Assembly (NCBI GenBank): GCA_034659075.1 | Contig: JAYEGM010000194.1 | Location: forward strand, 10,577-67,625 | Direction: 5' to 3' | From: Pseudomonadota bacterium | GTDB taxonomy: Bacteria; Pseudomonadota; Gammaproteobacteria; BMS3Bbin11 | Length of the DNA: 57,049 bases | Part shown: one piece after another, positions 1 through 57,049 of the stretch | How the letters are laid out: every line of letters starts with the position of its first letter | How positions within the stretch are numbered: position 1 is the first letter of the stretch | Notes under the pieces: model-generated | The model's input: the letters and a program-made list of their open reading frames with translations, nothing else | Databases searched by the model: none | Told to the model about the DNA's origin: nothing | Translations under genes and position numbers: made by a program

Positions 1-1
1 C

Positions 2-1018
2 ATGGACATGCAAACTGCCATTCAATATGTGATCTCGGGCAAAAACCTGGCCGCGAGTGAGATGCATCATGTCATGCAACTGATCATGACCGGGGAGGCC
101 ACGCCGGCACAGGTTGGGGGCTTTCTGATTGGCCTGCGTTGCAAGGGTGAAACCGTCGAGGAGATTGCGGCAGCTGCAGAGGTCATGCGCGAGCTTGCTG
201 CACATGTCAATGTTACACCTGATCATCTGGTGGACACCTGCGGCACAGGCGGAGATGCCAGTGGCACATTTAATGTTTCGACAACTTCTGCGCTGGTAGT
301 GGCGGCCGCCGGTGGCAGAGTAGCTAAACATGGCAATCGCTCTATCTCCAGCAACAGCGGCAGTGCCGATGTACTGGAGGCGGCCGGGGTCAGGCTGGAT
401 CTGACACCTGAACAGGTAGCGGAATGTGTCAATGAAATCGGTGTGGGTTTTATGTTTGCGCCCTTGCACCACAGTGCTATGAAACATGCAATCGGCCCTC
501 GCCGGGAGATGGGCGTCAGAACGATTTTTAATATACTGGGGCCATTGACCAATCCTGCCGGGGCACCGAACCAGGTGTTAGGAGTGTTTGCTAAAGAGTT
601 GCTGGAGCCTCTGGCAGAAGTTTTAGCAAAACTCGGTAGTCGGCATGTGCTGGTAGTGCACGGTGAAGATGGCATGGATGAGATCAGTATCTCTGCTCCT
701 ACCTATGTTGCTGAACTGAAAGATTCGGCCATTAGTACCTATAGCATGAACCCGGAACAGTTCGGTCTGACTACGCAGCCTATAGAAAAAATCAAAGTGA
801 ATGACATTGAGAGCAGTCTGCAAATGATGCGGGATGTGCTGGCCAACGTCGATGGTGCGGCACGGGATATTGTTGCCCTTAATGCCGGTGCGGCTATTTA
901 TGCAGCCGGGCTGGCTGATGAAATGGATGCTGGTGTGGAGCGGGCACTGGAAGTGCTTGCCAGCGGTACAGCGGCAGAACGTTTGCAACAGCTGATCAAT
1001 ATGACAAATCAGTTTTAG
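2..1018 (+). CDS. trpD: anthranilate phosphoribosyltransferase
   Basis: 338-aa ORF with TrpD motifs ([34 protein letters not shown]). trpC follows directly. The ATG is at nt 2, at the window edge. Confidence 0.93.
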
Positions 1019-1031
1019 GGTTGGCTGTACG

Positions 1032-1838
1032 ATGAGCAAGGTCGCTGACATACTGGTTAAAATTCTTGACACCAAGGCACGAGAGGTCGCAGAGAGGAAG
1101 CGACACATCCCGCTGCGGCAGATTCAGTCTGAACTTGAGGGCATAAAACCGACTAGAGATTTCATCGCGGCCATCAGAGAGCGCGTCGAAGCAGGCAGGG
1201 CGGCAACCATAGCAGAAATCAAAAAAGCCTCTCCCAGCAAGGGTGTCATGCGGGAGAATTTTGATCCGGCCCAGATTGCCCGCAGTTATGAAGCCGGCGG
1301 TGCAGCCTGCCTGTCGGTGCTTACCGATGTTGAATACTTTCAGGGTAATGATGACTATCTGAAGCAGGTGAAAGAGGCCTGTTCACTCCCTGTATTGCGT
1401 AAGGAATTTATTATCGATCCCTACCAGGTCTATGAATCACGTCTGATCGGTGGAGATTGCATACTGCTGATTGTGGCTGCACTGGATGATCAGCAGCTGA
1501 AGGAGTTCACCGATCTGGCCCATACACTGGGCATGGCTGTGCTGGTAGAAGTGCATGATGCAGAAGAGCTGGCACGCGCGCTGAACCTGGATGCCACATT
1601 AATCGGTATCAATAACCGTAATCTGCGTACCTTTGAGACCTCACTGCAGACGACGGTGTCGCTGTTGCCAGCAATCCCTGCTGATCGAATAATCGTCACC
1701 GAGAGTGGCATACATGAGCGATCAGACGTGGAAAACATGCTGCAACATAATGTACGTGCGTTCCTTATTGGTGAAGCCTTTATGCGCGCCGACGAGCCGG
1801 GTGTCCGGCTGGCACAATTGTTTGAGGGAATATTATGA
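1032..1838 (+). CDS. trpC: indole-3-glycerol-phosphate synthase
   Basis: 268-aa ORF with IGPS motifs ([36 protein letters not shown]). Starts 13 nt after trpD. Confidence 0.93.
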
Positions 1839-2254
1839 AAGTAGAAGTCGACTGGGCCGGCGGAATCGCCTTCGAGGCAAACGCAGATAGCGGCCATAAA
1901 GTCATGATGGATGCCAGTCCTGCAGCCGGTGGTGAAAATAAAGGCGCCAGGCCGATGGAGTTATTGCTGATGGGATTGGGGGGCTGCTCATCCATTGACG
2001 TCATACTAATGCTGAAAAAATCTCGTCAGGATGTCACGGATTGCAAGTGCATCATTGAGGCAGAACGTGCCGACGCCGTTCCTGCTGTTTTTACCCATAT
2101 ACATGTACATTTCATCGTCGCCGGCAAAGGTTTGAGCACTAAACATGTCGAACGTGCGATCAGGCTTTCAGCAGAAAAATACTGCTCGGCATCGATAATG
2201 CTGGCGAAAGCGGTGGAAATTACGCATGATTACGAAGTAATAGAAGAAGGCTAA
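1835..2254 (+). CDS. OsmC family protein
   Basis: 139 aa. The ATG overlaps the trpC stop (ATGA at 1835-1838). OsmC/Ohr-like pattern with two conserved Cys contexts ([16 protein letters not shown]). Confidence 0.8.
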
Positions 2255-2257
2255 AGA

Positions 2258-2360
2258 GGAAAGTGGAAAGGGGAAAGTGAGCTTGTTTTGGTTTTCATCC
2301 TTAGTCCTTAGTCCTTAGTCCTTAGTCTTAAAACTTGAAACTTAAAACTTGAAACTAAGT
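2258..2360. repeat. heptanucleotide-phased tandem repeat block
   Basis: GGAAAGT/GGAAAGG/GGAAAGT at 2258-2278. TCCTTAG x4 at 2298-2325. Then TCTTAAA, ACTTGAA, ACTTAAA, ACTTGAA, ACTAAGT to 2360. Read directly from the sequence. Confidence 0.9.
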
Positions 2361-2363
2361 TCT

Positions 2364-4046
2364 ATGCATGACCCACAGCAAACAGCCGACCGCTTCGATG
2401 CTATCCTTGATAGCTACTATAAAGCCTGGTTTCGTTATCACCCGGAGCAGGCCGTCGAGGTAGGTCATGACGCCTGCGCTGATCGGTTAATGCCCTACGG
2501 CGATGACGATATGGGTGCCTTGATTACGCTTAATCGTGAGCTGATATTCAGTCTTGAAGAACTGGATGCCGAAGCACTGGATGCCGACAGGTTGATCGAT
2601 TATGAGCTGGTCTGGAGCAGTGCCGCGCTGGAGACCGAGGAACTGCTTGAGGCAGACTGGCGCTATCTTGATCCTGAGTGCTATCTGCCGGTTGAAGCAA
2701 TTTATCAATTACTGGTGCGTCCGGTCAGCAATTTCGAACAGGCGCTAGCTTCGCGCCTGGCCAGTATTCCACAATACCTGCGCGGTGCCCGGCAGAAGCT
2801 CGGAACCCAGGCCGAGAAAATCCCTGCACTATGGATCAAATCATCTTTGCAGACCGCACGCGAAGGTGCCTGTTTTATACGCTCGATTCCACGGCATCCA
2901 CGGCTGTCAGAATGTGATCAGGCGATACCTGAGCTGGCCGGGCTGGTCAGCAAGGCTGCCACAGCACTTGAGAATTTTGCCAGCTGTATCGAGAGCGATC
3001 TGCTGCCAAAGGCGGCGGGCGACTTTGCCTGTGGTGAGCGACACTTCGGGCATATACTGGGCTTTCAACACTTTCTTGATGTCAATCAGGACAGGATCCA
3101 TGCGCTGGGTCAGGAACTGTATGAGGAAACGGCTTCCCGCTTGCGCGAGGCCTGCATGGTGCTCAACGGCAATGATGATGTGGCCGCTATGACAGCCAAA
3201 CTGGCCGAGAACCATCCGTCCGCTGATCAACTGCTTGATAGTTATCGTCAGTCTATGCTGGATGCCCGCGCCTTTGTTGAAAAGAAGGATATTGTCAGTC
3301 TGCCGGAGACAGAGACCCTGAGCATCATTGATACACCGGCTTTTCTTCGCCATGAGATCCCGTTTGCCGCCTATGACGAGCCACTGCCCAATGACCCCCG
3401 GCAGCAGGCCTGGTATTACGTCACGCCCTGCAACGAGGCTGAACAACTGGCACAGCACGATTATGCCTCAATAGCGCAGACCTGTGTACATGAAGCCTGG
3501 CCGGGCCATCATCTGCAGTTTGTTACGGCAAATATGAACCCTGTTGCCCGCAGCTTGCCGAGATTGTTAAACCCATCTGCTACATTGTATGAAGGCTGGG
3601 CATTGTATTGTGAACAAATGATGCTGGAGCAGGGCTTTAGCCAGACACCTGAACAGGAATTTATTATGCTCAGAGACCGCCTCTGGCGTGCTATGCGCAT
3701 CATGCTGGATGTTGAACTGCATTGTCGCGGGCTGTCGATAGAGGATGCGGCAAAGCGCATGGTTGACGGCCTGGGTATGCAACATGAACAGGCGGTGGCC
3801 GATCTGACATGGTACACACGCTCACCCGGTGTCCCTATGGGCTATGCAACAGGCTGGGCGATCATCAATTGCCTGCGTGAACGACAGATGGCAGAGCAGG
3901 GTGATGGTTTCTCATTGAAGAGCTTTCATGACGCATTGCTTTCCGGTGGCTCTATGGCGCTGGCTCTGGTCATTCGGCGGGTGTTTGGTGATGAGGCCTG
4001 GGCAGATGTAGAGAGTGAAGTTTTCTCTGTTGAGAAGGCAGATTGA
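2364..4046 (+). CDS. DUF885 family protein (metallopeptidase-like)
   Basis: Long ORF with the HEAWPGHHLQ motif and a length typical of DUF885. The track starts it at TTG 2349, which lies inside the heptamer array, so I prefer the in-frame ATG at 2364. Confidence 0.78.
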   Translation: MHDPQQTADRFDAILDSYYKAWFRYHPEQAVEVGHDACADRLMPYGDDDMGALITLNRELIFSLEELDAEALDADRLIDYELVWSSAALETEELLEADWRYLDPECYLPVEAIYQLLVRPVSNFEQALASRLASIPQYLRGARQKLGTQAEKIPALWIKSSLQTAREGACFIRSIPRHPRLSECDQAIPELAGLVSKAATALENFASCIESDLLPKAAGDFACGERHFGHILGFQHFLDVNQDRIHALGQELYEETASRLREACMVLNGNDDVAAMTAKLAENHPSADQLLDSYRQSMLDARAFVEKKDIVSLPETETLSIIDTPAFLRHEIPFAAYDEPLPNDPRQQAWYYVTPCNEAEQLAQHDYASIAQTCVHEAWPGHHLQFVTANMNPVARSLPRLLNPSATLYEGWALYCEQMMLEQGFSQTPEQEFIMLRDRLWRAMRIMLDVELHCRGLSIEDAAKRMVDGLGMQHEQAVADLTWYTRSPGVPMGYATGWAIINCLRERQMAEQGDGFSLKSFHDALLSGGSMALALVIRRVFGDEAWADVESEVFSVEKAD

Positions 4047-4447
4047 AGGCTATGAGTAGCAAACGACCACCGGCTACCACGGGCATGCGACATGTCGCAT
4101 TAAATGTCATCAAACTTGCTGAGACAGAAAGCTTTTACGTTGAGCTGCTGGGAATGCAGGTTGAGTGGCGGCCTGATCAGGATAATGTTTACCTGACCTC
4201 AGGCAACGATAATCTGGCCTTGCACCGGGTGGCTGAACTACCTTCAGGCCCGCAGCACCTTGATCATATCGGGTTTATCATTGGCGAGATTGATAGTGTC
4301 GATACCTGGTATGAATTCCTGCTGCAGCATGACACTGAAATATTCAAGGCGCCCAAAACACATCGGGATGGTGCCAGGAGCTTTTATTGCCGTGACCCGG
4401 ATGGCAATGTCGTGCAGATGATTTTTCATCCGCCTTTAAAGTTGTAG
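4043..4447 (+). CDS. VOC family protein (glyoxalase/bleomycin resistance/dioxygenase fold)
   Basis: 134 aa with a VOC-like pattern (MRHVALNV, HLDHIGF, DPDGNVVQ). The TTG start at 4043 overlaps the upstream stop. An alternative in-frame ATG is at 4052. Confidence 0.78.
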   Translation: MKAMSSKRPPATTGMRHVALNVIKLAETESFYVELLGMQVEWRPDQDNVYLTSGNDNLALHRVAELPSGPQHLDHIGFIIGEIDSVDTWYEFLLQHDTEIFKAPKTHRDGARSFYCRDPDGNVVQMIFHPPLKL

Positions 4448-4510
4448 GGGCGCCGTTCCCGGCGCGATGGATTTTGCATGTTGTTAGAGAATCGCGCCGG
4501 GGACGGCGCT
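4448..4510. repeat. GC-rich inverted repeat with 20-bp stem (REP-like or bidirectional terminator)
   Basis: Positions 4449-4468 pair with 4491-4510 (18 Watson-Crick pairs plus 2 G-T pairs) around a 22-nt loop. It lies between two convergent genes. No U-tract on either strand. Confidence 0.7.
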
Positions 4511-4541
4511 ACAGTAAAATATAGTAGTCTTTACCAGGCCG

Positions 4542-6407
4542 TTAAGCATCAAGTTCTTCCCATCGTGAGTAAGCCATTTCCAGCTCACTATCAATTTCTG
4601 TAAGTTTTTTCTGATCTTTGGCTATATCTTCTTTAGCATGTTTAAAGTAATCCGGATCAGCCATGCTGTCATGTAGCGCCAGCTGAGCCTGTTCCAGCCG
4701 TTGAATCATCTGCGGCAGTTCATCCAGTTCCCGCTGTAGTTTATAACTGAGTTTCAGCTGTTTTTTGGCGACCGTTTTAGCAGCAGCTGATTTTTTTGCC
4801 GGTTTTTTTTCTGCTTTTGCGTCTGTTCGTTGCCGCATCCAGTCATCATAACCGCCAACATATTCATCGATTACGCCATTACCCTCAAACGACAGGGTAG
4901 ACGTCACGACGTCATTGATGAAGCTGCGGTCATGGCTGATCAGCAGCAGGGTTCCCGTGTACTCGATCATCAGTTGTTCGAGCAGGTCCAGGGTTTCAAA
5001 GTCCAGGTCATTGGTGGGTTCATCCAGTACCAGCACATTGGAGGGGCGGCAGAACATTTTGGCCAGCAGCAGGCGATTTTTTTCACCGCCGGACAGGGCA
5101 TTGACCGGGCTGCGTGCCCGGTCTGGAGCAAAAAGAAAATCCTGCAGGTAGCTGATGACGTGCTTCTCACGACCATTGATCGTTACCGAGTCCTTACCTA
5201 GGGCAAGGTTGTCGATCACCGTCGCATTATCATCCAGCTGCGCACGCTGCTGGTCAAAATAGGCAATATCCAGACGGGTACCGTGTTTTACGGTTCCTTT
5301 CTGTGGCTGCAGTTCTCCCAGCAGCAGCCGCAGCAGGGTGGTCTTGCCCACGCCGTTGGGTCCCAGCAGACCAATCTTGTCACCGCGCATGATAGTAATA
5401 GAAAAGTCTTTGACTATCGGCTGCTCATCATAGGCGTAGCTGATATTTTCCGCCTCGATGACAATTTTTCCTGATTTTTCACTCTGCTGGATAGCGAGGT
5501 TTACATTGCCCACACGTTCACGCCGTGCTTTGCGCTGCCGACGTAATTCTTCCAGCGCCCTGACGCGGCCTTCGTTGCGAGTACGCCGGGCCTTGATGCC
5601 CTGGCGTATCCAGGTTTCTTCAGCCGCCAGTTTTTTGTCCTCCAGCGCCTCATTTTTTAGCTCCGCAGACAGCATCAGCTCACGGTTCTTACGGTATTCA
5701 TCATAATCACCCGGCCAGGAAGTCAGCTGCCCCCGTTCCAGTTCAATGATGCGTGTCGCTAGCCGCCGGACGAAGCGTCGATCATGCGAGACAAAAACCA
5801 GCGTAGTATTTTGTGCCAGCAGGAAGTCCTCCAGCCATTCAATCATGCTGATATCGAGGTGGTTGGTCGGTTCGTCCAGCAGCAGAATATTGGGTTCCTG
5901 TACCAGCGCACGGCCAAGCAGAACGCGACGGGACTGGCCACCTGACAATGAAAGAAAATCCTCATCACCGTTAAGCAGTAGTTTTGATAATACGATTTCT
6001 ATACGCTGAATGTAGTGCCAGGCGTTTGCAGAGTCTATTTTTTCCTGCGCCTGATGCATACGATCCATGCTGGCCGGGTCGCCTGTCTGCTGACTGTAGC
6101 GGTGATAGTCATTAATGTGCTTGCCAATATCGCCGAGGCCGGATGCAATAACTGCATAATTCGTACCGCTGATATCTCCGGCAACATCCTGAGACATGCG
6201 GGCGACCACCAGACCAGAACGAAACTGGATTTCGCCGGAATCAGGCAGAACTTCTTTAGTCAACAGTTTTAGCAGGGTGGATTTGCCGCAGCCATTGCGG
6301 CCCAGCAGGGCAATGCGCTCACCCTCCTCGATGCGGAGGTTGATGTTTTCCATCAGGGGGGGGTGACCGAACCCCAGGGTGATGTCGCGGAGGGTGACGA
6401 GACTCAT
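4542..6407 (-). CDS. uup: ABC-F family ATPase, Uup-like
   Basis: 621 aa with two ABC cassettes (Walker A GRNGCGKST and GPNGVGKTT; signatures LSGGQ and LSGGE). No TM domain. Charged C-terminal coiled-coil tail. Confidence 0.88.
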   Translation of the reverse strand: MSLVTLRDITLGFGHPPLMENINLRIEEGERIALLGRNGCGKSTLLKLLTKEVLPDSGEIQFRSGLVVARMSQDVAGDISGTNYAVIASGLGDIGKHINDYHRYSQQTGDPASMDRMHQAQEKIDSANAWHYIQRIEIVLSKLLLNGDEDFLSLSGGQSRRVLLGRALVQEPNILLLDEPTNHLDISMIEWLEDFLLAQNTTLVFVSHDRRFVRRLATRIIELERGQLTSWPGDYDEYRKNRELMLSAELKNEALEDKKLAAEETWIRQGIKARRTRNEGRVRALEELRRQRKARRERVGNVNLAIQQSEKSGKIVIEAENISYAYDEQPIVKDFSITIMRGDKIGLLGPNGVGKTTLLRLLLGELQPQKGTVKHGTRLDIAYFDQQRAQLDDNATVIDNLALGKDSVTINGREKHVISYLQDFLFAPDRARSPVNALSGGEKNRLLLAKMFCRPSNVLVLDEPTNDLDFETLDLLEQLMIEYTGTLLLISHDRSFINDVVTSTLSFEGNGVIDEYVGGYDDWMRQRTDAKAEKKPAKKSAAAKTVAKKQLKLSYKLQRELDELPQMIQRLEQAQLALHDSMADPDYFKHAKEDIAKDQKKLTEIDSELEMAYSRWEELDA

Positions 6408-6522
6408 GAATAGTAGCTGTTTGAATAGGACTGAATAAGGCTATTGTACCTTAGGGGCAGCCTGAATATTCTGGGCGGAGCCGGTTGTGATATAAAATGC
6501 CGGCTAAAGATTCAGGGGGTAA

Positions 6523-6696
6523 CTATTTATCGTCCAGTTCAATCATTTCGAATTCAGCTTTAGTGACGCCGCATTCCGGGCATTGCCAGTTATCCGGGAT
6601 ATCATCCCAGCTGGTACCCGGAGAAATGCCCTCATCCGGCAGGCCTTTTTCTTCTTCATAGATGAACCCACACACAACACATTGCCATTTACGCAT
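6523..6696 (-). CDS. rubredoxin
   Basis: Absent from the ORF track because it is under 60 aa. The reverse-strand translation is MRKWQCVVCGFIYEEEKGLPDEGISPGTSWDDIPDNWQCPECGVTKAEFEMIELDDK (57 aa). It has the two rubredoxin CxxCG knuckles (CVVCG, CPECG). Confidence 0.9.
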   Translation of the reverse strand: MRKWQCVVCGFIYEEEKGLPDEGISPGTSWDDIPDNWQCPECGVTKAEFEMIELDDK

Positions 6697-6946
6697 AGAG
6701 ACACTTCCAGTATTCAGAGTTTCACGGGTGACAGGCTGGCTGCCAGATAAAACAGAGTTTAACAGGATTGTGCTTTGATATATGCATGATGTTCACAGGG
6801 TTTAGAGTGTATTTGATGACGAAAGGAGAATGAACAGGCGTGCTTCCCGTATATATGCCGGTAGTAAGCCTTAGCTCACATATTATCAATGGGTTTTGTG
6901 TGTTATAAACCTGAATACTAAATTTTCAACGAGAACACAAAACGCC

Positions 6947-7765
6947 ATGCATCATGAAGGGAATCTTCGCAAGCTGAGATCTCATCTGACGGACCCTGTA
7001 GAATACGGCATGCCGCTGAACAAGATTGTTGTGCCGCTAAACCCGCTGGTTGGTAAATATATCTCTCTTAGATATTCAGGGTTGATCAATTGCATTCACT
7101 GCGGTCGAAAAACCAGCAAGAGTTTTGCCCAGGGTTATTGTTTCCCCTGCATGCGCAGCCTGCCTGAGTGTGATACCTGCATCGTACGACCTGAGACCTG
7201 CCATTTTGCCGCCGGCACCTGCCGTGATGAAGAATGGGGAGAAGCTCATTGTATGCAGGACCATATTGTCTATCTGGCCAATTCATCTGGTGCAAAAGTG
7301 GGCATCACACGAGGCACCCAGGTACCGACACGCTGGATAGACCAGGGGGCATCACAGGCACTGCCGGTATTCAGGGTAAGTAAACGCTTACTCTCGGGTA
7401 AACTGGAGCACATATTGCGACAGCAGGTCTCAGATAGAACCGACTGGCGCAAGATGCTGAAGGGTGAGCCGGAGGCTATTGATTTGCGAGTGTTAAGGGA
7501 TCAGCTGTTCGAAGCCATGAGGTCGCCGGTTGAATCATTGATCGATGAGGAAGAGAGCGGCTCGATAGAACCGCTTGATGCAGAATTGATAGATATCCGT
7601 TACCCGGTGCTCGAATATCCAGAAAAGGTGAGCTCATTAAATTTCGACAAAACACATGAGATCCATGGGCGCTTAATGGGAATTAAGGGGCAGTACCTGA
7701 TTCTCGACAAGGGGGTCATCAATATACGAAAGTTTGCGGGTTACCATATCAGGTTGAGTTACTAG
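6947..7765 (+). CDS. DUF2797 domain-containing protein
   Basis: Cys-rich zinc-ribbon-like region (CIHCGRKTSKSFAQGYCFPCMRSLPECDTC), as I recall for DUF2797. The track start at 6896 is a non-ATG codon, so I prefer the in-frame ATG at 6947. Confidence 0.7.
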   Translation: MHHEGNLRKLRSHLTDPVEYGMPLNKIVVPLNPLVGKYISLRYSGLINCIHCGRKTSKSFAQGYCFPCMRSLPECDTCIVRPETCHFAAGTCRDEEWGEAHCMQDHIVYLANSSGAKVGITRGTQVPTRWIDQGASQALPVFRVSKRLLSGKLEHILRQQVSDRTDWRKMLKGEPEAIDLRVLRDQLFEAMRSPVESLIDEEESGSIEPLDAELIDIRYPVLEYPEKVSSLNFDKTHEIHGRLMGIKGQYLILDKGVINIRKFAGYHIRLSY

Positions 7766-7918
7766 ATACCCTGGGTTTACATTATTCGAAGAAGACTTTT
7801 ATTACTGCCAGGTTCCTTAATAGTTCTTTCTGTTACTCGAAGGTGCCTAAATTTAGAGTCTGTTGATGGGGTATACTAGCCAACAATCAGAAGAATAGTA
7901 TTATCAGAGGAATCACAG

Positions 7919-9043
7919 ATGCAACAAGATATAGCAATAATTCGTAAATACCTGAAACATGACCTAACGGAAGTATTGATTCGTTTTAGCCTGATTCTGT
8001 TTCTGGTCGTTATGAGTGTGAAAATCTTCAGCCCGTTTATGGGTTTGATGGTGTGGGCCCTGATACTTGCGGTTACGTTGTATCCACTGCATCAGAAGAT
8101 CGCCAAAAAAAATGGAGGGAAACAAGGGAGGGCAGCAACAATGCTGGTGCTGTCTGGTTTACTTCTGGTTGGTGTTCCCACGGCGTTCCTGGGCGCGTCT
8201 ACCGCCGATTTTGTTCATGAAACCCATGAGGCTTTTGAAAGTAATAGTATAACAATTAAAGCACCTGCAGACTCGGTCGCCGAATGGCCCTTAGTTGGTG
8301 AAAAAGTCCATGCAACCTGGACTATGGCGGCAAATGATCTGCCTGCATTGATTGAAAAAATGCAGCCTCAGCTGGGGAATGTCTCCAAAGCTGCTTTGAG
8401 CTTTGTCGCCGGCGCGGCTAGCGGCATATTGAAGTTCCTGTTTGCGCTAATAATTTCCGGTATCATGATGGCTTACGGGAAATCAGGCAGCGAGGCCATG
8501 CTGAAAATCATTGAGCGTCTGGCTGGGCCGGAAAAGGGTGGTCAGCTGCACATACTGTCTACAGCGACCATCCGCTCCGTCTCCATGGGAGTGCTTGGCG
8601 TAGCCTTCATCCAGGCCCTGTTGCTGGGCGTAGGCTTTGTTTTGGCTGATATCCCAGCAGCTGGACTATTAGCAATTGTCGTCCTGGTATTGGGCATTGC
8701 ACAGATACCAGCGACCCTGGTAACAATTCCGGTGATTGCCTTTCTCTGGTGGAGCGGTGACTCCACCCTCAGCAACGTATTTTTCACCATCTTTTTCGTG
8801 GTCGGAGGCCTCGCGGATAATGTACTTAAACCTATGTTCCTCGGCCGTGGTGTAGAAGCGCCAATGCCGGTCATTCTGCTGGGTGCTCTAGGTGGCATGG
8901 TAACAGGCGGCCTGGTTGGACTATTTGTCGGTGGGGTCATGTTGGCTCTCGGCTACGTGATTTTTATGGACTGGGTAGCCAGTGCTGAAATGGAACAAAG
9001 TGATCAGTCACCTGAGGATGATGCTGTCCCGGTTAGCGAATAA
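7919..9043 (+). CDS. AI-2E family (PerM/UPF0118) transporter
   Basis: 374 aa, multi-pass membrane protein with AI-2E-like topology and a C-terminal Gly-rich TM region. Confidence 0.8.
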   Translation: MQQDIAIIRKYLKHDLTEVLIRFSLILFLVVMSVKIFSPFMGLMVWALILAVTLYPLHQKIAKKNGGKQGRAATMLVLSGLLLVGVPTAFLGASTADFVHETHEAFESNSITIKAPADSVAEWPLVGEKVHATWTMAANDLPALIEKMQPQLGNVSKAALSFVAGAASGILKFLFALIISGIMMAYGKSGSEAMLKIIERLAGPEKGGQLHILSTATIRSVSMGVLGVAFIQALLLGVGFVLADIPAAGLLAIVVLVLGIAQIPATLVTIPVIAFLWWSGDSTLSNVFFTIFFVVGGLADNVLKPMFLGRGVEAPMPVILLGALGGMVTGGLVGLFVGGVMLALGYVIFMDWVASAEMEQSDQSPEDDAVPVSE

Positions 9044-9048
9044 ACGCT

Positions 9049-10617
9049 TTGTCGGGTAAGTATTCCAGTAAAGGGTTGAAGCGGCTGGCACTTTTCGGCG
9101 GAGCGCTAACGCTAACGGCATGCACAACCCTGGGACCAGATTACCAGGAACCTGATGTGGCCTGGCTTAAAGACTGGCAGCCTTCAGCCTATGGAATGTC
9201 GGCTGACCAGTCTGCTCAAAAGCAGGTGGATTTGCGATTCTGGTGGAAAACCTTTAATGACCCCGCTCTAAACAAGTTGATTGCAGCCGTCAGGCAGGAA
9301 AATATCCAGCTGCGTGTCGCAGGCTTACGGGTTTTCGAGAGCATGGCCGTACTTGGCATAGCAGGCAGCGCTCTGTATCCGCAGCTGCAGCAGGTTGGCG
9401 GTGGGGTGAATTATGTCAATAACCAGTTTCAGGGTGGTACTGCTCCTGCAGGTGACCAGAGCTTTGGAGCCTACAATATTGGCTTCACTCTCGGCTGGGA
9501 GCTTGATTTCTGGGGTCGATTCAAACGCGGTATCGAATCGGCAGACGCCGCTTTTTTTGCCTCTATAGCCAATCAGCAGGATGCCCAGGTACTGGTCAGC
9601 GCACAGGCCGCTGATCTCTATTTTGCTTACCGGGTTAATGAAGCGCGCATAGATATTGCGAATAAAAATGCTGAAATTCAGAAGCGAAGTTATGAAATAA
9701 CGGAAACCTTATATAGAAACGGTGAACAATCAGAACTGGACCTGCAACAGGCAAAAACGCAATACCTGGCGACCTTATCAAGTATCCCTGAGCTGGAGAT
9801 ATCCCTGCTGAAGATCAGAAATTCACTGGCGGTTCTGCTCGGCCGTGCGCCAGGTGATTTGCCTGAATTTAATACAACGGATTACAAGCTTCCCGTCATC
9901 GCACCTGAAAGCGTGCAGAAATTTCCTGCCAGCCTGCTTAACCGCCGCCCGGATGTTCGCGCTGCCGCCTGGCTGATAGCTGCCCAGTCGGCGCAAATCG
10001 GTATCGCAGAGGCCGACTATTATCCAGCCATTTCCCTGTTGGGCAGTTTAGGCTGGTCGGGTAACAGTTTGAGTGGAAGTTCGAATACAGGCAGTTTGCT
10101 GCTGGGCCCGGGGTTCAAGTGGAACATCTTTGATTATGGCCGTATTGAAAACAATATACGGGTGCAGGATGCAAAACTTCAGCAGTTGATCGAATCCTAT
10201 CAGAACTCTGTTCTACTGGCCGCCAGGGAAGTGGATGATGCGGCCTACAGCATACAGAAAACAGCCGAACAGGAAGTAATAATCGATATGGCGGTAGAGG
10301 CATCGGAACGGGCCCTGGAAATTGCTAACACAAGGTATCGCGAAGGTTACGCCGATTTCCAGCGTGTGCTCGATGCCCAGCGCTCTATGTTCGCACAGGC
10401 TGAACGTCAGCTGCTTACCCAGGGCGTTTATATTAGCTCGGTGATAAATTTATATAAGGGCCTGGGTGGTGGCTGGACAGAAACGCCGATACCTGAGCTG
10501 ATCCCCGAAGAAACAAGAAAAACACTGCAGGACCGCACCGACTGGGGTGATTTACTCAGTACGCCAATAACGGAATTAAAGACTAATCCAGTACCAGCTC
10601 AAGAGAGTTCACAATAA
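9049..10617 (+). CDS. efflux transporter outer-membrane factor, NodT/OprM-type lipoprotein
   Basis: 522 aa. Signal peptide with lipobox LTAC. Two-repeat OMF architecture. Non-ATG start: TTG at 9049 or in-frame TTG at 9076. Confidence 0.88.
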   Translation: MSGKYSSKGLKRLALFGGALTLTACTTLGPDYQEPDVAWLKDWQPSAYGMSADQSAQKQVDLRFWWKTFNDPALNKLIAAVRQENIQLRVAGLRVFESMAVLGIAGSALYPQLQQVGGGVNYVNNQFQGGTAPAGDQSFGAYNIGFTLGWELDFWGRFKRGIESADAAFFASIANQQDAQVLVSAQAADLYFAYRVNEARIDIANKNAEIQKRSYEITETLYRNGEQSELDLQQAKTQYLATLSSIPELEISLLKIRNSLAVLLGRAPGDLPEFNTTDYKLPVIAPESVQKFPASLLNRRPDVRAAAWLIAAQSAQIGIAEADYYPAISLLGSLGWSGNSLSGSSNTGSLLLGPGFKWNIFDYGRIENNIRVQDAKLQQLIESYQNSVLLAAREVDDAAYSIQKTAEQEVIIDMAVEASERALEIANTRYREGYADFQRVLDAQRSMFAQAERQLLTQGVYISSVINLYKGLGGGWTETPIPELIPEETRKTLQDRTDWGDLLSTPITELKTNPVPAQESSQ

Positions 10618-11714
10618 TGAGTGATGAAGAAAATACCGCACCTGAAACTGTAAAGAAAGGAACTGCCGGCATCCTGCTGGTGATATTTATAAGTCTGACC
10701 TGGTATCTGACTTCTGACCGTTACACACCTTACACACAACAGGCGCGGATTCAGGGTTTTGTCGTCGGTGTCTCACCCAAGGTCGCGGGAGTAGTGACCA
10801 AGGTATGGGTTAAAAATAATGAAACCGTTGTAGCTGACCAGCCCTTATTTGAGATTGACCGCTCCCAATATGAGATCGCTCTGAAACAGGCCCAGTCTGG
10901 CCTTGAAAATACACAAAACCAGATAGGTGCGGGTACTGCCGGGGTCGAGTCTGCAGAAGCAAATCTTCTCGCGGCTAAAGCCAATGAAAAAAAAGCAGAA
11001 CAGGATGCAACACGCCAGGAGCGTTTGTACAAAGAAGACAAGGGCGCTATATCTGTGCGGCGACTGGAGATGGCACGCGCTACTTTAGCGCAAACGCAGG
11101 CGAATGTTTCAGCAGCCAGTGCAGAAGTCGAGCGTGCCAAAGAGCAAAAAGGCGGCGAGGGTGAGGATAATGCCCAGCTTAAATCAGCACTCAGCGCACT
11201 GGAGAAAGCCACTCTTGATCTTGAGAACACCGTGGTCAGGGCAAGTTCACGTGGAGTGATTACCGATCTACGTGCAGATGTCGGCCAGTTTGCCGGTACC
11301 GGCAACCCGGTAATGACACTGATCGCGATCCAGGATTTCTGGATCAGTGCAGAATTTACTGAAAATAATTTAGGGCACATGGAGGTGGGGACGCCTGTGG
11401 AAATTGTTGTCGATGCTATTCCCGGTAGTGTATTTAAGGGTAGCGTCCACAGCATTGGCCTGGGCGTTGCAGCAGGGCAGCCACCACCTGCTGGAAACCT
11501 GCCTACTATCGACAATAATCGAGACTGGCTGCGTCAGTCGCAACGTTACCCGGTCATGATTAAAATTGACCCGGCTCAGAGTGAAGAACTGCGTGATCAC
11601 GTACGCATCGGTGGCCAGGTGGAAGTCATGGCCTATACTGAGAAAGCCTGGCTGCTGAAGTTGATAGGAAAAATGTATATCCGTGTGATGAGTCTGTTCT
11701 CTTATGCCTATTAA
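10617..11714 (+). CDS. HlyD family membrane fusion protein
   Basis: 365 aa. N-terminal TM, lipoyl-like hairpin (VTKVWVKNNETVVADQPLFEID), long coiled coil, beta-barrel C-terminus. The start overlaps the upstream stop by 1 nt. Confidence 0.88.
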   Translation: MSDEENTAPETVKKGTAGILLVIFISLTWYLTSDRYTPYTQQARIQGFVVGVSPKVAGVVTKVWVKNNETVVADQPLFEIDRSQYEIALKQAQSGLENTQNQIGAGTAGVESAEANLLAAKANEKKAEQDATRQERLYKEDKGAISVRRLEMARATLAQTQANVSAASAEVERAKEQKGGEGEDNAQLKSALSALEKATLDLENTVVRASSRGVITDLRADVGQFAGTGNPVMTLIAIQDFWISAEFTENNLGHMEVGTPVEIVVDAIPGSVFKGSVHSIGLGVAAGQPPPAGNLPTIDNNRDWLRQSQRYPVMIKIDPAQSEELRDHVRIGGQVEVMAYTEKAWLLKLIGKMYIRVMSLFSYAY

Positions 11715-11752
11715 GGGTGCCCTGAATATAACCAGCACTGGGAAAATTTGAA

Positions 11753-12781
11753 GTGCATATCCAGGCGCGACGTATATTTCGTTTAAGCGCTATCCCGGCA
11801 CTGACCCTGGCTGTCGCCTATGCCCTGAAACTGCCACTGCCATTTATTGCGCCCCTGTTTGCCTTCATGTTTGCCGCACAACCGGGGCCGCCCATGGGGG
11901 CGAAGAGTTTGCTGGGATTGCTTGTAGTAGTGTGTATAACCTGTGGTGTGGGGTTATTGCTGATACCCCTGTTGCTGCATTATCAGTTCACCGCATTTTT
12001 GCTGGTGGCCGTGGGTCTGTACTTTAGTACTTACCTTACTGTTCATAAGGGCAAGGCATTATTTGGAACCTTTCTTACCATCGGCTTCACCCTGATTTCT
12101 GCTGCAGGGACCGTCAGTTACAGTCTCGCTATTATGGTTATTCAAGGCCTTGCCGTGGGTATCGGCGTTGCTGTTTTGTGCCAGTGGGTAATTTACCCGT
12201 GGTTTCCAGAAGACTCCGCACCAGCCGGCAAGAAGCCTGCTGCTGATCCGACGACAGACCAGTCCAACTGGATTGCCCTGCGTAGTACAGCAATCGTGCT
12301 GCCTGTCTACTGGCTGGTGTTGACCAATCCACTGGCTTACCTGGCCATAGTCATGAAAGCCGTATTACTGGGTCAGCAAACTTCAATGGTCGAGGCAAAG
12401 GATGCGGGCAGGGAACTGCTGGGCTCCACCTTTCTGGGGGGTGTTTTTGCCGTTCTATTCTGGAGCCTGCTGGGGATCTCCACCAATTTGTGGATGTTCT
12501 TTTTATGGATGTTATTAGCCTGCCTGTATTTTGCCTGTAAGATATACCAGCTTATCCCAACCCGCTACCCAGCTTCCTACTGGCTTAACGTGGCAATGAC
12601 AATGTTGATAATGTTAGGCCCTGCTGTTGAAGACAGTGCCGGAGGTAATGATGTCTATGCAGCATTTTTCATTCGCATGGGGCTATTCATCTGTGTGACT
12701 TTGTATGCCTTGCTGGCCCTGTACTTTCTGGAATATCTGCGTACTCGCAGTCGTCAAAAACAGGTGCTATCCCCCCTATAA
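11753..12781 (+). CDS. polytopic inner-membrane protein, DUF2955/FUSC-like putative efflux component
   Basis: 342 aa, about 9-10 hydrophobic helices, no ATPase motifs. It sits after the OMF and MFP genes, where the AaeB/MdtO-type partner would be. GTG start. Confidence 0.6.
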   Translation: MHIQARRIFRLSAIPALTLAVAYALKLPLPFIAPLFAFMFAAQPGPPMGAKSLLGLLVVVCITCGVGLLLIPLLLHYQFTAFLLVAVGLYFSTYLTVHKGKALFGTFLTIGFTLISAAGTVSYSLAIMVIQGLAVGIGVAVLCQWVIYPWFPEDSAPAGKKPAADPTTDQSNWIALRSTAIVLPVYWLVLTNPLAYLAIVMKAVLLGQQTSMVEAKDAGRELLGSTFLGGVFAVLFWSLLGISTNLWMFFLWMLLACLYFACKIYQLIPTRYPASYWLNVAMTMLIMLGPAVEDSAGGNDVYAAFFIRMGLFICVTLYALLALYFLEYLRTRSRQKQVLSPL

Positions 12782-12799
12782 TGAACCGGAGTTATTTCA

Positions 12800-13243
12800 A
12801 TGCTAACTAATTTCCTGCTTGGCTTGCCGATGATGGTGTTGTGTTTAATGCTGCAAACTGTATTGCTGGTGTTTGCAATTCGTTACTATCTTAAGCGCCA
12901 GTATAAGGTGAATAGGTCTTCACTCTGGTCCAGCCTGTTTGTAATCAATGGTGTAATGCTTTTGCTGGTAATTGGTAACCTCGGGCAGATTGCCCTGTGG
13001 GCATGGTTGTTTATGCTACTCGAGGAATTCCAACAGTTTGATATTGCCTTTTATCACTCTGCAGTAAACTTTGGTTCTCTAGGTTATGGCGATATTGTCA
13101 TGTCAGAAGACCATAAACTACTTGGTGCCCTTGAAGCCATCAATGGTGTGCTGATGATTGGTGTCTCTACTGCCGCACTGATGACGGTGTTTCAGAGTGT
13201 GACGAGGAAAATTTTTGCGGCACACGGAGCGAGCAGTCAATAA
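12800..13243 (+). CDS. small potassium-channel-like protein (ion transport 2 family)
   Basis: 147 aa. TM helices flank a pore-loop sequence, GSLGYGDIV, which resembles the K+ selectivity filter TVGYGD. Confidence 0.7.
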   Translation: MLTNFLLGLPMMVLCLMLQTVLLVFAIRYYLKRQYKVNRSSLWSSLFVINGVMLLLVIGNLGQIALWAWLFMLLEEFQQFDIAFYHSAVNFGSLGYGDIVMSEDHKLLGALEAINGVLMIGVSTAALMTVFQSVTRKIFAAHGASSQ

Positions 13244-13379
13244 AATAGCAAGGTTCTGAGGACGTACAGGTTATATTAAACCTGTAAAAGCAGTTCCTGA
13301 GCTAAACGAAACTCATAAGCTTCACAAAAATCAGACTTTCCGGATAATGACTATGCTGGCGAGTGATAATGAAAAAAAT

Positions 13380-14345
13380 CTATAAAGTCTGGCCAACACG
13401 GTTAGCGATCTCGCCAGCAAGATAAGATCGGATGTTATCTGCAATCTGATCAACCAGACGCTGCCGACTCTGCCTGCTGGCCCATGCTATATGCGGTGTG
13501 ATGATCAGGTTTGGGAAGTTTGCTTCTAACAATGGGTTGCCATCAACAGGTGGTTCTGTTGTCAGCACGTCAATACCTGCTCCGCCTATATGCTTCTGTT
13601 TCAATGCATCAGCCAGGGCCTTTTCATCAACAATGCCGCCACGGGCAGTGTTGATCAACAGGGCGTCTGGTTTCATTAAAGAAAGTTCGTGCTCTCCGAT
13701 CAGGTTTCTGGTTTGTTCATTCAGGGGCAGATGGATAGTCAGGATGTCAGCACAAGCAAGCAGGTCTTCCAGTTCCAGCCGATTCGTGTCCTGCTGCCCC
13801 TGCAGGTGCTGGCAGATGAGGACTCTCAGTCCCAGTGCAGGCGCCACTTTTGCAACGGATTTTCCCAGAGTGCCATAGCCGATAATGCCCAGTGTTTTGC
13901 CGGCAATCTCTTCAACAGGATAGTCCAGCAGACAAAAATTTTTACTGCGTTGCCAGTCTCCGTTATGTACCGCAGAACTGTAGTTCATCAGTTTTGTAGA
14001 AAGTGCCAGGATCAGGGCATAAACATGCTGAACAACTGACGGGGTTGCGTAGCCTCTAACATTAGAAACAGCTATAGCTTTTGCATTCGCAGCATCAATA
14101 TCGATATGGTTGAAACCGGTGGCAGCAGCACAGAGGTATTTTAATTTGGACGCATAGGAAAGTGCGTCAGCATTTAACCCGCATTTATTGGTAACAATTA
14201 TTTCAGCATCTTTGATGCGATCATCTAATTCAACAGTAGTTGTAGATGGGTAGAACTCCCAGGCCAGAGGTAGCTCTTCCAGTGCTGACAATGATAGTTC
14301 ATCAGGGCCTATGGTTGAGAGGTCGAGAAAAATAGCCTTATTCAT
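13380..14345 (-). CDS. D-2-hydroxyacid dehydrogenase (glycerate dehydrogenase-like)
   Basis: 321 aa. NAD-binding GIIGYGTLGKSVA. The TARG...D...TPHIAWAS pattern of D-isomer-specific 2-hydroxyacid dehydrogenases. Confidence 0.88.
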   Translation of the reverse strand: MNKAIFLDLSTIGPDELSLSALEELPLAWEFYPSTTTVELDDRIKDAEIIVTNKCGLNADALSYASKLKYLCAAATGFNHIDIDAANAKAIAVSNVRGYATPSVVQHVYALILALSTKLMNYSSAVHNGDWQRSKNFCLLDYPVEEIAGKTLGIIGYGTLGKSVAKVAPALGLRVLICQHLQGQQDTNRLELEDLLACADILTIHLPLNEQTRNLIGEHELSLMKPDALLINTARGGIVDEKALADALKQKHIGGAGIDVLTTEPPVDGNPLLEANFPNLIITPHIAWASRQSRQRLVDQIADNIRSYLAGEIANRVGQTL

Positions 14346-14484
14346 AATGTTTTCTAGTTAAATGGGCGCAGTGTGCTAGATTTACAAAAAGAACACACTT
14401 TTTCTGGCTGGTCAGTGTACTGCATAAATGGCCTGTAATCATCGTGCAAGCCGGCAATCTTGAACTGTATCTGACAAGTATTTT

Positions 14485-14512
14485 CCTTGTAAGGATTACA
14501 AGGTCTTTTTTT
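14485..14512 (+). terminator. intrinsic-terminator-like hairpin with U-tract, no upstream plus-strand gene
   Basis: CCTTGTAA (14485-14492), loop GGA, TTACAAGG (14496-14503), then TC and T x7 (14506-14512). Confidence 0.5.
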
Positions 14513-14555
14513 AAATTGCCTTAATCTGTATGGTAATATCGAAAAAGGCTGGCGC

Positions 14556-15704
14556 ATGGCCGACATTTATAGTATGAAACTTTATTGTATGATGCCAGTA
14601 CAGAGAAAAATGACTGCAATTGATACTAAGCCTGGCTTAGCGGGAGTTTCCGTGCCTGACAAAAAATCTCTTGTGGTTATCGTTGATGACCAGAGTACTG
14701 GCAGAAAGATTCTTGCGCAGATCATTAGAGATATCGACTCGGATATTGCTGTCAAGGTGTTTAGTTCACCGATAGATGCGCTGGAGTATGTTCTTTCCCA
14801 CACTCCAGACCTGATCCTGACCGACTACAAAATGCCGGTCATGGATGGCGTGCAATTTATCCGCGAGATCCGGGCGATCAGTGATTGCCGGGATGTTCCT
14901 GTTGTTGTTGTGACTGTCGTCGAGGACCGTTCGGTTCGTTATCAGGCGCTTGATGCCGGTGCGACTGACTTTCTGACCAGGCCGATTGACCAGTATGAGT
15001 GCCGGGCCCGCTGCAGGAACCTGCTGACACTACGGCGGCAGCAGAAAATTATCTGCGATCGGGCAAAGTGGCTGGAAGTGCAGGTTGCAAAAGGAACCCG
15101 TGAAATCAAGGCTCGCGAACGGGAAACGCTGCTGCGACTTGCGAAGGCAGGTGAGTACCGGGATGAAGGTACCGGTAATCATGTTCTGCGTATAGCGCGC
15201 TACACACGTTTGCTCGCCGAAGCCTTGCAACTGCCGCTCTGTGACTGTGAGGAATTAGAGCTGGCCGCTCCGATGCACGATATTGGCAAAGTGGGGATAC
15301 CTGACAGTATTCTTTTGAAAGAAGGGCCGCTGAATGAGCAGGAAATGGACATAATGCGGGAGCATCCCGGTATTGGTCATGAAATCCTCAAGGATAGCCC
15401 GTCCCGCTATATCAGTCTGGGTGCCGAGATTGCTCTTTCTCACCATGAAAAGTACGATGGCACGGGTTACCCGAACGCCCTGAAGGGCGATGCCATTTCT
15501 CTGGCAGGACGCATCGTGGCGGTCGTCGATGTGTTTGATGCACTGACTACCCGGCGTCCCTATAAGAAAGCATGGCCCCTGGAAGATGCTGTGGACTATA
15601 TACGCAATTCATCGGGCTCACACATGGATCCAGATGTCGTTGAGGCATTCCTTGATAACCTCGAAAAGATCAGGAAAATCAAGGATGAACTCAGTGACGA
15701 TTAG
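14556..15704 (+). CDS. rpfG: response regulator with HD-GYP domain (RpfG-like c-di-GMP phosphodiesterase)
   Basis: REC domain (VVIVDDQ...ILTDYKMPVMDG) followed by HD-GYP motifs (HDIGKVGIP, HHEKYDGTGYP). The start is uncertain: in-frame ATGs at 14556, 14574 and 14610. Confidence 0.85.
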   Translation: MADIYSMKLYCMMPVQRKMTAIDTKPGLAGVSVPDKKSLVVIVDDQSTGRKILAQIIRDIDSDIAVKVFSSPIDALEYVLSHTPDLILTDYKMPVMDGVQFIREIRAISDCRDVPVVVVTVVEDRSVRYQALDAGATDFLTRPIDQYECRARCRNLLTLRRQQKIICDRAKWLEVQVAKGTREIKARERETLLRLAKAGEYRDEGTGNHVLRIARYTRLLAEALQLPLCDCEELELAAPMHDIGKVGIPDSILLKEGPLNEQEMDIMREHPGIGHEILKDSPSRYISLGAEIALSHHEKYDGTGYPNALKGDAISLAGRIVAVVDVFDALTTRRPYKKAWPLEDAVDYIRNSSGSHMDPDVVEAFLDNLEKIRKIKDELSDD

Positions 15705-15760
15705 CTTTAGTTCCGGTGCCTGGCTGAGTGCACAGGTAAACAGCTAAAGCCACCTGCAGC

Positions 15761-18301
15761 ATGAGTAATCGATTTTACAACACGCAGGTCAGGCGCTATC
15801 TGAAGAAATTCAGTGAAGCCGAGCACGGACCGGTGTTCAACCGTGCAACTATCGGTGTGCTCACCTCTCTATATCTGATCTCGCCCTGGTTTTCCGGCAG
15901 TGGCGAGCAACACGATCAGATACTTGCCATTGCCATCGCCTACATATCGGTTGCCATCATCTTATTGATTTCGGTCTTTATTTACCCGGCCATTTCCAGA
16001 TTGCGTCGTTTAGTGGGTGTGGTGGCAGATATAGTCGCCGTCTCGCTAATCCTGTATCTTACCGGTGAAAGCGGGATGCCTCTGGTTGCCGTTTATCTCT
16101 GGGTTATAGTCGGTTACGGTTTTCGCTATGGCCTGAACTATCTTGTTTTGACCACACTCATGAGCCTGGCCTGTTTTTCACTTGTGCTGTGGTATGGCGG
16201 CCTGTGGCAGGCATCTACCAATTTCAGTATTACCATGCTGATTATGCTGACCCTGATACCGTTCTACCTGGGGCTGCTGATTAAGCGGTTGCACATGGCA
16301 ATCGTGCAAGCAAGAGATGCCAGCAAGGCAAAAAGCAAATTCCTTGCCAACATGAGCCATGAGCTGCGCACACCGCTAAATGGTGTTATCGGTATGAGTG
16401 ACCTGCTAAGGGATACCAGTCTGTCCCGCAAGCAGGCGGAACTGGCAAACGGCATTCAGACATCAGCAAGCATTCTGCTAGGCGTAATTGAGAACATCCT
16501 TGATTTTTCCCGTATCGAGGCGGGTAAGGTCGTCATCGAACAGGTCGAATTCGATCTGCATAGCATGGTTTCTGATACAGCCAATCTGTTTGTCTACCAG
16601 GCTCGCGCAAAAGGATTGAAGTTTTCTGCACATATCGATCCCAGTACCCCCTTTTTGCTGAGGGGTGATCCTTTTCATTTACGCCAGGTGCTTATCAATT
16701 TAATCGGCAATGCCATCAAGTTCACATCTGAAGGCAGTATAGAGCTGCGTGTATTGCCAGTCAGTTCAGTAGGTGAAAATGTCCGACTGCGCTTTGAGAT
16801 TGAAGATACCGGGGTGGGTATCGCAGAAAATGATCAGGAAACACTGTTTGAGAGCTTCCAGCAGGTTGATGTTTCAACGACGAGACGCTTCGGCGGTACC
16901 GGACTGGGTACGGCGATCGCCCGCCAGCTGATAGAGCTGATGGATGGAACTATAGGGCTGGATAGCGAGTTGGGTAAGGGAGCCTGCTTCTGGATAGAGG
17001 TCCCGCTGACTGTACAGCAGGTAAGCAGCGAGGCCCGCGAGATACAGATGGGTGATACACGGGCATTGCTGTTGGTGTCTGAGCAGGCCAGGCATAGGTT
17101 TTCCCCTTCATTTAAGCGCTGGGATATGCTTGTGGAGACTGAGGAAACATCCGCCAGAGCTATTGCCCGCCTGATTTCTGCGAGTGAAACCGGGCGTCCG
17201 TTCAGCGTGGTGCTGATAGAGCAGTCGACACTGGATGTTGCAGCCGAGCAATTCGCCCGTGTGATACGCGCTGAGCCATTGCTGGATAGTCTGTCACTGG
17301 TGCTGTTGCAGCATCAGGATGATGCCAGTGATTTCTATTATCTCGGCGAAGGATACTCATCTGTGTTGTGCGCTGTTCCAGAAAGTCGTCTGTTATATAA
17401 CGCTCTGCATGCTGCCCGTGCGGAACATGCCGTTCCGGATAATGTCGTGTCTCTGACTGAACATTATGAGCGCCAGCTGGACGGCCAGGCCAGCAGGCTG
17501 CATATACTGATAGCAGAGGATAACGAAACCAACCAGCAGGTATTACGCGGTATCCTTGAAGGTGTCGGGCACGAGGTCACAATTGTGAGCAACGGTGTGG
17601 CAGCAGTCGATGCTATTGAAGAATTTGAGCCCGGCTATGATTTGATGCTGTTTGATAAGAATATGCCGGAGATGGGAGGGCTGGAAGCGATGAAGGTCTC
17701 TCGATTCATGGATCTCGAGCGACATGTGCCGGTCATTATCCTGACCGCAGATGCGACACAGGCTGCATTAAAGCGCTGTGAAGAAGAAGGGGCAGATGCT
17801 TATCTGACTAAACCCGTAGAGACTCGTAAACTACTGGAAACCATTGCTCGTCTATCACGCAGCGATAGCAGCAGGGCAGCGCATGAATCAGTGCTTACCG
17901 GTGCCGATCAGGATCGCAGGGAGGGTATACATGATGAGCTGCTGGTTGATGAAAAAGTACTTAGTGGCCTGCTGCGGCTGGGATCAGGTATAGAGTTTTT
18001 TGACGAACTGGTGGCAAGCTTTGAACGTGATGCTGAACAGATGCTAAAGAAAATGCGCCGTGCAGTCAGTGAACATGACTATCCTTCCTTGCAGGATGCA
18101 GCGCATGCCCTGCGCGGCAGCGCAGGTGAGTTCGGTGCCTACAAACTGGTCAAGCTATGTGAAGAGGTAAAACAGCTTAAACCGTTTGAGATGGTTGCAG
18201 AAAGGCCTGCGGCCTTAGTTAGGGAAATCCAGCAGATCCTGGACAGCAGTCAGCTGATGCTGGTCGAGTTTGCCCGTCAGCGCCGTCAGGCAAAGAGTTA
18301 G
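15761..18301 (+). CDS. rpfC: hybrid sensor histidine kinase/response regulator with HPt (RpfC-like)
   Basis: 846 aa. N-terminal multi-TM input with YLWVIVGYGFRYG, H-box HELRTPLNG, HATPase (GTGLGTAI), receiver (IAEDNETNQ...LFDKNMPEMGG), and C-terminal HPt (AHALRGSAGEFGA). Confidence 0.85.
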   Translation: MSNRFYNTQVRRYLKKFSEAEHGPVFNRATIGVLTSLYLISPWFSGSGEQHDQILAIAIAYISVAIILLISVFIYPAISRLRRLVGVVADIVAVSLILYLTGESGMPLVAVYLWVIVGYGFRYGLNYLVLTTLMSLACFSLVLWYGGLWQASTNFSITMLIMLTLIPFYLGLLIKRLHMAIVQARDASKAKSKFLANMSHELRTPLNGVIGMSDLLRDTSLSRKQAELANGIQTSASILLGVIENILDFSRIEAGKVVIEQVEFDLHSMVSDTANLFVYQARAKGLKFSAHIDPSTPFLLRGDPFHLRQVLINLIGNAIKFTSEGSIELRVLPVSSVGENVRLRFEIEDTGVGIAENDQETLFESFQQVDVSTTRRFGGTGLGTAIARQLIELMDGTIGLDSELGKGACFWIEVPLTVQQVSSEAREIQMGDTRALLLVSEQARHRFSPSFKRWDMLVETEETSARAIARLISASETGRPFSVVLIEQSTLDVAAEQFARVIRAEPLLDSLSLVLLQHQDDASDFYYLGEGYSSVLCAVPESRLLYNALHAARAEHAVPDNVVSLTEHYERQLDGQASRLHILIAEDNETNQQVLRGILEGVGHEVTIVSNGVAAVDAIEEFEPGYDLMLFDKNMPEMGGLEAMKVSRFMDLERHVPVIILTADATQAALKRCEEEGADAYLTKPVETRKLLETIARLSRSDSSRAAHESVLTGADQDRREGIHDELLVDEKVLSGLLRLGSGIEFFDELVASFERDAEQMLKKMRRAVSEHDYPSLQDAAHALRGSAGEFGAYKLVKLCEEVKQLKPFEMVAERPAALVREIQQILDSSQLMLVEFARQRRQAKS

Positions 18302-18379
18302 CTCTCGGCCGGGCAATTCCTGTCACAGAAGTGCCCGGTATGCCATGAAGCAGGCTTAGTCAGCTATTCTCTCTACATA

Positions 18380-19258
18380 TCAGGCAGTTGCTTTAAGTGT
18401 ACTTTTTGCCTGTCGGGCGACTAGTCTTTCCATCATGCGTAAATCCTTGCGCTCGAGCTTAAGTGCTGCATCAACCCATATATCTACGATATCGATCAGT
18501 TCATCATAGGCTACCTGTTCAACGCGCCGTGCAGCGGCACGCAGAGCGGTTATGCCATTGCGGGAACGATTTTCCTTGCGGATATAGTCATAGACAGCGC
18601 GCTGTCCCTCACCTTTTTCAACCAGTACGTCAATCAGGCCCATCTCGTAAAATTCCTCTGCCTGATAGAGTTTACCGCTGAGGATAATTTCTTTTGCCAT
18701 GCGGGCATTCAGTTTCCTCGATAAAAAGCTATAAGCACCCATGCCGGGAAACAGATTAAAGAGGATCTCAGGAAACCCCATCTTGATCCCCTTTTCTGCA
18801 ATAATTACACTGCTGGATAAAGCTGCCTCCAGGCCTCCACCCAGTGCATCGCCCTGCAACAAGGTGATAGACGTCAGGTCGCGCTCAAGTTCAATATGAT
18901 GGGGGTACATGGTGTCTATACATGCTTTGCCATATTCAAACAATGCACCGCGGTCGCGCTTTTCGATCAGTTCTTTGAATAATTTCAGGTCCCCACCGAG
19001 ATTAAACACCTCTGATGAATTAGAACCAAGTATCAGGTATTTAATTGCAGGGCCGCCTGGATGGTCAATGGCAGAGCGTAAATCACGGTGGAACTGTTTC
19101 AGGTCATTCAGTAATTGCCAGGTAACACAGGGACGGGGTTTCGGATCCAGGTGATACCACATCGATTGTGATTTCTCGTCGTAGTAGGTTTTTAGCTGCG
19201 CATATTCTTCAGCAGGCATCTCAGGGGATTGTAGTACTAGTGCATTCATGGCATTCAT
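18380..19258 (-). CDS. rpfF: DSF synthase, crotonase-superfamily (RpfF-like)
   Basis: 292 aa counted from ATG 19258 (MNAMNAL...). Blocks match my recollection of Xanthomonas RpfF: VFNLGGDLKLF, QGDALGGGLEAALS, MGFPEILFNLFPGMGAYSF, IWVDAALKLERKDLRMMERLVARQ. Both catalytic Glu contexts are present, 20 residues apart. Confidence 0.88.
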   Translation of the reverse strand: MNAMNALVLQSPEMPAEEYAQLKTYYDEKSQSMWYHLDPKPRPCVTWQLLNDLKQFHRDLRSAIDHPGGPAIKYLILGSNSSEVFNLGGDLKLFKELIEKRDRGALFEYGKACIDTMYPHHIELERDLTSITLLQGDALGGGLEAALSSSVIIAEKGIKMGFPEILFNLFPGMGAYSFLSRKLNARMAKEIILSGKLYQAEEFYEMGLIDVLVEKGEGQRAVYDYIRKENRSRNGITALRAAARRVEQVAYDELIDIVDIWVDAALKLERKDLRMMERLVARQAKSTLKATA

Positions 19259-19686
19259 GGCGTACTCCTTGTGTAAGTAAAGCCTGGGTAGTTTTTTAAT
19301 CTTACTGTTGCCTGTTGGACAAGCAGTTAATACTAGTGTCAATGAGAAGGTATCGTTAATGCAAGTATGATTTGACAAATTGCAGCCTCTATCTGATAAA
19401 GGGGAGGCTGTCAAAGGGTATATTGAAAGCGAAGAAAATATTGAAGACTGTTAGATGCTAGCCTGTATTGGGTAAATGCTTTGGTGATGATGGTTTCCGC
19501 TTCAAAGGAGCGCGAATGCAATTCGGCAGCCGGGGCGGAGCCAAAGAGCCCACAGAGCAATGGCAGCGAGATAGAGAAAACAGCTTTTATGCTTTCTTTT
19601 GATTTATACTCTATTGCGACTGTATAGGATTGTCCAGGCACAGCGTGTAAAATCTATAGTCTTTAAAACTAACGGATACTTTACTG

Positions 19687-20790
19687 ATGAGTACTTTTGC
19701 CGGAGCTGAAGATTTTAAACACGATAAGCAGGCCCGGATAGGCGTTATGCTGGTCAATCTGGGCACTCCGGATGACACATCGGTTAGTGCTGTGCGTCGC
19801 TACCTTGATCAGTTTCTGTCTGATCCCCGAGTAGTAGAATTCCCCCGTTTTCTATGGTGGCTGGTGATGCATCTGTTTATTCTGCGTTTCCGGCCACGCA
19901 AGGTTGCACAGGCATATAAAACTGTCTGGCGGCCGGATGGATCTCCGTTACTTGTTTATTCACAGGCACAGTCAGATGCCTTACAGGCTGCGCTTGACGG
20001 ACATTTTCCTGAACGCTACACGGTTTCTCTGGCAATGCGTTATGGTAAACCGGCGATCCATGAGGTGATGGAAAAATTTCGGCGGCAGCATTGCCGCTAT
20101 CTGCTGGTCATTCCAATGTTTCCACAGTATTCGGCAACGACCACGGCTTCAGTTTTCGATGAAGTAGCAGGTATATTGAAATCATGGCGCATGCTGCCGC
20201 AGCTGCGTATGCCCATGCATTACCATGACAGGTCTTCATATATAGAAGCGCTGGCAATGAGCGTAGAGGCAAGCTGGCAGAAAAATGGCAGAGGGCAGCA
20301 GCTGTTAATGTCATTTCACGGCCTGCCGCAACGTTATCATCGTGCCGGTGATCCATATTATTGTGAATGCATGAAAACAGCGCGTTTACTGGCAGACCGT
20401 CTGGGGCTGGAAGGCCCTGACTGGCAAGTTGTATTTCAATCACGCTTTGGTCGTGAGCCCTGGCTGCAGCCTTACCTGGATAAAACACTCAGTAAACTGC
20501 CCGCATCTGGCGTTAAGTCTGTCGATGTGATCTGCCCGGGTTTCGCAGCAGATTGCCTGGAGACGCTGGAAGAAGTGGCAGAGCAGAACAGAGACTTCTT
20601 TTTTAAAGCAGGTGGAGAGCGCTTTCAGTATATACCTGCACTTAATGATCAGGCAGGGCATATCAATATGCTGGTTGAAATGGTGGAAAATGAAACACGG
20701 CAATGGATGGTAGAATTGGAAAGGTATAATGATCCGGATCAGACAGAGAAAAGACTGCAACAGGCTATCAGCCAGGGTGCAGAAAACTAA
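19687..20790 (+). CDS. hemH: ferrochelatase
   Basis: 367 aa with ferrochelatase motifs (GVMLVNLGTPD, MRYGKPAI, LVIPMFPQYS, SFHGLP). Confidence 0.93.
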   Translation: MSTFAGAEDFKHDKQARIGVMLVNLGTPDDTSVSAVRRYLDQFLSDPRVVEFPRFLWWLVMHLFILRFRPRKVAQAYKTVWRPDGSPLLVYSQAQSDALQAALDGHFPERYTVSLAMRYGKPAIHEVMEKFRRQHCRYLLVIPMFPQYSATTTASVFDEVAGILKSWRMLPQLRMPMHYHDRSSYIEALAMSVEASWQKNGRGQQLLMSFHGLPQRYHRAGDPYYCECMKTARLLADRLGLEGPDWQVVFQSRFGREPWLQPYLDKTLSKLPASGVKSVDVICPGFAADCLETLEEVAEQNRDFFFKAGGERFQYIPALNDQAGHINMLVEMVENETRQWMVELERYNDPDQTEKRLQQAISQGAEN

Positions 20791-21749
20791 TGAGGGAAGA
20801 TATGATCAAAGCGAACCTGGTGGCAGTAGTTTTATTTTTATTATCGTTTAATGTCTTTGCCGGTACGCCAGTGCCGGATTATAAAGCCGAGAAAGTGGCT
20901 GAACATACCTATGTCATTTTCGGACCAACAGAGAGGCCCAATCCTGAAAACCTGGGGTTTATGAACAATCCGGCAATAGTAATCGGCAGCGACAGCATCA
21001 TAATCATCGACCCGGGTTCCAGCCTCGAATCCGGGCGCATGGTGTTACGGCAACTTAAAAAACTGAGCTCCAAACCCGTTTCACATGTCTTTGTTAGCCA
21101 TGTACACGGTGACCACTGGCTCGGAAATCAGGCCATACGTGAGCAGTACCCGCAAGCAAAATTCTATGCCCATCCTGAGATGATCAAAAAGGCAAAGGAG
21201 TCAGAAGCTGAAGCCTGGATTAATCTGATGAGTAAATTGACCGAAGGGGCAACGGAGGGTACACGTGCAATCATCCCTGAAAACATACTATCCGAAGGGC
21301 AGGTATTTTCAATCGCCGGGCTTACTTTTAAGATTCACATCATGCCTGCAGTACATAGTTATACCGATGCGATGATTGAAGTGGTAGAGGATTCCGTAAT
21401 GTTTACCGGTGATAATGTGACCTATAAGCGCATTGGCAGATTTGATGATGGCACCTTTAAAGGCACGATTACGATGGCTGACAAAATAATTTCACAGGAT
21501 TATAAGCACTATGTCCCGGGCCATGGCCCGGCGGGTGACAAAGCCATCGTTGAAGATTTCAGGCGTTACGTGGTAACACTGTATGAAACTGTCGCAGCTT
21601 TGTATGAAGAAGGGCTTTCAGACTTTGAAATGAAGGAGCAGGTGGTAGCAACGCTTGCTGCTTACAAAGACTGGTCAGGTTTTGAGGAAGAAATAGGGAA
21701 ACATATCAGCCTGGCAATTCTGGAGGCAGAGGAAGCGGCCTTTGAGTGA
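20790..21749 (+). CDS. secreted MBL-fold metallo-hydrolase
   Basis: 319 aa. N-terminal signal peptide. HVHGDHWLG (HxHxDH) motif. The start overlaps the hemH stop by 1 nt. Confidence 0.85.
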   Translation: MREDMIKANLVAVVLFLLSFNVFAGTPVPDYKAEKVAEHTYVIFGPTERPNPENLGFMNNPAIVIGSDSIIIIDPGSSLESGRMVLRQLKKLSSKPVSHVFVSHVHGDHWLGNQAIREQYPQAKFYAHPEMIKKAKESEAEAWINLMSKLTEGATEGTRAIIPENILSEGQVFSIAGLTFKIHIMPAVHSYTDAMIEVVEDSVMFTGDNVTYKRIGRFDDGTFKGTITMADKIISQDYKHYVPGHGPAGDKAIVEDFRRYVVTLYETVAALYEEGLSDFEMKEQVVATLAAYKDWSGFEEEIGKHISLAILEAEEAAFE

Positions 21750-22107
21750 GTTTTTGTGCTGGCGCATGGCAAATTGTTTCGACTTTAATTTGGTACGTTC
21801 TTTATTTTTTATTTCTTGAATTGATTTTTGTACCAAAAGAAAGAGCACACGCATGCTTGCCCTACGGGTTCCCTGCGATGCTCAGATAAGCTGGCGGGGT
21901 GTGAAACTCGCTGCTCAGACAACACACCCCGAAACCTCCAGCTCATCCTGCGCTTCTTGGCAAGCCTGAACGGGACGGAAAGGCAAAGACACGAGACTAA
22001 AGACTAAGGACAAAAGAAAAGTCAAAACCGTCCTTCCGGCAGTCCTCTAGCCGGGATCCGTCTGCTTAAAGACACCCTGGATACCAGCCTACGCCGGTAT
22101 GGTAATT
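21750..22107 (+). repeat. modular intergenic repeat, copy A (head at stop codon of MBL hydrolase gene)
   Basis: Head GTGCTGGCGCATGGC at 21756-21770, 7 nt after the stop. ATTTCTTGAATTGAT at 21811-21825. The ~145-nt core matches copy C at about 125/145 positions by my hand alignment. Heptamer-phased spacer, then a palindromic tail at about 22028-22103. Confidence 0.85.
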
Positions 22108-22621
22108 TAAAAAGAAGGTTTTGATTCTTCTTTTGTCTTTTGTCCCGTATCCTTAATCTTGTGTTTTTGACCTCTCACCCCCTTTTGGGTTGTCGAGCAC
22201 TGGAAGGCTGGGCCGGATAAAGCGCGGTGCATGTCTGAGCGAAGCGAGTTCACCGTGCCCGGTTCAGACTGAAGCGCACAGAGCAGCCGCAGGCCAACCC
22301 TTCGGGGCGGTTTTTCTTTGGTTCTGTATGAGTAATTCAAAAGACTAAATCCGCAGGAAGCGGATTTGAACAGTCGAAGACTGGCCCGAAGGGTGAAGGC
22401 CATAGATGGCCTGAATAAATGAACTCGCGTATGAAGCGCGAAACCATCAGCTAAGGTCTAGCAAAAGAATAAAAAATCAGATACTCGCCCATAAAGGGCG
22501 AAAAGTTCATATCAATTCATGAAATAGAATAAAAAAAGATCCCGCGCATGAAGCGCGAAACCTTCGGTAGTGGACTTGCACAAGAATAAAAAAGAAGTGA
22601 ACCAGCCGTGCGCCAGCACTA
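22108..22621 (-). repeat. modular intergenic repeat, copy B (inverted; head overlaps stop codon of the MlaC-like gene)
   Basis: The reverse complement carries the same module order. Head GTGCTGGCGCACGGC (22605-22619), ATTTCATGAATTGAT (22511-22525), hairpin TCGCCCTTTATGGGCGA (22485-22501, identical to copy C), a diverged core, and a heptamer-phased spacer. Confidence 0.8.
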
Positions 22622-23227
22622 ATAAAGCGTTTCCAGCCCACCCTGTCGTGCACGTGCATTAAACATTTTGCGATAATAATTGACCGCACTGATGCCATTT
22701 GTGCTGACATCAAAGATCAGCCATCCGCGAGGCGTACGGTGGAAAGAAAACCGGACATCAATCGGGTAGCTATTGGCAGGAAACACGCGTGCAGTGACAT
22801 CAACTTCGTTTTCCTCGATTTTTCGGGGAGGCATAAAACGGACTTCCGGCATATTGCCGGCGTAACCGCCTACGATCTCTGCTAATGATGAGAAAAATGA
22901 TTTGGCGAGCTTTATGGTGAAGGCCTTGCGTTGTTGCGGATCCATTTGACCGTACCAGTATCCGCCAGACCAGCGTGCCAGTGCCTGGGTATCGAATTGC
23001 GGGGCGATGCGTGCGCGAATTAATCCAACAAGAGCCTCCTGATTGCCTGCCTGTTCACTGTTGAGGAAAGCCTGCAGGTCTTTTATGCCACGCCGGAGCA
23101 CCGCATCAGGTGCCGGGCGCAGCTGTGTCTTGCCGGCACTGGATGTGGCGTAGGACGTAGACTGCTGGGCAAGGCTTATGCCGGGAAGCAGGAGCAGAGT
23201 AAGCAGGACAGGGAGAAGTTTTTTCAT
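22619..23227 (-). CDS. MlaC/Ttg2D-like periplasmic lipid-binding protein
   Basis: 202 aa. Signal peptide. MlaC-like pattern, including a C-terminal WLIFDVSTNGISAVNYYRKMF block. Confidence 0.68.
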   Translation of the reverse strand: MKKLLPVLLTLLLLPGISLAQQSTSYATSSAGKTQLRPAPDAVLRRGIKDLQAFLNSEQAGNQEALVGLIRARIAPQFDTQALARWSGGYWYGQMDPQQRKAFTIKLAKSFFSSLAEIVGGYAGNMPEVRFMPPRKIEENEVDVTARVFPANSYPIDVRFSFHRTPRGWLIFDVSTNGISAVNYYRKMFNARARQGGLETLY

Positions 23228-23324
23228 TTGTATAGATCCTTTATAGTATCGACTGAAGACAGTCTGCTAGTCTAGCTCCAATACGAAATCAGTTCACTCA
23301 AAATATTTGAATTCAGTAAAAACA

Positions 23325-23762
23325 ATGACACATTTCTGGGAAACAAAGCCACTGGCTGAAATGAATGAGAAAGAATGGGAATCACTATGTGATGGCTGTG
23401 GCCAGTGTTGCCTGGTCAAACTGGAGGATGCCGAAAATGGCGAAATTTTCTATACTGATGTTGTCTGCTATTTACTGAATCAGGATGCCTGTACCTGTGG
23501 TGATTATCCTCAACGCTGCAGCCTGGTGCCCGAGTGTGTCAAATTGACCCCTGCAAATCTTGAAGAGCTGTCATGGATGCCTTATGACTGCGCCTATCGC
23601 CGATTGGCCGAAGGTCGCGGCCTGGCATGGTGGCATCACCTGGTTTCCGGCTCATTGGAGACAGTGCATGAATCGGGGGCTTCAGTACGGGGAAAGGTTG
23701 TTATTGAGACCGAGGTGGACAGCGATGAGCTTGAGGATCACATCGTCGACTGGGTTAGATAA
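23325..23762 (+). CDS. ycgN: UPF0260 family Cys-cluster protein (YcgN-like)
   Basis: FWETKPL...EWESLCDGCGQCCLVK...CTCGDY pattern of YcgN. I prefer ATG 23325 to the TTG at 23307. Confidence 0.83.
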   Translation: MTHFWETKPLAEMNEKEWESLCDGCGQCCLVKLEDAENGEIFYTDVVCYLLNQDACTCGDYPQRCSLVPECVKLTPANLEELSWMPYDCAYRRLAEGRGLAWWHHLVSGSLETVHESGASVRGKVVIETEVDSDELEDHIVDWVR

Positions 23763-23763
23763 A

Positions 23764-23819
23764 GTTTTAGGTTTTACGATTTAGGTGTTACGTAATACGT
23801 AAATCGTAAAACCTAAAAC
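23764..23819. repeat. heptamer-phased perfect palindrome between convergent genes
   Basis: GTTTTAGGTTTTACGATTTA (23764-23783) is the exact reverse complement of 23800-23819. The whole 56 nt reads as eight 7-mers: GTTTTAG GTTTTAC GATTTAG GTGTTAC GTAATAC GTAAATC GTAAAAC CTAAAAC. Confidence 0.85.
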
Positions 23820-23833
23820 GCCGTCCTGGTTCT

Positions 23834-25285
23834 TTAACGTTTCCAGAAGGCTGGTGTAAGAACGACCAGCAGAGAAAATAATTCCAGCCTGCCCAGTAGC
23901 ATGGCAAAGCTGAGTATCCACTTCCCTGAATCACTGACTGAGCGGTAGTTATCAGCAACTTCACCCAGGCCGGGGCCCAGGTTGTTGAGGCAGGCCGCGG
24001 TGGCGGAGAAAGCGGTGACGATATCTGAACCGCTCATCATCATCAGCAGGCCGAGGCTAACGAAACTGATCACATAAAGGGCGAAGAAGCCCCAGACCGC
24101 GTTGATCACGCTGTCTGGTACTGGTCTTTTATTGAGCTTTATCGGCAGCACTGCATTGGGATGCAGCAGGCGGTCAATTTCACGTCTGCCCTGGCGCAGC
24201 AATAGTTCAACCCTGATGACCTTCATGCCGCCCGCCGTAGAGCCGGCGCAGCCGCCGACAAAGCTGCCTATTATTAGCAGTACAGGAAGCAGACCGGGCC
24301 AGTAGCTGAAACTGCTGGTGGTGAAGCCGGTGGTGGTGGCAATGGAAATAACCTGAAACAGACCATAGCGGATAGTGCTGGAGATATCAGGAAAGATATC
24401 ATCGCGAATGAGCAGGCTAATTGTGATTACAGAGAGGGCAGACAGTATCAGTAGATAGGCCTTTACCTCGGAATCGGAGATATAGTGCCGCAGGCTGCGA
24501 CGGTGAATGGCGAGATAGTGCAGTGAAAAATTGACGCCGGCTACAAGCATAAACAGCATAACAATACTGTCGATTAATGCGCTATTGAAATAAGCGATGC
24601 TCGCATCATGGGTGGAGAAGCCCCCGATAGCCAGCGTGGAAAAGCTATGGCCAATGGCATCAAACAGATTCATGCCAGCGGCAAAATAGAGCACAGCGCA
24701 GAGTACCGTAAGGCCGAAATAAATCAGCCACAGGGCTTTTGCCGTTTCGGTAATGCGCGGCGTGAGTTTATTGTTTTTCATCGGCCCGGGTGTTTCGGCA
24801 CGAAAAAGCTGCATACCCCCGACACCGAGTACAGGTGCAATAGCTACTGCAAGGACAATGATACCCATGCCGCCCAGCCATTGCAGCTGCTGGCGATAAT
24901 AAAGAATTGAGCGCGGCAGTTGATCAAGACCGGTCAATACGGTTGCACCGGTAGTGGTCAGGCCGGACATGGATTCAAACACGGCATCAACGATAGACAT
25001 ATCAGGGTGTTCAGCAAGTATGAAGGGCAGGGCGCCTGAAAGTGCCAGCACCAGCCAGAACAGAACAACGATCAGGAAACCATCGCGTATCCGCAGGTCT
25101 GCTGATTTACTCCGGTTAGGAAACCACATTACCACACCGAGCACCAGCAGCACCCCCCATGACTGCATAAACACTTGCAATGTACCGTCGCTGTCATACC
25201 AGCCGATAAGCAGGGGGGGCAGCATGCTTACACTGAATATGATGATCAGGAAGCCAAGGACCTTGAAGATGAGGCGTGATTGCAT
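23834..25285 (-). CDS. trkH: Trk system potassium uptake protein TrkH
   Basis: 483 aa polytopic membrane protein with TrkH-type pore repeats (MSGLTTTGAT, IATTTGFT, GGCAGSTAGGMK). Adjacent to trkA. Confidence 0.93.
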   Translation of the reverse strand: MQSRLIFKVLGFLIIIFSVSMLPPLLIGWYDSDGTLQVFMQSWGVLLVLGVVMWFPNRSKSADLRIRDGFLIVVLFWLVLALSGALPFILAEHPDMSIVDAVFESMSGLTTTGATVLTGLDQLPRSILYYRQQLQWLGGMGIIVLAVAIAPVLGVGGMQLFRAETPGPMKNNKLTPRITETAKALWLIYFGLTVLCAVLYFAAGMNLFDAIGHSFSTLAIGGFSTHDASIAYFNSALIDSIVMLFMLVAGVNFSLHYLAIHRRSLRHYISDSEVKAYLLILSALSVITISLLIRDDIFPDISSTIRYGLFQVISIATTTGFTTSSFSYWPGLLPVLLIIGSFVGGCAGSTAGGMKVIRVELLLRQGRREIDRLLHPNAVLPIKLNKRPVPDSVINAVWGFFALYVISFVSLGLLMMMSGSDIVTAFSATAACLNNLGPGLGEVADNYRSVSDSGKWILSFAMLLGRLELFSLLVVLTPAFWKR

Positions 25286-25297
25286 CGTGGAGCGGTT

Positions 25298-26674
25298 TTA
25301 GATAAAAAATGCACTGACCTGAAACAGGCCGACGACTTCATTGATATGCTTTTTCTCCTGCACAAACAGGATGACATGATCTTTGTCGAGAATGACAGTA
25401 TCGTGATGCGGGATGATGACATCATCATTACGCAGGATAGCGCCGATAATAGTGCCTTTCGGTAAGGGGATTTCTTCTATACGGCGACCAACGACTTTAC
25501 TTGATTTGTCATCGAGTGCGATAGCTTCAATCGCCTCTGCTGTACCCAGGCGCAGAGAGTGCACGGCTTCCAGGGCACCAGTACGAAATTTTGGCAATAC
25601 GCTGCCGATGGTAGCCTGCTTCGGTGAATAGGCAATATCGATCATAGTACGTTCGATAAGATCTGCATAGGCTGTGCGGTTGACGATCGACATCACCCTG
25701 CGGGCACCAAGTTGTTTTGCCAGCATGGCAGACAGGATGTTGGCCTCATCATCATTTGTGATGGCACAGAATACATCCATTCTGTCAATATTCTCCATCT
25801 TTAGCAGTTCTTCGTCTGCTGAGTCACCGACCAGGACTATGGTCCGTTTGAGATGTTTTGAAACTTCTTCGGCACGCTCCGGGTCCTGTTCAATTAGCTT
25901 GACTGTATAGTTTTTCTGTTCCAGGGCTTCAGCCAGGCGAAAGCCGATGTTGCCCGCGCCGGCAAGCATGATGGCATGCACCGGTTTATCCAGCTTGCGC
26001 ATTTCACTCATCACGGCACGGATGTGTTCTGTTGCAGCAATGAAAAAGACTTCATCATTGACTTCAATCACAGTCTCACCGTCAGGCATGATGGCCTCAC
26101 CCTGCCGGTAGATGGCAACAACACGTGTTTCGATATTGGATAAGTGGTCTTTCAGTTCACGTAGATGATGACCAACCAGGGGACCGTCATCATAGGCCTT
26201 TATGGCGACCAGTTGAATGCGCCCACCAGCAAAATCCAGTACCTGTAGAGCACCCGGTCTTTCTATCAGTCGCAGCAACTCGGTGGTGACAATTTGTTCC
26301 GGGCTGATGATGTGGTCTATGCCAAGGCCTTCTTTAATAAAGTCAGTGTCTTCTGTGAAATACTGAGTTGAACGCAGGCGTGCAATTTTCTTCGGGGTAT
26401 TGAATAAAAAGTCAGCTGTACGACAGGCAACAATATTGGTTTCATCGCTATTGGTAACAGCAAGAATCAGCTCTGCATCGTCGCAGCCTGCTTCACGCAA
26501 AACATCCGGGTGCGAGGCATGACCATGTACCGTGCGGATATCAAAACGGTTTTGCAACAGGCTCAGTCGTGCCTCGTCGATATCAACCAGAGTAATATCA
26601 CCCCCGGCCTCGCGTGACAGAATTTCGGTAATTGATGTACCTACCTGCCCAGCACCTAGAATTATAATTTTCAT
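25298..26674 (-). CDS. trkA: Trk system potassium uptake protein TrkA
   Basis: 458 aa with two RCK/NAD-binding modules (MKIIILGAGQVG and IMLAGAGNIG). Confidence 0.93.
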   Translation of the reverse strand: MKIIILGAGQVGTSITEILSREAGGDITLVDIDEARLSLLQNRFDIRTVHGHASHPDVLREAGCDDAELILAVTNSDETNIVACRTADFLFNTPKKIARLRSTQYFTEDTDFIKEGLGIDHIISPEQIVTTELLRLIERPGALQVLDFAGGRIQLVAIKAYDDGPLVGHHLRELKDHLSNIETRVVAIYRQGEAIMPDGETVIEVNDEVFFIAATEHIRAVMSEMRKLDKPVHAIMLAGAGNIGFRLAEALEQKNYTVKLIEQDPERAEEVSKHLKRTIVLVGDSADEELLKMENIDRMDVFCAITNDDEANILSAMLAKQLGARRVMSIVNRTAYADLIERTMIDIAYSPKQATIGSVLPKFRTGALEAVHSLRLGTAEAIEAIALDDKSSKVVGRRIEEIPLPKGTIIGAILRNDDVIIPHHDTVILDKDHVILFVQEKKHINEVVGLFQVSAFFI

Positions 26675-26686
26675 TGCACTGTTATA

Positions 26687-28057
26687 CTATTGTTTTCGGC
26701 TGTTCTTCGGGTTGATATCCAGCGCCTTAAGTTTACGATAGAGGTGTGTTCTTTCCATGCCTACGATCTGAGCTAATTCACTAACATTGCCACCTACCTG
26801 TTTCAGGTGATGGAGCAAATAACTGCGCTCAAATTGATCACGAGCATCACGCAGTGACTGGTTGTAATCCGGTGCGGGTTCAGTAGATACTTCTGTCATT
26901 GTGCGATTACCGAGAGCTGACTGCACTTCTTCAACAGTAACTTCTTCACCACGGTTTAAAATTAGTAAACGTTGCACCAGGTTTTTTAATTCACGCACAT
27001 TACCTGGCCAGCTGTATTGTCGCAGCACGCTGAATGATGCAGCAGAGAAATGGCGAGAGGGAAGGTGCTCGACTCTGGTCATATAGTCCAGATAATATTC
27101 AATGAGTAAGGAGACATCTTCCGGGTAGTCCCGCAATGGTGGTATCTGGATCGGTACTACATTTAATCGATAATAAAGATCCTCGCGAAAATTACCGGCT
27201 GTAACTTCTTCTTCAAGATTGTGCGTCGTGGCAGCTATAACACGTACATCGAGGTCTACCGGTGTACTGCCGCCCACGCGCAGGAAGCGGTTTTCCCGCA
27301 GCGCACCGATCAGTTTGGCCTGAGTGCCAGGATCCATGTCTGCTATTTCGTCCAGTAGCAGCGTGCCGCCTTTTGCCTGCTCAAATGAACCTGCCGTGAC
27401 CACACCATCTTTTTCCGAGCCGAACATTTGCACGGCAATATTTTCTGCTGGAATGGCCGCCAGATTGATTGTCACCAGCTCGGCTTCTGCCCGTCGGCTG
27501 AGTTTATGTATCATGCGGGCAGCGACTTCCTTACCGCTACCCGGTTCACCTGTAACCAGAACCCAACTTTCAGTGTTAGCAACAAGCTTTATCTGCCCTC
27601 GCAGCTGTTGCATGCTTTGGCTATCTCCAATCAGCTCATTGAGAGGCTGTAATTGCTGCCGCAACTGAATATTTTCGTTGCGTAACTGAACATTTTGCAG
27701 GGCTCTTTGCACGGTGACCAGGAGTTTTGCCATAGAGAGTGGCTTTTCAAGAAAATCATAGGCACCGAAGCGTATTGCTTCTACTGCAGTTTCAACATTT
27801 CCATGACCCGACATCATTACTACCGATGGGGGGGCTTCTTCATTTTGCATCCATTCTTTTAGCAGGCTGATGCCATCAGTACCGGGCATCCAGATATCCA
27901 GCAATACAAGGTCGGGTGTGAATTCACTCAGTGCCTTGCGTGCTTCTTCAGCATTATTGGCAGTGGCGACGATGTAATCTTCATCTTCAAGAATTTCCTG
28001 TACCAGCCGACAGATTTCCGGCTCATCATCAGTGATTAGAATGCGATTATTTTTCAT
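26687..28057 (-). CDS. ntrX: NtrX-type response regulator (REC-AAA+-HTH, GAFTGA-less)
   Basis: 456 aa. REC (ILITDDE...LLDIWMPGTDG), AAA+ Walker A GEPGSGKE, C-terminal Fis-type HTH. The region aligned to GAFTGA reads FGSEKDGVVTAGSFEQA. Confidence 0.8.
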   Translation of the reverse strand: MKNNRILITDDEPEICRLVQEILEDEDYIVATANNAEEARKALSEFTPDLVLLDIWMPGTDGISLLKEWMQNEEAPPSVVMMSGHGNVETAVEAIRFGAYDFLEKPLSMAKLLVTVQRALQNVQLRNENIQLRQQLQPLNELIGDSQSMQQLRGQIKLVANTESWVLVTGEPGSGKEVAARMIHKLSRRAEAELVTINLAAIPAENIAVQMFGSEKDGVVTAGSFEQAKGGTLLLDEIADMDPGTQAKLIGALRENRFLRVGGSTPVDLDVRVIAATTHNLEEEVTAGNFREDLYYRLNVVPIQIPPLRDYPEDVSLLIEYYLDYMTRVEHLPSRHFSAASFSVLRQYSWPGNVRELKNLVQRLLILNRGEEVTVEEVQSALGNRTMTEVSTEPAPDYNQSLRDARDQFERSYLLHHLKQVGGNVSELAQIVGMERTHLYRKLKALDINPKNSRKQ

Positions 28058-28080
28058 TGTTTTTAAGATGTGTATTGTTG

Positions 28081-30282
28081 CTACTCATTTAAATTATATA
28101 TTTTTACCGGTAACTGGATGGTAAAGCAGCTGCCATTATTTTTCATATTTTTTACCCAGATAGTGCCGCCGTGTTCATCGATAATCTTTTTCACGATTGC
28201 CAGGCCCAGGCCGCCGCCTTTTTCCTTGCTGGTGACATAAGGCTCGAACAGGTTATCCAGCAGCTCTTTCTGTATCCCCGGCCCATTATCTTCAAAATGG
28301 ATAGTGACGATGTTTGTCTGCTTGCCGATACCGGATTCGGTACTGACCCGCAGCTGTGCATGTTCGGTTTGCCTGAGTGCATGGATAGCGTTGACTATCA
28401 GGTTGTTAAATACCTGGCGCATGCGACCCGAGTCGAGCATCATCGGTGAAATGGATTCATCCAGCGACAGCTTGATCTCGACCGGTTCATTATGCCCTTT
28501 ATGGAGTTCGACGACATCAGCGAGCAACTGGTTCAGGTCCACATTATTAATATTCATGCTGACCGGCTGAGCATAGTTGGAGAAGGCATTCACCATTTCT
28601 TTCATTGATTCAACCTGCTCAGAGATGGTGCGGGTTGCACGGTCCAGTGTTTGTTTCTCGCTGTCATCGAGGGTATGCAGGTATTTCTGTCTGATTCGCT
28701 CGGCTGACAGCTGGATAGGGGTCAGCGGGTTCTTGATTTCATGGGCCAGGCGCCTGGCAACTTCTCCCCAGGCGGCATCGCGCTGTGCCTGCAGCATGAC
28801 AGTGATGTCGTCGAAAACAAAAACATAACCTGATTCGCCCGCCTGCTTGCCGGGCAGGCGCGTACCGCGACAGAGTAGAACCTGTTTGCCGCGAGAGCTA
28901 AAGAGAACCAGTTCTTCATCCCATTCAGGTTTATTCGCTGACATGGTTTCGTTGAGTACGGAGAAAAAATTTTTTAGTGATGGCTGTGTCCGGGCCAGTG
29001 AATGTAAATCCTGATCATACAGTTCATCCATTTTTTCTATACCCAGTATTTCACAGGCACGGCTATTATGGGCACGCAAACGACGGTCGGCATCAAAGGA
29101 CAGGACACCGGACGACAGGTGGCTGAGTATGGTTTCCAGATAAGTATGTTGTTCGACCAGCCTGGCCTGGCTGGTCTGCGCATTTTCGCGTGCCCTGGAG
29201 ATCTGCTGGGTCATGCGGTTGAATGACTTTATCAAAATGCCGAATTCATCACTGGAGGTGACGGGCAGCTGTGTGCTGTAGTTGCCGTCGGCGACTGCCT
29301 GGGTGCCCTCGGCCAGTTCCCGCAATGGTGATGCCAGGCGACGGGCGGAAAAAGTAGCTGTCCAGACGGCAAGCAGCAATGTCATCAGGCTGACCAGGCT
29401 TAATGTCATTATAAAACCGAATTTGATCGGGCCGCGCAGGTAGAGTAATCGATCATACTCACCGATTGCTGTATTGATACTGGATTCCAGGTTTGCAAAG
29501 CGCAGAGGAATTGGTTTGATTGCCTGCAGTACATTAGGTGTCATACCCACCGATGCGGAGGGTACGATAACAGCGATTCGAAGTATCTGGCTACCATCTA
29601 TGCCGGTTTCCTGATCTGCATAAACGCCCTGCGTGCTGAGTGAAGTGAAGACGCGCTCATCAGGCTGCGAAGGGAGTAAGGTTCCTGGCTGCATGGAGCT
29701 GGAGGCAAGAATCCGGCCTCGCTGGGTGAACATGGCGGTTTCACTGTAATTTTCTTCACGCCGAATACGATCAAGCAGGCTGATCATTTCAAGGCTGTCA
29801 GTCGTTTCTTCTAAATCTGCAACGTAGCGTATCAGTGTGTCGACCTGTCCTTCTTTTAATGATTTCAACGACACCTGGCCAAGCAGAGTGGCATCGGACA
29901 TGGCCTGTTCAATGCGCACATCAAACCAGCTGTCGATGCCGTGGCTGAGAAATTGTGTTGAGATATAATAGACGACTGACAGCGGCATAAAGGCAAGCAG
30001 TGTGAACATGCCGACCATGCGCAAGGTGAGTCGTGAACCGATAACCTTCGCTCGTACCTGCTGGATCAGTTTGTAAACACTCCCCAGGTTCAGTACCAGC
30101 AGAATGAAGATGCCAACCAGGTTGATAACCAGTAGTGGTGCGTAGAGTTCAGACAGCTGCGTCGTGTTTTGTGCGGCTATGCTGAGCAGCAAAAGAGCCG
30201 CTAACAATATTAACGACAGAATCAGTGACGATGCAGGACTGCCAATGATATTTTTTAGTGTCTGAGAGGCCACTCTGTCCAC
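28081..30282 (-). CDS. ntrY: NtrY-type sensor histidine kinase
   Basis: 733 aa. N-terminal TM segments, HAMP, PAS, H-box AHEIKNPLTPIQLSAERI, HATPase (GGGLGLAIVKKI). Confidence 0.82.
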   Translation of the reverse strand: MDRVASQTLKNIIGSPASSLILSLILLAALLLLSIAAQNTTQLSELYAPLLVINLVGIFILLVLNLGSVYKLIQQVRAKVIGSRLTLRMVGMFTLLAFMPLSVVYYISTQFLSHGIDSWFDVRIEQAMSDATLLGQVSLKSLKEGQVDTLIRYVADLEETTDSLEMISLLDRIRREENYSETAMFTQRGRILASSSMQPGTLLPSQPDERVFTSLSTQGVYADQETGIDGSQILRIAVIVPSASVGMTPNVLQAIKPIPLRFANLESSINTAIGEYDRLLYLRGPIKFGFIMTLSLVSLMTLLLAVWTATFSARRLASPLRELAEGTQAVADGNYSTQLPVTSSDEFGILIKSFNRMTQQISRARENAQTSQARLVEQHTYLETILSHLSSGVLSFDADRRLRAHNSRACEILGIEKMDELYDQDLHSLARTQPSLKNFFSVLNETMSANKPEWDEELVLFSSRGKQVLLCRGTRLPGKQAGESGYVFVFDDITVMLQAQRDAAWGEVARRLAHEIKNPLTPIQLSAERIRQKYLHTLDDSEKQTLDRATRTISEQVESMKEMVNAFSNYAQPVSMNINNVDLNQLLADVVELHKGHNEPVEIKLSLDESISPMMLDSGRMRQVFNNLIVNAIHALRQTEHAQLRVSTESGIGKQTNIVTIHFEDNGPGIQKELLDNLFEPYVTSKEKGGGLGLAIVKKIIDEHGGTIWVKNMKNNGSCFTIQLPVKIYNLNE

Positions 30283-30827
30283 TTGCTGTTTAGGTGCCAG
30301 GATGATGAAAAATAGGCCAGTGGACGCATCATGGCCGGTAACTTACCCAGATCCAGCTTGATGCGCGCATCGAGTGCATACCTTTTTCCCTGTATTAATG
30401 GCTGTTCCAAAGGCAGGTTCAACTGTTTGAAGACCCCTAATCTTTCCAGTGCCTCACTCTGGCTGCCAAAGCTTTCCTGCTGATTCAGTAAATCTGGCCT
30501 GCTAACCACATATTCATCCGATACCGGTTTATAGGATATGGCAATAGGCACAGTCCAGATGGCCACTTCCTTGTCCCATACATAACTGCGCACACGTCTA
30601 AGGACAAATTCCATATTTAACTGCAGCGGGATGCTCTTGCTCAGGGCCTTTCTTACATCATCAGTCAGGTTCAGGGTAAGTTTTCCATCAACCTGAATAG
30701 ACTCATCGTCATGGCGGGCTTCTATATGGTCAATGGTGAAGCCGCGGCTGCTGGCCGCAGAGGACCACAGCGAGAGCAGCAACAGACAGAGTATGGGTCG
30801 AATATTAGTTTTTTTGCAGGCAAGCAT
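30255..30827 (-). CDS. DUF4390 domain-containing protein
   Basis: Signal-peptide-bearing ORF between rsmB and ntrY, the usual place for DUF4390. I prefer ATG 30827 (MLACKK...) to the longer track ORF ending at 30875. Confidence 0.62.
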   Translation of the reverse strand: MLACKKTNIRPILCLLLLSLWSSAASSRGFTIDHIEARHDDESIQVDGKLTLNLTDDVRKALSKSIPLQLNMEFVLRRVRSYVWDKEVAIWTVPIAISYKPVSDEYVVSRPDLLNQQESFGSQSEALERLGVFKQLNLPLEQPLIQGKRYALDARIKLDLGKLPAMMRPLAYFSSSWHLNSKWTEWPLRH

Positions 30828-32127
30828 AAAAGAAGCCGTCCATCTGGTGTTCGCCTGGCAGAATTTGTATTCCATGCTGGCGTGAGTGACCGTAGTTTAC
30901 ATCTATACGCTGTTCATTTGCATGATCTTCTTGCAACAGGAAGCTGGAAATGACATTTTCGTTCTCCTGCGGCAGGATAGAGCAGGTAGCATAGAGTAAT
31001 TTGCCGCCCTTTTTCAGCAATGGCCATAGCGCAATTATTAGCTGTAGCTGCTGTTGCGCCAGCTGATCAATGTCTGTGGCACGGCGCAGCAGTTTGATGT
31101 CGGGGTGACGGCGAATGACGCCGGTGCCGGAGCAGGGGGCGTCCAGCAGTATGCGATCATACCTCTGATTATCCCACCATGTATCGGGCTTACCGGCATC
31201 TCCCTGTATGACATCAACTTTTTGCCCCAGCCGCTCCAGGTTTTGAACGATACGCAGCAGGCGTTGTGGGTCCAGCTCCAGTGCAGTCAATTCAACCTTG
31301 CCATTTGATGCTTCTACTATATGGGCCGTTTTCCCCCCGGGCGCAGCACAGGCATCGAGTACCCGCTGACCATCCTGCAGATCAAGCAGGCCTGCTGCAA
31401 GTTGTGGTGCTATGTCCTGAACAGAAACCAGTCCTTCGTCAAAACCGGGTAATCCTTCTATCTGGCAGGGCGTTTCCAGCGTAATGCCGGAGGGTGTTAT
31501 GTCACTGCCCAGGGCTGGAATGCCGGATGATTCAAGTTGATCAAGGTAGTCTTTACGGCTAGTGCGCTGGACATTAATACGCAGTGACATGGGTGCCTGT
31601 TTATTGTTTTCATCTGTAATGTCCCGCCATGATTCAGGCCATGAGTTCTGGATTATCTGTAACAGCCATTGCGGGTGGGAGCTTGTGGCTAGCGGATCCT
31701 GGTCTATCTTTATCTTTAGCGACTCAGCCTGCCGCAGATAGTTCCTCAACACGCCGTTGACCAGGCCCTTGGCCCATTTTTTCTTTAATGTATAAACGAT
31801 ATTAACGGCTTCCGATACTATTCCATGTCTGGCGATATCGGTTTTCGATAGCTGAAACAGTGCCGATAGCAGAAGAAAATGTATGTCCCGGTGTTTGCGC
31901 TGCAGGGGCTTGTCCAGCAGTTGCGAGAGAATTATTTCCATTTGCTGATACCAGCGCAGCGTGCCAAGACATATGGATCTGGCAAATGAAACATCACGGG
32001 CATCGGCTAACTTGTCAATACCGGCATCCTGCAGAGCTTTGTCACTGTTGAATCCTTTATCAGCGACTAGCTGCACAGCTCTGCTGGCAACTATCCTGGC
32101 AGATGTTTTATCGTTGGCCCGGGTCAT
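30805..32127 (-). CDS. rsmB: 16S rRNA (cytosine967-C5)-methyltransferase
   Basis: 440 aa. NusB-like N-terminus plus SAM methyltransferase motifs (DACAAPGGKT, DAPCSGTGV, YATCS). Classic fmt-rsmB linkage. Confidence 0.93.
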   Translation of the reverse strand: MTRANDKTSARIVASRAVQLVADKGFNSDKALQDAGIDKLADARDVSFARSICLGTLRWYQQMEIILSQLLDKPLQRKHRDIHFLLLSALFQLSKTDIARHGIVSEAVNIVYTLKKKWAKGLVNGVLRNYLRQAESLKIKIDQDPLATSSHPQWLLQIIQNSWPESWRDITDENNKQAPMSLRINVQRTSRKDYLDQLESSGIPALGSDITPSGITLETPCQIEGLPGFDEGLVSVQDIAPQLAAGLLDLQDGQRVLDACAAPGGKTAHIVEASNGKVELTALELDPQRLLRIVQNLERLGQKVDVIQGDAGKPDTWWDNQRYDRILLDAPCSGTGVIRRHPDIKLLRRATDIDQLAQQQLQLIIALWPLLKKGGKLLYATCSILPQENENVISSFLLQEDHANEQRIDVNYGHSRQHGIQILPGEHQMDGFFYACLQKN

Positions 32128-33058
32128 TGACCGTGTTCTCCAGCACTGTTCCGCTATCCATCTTCATACCATTCAGGAAGTTTGCCGCGCACAGCGCTTT
32201 ACCGCCCGGGCGCTGTAATTTTCGAATACGTAAAACACCTTTTCCACAGGCGACGCGAATGCCTGATTTGTCTGCCGAGAGGATGGTTCCCGGACCCGCT
32301 GACAAACTTTCATCACAGCATTCAGCCTGTAATATTCGCAATTTGCAGCCTCTGTAGCAGGTCTGTGTGCCGGGCCAGGGGTTGAAAGCGCGGATACGCC
32401 GTTCTATCACCCCGCAATCCTCTGACCAGTCAATATCACTCTCCAATTTACTGATTTTTTTTGCATAGCTGCTTAACGCATTCTCCTGTGAAACGGCATT
32501 CTCCTGATAGCCGGCGAGATTAGCCAGAACATCGGTGATTGCCACCGCACCTGTATCTGCCAGCCGGTCATGCAGTAATTCCACGGTGTCTGTCTGTTCG
32601 ATAATGACCGGGTATTGCGCAAGAATATCTCCGGTGTCGAGGCCGGAATCCATCTGCATGATGGTAATTCCTGTTTCTTTATCGCCGGCTTCAATTGCCC
32701 GGTGTATCGGCGCCGCACCTCGCCAATGGGGAAGCAGGGATGCATGTATATTCAGGCAGCCATGTACAGGTATTTCCAGTATTTCCGGTGGCAGAAGCAG
32801 GCCATAGGCTACCACGACCATGGCATCGGCAGAAAAGGCTTTCATTTTTGTTGAGGCTTCTTTCAATGAGGCGGGCTGCTCAATCAGCAGGCCGTGTTTC
32901 TGTGCACATTCCTTTATCGGCCCGGGCCGGGTTTGTCTGCCACGACCGGCCTGTCGGTCTGGCTGGGTATAGACCGCTACAACCTCGTGTCCGGCTGCAA
33001 GTATTGCCTCCAGAGCGGGAACAGAAAATTCCGGCGTGCCGGCAAAGATAATTCTCAT
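32108..33058 (-). CDS. fmt: methionyl-tRNA formyltransferase
   Basis: 316 aa (MRIIFAGTPEF, NIHASLLPHWRGAAPI). Downstream of def. Confidence 0.94.
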   Translation of the reverse strand: MRIIFAGTPEFSVPALEAILAAGHEVVAVYTQPDRQAGRGRQTRPGPIKECAQKHGLLIEQPASLKEASTKMKAFSADAMVVVAYGLLLPPEILEIPVHGCLNIHASLLPHWRGAAPIHRAIEAGDKETGITIMQMDSGLDTGDILAQYPVIIEQTDTVELLHDRLADTGAVAITDVLANLAGYQENAVSQENALSSYAKKISKLESDIDWSEDCGVIERRIRAFNPWPGTQTCYRGCKLRILQAECCDESLSAGPGTILSADKSGIRVACGKGVLRIRKLQRPGGKALCAANFLNGMKMDSGTVLENTVNDPGQR

Positions 33059-33098
33059 AGGGCTGTGTTAATTTGTTATTCAGTAATGGTTGTCAGGA

Positions 33099-33593
33099 CT
33101 ATTTTTGCGCTTTCAGCATCTTTTTTTTGATTCGGTCCTGCTTCAGACGTGACAGGTAGTCAACAAATACTTTGCCATCGAGATGGTCGATTTCGTGCTG
33201 GATACAAATCCCGAGCAGGCCTTCGGCAACCAGCTCAAATGTTTCGCCATCTTTGTCCTGCGCACGGACACAGATTTTCTCGCCACGGCTTACCTGTGCA
33301 TAGATGCCGGGAACCGACAGGCATCCTTCTTCCTGTTCGGTGCAGCCCTCGGTATGAATAATCTGTGGATTCACCATTGCCAGTAGTGAGTCCTTACTAT
33401 CACTAATATCTATGACAATTATGCGCTCCAGTACATTAACCTGGGGGGCAGCCAGGCCAATCCCGGGTGCCGCATACATGGTTTCTGACATGTCTGCGAT
33501 TAGCGTTTGAATACGCTTGTCAACTTGTTCAACCGGTCGCGCTTTTGCATGGAGTCGCGGGTCAGGATAGATTAGTATGTCTAGCAGGGCCAT
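33099..33593 (-). CDS. def: peptide deformylase
   Basis: 164 aa with the three PDF motifs: GIGLAAPQV, EGCLS, HEIDH. Confidence 0.95.
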   Translation of the reverse strand: MALLDILIYPDPRLHAKARPVEQVDKRIQTLIADMSETMYAAPGIGLAAPQVNVLERIIVIDISDSKDSLLAMVNPQIIHTEGCTEQEEGCLSVPGIYAQVSRGEKICVRAQDKDGETFELVAEGLLGICIQHEIDHLDGKVFVDYLSRLKQDRIKKKMLKAQK

Positions 33594-33888
33594 ATTTGAT
33601 GATTATTTAAGGGTGCTCATTGCCGAATTATACCCTGTGACTATAGAGATACACCTTTAAATGGGGCTGTTTTTAGCATTTTGTAGTGATAATTGGTGAA
33701 TTAATTGCAGAGAATGCTTGCCCTGAACCTGATTTGCAGTGTAAGTTAGATCAAAATATGAAGAAATTACTTTAACTAGGTGCTATGATCCTTTGAAAAA
33801 CCGATGGAAGTGTGCCTTTTGTAGATAGCCGACATGGTCAGGTTCGGTGTATTCATCTAGACTTCCAGAAAAAGACGGGATAGACCAC

Positions 33889-34938
33889 ATGAAGATTCTT
33901 AACTCACTAAAAATTGTTCTTCTGTTGACGGCTTTTGCCGTATCCGCAGCCGCGAGTGCTGCCTCGGTAGAACTGGCTGACAATCACCCGGTTGATTATA
34001 CCGTGGTAAAAGGAGATACCCTGTGGGATATCTCAGGGAAGTTTCTCAAGGATCCCTGGCGCTGGCCGGAGATTTGGCGTCAGAACACCTATATCCAAAA
34101 CCCCGATTTAATCTATCCTGGCGACAGGCTGGTGTTGCGTTACACAGATGGTCAGCCGTATCTGGAGCATCTTAGCGGACGTGAACGGGCTGCCAGGAAG
34201 GTCGTGAAAATGGGGCCGGCCGTCTATATTGAGAAGCTGGATAATGCTATTCCTGTTATTCCGCCGCAGGTAATCCTGGCATTTCTGGAAGAGAGAGAGA
34301 TCGTCGAGTCACGAAATCTTGACAATCTGGCCTATGTTACAGAAGGCATCAATCATGAAGTTGTGCTCGGCGCCCTGAGTGATATGTATGTGCGCAAGAT
34401 TGATGGGGCACCGGGTTCAAGGTTTAAGATCATCAGAATGCGTGGGGCATTGATCAATCCTGATAATAAAAAGGTAATTGCTTACGAAACGGAGACGATA
34501 GGTGAGGCGGAAATGCTGCGGCCGGGCGATCCTGCAAAGCTCCGGATTATCAAGTCCAGCAAAGAGATCAATCAGGGCGACCGACTGGTACCGGCAGTAA
34601 CTACACTGAGTTTGCCCTATTATCACCCAAAGCCTTTCAGGGAACCTGTATCAATGAATATACTGGGTGCTGTATCAGAAATGGCTGAGTACGGCCCCGG
34701 GGATGTAGTAACACTTTCAGCAGGTTCAGATCAGGGGCTGGAGCCAGGACATGTCTTACAGACGATGCGTGACAGAGGCGTTCAGAGAGATCCTGTGACG
34801 AAGGAAAAATACAGGCTACCCATTGAGCGCAGCGGGATAATCATGATCTTTAAGACCTATGGAAAAATCAGCTATGGCCTGATCATGCGTTCTAACCAGG
34901 GTGTGGCGGTTAATGACAAGGTCATTAACCTGGAGTGA
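33889..34938 (+). CDS. LysM peptidoglycan-binding domain protein
   Basis: Signal peptide followed by a LysM motif (YTVVKGDTLWDISGKFL...NPDLIYPGDRL). Conserved position divergent from def. I prefer ATG 33889 to the track start at 33847. Confidence 0.85.
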   Translation: MKILNSLKIVLLLTAFAVSAAASAASVELADNHPVDYTVVKGDTLWDISGKFLKDPWRWPEIWRQNTYIQNPDLIYPGDRLVLRYTDGQPYLEHLSGRERAARKVVKMGPAVYIEKLDNAIPVIPPQVILAFLEEREIVESRNLDNLAYVTEGINHEVVLGALSDMYVRKIDGAPGSRFKIIRMRGALINPDNKKVIAYETETIGEAEMLRPGDPAKLRIIKSSKEINQGDRLVPAVTTLSLPYYHPKPFREPVSMNILGAVSEMAEYGPGDVVTLSAGSDQGLEPGHVLQTMRDRGVQRDPVTKEKYRLPIERSGIIMIFKTYGKISYGLIMRSNQGVAVNDKVINLE

Positions 34939-35017
34939 CCACTTACTCCCCCGCTGCCGATTAATGCTGCAGGTCGTATATTAAATAATAGTCAGACAAG
35001 GATGGTCTGGGAAACCG

Positions 35018-36178
35018 ATGGATGAAGAACTTACCGCCCGTCTGGCATTGAACAGGGTGTCGGGTGTTGGCCCTGCAGCCTTTTCAAACCTTTTTCAATG
35101 TTTCAGTTCCGCTAGCGCAGTCTTTAAGGCTAACCGGACGCAGTTATCTCGCATCTCGGGTGTGTCAGATGATGCAGTCGATATACTCCTCAAAGGGATA
35201 GACGCAACAAATGTTGAACAGGATATGCTATGGCTGGAGGAAAACGCCTGTCACCGGGTAATCTTTTTCCAGCACCAGGGCTATCCTGATCTGCTTACCA
35301 GAATTCACCGCCCCCCTCCGGTATTGTTCCTGAAAGGCAATGCCAGCTTGCTGCACACGCCTCAATTAGCCATCGTCGGCAGTCGCAATCCGACAGCGGG
35401 TGGTATTGAGAATGCGCGCGCATTTTCAAGTGAACTTGCTGCCTGTGGCTTAACCATTACTTCAGGCCTGGCAGCAGGGATTGATGGCGCTGCTCATCAG
35501 GGGGCACTGTCAGCAAGGGATAGCACGGGCAAGTCTGGTAAAACAATCGCCGTTGCGGCAACTGGCCTTGACAGGATATACCCGGCACATAATCGGGAGT
35601 TGGCACATGAAATTGTAGAAAAAGGTTTGCTGATATCGGAGTTTCCGATAGGGGTCGCCCCTTTACAGGCTAATTTTCCTCGCCGAAACCGTGTGATAAG
35701 TGGCTTGTCACTGGGGACGCTGGTTGTGGAAGCGGCCAGGCGAAGCGGTTCACTCATTTCTGCCCGATGTGCGATGGAGCAGGATAGAGAGGTCTTTGCT
35801 ATACCCGGCTCAATTCATTCTCCCCAGTCTCGTGGCTGTCACTGGCTTATTAAACAGGGGGCGAAGCTGGTTGAAACCGCAGAGGACATTGCTGAAGAAA
35901 TTCTGATGATGCTGCCTGATGTGTCAAAAGAGCATGAAGATACAGGTGGCAATAGTAATAATAAGTGTAAGGATACGGTGCTCGAGCTGCCAGAGCAGGA
36001 GCGGTTATTGTTGGATGCACTGGGATTCGACCCAGTGCCACTGGATAGTTTGATATCACGTACTGGCATGGGAATTGAAGAATTATCGGTGAATATTAGC
36101 CAGCTGGAGCTGAAGGGGTTGATAGAAAGCCTGCCAGGAGGGGTGTTTAGCAGGCGGGTCAAATTAAGATGTCAGTAA
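35018..36178 (+). CDS. dprA: DNA-processing protein DprA
   Basis: 386 aa. DprA/Smf Rossmann core (IVGSRNPT, GLAAGIDGAAHQGAL, FPRRNRVISGLS) and a C-terminal winged-helix domain. Confidence 0.93.
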   Translation: MDEELTARLALNRVSGVGPAAFSNLFQCFSSASAVFKANRTQLSRISGVSDDAVDILLKGIDATNVEQDMLWLEENACHRVIFFQHQGYPDLLTRIHRPPPVLFLKGNASLLHTPQLAIVGSRNPTAGGIENARAFSSELAACGLTITSGLAAGIDGAAHQGALSARDSTGKSGKTIAVAATGLDRIYPAHNRELAHEIVEKGLLISEFPIGVAPLQANFPRRNRVISGLSLGTLVVEAARRSGSLISARCAMEQDREVFAIPGSIHSPQSRGCHWLIKQGAKLVETAEDIAEEILMMLPDVSKEHEDTGGNSNNKCKDTVLELPEQERLLLDALGFDPVPLDSLISRTGMGIEELSVNISQLELKGLIESLPGGVFSRRVKLRCQ

Positions 36179-36287
36179 ATCCAGGTAAAAAATATCTGAA
36201 TATTATAAATTGCTTGATATATTAATTTAAGAAAGTGAATACCCGGTTGGTAAATTAAGCCATCTATAGTGTGATTGTTGAGTAATC

Positions 36288-36296
36288 TGCTATAAT
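36288..36296 (+). promoter_or_regulatory. possible extended -10 promoter element (TGCTATAAT)
   Basis: TGnTATAAT match in the AT-rich dprA-smg spacer. No convincing -35. Sequence pattern only. Confidence 0.3.
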
Positions 36297-36436
36297 TTGA
36301 ATTAAATATAGAGGTAAATCTGCGATTTGGCGATGTTATTGACTGATAAATGCCATCACTGCATTGAAGTGACACTCTGCCGGCAGACTTTCGTCTGCAC
36401 GGTAAGCCTCTCTTTCCCCTGGAACCCGGCCCTGCC

Positions 36437-36928
36437 ATGAAAGACAATATGCTGGATGTGCTTATGTACATCTTTGAAAATTTTATTGATGATGATTACG
36501 AGCAAGCCGAAGAGCCTGATGCGACGACGCTTACTACGGAGCTTGGTTATGCCGGTTTTAAGCAGGGTGAGATCACTAAAGCATTCGCATGGCTGGAGGA
36601 TCTGTCTGTACTTTGTGAGCAGGATGATTATCCTCATTCAATCGGTACTTCCACATCCAGCACACGCGTTTATTCTGGGCGGGAACGGGAGAAAATATCC
36701 TTGCCTGCTATTGGCTTTCTCACACGGCTTGAATTTTATAAGATAATCACGCCCTCGGTGCGTGAAGTGGTACTGGATCGTGCCATGGCCCTGGAGTCAG
36801 AAATCATTGATCTGGATCAGATGAAATGGGTAGCAATGATGGTTCTCTACAACCAGCCGGGCAGAGAGACCAACTACCTGTGGCTCGAAAATCTACTGTT
36901 TGAGCTAGAACAGGATGTCCTTCACTGA
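36437..36928 (+). CDS. smg: Smg protein (DUF494)
   Basis: 163 aa. The N-terminus (DVLMYIFENF) and the position between dprA and topA are typical of smg. Confidence 0.88.
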   Translation: MKDNMLDVLMYIFENFIDDDYEQAEEPDATTLTTELGYAGFKQGEITKAFAWLEDLSVLCEQDDYPHSIGTSTSSTRVYSGREREKISLPAIGFLTRLEFYKIITPSVREVVLDRAMALESEIIDLDQMKWVAMMVLYNQPGRETNYLWLENLLFELEQDVLH

Positions 36929-36982
36929 GACTTTTATTTTCCATTAGCTATTTGTTTTTAATAAGAATAATTTAATATTTCT

Positions 36983-37015
36983 CATCAGAAATTCTGATGG
37001 TGTTTGTTTTCTTCT
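36983..37015 (+). terminator. weak hairpin plus T-rich tract after smg
   Basis: CATCAGAA-A-TTCTGATG palindrome at 36983-36999, followed by the T-rich GTGTTTGTTTTCTTCTT. Confidence 0.4.
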
Positions 37016-37086
37016 TCAGTTCTTGGCAGAATCGCCGCTTGCTGTGATCCGTACAGCCCGTGTAATCCAGTTGGTAATCACGCCAT

Positions 37087-39741
37087 GTGGACAATCAATT
37101 ACCGCGTTCGGAAAATGTATCTGTGAGTGAAAATCTCGTTATAGTTGAATCACCGGCCAAGGCCAAAACCATTGAAAAATTTCTTGGTGACGGCTTTCTT
37201 GTGCTTTCAAGCTATGGCCATATCCGGGATTTACCAAAAAAAAATGCCATAGATATTCATAATAATTTTGAAACAAGCTACGAAATTTCAGATGATAAAA
37301 AGAAGGTCATCGCCGATCTGAGAAAAGCCGTTAAAAAGGCATCAATGGTCTGGCTGGCATCAGATGAAGACCGTGAAGGTGAAGCCATAGCCTGGCATCT
37401 TGAAGAAGCGCTGGGTCTGAATGAAGATAATTCTCGCCGAATTGTATTTCACGAAATCACCAAGCCGGCGATCCTGCATGCGATTGAAAACCCGCGAAGG
37501 ATAGACAGAAACCTGGTCAACGGGCAACAGGCACGCAGAGTCCTTGACCGATTGATTGGCTTCGAACTGTCACCGGTGCTGTGGAAAAAGATACAGACCG
37601 GTTTATCAGCAGGCCGAGTGCAATCTGTAGCGGTAAGGCTGATTGTTGATCGTGAGCGAGAAATTGACCGCTTTACTGCAGAGTCTTCGTTTAGGATAAG
37701 TGCCGAATTTGATGCGGGCGACGGCGCGGTGCTTGCTGCCCGTTTAGCCAAAGATAAAGCGAGTCTGGATGATGCTACCGCCTTTCTTGAAAGTGTCGCA
37801 GAAGCAAGTTTCATTCTTTCTGATATCACTAAAAAGCCTGCAAAAAGATCACCGCGCGCCCCTTTTACAACTTCGACACTGCAGCAGGAAGCATCGCAGA
37901 AGCTGGGTTTCTCGGTCAAACAGACCATGGTGATTGCGCAGCGTCTTTATGAATCAGGAAAAATCACCTATATGCGAACAGATTCAGTCAACCTGTCCGA
38001 GCTTGCCGTTGCGCAGGCAAAAGAGGTCATTGGCAATGAATTTGGTAAAAACTATATTCAAACCCGGGCCTATAAGTCTAAATCTGCTGGTGCCCAGGAG
38101 GCCCATGAGGCGATACGCCCAACGGACTTTTCGATAGATAAGGTTGCTGGTGAAAGAAACGAGCAGCGCCTGTACCAGTTGATCTGGCAGCGGGCAATCG
38201 CATCACAGATGGCTGATGCGAAACTTGAGCGAACTACCGCTACCGTCGACATTTCTACCGTTGACGAGACGATGCAGGCGAAGGGGGAAGTCCTGATATT
38301 TGATGGCTTCCTTAAAGTCTATGGCAATGGTGAGACTGATGATAGAAAAATGCTTCCGCCCCTGCACACAGGCCAGAACCTGCCCCGTTTACTGATGCAG
38401 GCACAGGAGGTGTTCTCCCGCCCGCCTGCCAGGTACACGGAAGCCAGCCTGGTGAAAAAACTTGAAGAAATGGGTATTGGCCGTCCGTCTACCTATGCCC
38501 CTACCATCTCTACTATCCAGAATCGCGGGTATGTAAATAAAGAAGAAAGAGAAGGCCGTGAGCGACTGGTCAGGGTACGGGTGCTGGATGGTATTAAGGT
38601 TGTCAATACAGATAAAACCGAGATCACGGGTGCTGAAAAGTCCAAGTTGTTTCCCACCGATATAGCCGGTGTGGTGACTGATTTTCTTGTTAAATATTTT
38701 GATGAAGTCATCGACTTTAACTTTACCGCCAGGGTGGAGGATGAATTCGACAAAATTGCCGCAGGGGAGTTGAAGTGGCAGGAAATGATCGCCGCATTTT
38801 ACTGGCCGTTTCACAAAGATGTGGAGAATTCGGAAGATATTTCTCGCGATGAAGCCATGCAGGCGCGTTTGCTTGGTAGTGATCCGAAGAGTGGCCGCCC
38901 GGTCAGTGTCCGAATCGGTAGATTCGGCCCATATGCTCAAATTGGTACCAGCGCTGATGAGGAAAAGCCTGTATTTGCAGGCTTACGGCCGGATCAGCGT
39001 ATGGATAAAGTTTCACTGGAAGATGTGATGCCCTTGTTTGAGTTACCAAGAGTGCTGGGGGAAACAGCTGCTGGTGAAGAAGTCATGGTTAGCACAGGCC
39101 GTTTCGGATCCTATGCCAGCTTTGTTAACACAGAAGTTAGGGACCTTCTTGAGAAGCAAGCAGTTAAAGGCATCGATCTAGTGAAAAATAATGTGTCTAT
39201 CGAGCCGGAAGACCCTCATGTAATAGAGCTGGAACAGGCTCTAGCTTTCATTAATGATAAGAAAAAATCAGATACCGAAAAGGAAATTCGGCTATTTGAA
39301 GGTGAATCGATACAAATACTCGATGGCCGCTGGGGGCCATTTATTACCGATGGATTCAAGAACGCTAAAATACCCAAAGACAGGGAGCCGGGATCATTAT
39401 CTCTTGATGAATGTAAATCGATACTAGCGGATACGACCAAGGTAAAAAAACGTCTCACGCAACAGTTTTATGGCGGTGGCTTTGTCCTGATAAAGAACCC
39501 AAATGGTCGGCCTGACGCAACAATTAAAGTTGCAGAAAATAAGCTGACAAAAGTTTCAGAACTGGTGGAGGAACTTGAGTCCAGTGGAAAAAAAATACGC
39601 CTGATATCAGCCCGTGGCGCAAAAGCCATCAGGGCCGCCGAGAAACGAGGCGCTACGGCAGTCAAAAAGAAAGCCGTTAAAAAGAAGGCTGTTAAAAAGA
39701 AAAAATCAGTGAAGAAGAAAGCTGTAAAGAAAAAGACTTAA
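37087..39741 (+). CDS. topA: DNA topoisomerase I (type IA), Cys-free C-terminal repeats and Lys-rich tail
   Basis: 884 aa. Toprim (LVIVESPAKAKTIEKFLG, ASDEDREGEAI), catalytic Tyr context ITYMRTDS, C-terminal GRFGPY/GRFGSY/GRWGPF repeats, KKKAVKKK tail. GTG start at 37087; alternative in-frame GTG at 37123. Confidence 0.94.
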   Translation: MDNQLPRSENVSVSENLVIVESPAKAKTIEKFLGDGFLVLSSYGHIRDLPKKNAIDIHNNFETSYEISDDKKKVIADLRKAVKKASMVWLASDEDREGEAIAWHLEEALGLNEDNSRRIVFHEITKPAILHAIENPRRIDRNLVNGQQARRVLDRLIGFELSPVLWKKIQTGLSAGRVQSVAVRLIVDREREIDRFTAESSFRISAEFDAGDGAVLAARLAKDKASLDDATAFLESVAEASFILSDITKKPAKRSPRAPFTTSTLQQEASQKLGFSVKQTMVIAQRLYESGKITYMRTDSVNLSELAVAQAKEVIGNEFGKNYIQTRAYKSKSAGAQEAHEAIRPTDFSIDKVAGERNEQRLYQLIWQRAIASQMADAKLERTTATVDISTVDETMQAKGEVLIFDGFLKVYGNGETDDRKMLPPLHTGQNLPRLLMQAQEVFSRPPARYTEASLVKKLEEMGIGRPSTYAPTISTIQNRGYVNKEEREGRERLVRVRVLDGIKVVNTDKTEITGAEKSKLFPTDIAGVVTDFLVKYFDEVIDFNFTARVEDEFDKIAAGELKWQEMIAAFYWPFHKDVENSEDISRDEAMQARLLGSDPKSGRPVSVRIGRFGPYAQIGTSADEEKPVFAGLRPDQRMDKVSLEDVMPLFELPRVLGETAAGEEVMVSTGRFGSYASFVNTEVRDLLEKQAVKGIDLVKNNVSIEPEDPHVIELEQALAFINDKKKSDTEKEIRLFEGESIQILDGRWGPFITDGFKNAKIPKDREPGSLSLDECKSILADTTKVKKRLTQQFYGGGFVLIKNPNGRPDATIKVAENKLTKVSELVEELESSGKKIRLISARGAKAIRAAEKRGATAVKKKAVKKKAVKKKKSVKKKAVKKKT

Positions 39742-39811
39742 AGAGAAGGCTGTAAAGAAAGAAGCATAATTGTTTGCCTGGTGCAGTCTTCGCGGTAAGT
39801 ATTTTTAGTTC

Positions 39812-39910
39812 CAAGTTTCAAGTTTCAAGTTTCAAGTCGAACTTCAAAAATACTGTAACTCTAATTTTATGTTGTGATTTGTAAACTTGAAACTTGAAAC
39901 TTGAAACTTG
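39812..39910. repeat. perfect 26-bp inverted repeat built from tandem heptamers
   Basis: CAAGTTTCAAGTTTCAAGTTTCAAGT (39812-39837) is the exact reverse complement of 39885-39910. The spacer is 47 nt. It lies between convergent topA and mrcA, and its right arm ends 2 nt from the mrcA stop. Confidence 0.92.
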
Positions 39911-39912
39911 TT

Positions 39913-42423
39913 CTAAAATATATCCTCAGGCAGCTCTTCAGCTGGTTGATCTTCAGAGTATAGCGGGCTGCCTTCAGTATGAATGCCTGATGTCGGCTCC
40001 TGCCCGAGCATGAAATATTCCAGCATTGCCCCGGGCCGTTCTTTAGAGGTCCGTCTGCCGGTTTTTTTATCGATATAGGCTGGGACGATGCCATCGGGTA
40101 TGTCGATGAGTTTCACCGGCACACCATCCAGGGCCACTTTCATATAGTCTATCCACACCGGTAGTGCCGCCCGCCCGCCTACTTCTTTGCGGCCCATGGG
40201 CGCAGGTGTGTCAAAACCAATGTATACCGTTGTTTCTATGCCGGGGCCGAAGCCGCTGAACCAGGCATCCTGCTGGTCATTTGTGGTGCCGGTTTTGCCG
40301 CCGATATCAGGTCTCCCCAATGATCTCGCTTTTCTGCCGGTGCCGCCACGTATGACCTCCTGCAGCATACTGCGCATCAAAAAGGCATTTTCTCTGCTGA
40401 TTGCCCAGGGTGCATGATCAGCAGCCTGTTGCTCAGTTTCCTGTTGCTCAGGGATGGCATTGTCATTATTCGCTGCTATGTTGACTTCCAGGCCTGTTGC
40501 GACCGGGGCAAGCGTATCAGCAGGCTTTTCATCATATTGAATGGCTGGCGCCAGTTCAACGGGAGTCGGGCAAAGTTCACAGGCAGTCAGTGCCGCTGTC
40601 TGAAAGATGATGTTATGCATCGAGTCCTCTATACGATCGATAAAATAAGGTTCGATAAGGAATCCACCATTCGCAATTACCGCATAGGCACGTGCAACTT
40701 CGAGGGGTAGCAGCGAGGCAGTTCCCAGCGCAAGTGAAAGGTTTTCAGGAAGGTGTTCTGCTGGGAAACCAAATTTCTGTAAGTGATTACGTGCTTTCTC
40801 TATACCAACAGACCGCAGTAGCCGGATAGACACAAGATTGAGAGATCGCTTCAGTGCTTCTCGCATACGGGTAAGGCCAAAAAATTTCTTGCTGTAGTTT
40901 TCCGGTCTCCAGGCGCTGCCGAGAGAGTTGTCTTTGACAACAACAGGCGCGCCACTAATCATGCTGGCGGGTGAAAAGCCATTATCCAGTGCGGCAGAAT
41001 AGATAAAGGGTTTAATATTTGATCCGGGCTGCCGTCTCGCCTGTGTTGCGCGATTAAATTTACTGGCAAAGAAGTTGAACCCCCCTGATAGTGCCAGTAT
41101 GGCTCCGTCTTCCGGTCGGAGAGATATCAGCGCGCCTTCTACGGCAGGCAGCTGGGATAGCCGCCATTCAGCTTCATTATTTTGCCGTACGTAGACAATA
41201 TCGCCGGCACTAACGACATCTGATGCAGTTTTTGGCCTGCTGCCCAGGGTATTTTCATCCTTGTATTTTTTTGCCCAGCTGTAGTTTTTCTTTGCTATCT
41301 CAATGATTTTTTTCTGCTGGGTATAGGCAGCAATAATGTCATTTTTTGTGCTTAGTACGATTGCCGGCACCAGTTCGCCGACGGAATGATATTCAGAAAG
41401 TTGTTGATTCAGGCTATCCTTATCTGAGTCAGTATTGACGGAACCGTGTCCGATTGCACCGCGGAAACCATGTCGTTCATCATAGGTAACCAGGCCGTTG
41501 AATAGTGCCTGGTTTGCGGCACGCTGGAAATCTGCATTGATGCTGGTATAGGCATTGTATCCAGCGGTATAGGTTTCTTCTTCGCCATAATTTTCGACCA
41601 TGTAGTCGCGCACCATTTCTGCGATGTAAGGAGCGTGTAGATCAGGATTGGTGGAGTGCTTTTTTGCAGTGACAGGTGCTGTCAATGCATGTTCATACTG
41701 TTGTTGTGTGATGTAATCAAGTTTTAGCATCCGTCCGAGGACATAATTTCGGCGGCTGATTGCACGCTCGGGGTTGCTGACAGGATTATTACTGGATGGT
41801 GCCTTGGGTAAACCTGCAAGCATGGCAAGTTGTGTCAGGTCCAGTTCAGAAACGGGCTTGCCGTAATAGACCATGGCGGCAGCACCAAACCCGTAGGAGC
41901 GGTGACCGAGGAAGATTTTATTAACGTATAATTCAAGTATTTGCTTTTTTTCCAGCTGTTTTTCCAGCTTGAATGCCAGTAGTACTTCCTTGAATTTACG
42001 CGTATAGGTTTTTTCCCGTGTCAAAAAGTAGTTGCGAGCTACTTGCATAGTCACGGTGCTGGCCCCCTGGCCATGACCGCCGGAGCGAAAGTTGGCCAGA
42101 ACTGCACGCAGTATACCGGTGAAATCCACGCCGCTATGCTGATAAAAGTTGGCATCTTCGGCGGCGAGGATGGCATTCAGCAGGTTTTGAGGCGTATCCT
42201 CAATGGCTATTGGCAATCGCCGCTTTTCGCCATACTCGGCAATAAGTTCGTCCTTTTCTGTGTAGATACGCAACGGGACGCTGAGTTGAATCTGCATGAT
42301 GTCTTCAGTTGCAGGAAGCTGGGGAAGGAAATAAAGAACCAGCGCAGCAACGGCCAGAATACCGGCAAAAAAGAGTGCGATAAAAGTAGAGAGTAGCTGG
42401 ATGAAAATTTTGTTAGAGCTCAT
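39913..42423 (-). CDS. mrcA: penicillin-binding protein 1A
   Basis: 836 aa. N-terminal TM, glycosyltransferase motifs (EDANFYQH, RKFKE), transpeptidase SxxK (SNIK), SxN (SLN), KTG (KTGTT). Divergent from pilM, as in many Gammaproteobacteria. Confidence 0.93.
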   Translation of the reverse strand: MSSNKIFIQLLSTFIALFFAGILAVAALVLYFLPQLPATEDIMQIQLSVPLRIYTEKDELIAEYGEKRRLPIAIEDTPQNLLNAILAAEDANFYQHSGVDFTGILRAVLANFRSGGHGQGASTVTMQVARNYFLTREKTYTRKFKEVLLAFKLEKQLEKKQILELYVNKIFLGHRSYGFGAAAMVYYGKPVSELDLTQLAMLAGLPKAPSSNNPVSNPERAISRRNYVLGRMLKLDYITQQQYEHALTAPVTAKKHSTNPDLHAPYIAEMVRDYMVENYGEEETYTAGYNAYTSINADFQRAANQALFNGLVTYDERHGFRGAIGHGSVNTDSDKDSLNQQLSEYHSVGELVPAIVLSTKNDIIAAYTQQKKIIEIAKKNYSWAKKYKDENTLGSRPKTASDVVSAGDIVYVRQNNEAEWRLSQLPAVEGALISLRPEDGAILALSGGFNFFASKFNRATQARRQPGSNIKPFIYSAALDNGFSPASMISGAPVVVKDNSLGSAWRPENYSKKFFGLTRMREALKRSLNLVSIRLLRSVGIEKARNHLQKFGFPAEHLPENLSLALGTASLLPLEVARAYAVIANGGFLIEPYFIDRIEDSMHNIIFQTAALTACELCPTPVELAPAIQYDEKPADTLAPVATGLEVNIAANNDNAIPEQQETEQQAADHAPWAISRENAFLMRSMLQEVIRGGTGRKARSLGRPDIGGKTGTTNDQQDAWFSGFGPGIETTVYIGFDTPAPMGRKEVGGRAALPVWIDYMKVALDGVPVKLIDIPDGIVPAYIDKKTGRRTSKERPGAMLEYFMLGQEPTSGIHTEGSPLYSEDQPAEELPEDIF

Positions 42424-42620
42424 AGTAAGCTGTTATTTTTTGACATGTTTGAGGCGTAATTCCTACGGGCGGTCAATTCTAAAGGTCTCAAAGGCACAAA
42501 ACCAGTAAATAATTTGAGAAAGAATTTGGCAAAGAAGGCTTTATTGTTCTATAGTTGCATATAAATGTTAATCCAAAGTAGCACCTAAATATCATAACTA
42601 GCTGAATAGAAAGGAAAACA

Positions 42621-43682
42621 TTGGGCATTTTCTCAAAAAAATCGAATTCAATTTTAGGGCTGGACATCAGTTCAACGGCCATTAAGGTGGTTGAACTGGA
42701 GAAAAGTGGTAATAATTTTCGACTTCTTCACTATTCGATTGAGTCATTACCGCTAAATGCAGTCACGGAAAACACTATCGCTGACGTTGAGCAGGTAAGT
42801 AGCTCAATTACCCGGGCGGTCAAGCGTTCTGGCGCACGATCCAGAAATGCCGCCACAGCGATTCCTGGTTCACACGTAATAGCAAAACGAATATACATGC
42901 CGCATGGTCTGCGTGAAGACGAGCTTGAGAACCAGATTGCACAGGAAGCAGATCACTATATTCCCTATCCGCTCGATGAAGTAAACATGGATTTCGAAGT
43001 GCTTGGGCCATCTGCTGATACACCAAGTGAAGATGAAATTTTACTTGTGGCCTGCCGAAAAGAAATTGTTGACGATTATGTGGCTGTGCTGGAGGACGCC
43101 GGACTGACACCGGTAATACTCGATGTTGAATATTATGCAGTCGAGAATGCCTATGAACAGATCGTCCAGGATTTGCCCGGTGGCGGGATGGGAAAATTGA
43201 CGGCTGTTATGGACTTTGGTGCGACAACTCTGCATGTGAATATAATAGAAAATAATCGCTCTATCTATACTCGAAATCACAGTTTTGGAGGTAACCAGCT
43301 AACCGAAGAAATTCAGCGTCGCTATGGACTCTCTTTCGAAGAAGCGGTTCAGGCGAAGAAAGTAGGTGGTCTGCCTGATAATTATCAACCGGAAATTTTG
43401 CGCCCCTTCATGGATGCTATGTGTCAGGAAGCGATGCGCGGTCTGCAATTCTTTTATTCTTCTTCCCAGCATGACAAAGTTGATAGCATCATGCTTGCGG
43501 GTGGTTGTTCGCAGATCCAGGGGATTGATGAACTATTGGCCAGTAAAGCCGATCTGCCGGTGGACATTGCGAATCCTTTTTCCAATATGTCCTTATCACC
43601 CAAACTGAAGGCCCAAACACTGGCACTGGATGCACCATCACTCATGGTGGCGTGCGGTCTGGCTTTAAGGGGGGGCAAGTAG
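42621..43682 (+). CDS. pilM: type IV pilus assembly protein PilM
   Basis: 353 aa, actin-like ATPase fold. N-terminus (GLDISSTAIKVVEL). First gene of pilMNOPQ. TTG start; there is no in-frame ATG near the N-terminus. Confidence 0.92.
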   Translation: MGIFSKKSNSILGLDISSTAIKVVELEKSGNNFRLLHYSIESLPLNAVTENTIADVEQVSSSITRAVKRSGARSRNAATAIPGSHVIAKRIYMPHGLREDELENQIAQEADHYIPYPLDEVNMDFEVLGPSADTPSEDEILLVACRKEIVDDYVAVLEDAGLTPVILDVEYYAVENAYEQIVQDLPGGGMGKLTAVMDFGATTLHVNIIENNRSIYTRNHSFGGNQLTEEIQRRYGLSFEEAVQAKKVGGLPDNYQPEILRPFMDAMCQEAMRGLQFFYSSSQHDKVDSIMLAGGCSQIQGIDELLASKADLPVDIANPFSNMSLSPKLKAQTLALDAPSLMVACGLALRGGK

Positions 43683-44291
43683 ATGTCACAGCTTAATCTG
43701 CTTCCATGGCGTGAACTCCGCCGTAAGGAAATCGATAAACAGGTTAGAAATATTGCCATTGGCATTGCATTACTAATGGCTGCAGTTGTTGGTTGGGCTT
43801 ATTTGTATATGAATGGCCTGATTGAAGAACAGGAGCAGCGAAATTCCTATCTTGAGCAGGAGATAAAAAAGGTCGAGAAAGAATTGCAGGAGGTCAATAA
43901 AGTCAAAAAAAGGAAGGCCGACCTGATATCACGCATGGAAGTGATACAGAAATTACAATCTGACCGGACCAGGATGGTCAAGCTGTTTGATGGCCTGGCA
44001 AAGAACCTGCCTAAAGGAATGTACCTGACTCTGTTCGAGATCAAGGGGAATGCTATTACCCTGAAGGGATCCGCAGATTCCAATGGCACAATTTCAAAGT
44101 TCATGCGCCTGATAGAAGCGTCGGATATATTTACTACGCCTAATTTGAATGTAATTAATATCAAAAATGATAAAGGCATACGAGTAAGCAGCTTTACACT
44201 TAAATTTAAATTCACTAAAGCCAGGAAGAAAGCAAAGCCGGAAGAAAAATCGGCGGCTAGTACTCAGGCAAAGGCAGGAGGAGCCAGGTAA
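43683..44291 (+). CDS. pilN: type IV pilus assembly protein PilN
   Basis: 202 aa. LNLLPWRE motif, a single TM, then a coiled coil. Confidence 0.9.
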   Translation: MSQLNLLPWRELRRKEIDKQVRNIAIGIALLMAAVVGWAYLYMNGLIEEQEQRNSYLEQEIKKVEKELQEVNKVKKRKADLISRMEVIQKLQSDRTRMVKLFDGLAKNLPKGMYLTLFEIKGNAITLKGSADSNGTISKFMRLIEASDIFTTPNLNVINIKNDKGIRVSSFTLKFKFTKARKKAKPEEKSAASTQAKAGGAR

Positions 44292-44941
44292 TGCGCGCAT
44301 CTGACTTTGCTTTCAGAATTGACGATATTAAAAATGCTGATATCAATGATCCATCAACCTGGCCGGTGTCGTTGAAAATGCTACTGATTCTTATCGGTGC
44401 AGGGGCAATACTGTTTGCCGGGTACTGGTACATCATCAAGGACCAGGTCGCCGAGCTTGAGACGCGTGAGCGAAAGGAACAGGCGCTCAAAACAACCTTC
44501 CTGGAAAAAAAGAAGCTTGCGATAAATCTCCCTGCTTATCAGAAGCAGATGGAAGAAATCAGGCAGCGTTTCGGCCTGCTTTTACAGCAATTACCGAACA
44601 AGACAGAAGTGCCTGAGTTGTTAATTGATATTACCCAGGCAGGTCTTGGGCAGGGGCTGAAGTTTAGCCTTTTTGATCCGGGCAATAAGGCCGTGAAAGA
44701 TTTTTATGCTGTTTTGCCAATCAAAGTCAATGCAGATGGAACATATCATCAGTATGGCGAATTCATCAGTGATCTATCTACGCTGTCAAGGATTGTCACG
44801 GTAGGTAACGTGAAAATAACCGGCAAGGGCGGTGCTTTAAAGATGGCAGCTGTTCTGAATACTTACCATTATCTTGATGAGGACAGCATTGTAAGTGCTA
44901 CACCAAAGAAGAAAAGTAAGAAAGCGAGGGCAAGAAGATGA
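44291..44941 (+). CDS. pilO: type IV pilus assembly protein PilO
   Basis: 216 aa. TM plus coiled coil plus a PilO core. The start overlaps the pilN stop. Confidence 0.9.
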   Translation: MRASDFAFRIDDIKNADINDPSTWPVSLKMLLILIGAGAILFAGYWYIIKDQVAELETRERKEQALKTTFLEKKKLAINLPAYQKQMEEIRQRFGLLLQQLPNKTEVPELLIDITQAGLGQGLKFSLFDPGNKAVKDFYAVLPIKVNADGTYHQYGEFISDLSTLSRIVTVGNVKITGKGGALKMAAVLNTYHYLDEDSIVSATPKKKSKKARARR

Positions 44942-45459
44942 TAAGAAAAATCGCATTCTTAGTTCTGTCATCATTCGTGCTATTGATAACAGCCTGTCAA
45001 CAGCAGGAGAAAGAGAGCCTCGTACAGTTTGTAGCAAATTCGAACAACATGAAGGCAAAAGAGATTGAACCATTGCCAAATATAAAACCCGTGGAACCTT
45101 ATGCATATAGTGCTCAGGAATTTGATGACCCCTTTAATGTAGAAAACCTGAAACCCAGGCGCGTAGTTTCAGCCCGCGCCGGCACGGGACCAGATACCAA
45201 CCGTCGACGTGAGCCACTGGAAAATTATCCACTCGACTCTTTGATGATGGTAGGAACCTTATTCAGAGAAAGCGAAAAGCTGGCAATTATAAAAACGCCT
45301 GAAGGGGCTGTTCAAACCGCACAGGTAGGCAATTATCTTGGACAGAACTACGGAAAAATTATCAGTATTGATGAAAGTAAAATTGTAGTAAAGGAGCAGG
45401 TATTAAACTCAGCCGGAACATGGGTTGGGCGTGATGCAAGTTTAAAAGTTGACCGATAA
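44938..45459 (+). CDS. pilP: type IV pilus assembly lipoprotein PilP
   Basis: 173 aa. Lipobox ITAC. Position between pilO and pilQ. Confidence 0.88.
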   Translation: MIRKIAFLVLSSFVLLITACQQQEKESLVQFVANSNNMKAKEIEPLPNIKPVEPYAYSAQEFDDPFNVENLKPRRVVSARAGTGPDTNRRREPLENYPLDSLMMVGTLFRESEKLAIIKTPEGAVQTAQVGNYLGQNYGKIISIDESKIVVKEQVLNSAGTWVGRDASLKVDR

Positions 45460-45481
45460 GTTGGTACTTCTTATAGAGAGT

Positions 45482-48157
45482 ATGACCATGAATAAGACAT
45501 CGCATATGAAACATAAAAAACAAACCGGCACAGCAATTATTCTTGCAGGGCTACTATGTACATCAGGAATTGAGGCGGCTGAGCTATCAGCATTGCACTG
45601 GAAATCCTCGTTAGGCGAAGACGCTGTTATCGCTATTGTCGATGAAAAGGTAAAGGTGAAAACCTCGGAACTTGATGGAGGCAAACGGTTGCGTGTCAGC
45701 TTCCCCTCCACAAGCATGGCAGCGGACTTAAAGCCACTGTCTGGAATGGGGCTGGTCAAATCAGTCGAAGCGACTAAGGACAGCAAGTCAGTGCAAATTG
45801 ACCTTGTTACCAGTATCCCTGCTCATATCAGTGTTATCTCGGTGCCCGGTGGTTATCGGATCAGTACCGAGCCTGCCGTTAGCACCGCACCCATTGCAAA
45901 ATCCGGTCCGACAGTCATTCCACTGGCTATGACCTCTGATATTACCGGGGCAGCGGCAGTTACAGCTGAGCCTGTGGTAGTAGAACCTGCAGCAACAATG
46001 TCTTCAGGTGATGAAGCGGTCAGCTTAAACAAGATCAAGCAAATTACGTTTAGTAGAATTAGCGGTGGGCGTACGCAGGTAAACATTGAGATGGATGCGC
46101 GGCCACAGGAACCTGCGGTATTCGTGACCAAAAACCCGTCCAGGATTGCGATGGACTTTTTTGGTACCCGAAACGGATTAGCTAAAGATACTGTAAAGGC
46201 AAGCGAAGGGGTTCTGCACAGCATTAATGCCGTAGAAGTGGCCGATCGTACCCGGGTAATCCTCAACCTCGATCGGAATGCAGCGTATCAGACGGAAATA
46301 ACGGATAGTGGCCTGACGTTGATACTTGATCCAGATGCAATCAAAACAGCCTCCGGTGCAACGGCAAAGAGCAGGAAATTCTCAGTCAGCACCAAGACCA
46401 GGGCGCATAAAATTGACGGTGTGGATTTCAGGCGTGGGCCACAGGGTGAGGGGAATATAACAGTTACCCTGTCTGACCCGGAAGTCGGCATTGATATCGA
46501 CGACGAGAAAGGCCAGGTAATTATTGATTTCAGCAAAACAGCGCTTCATGAGGATCTTGAGCGCCGTCTTGACGTTATTGATTTTGCTACGCCCATCCAG
46601 ACCATTGATACATTCAGGGAAGGATCAGGGACCAGGATGGTGATATCAGTCAATGGCCAGTATGAGCAAATTGCCTATCAGACAGGTAATACCTTTACTG
46701 TCAGTGTGCGCCCGTTGACAAAGAACGAAATAAAGGAGGAAGACGAATTCGGCTACTCCGGCGAGCGCCTGTCGCTGAATTTCCAGAAGATTGACGTGCG
46801 ATCCGCACTGCAGGTGATAGCGGACTTTACCGGCCTGAATATTGTTACCAGTGACACGGTAAAGGGTAGCTTAACCTTACGCTTGCAGGATGTGCCCTGG
46901 GATCAGGCGCTGGACCTAATACTAAAAACCAAGGGCCTTGCAAAACGTGAAAAAGGGAACGTTGTCTGGATCGCGCCGGCAAAAGAGATCGCCGCACGGG
47001 AAAAAGCTGAACTGGAAGCATTGAAGAAAACGCGCGAACTTGAGCCCCTTATTTCTGAACTAATAGAAATAAATTATGCATCGGCTTCGGATATTGCAAA
47101 GTTGTTGAAATCGATCAAGGCAATTGACGGTCCGTTCTCGCAGAACACCCAGGGCAACCCATTTTCCTCGGTCTCAGTCAATGATATACCAACAGAATCA
47201 AACAGCCTGCTGTCCGAACGTGGCAGTGTGACGGTTGATGATCGTACGAATACATTGCTGATTCAGGAGACACCCTCAAAAATCAAGGAAATAAGGAAGC
47301 TGATTGCCAAGCTTGATCAGCCTGTAAAGCAGGTATTGATCGAGACACGCATCGTTGAAGCAAGAGACGGTTACAGCAGAACGCTGGGTGTACGCCTGGG
47401 GATGCAGAATCTAAACAGCAACTTTAACCTAGGTAACAGTGACAACTCGGCCGGTGAGGGAATTACTTCTGGTTCTCTGGAAGGCGCGGTAAACATGCAT
47501 AATGCATTTAATAACCCTACAGAAGGCGGAGATATTGAAGTAACAGGCGATGGCCTGAACGTCGACCTTGGTTCGGCGGGTCTGGGTAATTTCCTGGCCA
47601 GTTCCATTGCTTTCACCCTGGCAAAATTTGCCGACGGCTATGGTCAGGTGCTTGGTGTTGAACTGCAGGCCTTGCAGGCTGAGGGCAAGGGTAAGCTGAT
47701 CTCCAGTCCGCGCCTGATTACTGCCAACAATATGGAAGCACATATTGAACAGGGTCAGGAGCGAATATTTACCACCAATGTCCTTGGTGTGGGCAGCGTA
47801 GTTACCAAAAAGGCTGTACTGGGCTTAACCGTGACACCTCATATCACACCGGATAACAGGATCATCATGGATGTTTTCATAACCAAGGACAGTTTCACCT
47901 CTCCAATTGATCCAACCATCGACAAGAAGGAGATCGAAACCCAGATATTACTGGACCATGGAGAAACGGCTGTAATTGGCGGAATTTTTCAGCAAAATAT
48001 AGGTGAAGATGTGACGAAAGTACCGTTATTGGGTGATCTGCCTGTATTGGGTGTGCTTTTCCGGAATAAAAGCATTACCGATCAAAAGACAGAGTTATTG
48101 ATATTCCTGACTCCAAAAATCATTACGCCATCGTTTGGCCTGCTTGGCGGTAGCTGA
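45482..48157 (+). CDS. pilQ: type IV pilus secretin PilQ
   Basis: N-terminal AMIN-like repeats, N0/N1 region (LSLNFQKIDVRSALQVIADFTGLNIV), secretin core (VLIETRIVEA ... GGIF ... VPLLGDLPVLGVLFR). I prefer ATG 45482, which has an upstream purine-rich stretch, to TTG 45449. Confidence 0.93.
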   Translation: MTMNKTSHMKHKKQTGTAIILAGLLCTSGIEAAELSALHWKSSLGEDAVIAIVDEKVKVKTSELDGGKRLRVSFPSTSMAADLKPLSGMGLVKSVEATKDSKSVQIDLVTSIPAHISVISVPGGYRISTEPAVSTAPIAKSGPTVIPLAMTSDITGAAAVTAEPVVVEPAATMSSGDEAVSLNKIKQITFSRISGGRTQVNIEMDARPQEPAVFVTKNPSRIAMDFFGTRNGLAKDTVKASEGVLHSINAVEVADRTRVILNLDRNAAYQTEITDSGLTLILDPDAIKTASGATAKSRKFSVSTKTRAHKIDGVDFRRGPQGEGNITVTLSDPEVGIDIDDEKGQVIIDFSKTALHEDLERRLDVIDFATPIQTIDTFREGSGTRMVISVNGQYEQIAYQTGNTFTVSVRPLTKNEIKEEDEFGYSGERLSLNFQKIDVRSALQVIADFTGLNIVTSDTVKGSLTLRLQDVPWDQALDLILKTKGLAKREKGNVVWIAPAKEIAAREKAELEALKKTRELEPLISELIEINYASASDIAKLLKSIKAIDGPFSQNTQGNPFSSVSVNDIPTESNSLLSERGSVTVDDRTNTLLIQETPSKIKEIRKLIAKLDQPVKQVLIETRIVEARDGYSRTLGVRLGMQNLNSNFNLGNSDNSAGEGITSGSLEGAVNMHNAFNNPTEGGDIEVTGDGLNVDLGSAGLGNFLASSIAFTLAKFADGYGQVLGVELQALQAEGKGKLISSPRLITANNMEAHIEQGQERIFTTNVLGVGSVVTKKAVLGLTVTPHITPDNRIIMDVFITKDSFTSPIDPTIDKKEIETQILLDHGETAVIGGIFQQNIGEDVTKVPLLGDLPVLGVLFRNKSITDQKTELLIFLTPKIITPSFGLLGGS

Positions 48158-48186
48158 TGCACTCTGTTTAAGCAGGTTTCTTCATA

Positions 48187-48223
48187 AAGCACTGTGACCT
48201 TGTGGGGCACAGTGCTTTTTTTT
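48187..48223 (+). terminator. Rho-independent terminator after pilQ
   Basis: AAGCACTGTG (48187-48196) pairs with CACAGTGCTT (48208-48217). The loop is 11 nt. A T-run continues to 48223. Confidence 0.75.
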
Positions 48224-48289
48224 GTCTGTTTATTGTGCTTTTCGGGTTATCATTCGCTTATTAATTAAAAAGTAAAAGAAGTTTTGTAA

Positions 48290-48805
48290 ATGCCAGAAAA
48301 TATCTTTCTTGTTGGTCCTATGGGAGTTGGTAAAACAACGATAGGATCTCATCTTGCGCGAAAGCTGAAGTATGATTTTGTTGATTCGGACACCGAAATC
48401 GAGAAACGTACCGGTGCATCAATCAGCCTGATTTTTGATATTGAAGGCGAGGAAGGCTTCCGCAAGCGTGAAGCACAGATGATAGAAGCATTGACCCAAA
48501 AGCGGCATATTGTTTTATCTACCGGCGGCGGCTCGGTGCTTGACGAAATATCAAGGCAGAATTTGCGAAGTAAGGGCTATGTGGTCTACCTTAAAGCCTC
48601 TGTGGAGATACTTTATGAAAGACTGAAAAAGAGCCGGAATCGACCCCTGATGGAAACAGATGATAAAAAAAAGGTCATTGAGGACCTGCTGGCAGAACGT
48701 GAACCCCTTTATCTGGCTGTTGCCGATATTACCATTGCTACCGATGGGCGATCAGCGCAGGATGTCGCGCGAGAAATATATAACCAGTATGAAAAACATG
48801 CCTAG
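48290..48805 (+). CDS. aroK: shikimate kinase
   Basis: 171 aa. P-loop GPMGVGKTT. aroK-aroB sits after pilQ. Confidence 0.94.
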   Translation: MPENIFLVGPMGVGKTTIGSHLARKLKYDFVDSDTEIEKRTGASISLIFDIEGEEGFRKREAQMIEALTQKRHIVLSTGGGSVLDEISRQNLRSKGYVVYLKASVEILYERLKKSRNRPLMETDDKKKVIEDLLAEREPLYLAVADITIATDGRSAQDVAREIYNQYEKHA

Positions 48806-48876
48806 AGCTGGGTTCTGATATGCATAACTTATCCGTTACATCGTACTTGCCCTGAAATGTTATCTATCAGCAGAAA

Positions 48877-49959
48877 ATGACGACACTTACCGTAGAACTT
48901 GGTGACCGCAGTTATCCGATCTATATAGATAAGGGGTTGCTGGGTGATGCTGGGCTGATCAGGCCCTATATAACAGGTCAACAGGTGATGGTCGTTAGCA
49001 ATGAAACGGTTGCACCCCTCTACCTCGACGTACTCTTACAGTCACTCGTCGGACTTCAAGTTTACACACATATATTGCCTGATGGTGAGGAATACAAGAA
49101 CCTTGATGTTCTTGATGGCATATTCGATGCCCTGCTAAAGGTGCCGTGTGACAGGAAAACGACGATGATCGCTCTGGGCGGTGGTGTGGTCGGTGATATT
49201 ACCGGGTTTGCCGCCGCCTGCTATCAGCGTGGCGTTCCTTTTATTCAGATACCAACAACATTGCTGGCACAGGTGGATTCTTCTGTCGGCGGAAAGACAG
49301 CGGTCAATCATCCACGCGGTAAGAATATGATTGGGGCATTTTACCAGCCGCGCTGTGTGATTGCTGATATATCTACGCTGAACACTCTCGATGACAGGCA
49401 GTTATCCGCCGGCCTGGCAGAAGTGATCAAATATGGTTTGATCCGTGATCTGTCGTTTTTCAACTGGCTGGAAAAAAATATTGAGCGTTTACGTCAAAAA
49501 GACCCTGCTGCACTTGCCGAGGCCATTAGGAGGTCCTGCAACAGTAAAGCGGAAATTGTTGCAGAGGATGAGCTGGAGGGTGGTATACGGGCCCTGCTTA
49601 ATCTGGGACACACATTTGGCCATGCCATAGAAGCAGGCATGGGTTACGGCAGCTGGCTGCATGGCGAGGCGGTCGCTACCGGAATGTTAATGGCAGCTGA
49701 TCTGTCACGGCGTTCGGGATGGCTCAGCCGTGATGATGTGGCACGTATTGCTGATCTGCTCAAGCGGGCGGGCTTACCTGTCACGCCTCCGGCCGAACTG
49801 GATGTCGAGCGCTATCTGCAGCTGATGATGGTGGACAAAAAGGTCGATCAGGGTCATATCCACCTGGTGCTGCTGAAAGAGATTGGCAATGCTTTTGTCA
49901 GTGATGATTATGATCCTGAGCTGTTAAGGGAAACACTGGCAAGTCATTCACTTGTCTGA
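48877..49959 (+). CDS. aroB: 3-dehydroquinate synthase
   Basis: 360 aa with DHQS motifs ([40 protein letters not shown]). Confidence 0.94.
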
Positions 49960-49971
49960 GAGAATGATCTG

Positions 49972-51120
49972 ATGCAAAAACTGGCGCCCTATAGTGCATT
50001 TTCTGAACATGGCAGGGGCCGGCAGTACACAGAGGATTCTCCCTCGTACCGGTCTGAATTTCAGCGTGATCGGGATCGCATAATTCATTCAGTGGCCTTC
50101 CGGCGCCTGGAATACAAAACCCAGGTCTTCGTCAACCATGAAGGCGATTTATTCCGCACCCGCCTGACCCATTCTATAGAAGTCGCTCAGATCGCAAGAT
50201 CCATTGCGCGTGAACTGGATTTGAATGAAGACCTGACCGAAGCTATTTCTCTGGCACATGATCTTGGGCATACGCCATTTGGGCACAGCGGGCAGGATGC
50301 ATTAAATGCCTGCATGAAGGATTATGGTGGTTTTGAGCATAATTTACAGTCCTTGCGTGTGGTGGATGTGCTGGAGCAGCGATATGCCGAGTTTCCGGGT
50401 TTAAACCTTACCTTTGAGACCCGTGAAGGCGTACTTAAACACTGTTCAAGAAAAAATGCGGCTGGACTGGGTGATGTAGGGCAACGCTTTATTGAGGGTA
50501 AATTACCGGGGCTGGAAGCACAGCTTGCTAATCTCGCTGACAGCATTGCCTATAATAATCATGATGTCGATGATGGCCTGCGGGGTGGCCTGATTACCGT
50601 TGAGCAACTTCGTGAGAGCCGTTTATTTGCGATCCAGTGCGAGACGGTAAGTAAGGCATATCCATTGCTGGAAGGCCGCAAAATCATCAATGAGACGGTG
50701 CGGCGCATGATCAATTACCTGGTTGTCGATCTGATAGAAACCTCCAGGGCCCGTTTGCTCGACTCGGGTGTTCGCAGTATTGATGAAGTCAGAAATTACC
50801 CTGAACCGATATTAATGCACAGCGATACCGTGGCAAAAGAGTCACTTGAGCTTAAGCAGTTTCTTCGCCGAAATCTGTATGAGCATTATCGAGTACTGCG
50901 TATGAGCAAAAAAGCCGGGAGGGTTATCCGTGAAATGTTTCAGGCGTTTATGGATGACTATCGCATATTGCCGGCCCAATACCATGAATTGTCAGCGGAA
51001 CTGCCGGATGATTCAGAAAGTGGGCGGGCGAGGGTCGTGGCAGACTATATTGCAGGTATGACGGACCGTTTTGCGATCAATGAATACCGCCGGTTATTTG
51101 AACCCGGCGAATTGACCTGA
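49972..51120 (+). CDS. dgt: dGTP triphosphohydrolase-like HD-domain protein
   Basis: 382 aa. [33 protein letters not shown] and DYIAGMTD motifs of the dGTPase family. Confidence 0.9.
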
Positions 51121-51123
51121 TAG

Positions 51124-52521
51124 ATGAAATCTGCACATTATGATGTCATTGTAATCGGCAGCGGTCCGGGTGGTGAAGGCGCCGCGATGAAACTGGCCAA
51201 AAGTGGCTGCCGGGTTGCTATGATTGAACGGGCAGACAGGACCGGCGGCAGCAGCACCCATTGCGGCACCATCCCCAGCAAGGTGTTGCGCCATGCCATA
51301 CAGGTGTTGGCGGATTACCGCAAAAACCCCTTATTCAAGGGCGTTACTGAACATATCACCCCCGATTATTCAGCCTTGCTGCACAATGTTGTAAAAGTTA
51401 TTGATCAGCAGGTGCTGCAGCTTAACCGTTACTGTGAGCGCAATCATATAAGGGTCTACCACGGGCATGCGAGTTTTGTTGATCCACATAAGATAAGCAT
51501 AAGCAGCAGTAAGCAGGATGAAAAAATACTGACAGCCGATGCTTTTGTTATAGCCACAGGTTCGCGTCCCTATCACCCGCAGGATATTGATTTTGACCAT
51601 CCACGTATTCATGACAGTACCAGTATCTTAAAACTTTCGCAGACGCCGGATTCCCTGAGCATTTACGGGGCTGGCGTCATAGGCTGCGAATATGCCTCTA
51701 TCTTCTGTAATCTCGATGTTAAGGTGAACCTGGTCAACACCCGCGACCGGCTTTTATCATTTCTGGATGATGAAATTACCGATGCACTGAGTTATCACCT
51801 GCGTGATCAGGGTACGGTGATTCGACACAATGAGGAATACGCCAGGGTAGAGACGCAGGATGATGCTGTTATTCTGCATTGCCGTTCAGGAAAAAAAATC
51901 AAAACGGCTATGCTGTTATGGGCGAACGGGCGTACAGGCAACAGTGATAATATGGGGCTGCGGGCGCTGGGTATAGCGATTGATCGCCGCGGCTGCATAG
52001 ATGTTGATGAAAATTATCAGACTAAATGTGGGCATATTTATGCCATTGGCGATGTAATTGGTGCGCCCGGACTGGCCAGCGCCAGCTATGATCAGGGGCG
52101 ATATGTTGCGGCAAGGATTGCTGATCCAGAGGTCAACTGGCAGCTGAACAGGGAATTTCCAACCGGCATATACACCAGCCCTGAGATCAGTTCATTAGGA
52201 AAAACAGAGCGGGAATTGACGGCAGAGAATATTCCCTATGAAGTGGGTCAGGCAAATTTCAGCTCGATTGCCCGGGCACAGATCGCTGGCCATACGGTCG
52301 GCATGCTAAAGCTGCTCTTTCACCGGGAAACATTGGAACTGCTTGGTATACATTGTTTTGGTGAACGTGCATCGGAGATAATACATATTGGCCAGGCAGT
52401 GATGACACGCCCGGGAAATGGCAACACAATTCGTTATTTTACCGAAACAACCTTTAATTACCCGACCATGGCAGAGGCCTATCGTGTGGCAGCCCTGAAT
52501 GGTTTGAACAGAAACTTTTAA
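51124..52521 (+). CDS. sthA: soluble pyridine nucleotide transhydrogenase
   Basis: 465 aa flavoprotein ([16 protein letters not shown]). It lacks the redox-active CxxxxC, having TCxxIPSK-like GTIPSK instead, as in SthA. Confidence 0.85.
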
Positions 52522-52534
52522 GGAGTTAAAAGCT

Positions 52535-53122
52535 ATGAGTGGTTCGTTGATATTTATTGGAATTATTGTTGCGCTGCTGCTTTATGGCGTCGCCCTTTAT
52601 AACAAACTGGTTGGATTGCGCAATGGCGTAAAAAACGGCTTTGCACAGATTGATGTGCAGTTGACACGTCGCTATGACCTGATTCCTGCACTTATCGAAT
52701 CGGTAAAGGGATATATGAAACACGAGCGTGAAACACTGGAAGCGGTCATCAAGGCCAGAAATGCTGCCGTTAGTGGCCTCCAGAATGCCGCAGCCGACCC
52801 GGTAAATGCCCAGGCCATCACTGAATTATCGGGTGCAGATAATGCCTTGAGTGGCATGTTGGGGCGTTTGTTCGCGCTGTCTGAATCTTATCCTGATCTC
52901 AAGGCAAGTGAAAACATGCGTGATTTTCAGGAACAGATGACGACAACGGAAAATAAGGTTTCATTTGCCCGGCAGGCCTTCAATGATGCCGTAATGAGTT
53001 ATAACAACGGCATAGAAATGTTTCCCGGTTCATTAATTGCCGGCTGGTTCAAGTTTACAGCTAGCGCCTTCCTGGAAATCGAATCAGAAACAAAACGTGA
53101 AATGCCGGAAGTTAAATTTTAA
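52535..53122 (+). CDS. lemA: LemA family protein
   Basis: 195 aa. N-terminal TM plus LemA blocks (YNKLVGLRN, QLTRRYDLIP, ESYPDLKA, YNNGIEMFP). Confidence 0.9.
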   Translation: MSGSLIFIGIIVALLLYGVALYNKLVGLRNGVKNGFAQIDVQLTRRYDLIPALIESVKGYMKHERETLEAVIKARNAAVSGLQNAAADPVNAQAITELSGADNALSGMLGRLFALSESYPDLKASENMRDFQEQMTTTENKVSFARQAFNDAVMSYNNGIEMFPGSLIAGWFKFTASAFLEIESETKREMPEVKF

Positions 53123-53144
53123 TTTCTACTGCCTGGCCGTATAG

Positions 53145-55100
53145 ATGAACTTTTTTCAGCAGCAGGAACAGGCGCGGGCAAAAACCCGTAAATTAATTTT
53201 TGTCTACATACTGGCCGTAGCGGTAATCGTTATTGCGCTGGATGCCATATTCCTGCTGGTTAAATATCTATTGATGGGAGGCAGTTCGGAATCGCCGCCC
53301 GCCTCGTTCAACATAACTGCCCTGATAGAAACCGAGTCAATTTCCCTGCTGCTGTTTTCACTGGGTGTCATTGCCTTCATTGGGCTGGCCAGCCTGTACC
53401 GCGTGATGAGCCTGCGGGGGGGTGGCAGCAAGGTGGCTACTGCACTGGGCGGTACGCGTGTTGATAGTTCTCACCCGGACCGGAAGGTTAGAAGACTGGT
53501 AAATATAGTAGAAGAAATGGCGATAGCCTCAGGTCTGCCGGTACCGCAGGTGTATGTGCTGGAGCAGGAATCAGGGATCAATGCCTTCGCGGCCGGTCAT
53601 CAGCCGGAGGATGCGGCCGTGGCGATTACCCGTGGTGCGCTGGAAATCTTCAACCGTGACGAATTGCAGGGGGTGCTCGGGCATGAGTTCAGCCATATCC
53701 TGAATGGCGATATGCGTATGAACATGCGGCTGCTCGGGCCGCTGTTCGGCATTATGCTTATTGGTGCTATGGGAGGAATACTGCTACGCAGTACAGCCTA
53801 TAGAAGAGTGCGTTCCAGCCGTGAATCATCCGGTGCTGTGATGGTAGTGCTACTGCTTGGAGCCGGTCTGAGCATCATCGGTTATATAGGGCAGCTGGCA
53901 GGCAGGATGATCAAAGCGGCCATCTCACGCCAGCGCGAGTTTCTTGCCGATGCCTCTGCAGTACAGTTTACTCGCCAGAAAGATGGCATAGGGGGGGCGC
54001 TGAAAAAAATTGCAGCCTGGTCTTATGGCTCGACTTTGACAGATACAGCGGCTGAGGAAGTCAGCCATATGCTTTTTGCTAATGGACTGAGTAGGCAGCT
54101 CAGCGGCCTGTTTGCTACTCATCCGCCGATACAGGAACGTATACAGCGCATAGGGATGCGTTTCAGCAACCAGGAAATGGCCAGGCTTGCCGCAGACATG
54201 CAGAGTATAGACGTCAGCGCATCCAGGCAGGCTGTAGGCGAAGAGCCGCTGGCTGGCTTCACTGACGAGTCGGTTTCCGGTTTTACAGAGAGAGCGGCCG
54301 CGGGTTTTGAGGATGAGTCCCTGCAATCTGCACGCAGTGTGATCATGGAGGTGCCGGATAGAATACGCAACGAAGTAGAGGCCATAAACACTGTACGCGA
54401 GGTGCTGCTTGCTCTGCTGATAAGCGAAGACTATGAAGCTAAAGACCAGCAGATGAAGATAATTCGTGCTGCAGGACTCGGGCTGGACTGGCAGCGTATC
54501 ATCAGTATCAGGCAACAGCTGGATGTTTTATCCGATGGGTTGAGGCTGCCTATACTGGATCTGGGCTTCCCGGCAGTACGCCAGCTGACTATACAGCAGC
54601 GCATGGACTTTTATGCGCTGGTAGAAAGATTGATCCCACTCGATGGCAAGGTCAGCAGTTTTGAATACATGTTGTCTCGCCTGCTGCTGCAGATGCTGGA
54701 AGAAAACCGCCGGCCGGATCCGCGTAGCGGGACAAAAAACATCAAGCTTGTGCGTCTGCAGTTTCATATGCGCACACTATTTTCAGTCGTGGCAATTTTC
54801 GGGCATGATACTGAGAAGCAGGCCATGCACGCCTACAATGCAGGCATGGGGAGCCTGTACTCTCAGCAATGGCCTGAATTTTATATGCCAGCTGACTGGG
54901 TTGCACACTTCGATGCGGCGCTGGATGCCATCGACCGGGTGCGGCCTTTGGTCAAGGAAGAAATAATTAAAGCTCTGGTGGTTATGATCGGCTTTGACCA
55001 TGATTTTCGAATAGAAGAATACGAAATGCTGAGGGTGATATCGGCATTACTGCATAGTCCCATGCCACTGATCCCTGAGAATAATATTGCAAGCGTATGA
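53145..55100 (+). CDS. M48 family metallopeptidase with large C-terminal extension
   Basis: 651 aa. TM segments, HEFSH zinc motif, and a downstream E in FLADASAV. The C-terminal ~300 aa belong to no family I can name. Confidence 0.82.
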   Translation: MNFFQQQEQARAKTRKLIFVYILAVAVIVIALDAIFLLVKYLLMGGSSESPPASFNITALIETESISLLLFSLGVIAFIGLASLYRVMSLRGGGSKVATALGGTRVDSSHPDRKVRRLVNIVEEMAIASGLPVPQVYVLEQESGINAFAAGHQPEDAAVAITRGALEIFNRDELQGVLGHEFSHILNGDMRMNMRLLGPLFGIMLIGAMGGILLRSTAYRRVRSSRESSGAVMVVLLLGAGLSIIGYIGQLAGRMIKAAISRQREFLADASAVQFTRQKDGIGGALKKIAAWSYGSTLTDTAAEEVSHMLFANGLSRQLSGLFATHPPIQERIQRIGMRFSNQEMARLAADMQSIDVSASRQAVGEEPLAGFTDESVSGFTERAAAGFEDESLQSARSVIMEVPDRIRNEVEAINTVREVLLALLISEDYEAKDQQMKIIRAAGLGLDWQRIISIRQQLDVLSDGLRLPILDLGFPAVRQLTIQQRMDFYALVERLIPLDGKVSSFEYMLSRLLLQMLEENRRPDPRSGTKNIKLVRLQFHMRTLFSVVAIFGHDTEKQAMHAYNAGMGSLYSQQWPEFYMPADWVAHFDAALDAIDRVRPLVKEEIIKALVVMIGFDHDFRIEEYEMLRVISALLHSPMPLIPENNIASV

Positions 55101-55184
55101 GATCTTTTTCAAAACAGCCTATGGGCACTGAATAGCTGAATCTGGTAGGATGTCGGCTCAGAAATTAGACCCGATGAAGAGTAC

Positions 55185-55553
55185 ATGAGATCAATTAAGG
55201 CTATTGCATCAGCGGCATCAATATCTGGCATGCTGGCACTGATTATTTTCAGCGTATCTGCAGCAATAGCTGGAGAAGCTGGTAAGAATGAAGCACGTGT
55301 TTTCAGTTCAGAAGATGTCGATTCTGCATTGATAGAAGACAGTTTTGAGCCGGAAATTAATATCGAGCAGTTCGATAACCGTGAAGTGCAGGAATACAGC
55401 GTTAATGATCGTGTCTATATGATTAAGATCACACCCAAGCACGGTTTCCCCTATTATCTTGTCGACCCGGACGGTACCGGTGAAATGGAATATAAGCGGG
55501 ATACTCTTGGTCTCGAAGTTAACCCGCCACAGTGGACACTGTTTAGATGGTAG
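55185..55553 (+). CDS. small secreted protein, DUF2782-like
   Basis: 122 aa. Signal peptide. The block EYSVNDRVYMIKITPKHGFPYYLVDPDGTG resembles DUF2782 as I recall it. Confidence 0.55.
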   Translation: MRSIKAIASAASISGMLALIIFSVSAAIAGEAGKNEARVFSSEDVDSALIEDSFEPEINIEQFDNREVQEYSVNDRVYMIKITPKHGFPYYLVDPDGTGEMEYKRDTLGLEVNPPQWTLFRW

Positions 55554-55593
55554 CCTGCTGTTCCATGATATAACCCAACATGAGTAGATCATC

Positions 55594-56619
55594 GTGATGA
55601 CATTAAACAAACTGCCCCTCATCGCATTATTGCTAACTGGTTTTACGCTACCTGTGAGCGCTTCAGCGAGCAGTCTGCAGCTAGTCAAAAAGTACGGGGC
55701 TGTCCGCTGTGGCATCAATGAAAACCTGCCCGGTTTTGCTGAAAAAAATAGCAAAGGAGAATGGTCAGGACTGGATGTGGATTTATGCCGTGCAGTCGCT
55801 GCTGCCGTATTCTCCGATGCCTCAAAAGTAGAATATATCCCGGTCTCAGCGACAGACCGTTTCAAGTCACTGTCTTCAGGGAAGTTCGATATTCTGTCAC
55901 GGAATACGACGTGGAACCTGTCGCGTGATACCGGAATGAAAATCACTTTCACCGGCGTCAATTACTATGATGGCCAGGGCTTTATGGTGCCTGTTGAATC
56001 CGGCATACGCAGTGCTCTGGAGTTGAATGGTTCGACCATTTGCGTAGAGAAAGCCACGACACATATCGGTAACCTGAAGGACTATTTCCTGCTCAATCGG
56101 ATGAAGTATAAAGCCAAGTCCTTTGACTCTGCACAGGCCTCGTTACAGGCTTTTGAAAAGGGGGAGTGTGATGTCATTACCTCTGACCAGTCATCATTAT
56201 ATTCATTGCGCACAAAATTAAAGAACCCAAAGTCTGCCAAGGTTCTTGCAGAAATAATTTCTAAAGAACCTTTAGGCCCTGCTGTTGCTGTAGGTAATTC
56301 AAACTGGGCAAAGATCGTCCGCTGGAGCCTGTTTGTAATGCTGGATGCTGAAGAGGCCGGCATTTCAGCAGGTAATGTGGATCAGGTCAGGAAGATATCA
56401 CGTGTACCGGCAGTTCGCCGTTTGCTCGGACTCGAAGAAAACTCGGGCAGCAGTCTTGGGCTGAGCAAAGACTGGTCATACAACATCATCAAGCAGGTGG
56501 GCAATTATGCCGATTCCTTCGATCGCAATGTGGGGAAGGGGTCGTCGCTTAAAGTTAAGCGTGGCTTGAATGCTCTGTGGCGGGATGGTGGATTGCATTA
56601 TGCGCCGCCGATTGATTAG
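55594..56619 (+). CDS. amino acid ABC transporter substrate-binding protein (AapJ/BztA-like)
   Basis: 341 aa. Signal peptide. Family-3 SBP pattern (VRCGINENLPGFA, FDILSRNTTWN, DVITSDQS). GTG at 55594 or ATG at 55597. Confidence 0.88.
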   Translation: MMTLNKLPLIALLLTGFTLPVSASASSLQLVKKYGAVRCGINENLPGFAEKNSKGEWSGLDVDLCRAVAAAVFSDASKVEYIPVSATDRFKSLSSGKFDILSRNTTWNLSRDTGMKITFTGVNYYDGQGFMVPVESGIRSALELNGSTICVEKATTHIGNLKDYFLLNRMKYKAKSFDSAQASLQAFEKGECDVITSDQSSLYSLRTKLKNPKSAKVLAEIISKEPLGPAVAVGNSNWAKIVRWSLFVMLDAEEAGISAGNVDQVRKISRVPAVRRLLGLEENSGSSLGLSKDWSYNIIKQVGNYADSFDRNVGKGSSLKVKRGLNALWRDGGLHYAPPID

Positions 56620-57049
56620 GTTTTTTGTGCTGGCGCACGGCTGAGGGTTTTGTCCCTCACTGGCGTATAGCCTTCTTTTCATTCTATTTCTTGAATTGAT
56701 ATGAGTTTTTCGCCCTTTATGGGCGAGTGACTTTTCTTTGCTTGCCCAAAGCAAAGTAACCAAAAGAAAAGGCACCCGCATGCTTGCCCTTCGGGTTCCC
56801 TGTGATGCTCAATTGAGCCGGCGGGATGTGAAACTCGCTGGCGCTCAGACAACACATCCCGACACCTCCGTCTCAATCTCCGCTTCTCGGCTAGCCTGAA
56901 CAGGACTTTAAGGTCAACATCAAAAAGCAAGCCCAAAAACTAGGTGCCAAAAAACTCAAAATTCACCGTCATTCTGGCATGCTTCCAGCCGGAATCCATC
57001 TTATTAAAAAAATCTGGATACCGGTCTACGACGGTATGACAAAATAATA
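56620..57049 (+). repeat. modular intergenic repeat, copy C (head at stop codon of the SBP gene; runs to window end)
   Basis: Head GTGCTGGCGCACGGC at 56627-56641, 7 nt after the stop. ATTTCTTGAATTGAT at 56686-56700. Hairpin TCGCCCTTTATGGGCGA at 56710-56726. Core with hairpin 56822-56861. Palindromic tail at 56968-57040. Confidence 0.85.

Follow-up and report, generated by a model that had tools for sequence, protein, structure and literature searches.

A gene-less mosaic intergenic repeat carrying, in each arm, a predicted hairpin module with a motif found in several bacterial phyla

The 870-base gap that separates two convergent genes in a gammaproteobacterial contig (JAYEGM010000194.1, assembly GCA_034659075.1) is one copy of a gene-less, nearly palindromic repeat, and each of its two arms holds a predicted folded module tipped by a 27-base motif that recurs, uncatalogued, in at least six bacterial phyla. 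The stretch of DNA analysed, referred to here as the window, comprises 57,049 nucleotides (positions 10,577 to 67,625 of the contig), and related loci are designated by numbers preceded by L. A first-pass annotation had described the gap as a tail-to-tail pair of multi-module repeat copies, A on the plus and B on the minus strand, whose heads lie against stop codons, a placement seen again at 56620 (plus strand, copy C in the present analysis); that description of the sequence was confirmed. Its interpretation, a BIME-like mosaic or large MITE with strict head-to-stop placement suggestive of a 3'-UTR function or terminator-targeted insertion, was only partly supported, and the cross-phylum conservation of the apical hairpin motif had been missed.

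The head motif GTGCTGGCGCAYGGC occurs exactly three times in the window, at 21756 (+), 22605-22619 (-) and 56627 (+); with up to 2 mismatches there were 4 matches against 0.28 expected, and none of 100 shuffles reached 4. Head A starts 7 nt after the TGA (21747-21749) of a metallo-beta-lactamase-fold hydrolase gene (20790-21749, +), whose ortholog in L004/L120 carries the Pfam Lactamase_B domain, whereas the first G of head B is the last base of the stop codon, TAG, of a gene encoding an MlaC-family protein (22619-23227, -), PF05494 having been found on its homologs. This 1-nt overlap is a small deletion variant, since in the relatives L001 and L003 the head lies 11 nt after the stop. Head C starts 8 nt after the TAG at 56617-56619. 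The heads bounding the gap form an 18-nt inverted repeat (21753-21770 and 22605-22622) that is 89% complementary. Inward from the head, a T-rich box, a hairpin unit, the ACCAAAGAAA box, the core and an A-rich spacer follow in that order in A, B and C and in 12 related loci. Copies A and C are 76% identical over 283 nt, while B is a diverged subtype.

Arm A begins with a T-run and the head (21751-21770, with GTGCTGGCGCATGGC at 21756-21770), in which GTGC and GCAC can form a 4-bp mini hairpin, followed by the T-rich box ATTTCTTGAATTGAT (21811-21825) and by the ACCAAAAGAAAG box plus an A-type core (21830-21984), recovered by nucleotide profile search; its module order reads on the plus strand but the core folds on the minus strand. 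The apical hairpin of core A (21894-21932, -) carries the short variant GAGCAGCGAG of the cross-phylum motif and scored 45.3 bits (E = 2.5e-10) with a covariance model of the hairpin. The A-rich spacer of this arm (21985-22027) shows a heptamer phasing that is weak but present, a period of 7 being found by TRF at 21994-22017 (score 34) and, in the arm B spacer (22104-22165, -, T-rich on the plus strand), at 22129-22144 (score 32). In arm B the B-type core plus AACCAAAGAAAAA box (22166-22330, found by the same profile search) reads on the minus strand and the core folds on the plus strand, its apical hairpin (22220-22260, +) scoring 51.8 bits (E = 3.6e-12). An extra hairpin module of about 85 nt (22335-22420, -) is present only in arm B and, on comparison by reading, is also found downstream of mlaC in L001. 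Arm B further carries, as the first-pass annotation had stated, three units of about 60 nt (22414-22593, -), each a hairpin followed by TTTTTTATTCT, which look like intrinsic terminators on the mlaC sense strand, a T-rich box at 22511-22525 (-) and the head GTGCTGGCGCACGGC (22605-22619, -). In a predictive scan based on a consensus only, 6 terminator-like sites were found against 1.9 +/- 1.7 in shuffles; five lie on the minus strand inside arm B, the best at 22565-22535 with 13 pairs followed by TTTTTATTCT. The 98-aa ORF (22107-22403, -) is an artefact, as had been proposed: it is a spurious reading of core B, with only 10 weak, partial hits of 72-171 aa, no family and no Pfam domain.

Arms A and B are not two independent insertions. 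An A-type core facing a B-type core occurs in L068, L083, L054, L063, L061, L008, L099 and L117 as well as in the window, always with the same mirrored module order, and the same inverted pair is present between convergent genes in the megaplasmid of Ralstonia pseudosolanacearum GMI1000, at about 302.9-303.4 kb of NC_003296.1, and three times in 8 kb of Bacteroides luti DSM 26991, at 128-136 kb of NZ_FQTV01000003.1. The palindromic tail at 22028-22103, at which the two copies had been said to meet, is real, but it is a separable REP dimer inserted at the centre of the composite, made of two inverted hairpins, CGTC-CTTCCGGC...GCCGG (CGTC at 22029-22032) and ATACC(A)GC-CTAC-GCCGGTAT. The same dimer lies at the centre in L054, L083, L008 and copy C, while a GTAG-type REP lies there in L068, L061 and L063, the type depending on the genome; REP dimers inserted in the centre of larger palindromes have been documented (PMC3733652). 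The placement of heads next to stop codons is far from random and is kept in orthologs, but it is a strong tendency and not a rule: 19 of 22 arms face the 3' end of the outer gene and 3 face a 5' end, heads occur as internal tandem modules in L054, L117 and L068, and they are missing in L002. Across phyla, the gaps that contain the motif are convergent in 22 cases, tandem in 24 and divergent in 5.

Comparison with relatives indicates that the composite is an insertion whose modules are gained, lost or duplicated. The gap between mlaC and the hydrolase gene is 60 bp with a canonical terminator in L123, about 230 bp in L120-122, about 810 bp in L004 and 870 bp in the window. Three contigs encoding an identical MlaC differ downstream of the stop codon, and one carries an IS481 insertion; the IS481 in L002 is an unrelated insertion. 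Target-site duplications, whose presence had been named beforehand as the sign of an ordinary MITE, were not visible: the window flanks read ...GAGTGAGTTTTT | ... | TAATAAAGCG, those of L054 and L068 also show no direct repeat, and the only empty-like site, L123, is too divergent for a base-level comparison. In an all-against-all comparison of the ORFs nearest to 118 instances no transposase or other protein was found to recur, only orthologous housekeeping neighbours.

The core, of about 155 nt (155-165 nt among the arms), folds in prediction into a three-way junction on the strand complementary to the adjacent gene, with 10 compensated pairs, conserved junction strands and a third hairpin of variable length, 9 nt in most copies and 25-33 nt in L005 and L004. 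Its long arm ends in GTG-Y-TGTCTGA-GCG-N(1-2)-AGC-GAGTT(T)-CAC, a cap with an asymmetric internal loop with tandem G.A pairs and a 2-bp mini-stem closed by a GNA or GNNA loop, the mini-stem being supported by a C-G to U-A double change and by a GG/CC extension. The P1 stem is 8-10 bp in 76 of 118 instances; 91.4% of its cells pair against 59% in shuffles, and its covariation score is 0.81 against 0.18, a value reached by 0 of 500 shuffles, although the alignment was built from instances pre-selected for at least 7 contiguous pairs, which inflates the paired percentage, and the conservation of the loop is partly ascertained by the exact-match search. The antisense strand folds more stably in 92 of 109 instances, and wobble-type mismatches favour that strand 270 to 168 (p about 1e-6), so that a sense 3'-UTR role for the core is not favoured. 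The motif sits on covarying stems in Pseudomonadota, Bacteroidota, Ignavibacteriota, Acidobacteriota, Melainabacteria and Bacillota. No Rfam 15 family reached its gathering threshold in the window, in the gap or on the hairpins of 15 loci from other phyla; the sub-threshold sX14 (17.7 bits against 80) and RsmY (17.5 against 57) matches in the gap are attributable to a generic terminator hairpin and chance. There were no matches in the viral contigs of IMG/VR or in E. coli, and one N4-like phage has 22 of 23 nt of the loop, but without the stem.

The explanation that we tentatively prefer, with slightly less than even confidence, is that the interval is one copy of an ORF-less mosaic repeat of 0.5-0.9 kb, laid out as arm A, central REP dimer and inverted arm B, occupying the spot where more distant relatives have only a 60-bp bidirectional terminator. 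Each arm points the same way as the gene beside it and comprises a head mini-hairpin 1-14 nt after the stop codon, hairpin and T-run units that, in a consensus scan only, resemble intrinsic terminators for that gene, a polypyrimidine/polypurine hairpin (the ACCAAAGAAA box) and the core. In this view the element would be non-autonomous, REP/BIME-like selfish DNA whose cores are recognised in single-stranded hairpin form by a factor encoded elsewhere in the genome; having the two cores on opposite strands would guarantee that one is always presented, recombination between copies would reshuffle the element, and it would be tolerated at gene 3' ends because its outer hairpins replace the terminator it displaced. 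The analysis itself establishes the recurrent A/B unit, the module order, the insertion relative to distant relatives, the turnover of modules, the covariation, the strand bias of folding, the spread across phyla and the secondary nature of the REP dimer, while single-stranded DNA rather than RNA as the active form, the trans-acting enzyme and the terminator function are inferred. Some observations speak against this view. The element has no sharp common end, its heads are optional, and the mobilising factor is hypothetical. Copy number is low and position stable in some lineages, Ralstonia replicons having 1-4 places at conserved coordinates and the same purC/rhodanese gap being occupied in 10 Chitinophagaceae species, which looks more like a retained functional element than junk. 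Moreover, in a Blautia MAG the copies are about 95% identical except for one 8-bp helix, which differs completely in every copy yet stays complementary, and this argues for selection acting on each copy.

If this reading is right, a piece of what is usually dismissed as intergenic repeat junk contains a module with the hallmarks of a functional folded nucleic acid, namely covarying stems, an invariant cap, strand-specific folding and retention at orthologous sites, shared by at least six phyla and absent from the standard RNA catalogue. It is present in cultured strains (Ralstonia GMI1000, Bacteroides luti DSM 26991, Marinobacter koreensis DSM 17924 and Thiofilum flexile DSM 14609) in which what recognises it may be asked. 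The element also breaks metagenome assemblies, generates spurious ORFs and would replace the terminators of convergent genes, thereby affecting both annotation and 3'-end biology.

It is possible, though somewhat less likely, that the cores are a new class of structured non-coding RNA and the surrounding mosaic is secondary. Each core would then be transcribed antisense to the neighbouring gene, by read-through of the opposite convergent gene or from an undetected promoter in the T-rich centre, and the junction with its cap would bind a widely conserved cellular factor or act in RNA processing or 3'-end formation. The three-way junction, the tandem G.A pairs and GNA/GNNA loops, the G-U enrichment on one strand, the covariation across six phyla, the retention at orthologous loci and the copy-specific Blautia helix agree with this possibility, as does the U-rich tract CTTTCTTTTGG that follows the core on the folding strand. 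However, this reading rests on sequence alone, no sigma-70-like promoter was found in the gap (0 at 9 of 12 matches or better against 1.2 expected), and TTGACC/TTGACT boxes upstream of the cores lack a -10 partner on reading. In tandem gene contexts the motif is sense 13 times and antisense 11 times, so no transcriptional orientation is preferred, the whole hairpin is flipped in 3 of the 10 orthologous Chitinophagaceae loci, and no Rfam family matches any phylum's version. An unlikely alternative is that the inverted pair is a single-strand DNA initiation or processing signal resembling the ssiA/ssiB pair of IncQ origins or G4-type primase sites, each core being active on one DNA strand when unwound, with the cap forming a mini-hairpin that resists SSB and marks the site for a primase or another ssDNA enzyme. 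The cap fits GCGNAGC or GCGNNAGC, including the 1- or 2-nt loop, in 113 of 118 instances, copy A of the window being an exception, and both forms have been described as extraordinarily stable DNA mini-hairpins found at G4/ST-1/alpha3 complementary-strand origins, in RSF1010 ssiA and in N4 promoters (PMC13037366). The cores sit on opposite strands in Gammaproteobacteria, Betaproteobacteria and Bacteroidota, orientation relative to genes shows no preference, and heptamer-phased A/T-rich spacers flank the centre. Nevertheless the case is purely analogical: no primase or replication gene is nearby, the hairpins are much larger than ssi signals, the elements are chromosomal and dispersed at ordinary gene 3' ends next to housekeeping genes, they are absent from the viral contigs searched, where such signals are best known, and G.A/GNA caps are equally at home in RNA.

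The independent landing of two ordinary MITE copies, tail to tail, with the stop-codon contact as a by-product of a short ancestral spacer, is very unlikely. The terminal inverted repeat, the small size, the absence of an ORF, the multiple copies, the contig breaks at the element in L003 and L127 and an ancestral spacer of only about 60 bp would be compatible with it, but independent hits would not produce the A/B pairing that recurs in at least 8 other loci with A and B consistently different subtypes, no target-site duplication or parent insertion sequence was found, and the head position is kept across orthologs while the inner modules change. At the other extreme, it is not excluded, although rather unlikely, that the cores belong to a previously uncatalogued, ancient or widely transferred class of structured single-strand element, present from Bacteroidota and Bacillota to Proteobacteria. 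Such a class would be defined by an ORF-less inverted pair of arms, a polypyrimidine/polypurine hairpin and a long bulged hairpin or three-way junction in each arm, the invariant cap GTG-Y-UGUCUGA-GCG-N(1-2)-AGC-GAGUU(U)-CAC and selection for structure on each copy, as the compensated helices show, and it would be either a new non-coding RNA family with a conserved cellular partner or the substrate of an unrecognised hairpin-dependent DNA transaction.

Among described systems, REP/BIME elements and REPINs mobilised by RAYT (TnpA-REP) transposases share with the composite the extragenic position with a preference for gene 3' ends and convergent gaps, the mosaic of hairpin modules in alternating orientation, the inverted doublets, the strain-to-strain turnover and the generation of spurious ORFs. 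REPs are imperfect palindromes of 20-40 bp with a GTAG or CGTC (TGTC) tag at one end, often in head-to-head dimers (PMC3733652), and only the central piece fits this description; the arms are 300-450 nt long and carry no such tag, and the conserved part is the tip of the hairpin rather than its foot, conserved across phyla whereas REP families are species- or genus-specific. MITEs such as ERIC/IRU, Correia and RUP are likewise ORF-less, under 1 kb, with terminal inverted repeats and long hairpin potential, but here no target-site duplication or cognate transposase was found, the ends are optional modules and conservation is highest at the centre of each arm. The "tail-repeat-tail" location bias of the present element has also been reported for the P. 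fluorescens R-family intergenic repeats (PMC2718517); literature on REP, R178 and ssi signals gave background only. REP hairpins within about 15 nt of stop codons reportedly stall terminating ribosomes (Liang, Rudd and Deutscher 2015, Mol Cell), and the small GC-rich head, GTGC-TGGC-GCAC, is similarly placed, although it has only 4 bp and such an effect would be inferred by analogy. Integron attC sites also lie directly after the stop codon of the upstream gene, co-oriented with it, fold on the strand complementary to the coding strand and conserve structure more than stem sequence, but on reading no R''/R' boxes (RYYYAAC / GTTRRRY) were seen, there is no integrase and the flanking genes are syntenic housekeeping genes, not cassettes. 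Other comparisons made by eye were rejected: a hammerhead, since CUGAGCA does not fit CUGANGA and there is no GAAA; a canonical K-turn, whose bulge and C-stem geometry does not fit; the Tn3 38-bp inverted repeat, which shares CGCTCAG, AAACTC and CGTTAAG but in permuted order and not at the termini; and a parS half-site. No tRNA or tmRNA was found.

Copy C (56620-57049, +), cut by the window end, shows the same organisation as arm A, with the head at 56627-56641, a T-box at about 56688, a hairpin at 56708-56728, a polypyrimidine/polypurine hairpin at 56733-56775, an A-type core at 56759-56913, the apical motif at 56821-56862 on the minus strand (53.9 bits) and the REP dimer at about 56966-57040. 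Orthologs of this locus keep the head but not the inner modules.

The gap at 21750-22621 lies between a metallo-beta-lactamase-fold (MBL) gene (20790-21749, +) and an MlaC-family gene (22619-23227, -) that converge on it. The 15-mer GTGCTGGCGCAYGGC, the head of the repeat, occurs exactly three times in 57 kb, at 21756 (+), 22619 (-) and 56627 (+) (copies A, B and C respectively), and when up to 2 mismatches were allowed 4 matches were found against 0.28 expected by chance. Each exact copy begins within 8 nt of the stop codon of a gene of 200 aa or more, in the orientation of that gene. Inward from each head the same modules follow, namely a T-rich box, hairpin units, an ACCAAAGAAA box, a ~155-nt core and an A-rich spacer. 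Copies A and C are 76% identical over 283 nt, while B is a diverged subtype that carries three extra ~60-nt hairpin + T-run units; the heptamer phasing of the spacer is weak but detectable. What the first-pass annotation described, that is, heads abutting the stop codons of both convergent genes followed by the same ordered modules, is therefore accurate. Its interpretation, a tail-to-tail pair of copies forming a BIME-like mosaic or a large MITE with strict head-to-stop placement, is only partly supported, since the mosaic character holds but the pair, its shared tail and the strictness of placement need to be reconsidered.

Profile searches (nhmmer) with the A and B cores showed that an A-type core faces a B-type core, tail to tail, in eight further loci from Arenicellales and unclassified gammaproteobacterial MAGs (the retrieved loci L068, L083, L054, L063, L061, L008, L099 and L117). 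All of them have a mirrored module order, reading HEAD-TBOX-HP-ABOX-core-GGTCAA on one side and GGTCAA-core-ABOX-HP-TBOX-HEAD on the other; two independent insertions would not reproduce an A/B pairing every time, and the pair is thus one unit. The palindromic tail, in turn, is a separate element. In the window, in copy C and in L054, L083 and L008 the centre holds the same dimer of inverted CGTCAT-tagged hairpins, whereas in L068, L061 and L063, all from another genome, it holds a GTAG-tagged palindrome instead. These match the CGTC and GTAG REP super-families, for which REP dimers sitting in the centre of larger palindromes have also been reported (PMC3733652).

Homologs of MlaC led to orthologous loci with the same synteny, with fmt, rsmB, a two-component pair, trkA, trkH, ycgN and mlaC on one side of the gap and MBL and hemH on the other. 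The size of the convergent gap varies, from 60 bp with a textbook bidirectional terminator in the orthologous locus L123, to about 230 bp in L120-122, about 810 bp with one A-type arm in L004, and 870 bp in the window, indicating an insertion. In L122/L121 (6680-6800), from a more distant relative, the 230-bp gap holds a different hairpin repeat, GCTGTGTTTT...GACGCAGAAGCCGAGCCCACATGGACGTGTTCACGGCGTCTGC...AAAACACAGC, next to the canonical terminator. The element is also plastic, since three contigs that encode an identical MlaC differ immediately after the stop codon: L001 has the head, a hairpin and the extra module of arm B followed by unrelated DNA; L002 lacks the head and has an IS481-family transposase gene (10720-11070) inserted inside the B-type core downstream of mlaC; and L003 has the head and the full arm, the contig ending inside the core. 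At the copy-C locus, which is also a convergent gap (SBP and hemE), an 89%-identical ortholog keeps the head 4 nt after TAG but has other REP types and an inverted A-type arm, and another ortholog has a head-like sequence followed directly by the spacer, after which its contig ends. In L126 a third REP type, TGTGGGAGGCGCG(C/T)CC..CGCGGCGAA, occurs twice in the SBP/hemE gap (5130-5230 and 6020-6060), once replacing the expected A-type core, and a 64-aa Cys-rich ORF (5726-5920, -) lies between the element and hemE. Heads are thus the most stable piece next to stop codons, but they are also optional or duplicated elsewhere; of 22 arms with a scorable outer neighbour, 19 face the 3' end of a gene in gene orientation and 3 face a 5' end. 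No target-site duplication is visible.

On the strand complementary to the adjacent gene, twelve A-type cores align to a consensus with a closing stem (GCTTGCC/GGCAAGC), conserved junction strands, a long arm made of P2, a bulge and P1, and a third hairpin of variable length, which is 9 nt in most copies but 25-33 nt in loci L005 and L004. Ten pairs show compensatory changes. The tip of the long arm reads GTG-Y-TGTCTGA-GCG-N(1-2)-AGC-GAGTT(T)-CAC. This tip motif is not lineage-specific: an exact-pattern scan of one genome per species gave at least 114 stretches, against roughly 9 expected by chance by our own estimate, from Arenicellales, Thiofilum, Marinobacter, Methylophaga, Methylophilaceae, Variovorax and Acidovorax, from Chitinophagaceae/Sediminibacterium, Bacteroides luti, Proteiniphilum and Ignavibacteria, from Thermoanaerobaculia and Gastranaerophilales, and from Blautia, Lachnospiraceae, Cellulosilyticum, Anaerostipes, Finegoldia and Anaeroarcus. 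A BLAST search added Ralstonia (128 replicons, many of them matching at similar coordinates), Delftia, Comamonas, Achromobacter and others.

In every group the motif caps a long imperfect hairpin whose stem sequence is unrelated between groups. The first helix has 8-10 contiguous pairs in 76 of 118 instances, and at least 15 different P1 sequences occur. On a 38-sequence alignment 91.4% of cells pair against 59% after shuffling, and the covariation score is 0.81 against 0.18, reached by 0 of 500 shuffles, with slid controls giving 34-50% paired, although the sequences had been chosen for having at least 7 contiguous pairs. A covariance model finds exactly the three expected copies in the window, at 45-54 bits, as well as further diverged copies elsewhere, which support the 2-bp mini-stem through a C-G to U-A double change and a GG/CC extension. 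The only other, sub-threshold, hit of this model in the window (13 bits) was a perfect 10-bp palindrome, AAGCACTGTGC..ACAGTGCTT, at 48187-48217, in the gap after the ORF ending at 48157, which is probably an ordinary terminator. No Rfam 15 family matches any version of the hairpin, and no match was found in 2.9 million viral contigs or in E. coli. In the N4-like Pseudoalteromonas phage pYD6-A (L125 1201-1222; JF974296.1 11473-11494), 22 of 23 nt of the loop sequence, GACTCGCTTCGCTCAGACAACAC, lie in an intergenic spot after a terminator, without the flanking P1 stem; as N4-type phages use GCGNAGC-like hairpin promoters, this may be a promoter or may be chance.

The strand carrying TGTCTGAGCG... 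folds more stably in 92 of 109 instances. When the arms are aligned as a DNA palindrome, transition mismatches that would be G.U or G.T wobbles on that strand outnumber the opposite kind 270 to 168, and by instance the count is 64 to 26 (binomial p about 1e-6, not corrected for phylogeny), so the hairpin is selected as a single strand. For the window this is the strand antisense to the neighbouring gene in both arms, and the two folding strands therefore point outward from the centre. The cap fits the GCGNAGC/GCGNNAGC DNA mini-hairpin described at primase-dependent origins, RSF1010 ssiA and N4 promoters (PMC13037366), but it equally fits a GNA/GNNA loop with tandem G.A pairs in RNA. The gaps holding the motif are convergent in 22 cases, tandem in 24 and divergent in 5, and in tandem contexts the motif is sense 13 times and antisense 11 times. 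In 10 species of Chitinophagaceae/Sediminibacterium (L006, L026, L027, L029, L056, L066, L079, L084, L088 and L102) the convergent gap between purC (SAICAR synthetase) and a rhodanese-domain gene is almost entirely filled by the capped hairpin, and the whole hairpin is inverted relative to purC in 3 of these 10 orthologous gaps. In addition, no promoter-like site lies in the gap of the window. These points argue against a sense 3'-UTR RNA, and fit a DNA-level element or an RNA made by either convergent read-through.

The architecture is shared beyond the motif. In the Ralstonia pseudosolanacearum GMI1000 megaplasmid (NC_003296.1, about 302.9-303.5 kb; L119 1330-1880) two arms with the same module order lie tail to tail between an alpha-amylase-family gene and an unassigned convergent ORF with no Pfam match. 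Each arm has a head-like TTTGGTCTTGGTGGTGCATC soon after the stop codon, a TTTCG...CGAC hairpin, an ACTTTCTTTG/CAAAGAAAGT hairpin and the capped long hairpin. The region carries no annotation in the PLSDB copy of the record, but as only 2 features are listed there for the whole replicon, this says little. Bacteroides luti DSM 26991, a cultured strain in which the element could be studied, has three ORF-less inverted-pair elements within 8 kb (NZ_FQTV01000003.1, 128-136 kb; L087 1-628, 1976-2812 and 6635-7181), whose arms also carry the TTTTCTTTTGC/GCAAAAGAAA hairpin beside the core and whose centres carry repeated GCCGAGCGAAGCAAAGC and CCGTCAC-RAA-GTGACA hairpins. In a Blautia MAG (CAYTNV01; L007, L022, L041, L051, L052, L092 and L110), eight copies are about 95% identical except for one 8-bp helix, GCAGATAT[N8]CAAAC ... 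GTTTG[N8']ATATCTGC, which is completely different in every copy yet fully complementary, one copy (L051) having a mismatch just beside it. A similar variable helix (tag-NNNNNN-tgt / aca-NNNNNN-ctg) is visible in Gastranaerophilales copies. The variable helix may be a specificity determinant, or the only part free to drift.

The best-supported account, which is held only tentatively, is a REP/BIME-like, non-autonomous mosaic repeat that has replaced the terminator of a convergent gene pair. In this view the outer hairpin + T units, which look like terminators on the gene-sense strand (6 sites against 1.9 expected), would take over that role, the centre would have attracted a genome-specific REP dimer, and the cores would be single-strand hairpin modules recognised by some factor encoded elsewhere. 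The recurrence of the A/B unit, its module order, the insertion and turnover of modules, the separable REP dimer, the covariation, the strand bias of folding and the spread across phyla come directly from the comparisons, while ssDNA as the active form, the recognising factor and the terminator function are inferred. The main rival, that the cores are a new structured RNA, remains possible though somewhat less favoured; an ssi-like priming signal is unlikely, and two independent ordinary MITEs are less likely still. The rivals are kept alive by the low copy number and positional stability in Ralstonia and Chitinophagaceae, the copy-specific compensated helix, and the three-way junction with conserved junctions, features that are more typical of functional RNAs than of junk. 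Mosaic extragenic repeats at gene 3' ends are well known, and the element in the window is a variant of these; the capped hairpin/three-way-junction module and the inverted-pair architecture, shared from Bacteroidota to Proteobacteria, are not in Rfam and were not found described, although it cannot be excluded that parts correspond to published repeat families, such as the P. fluorescens R-families.

Within the window, the extra module of ~85 nt at 22335-22420 is made of three small hairpins, sits inside arm B only and recurs downstream of mlaC in L001. One of its hairpins, CCGCAGGAAGCGG, presents GGA in its loop and gave a weak RsmY-like Rfam hit (17.5 bits against a threshold of 57), which is probably chance.
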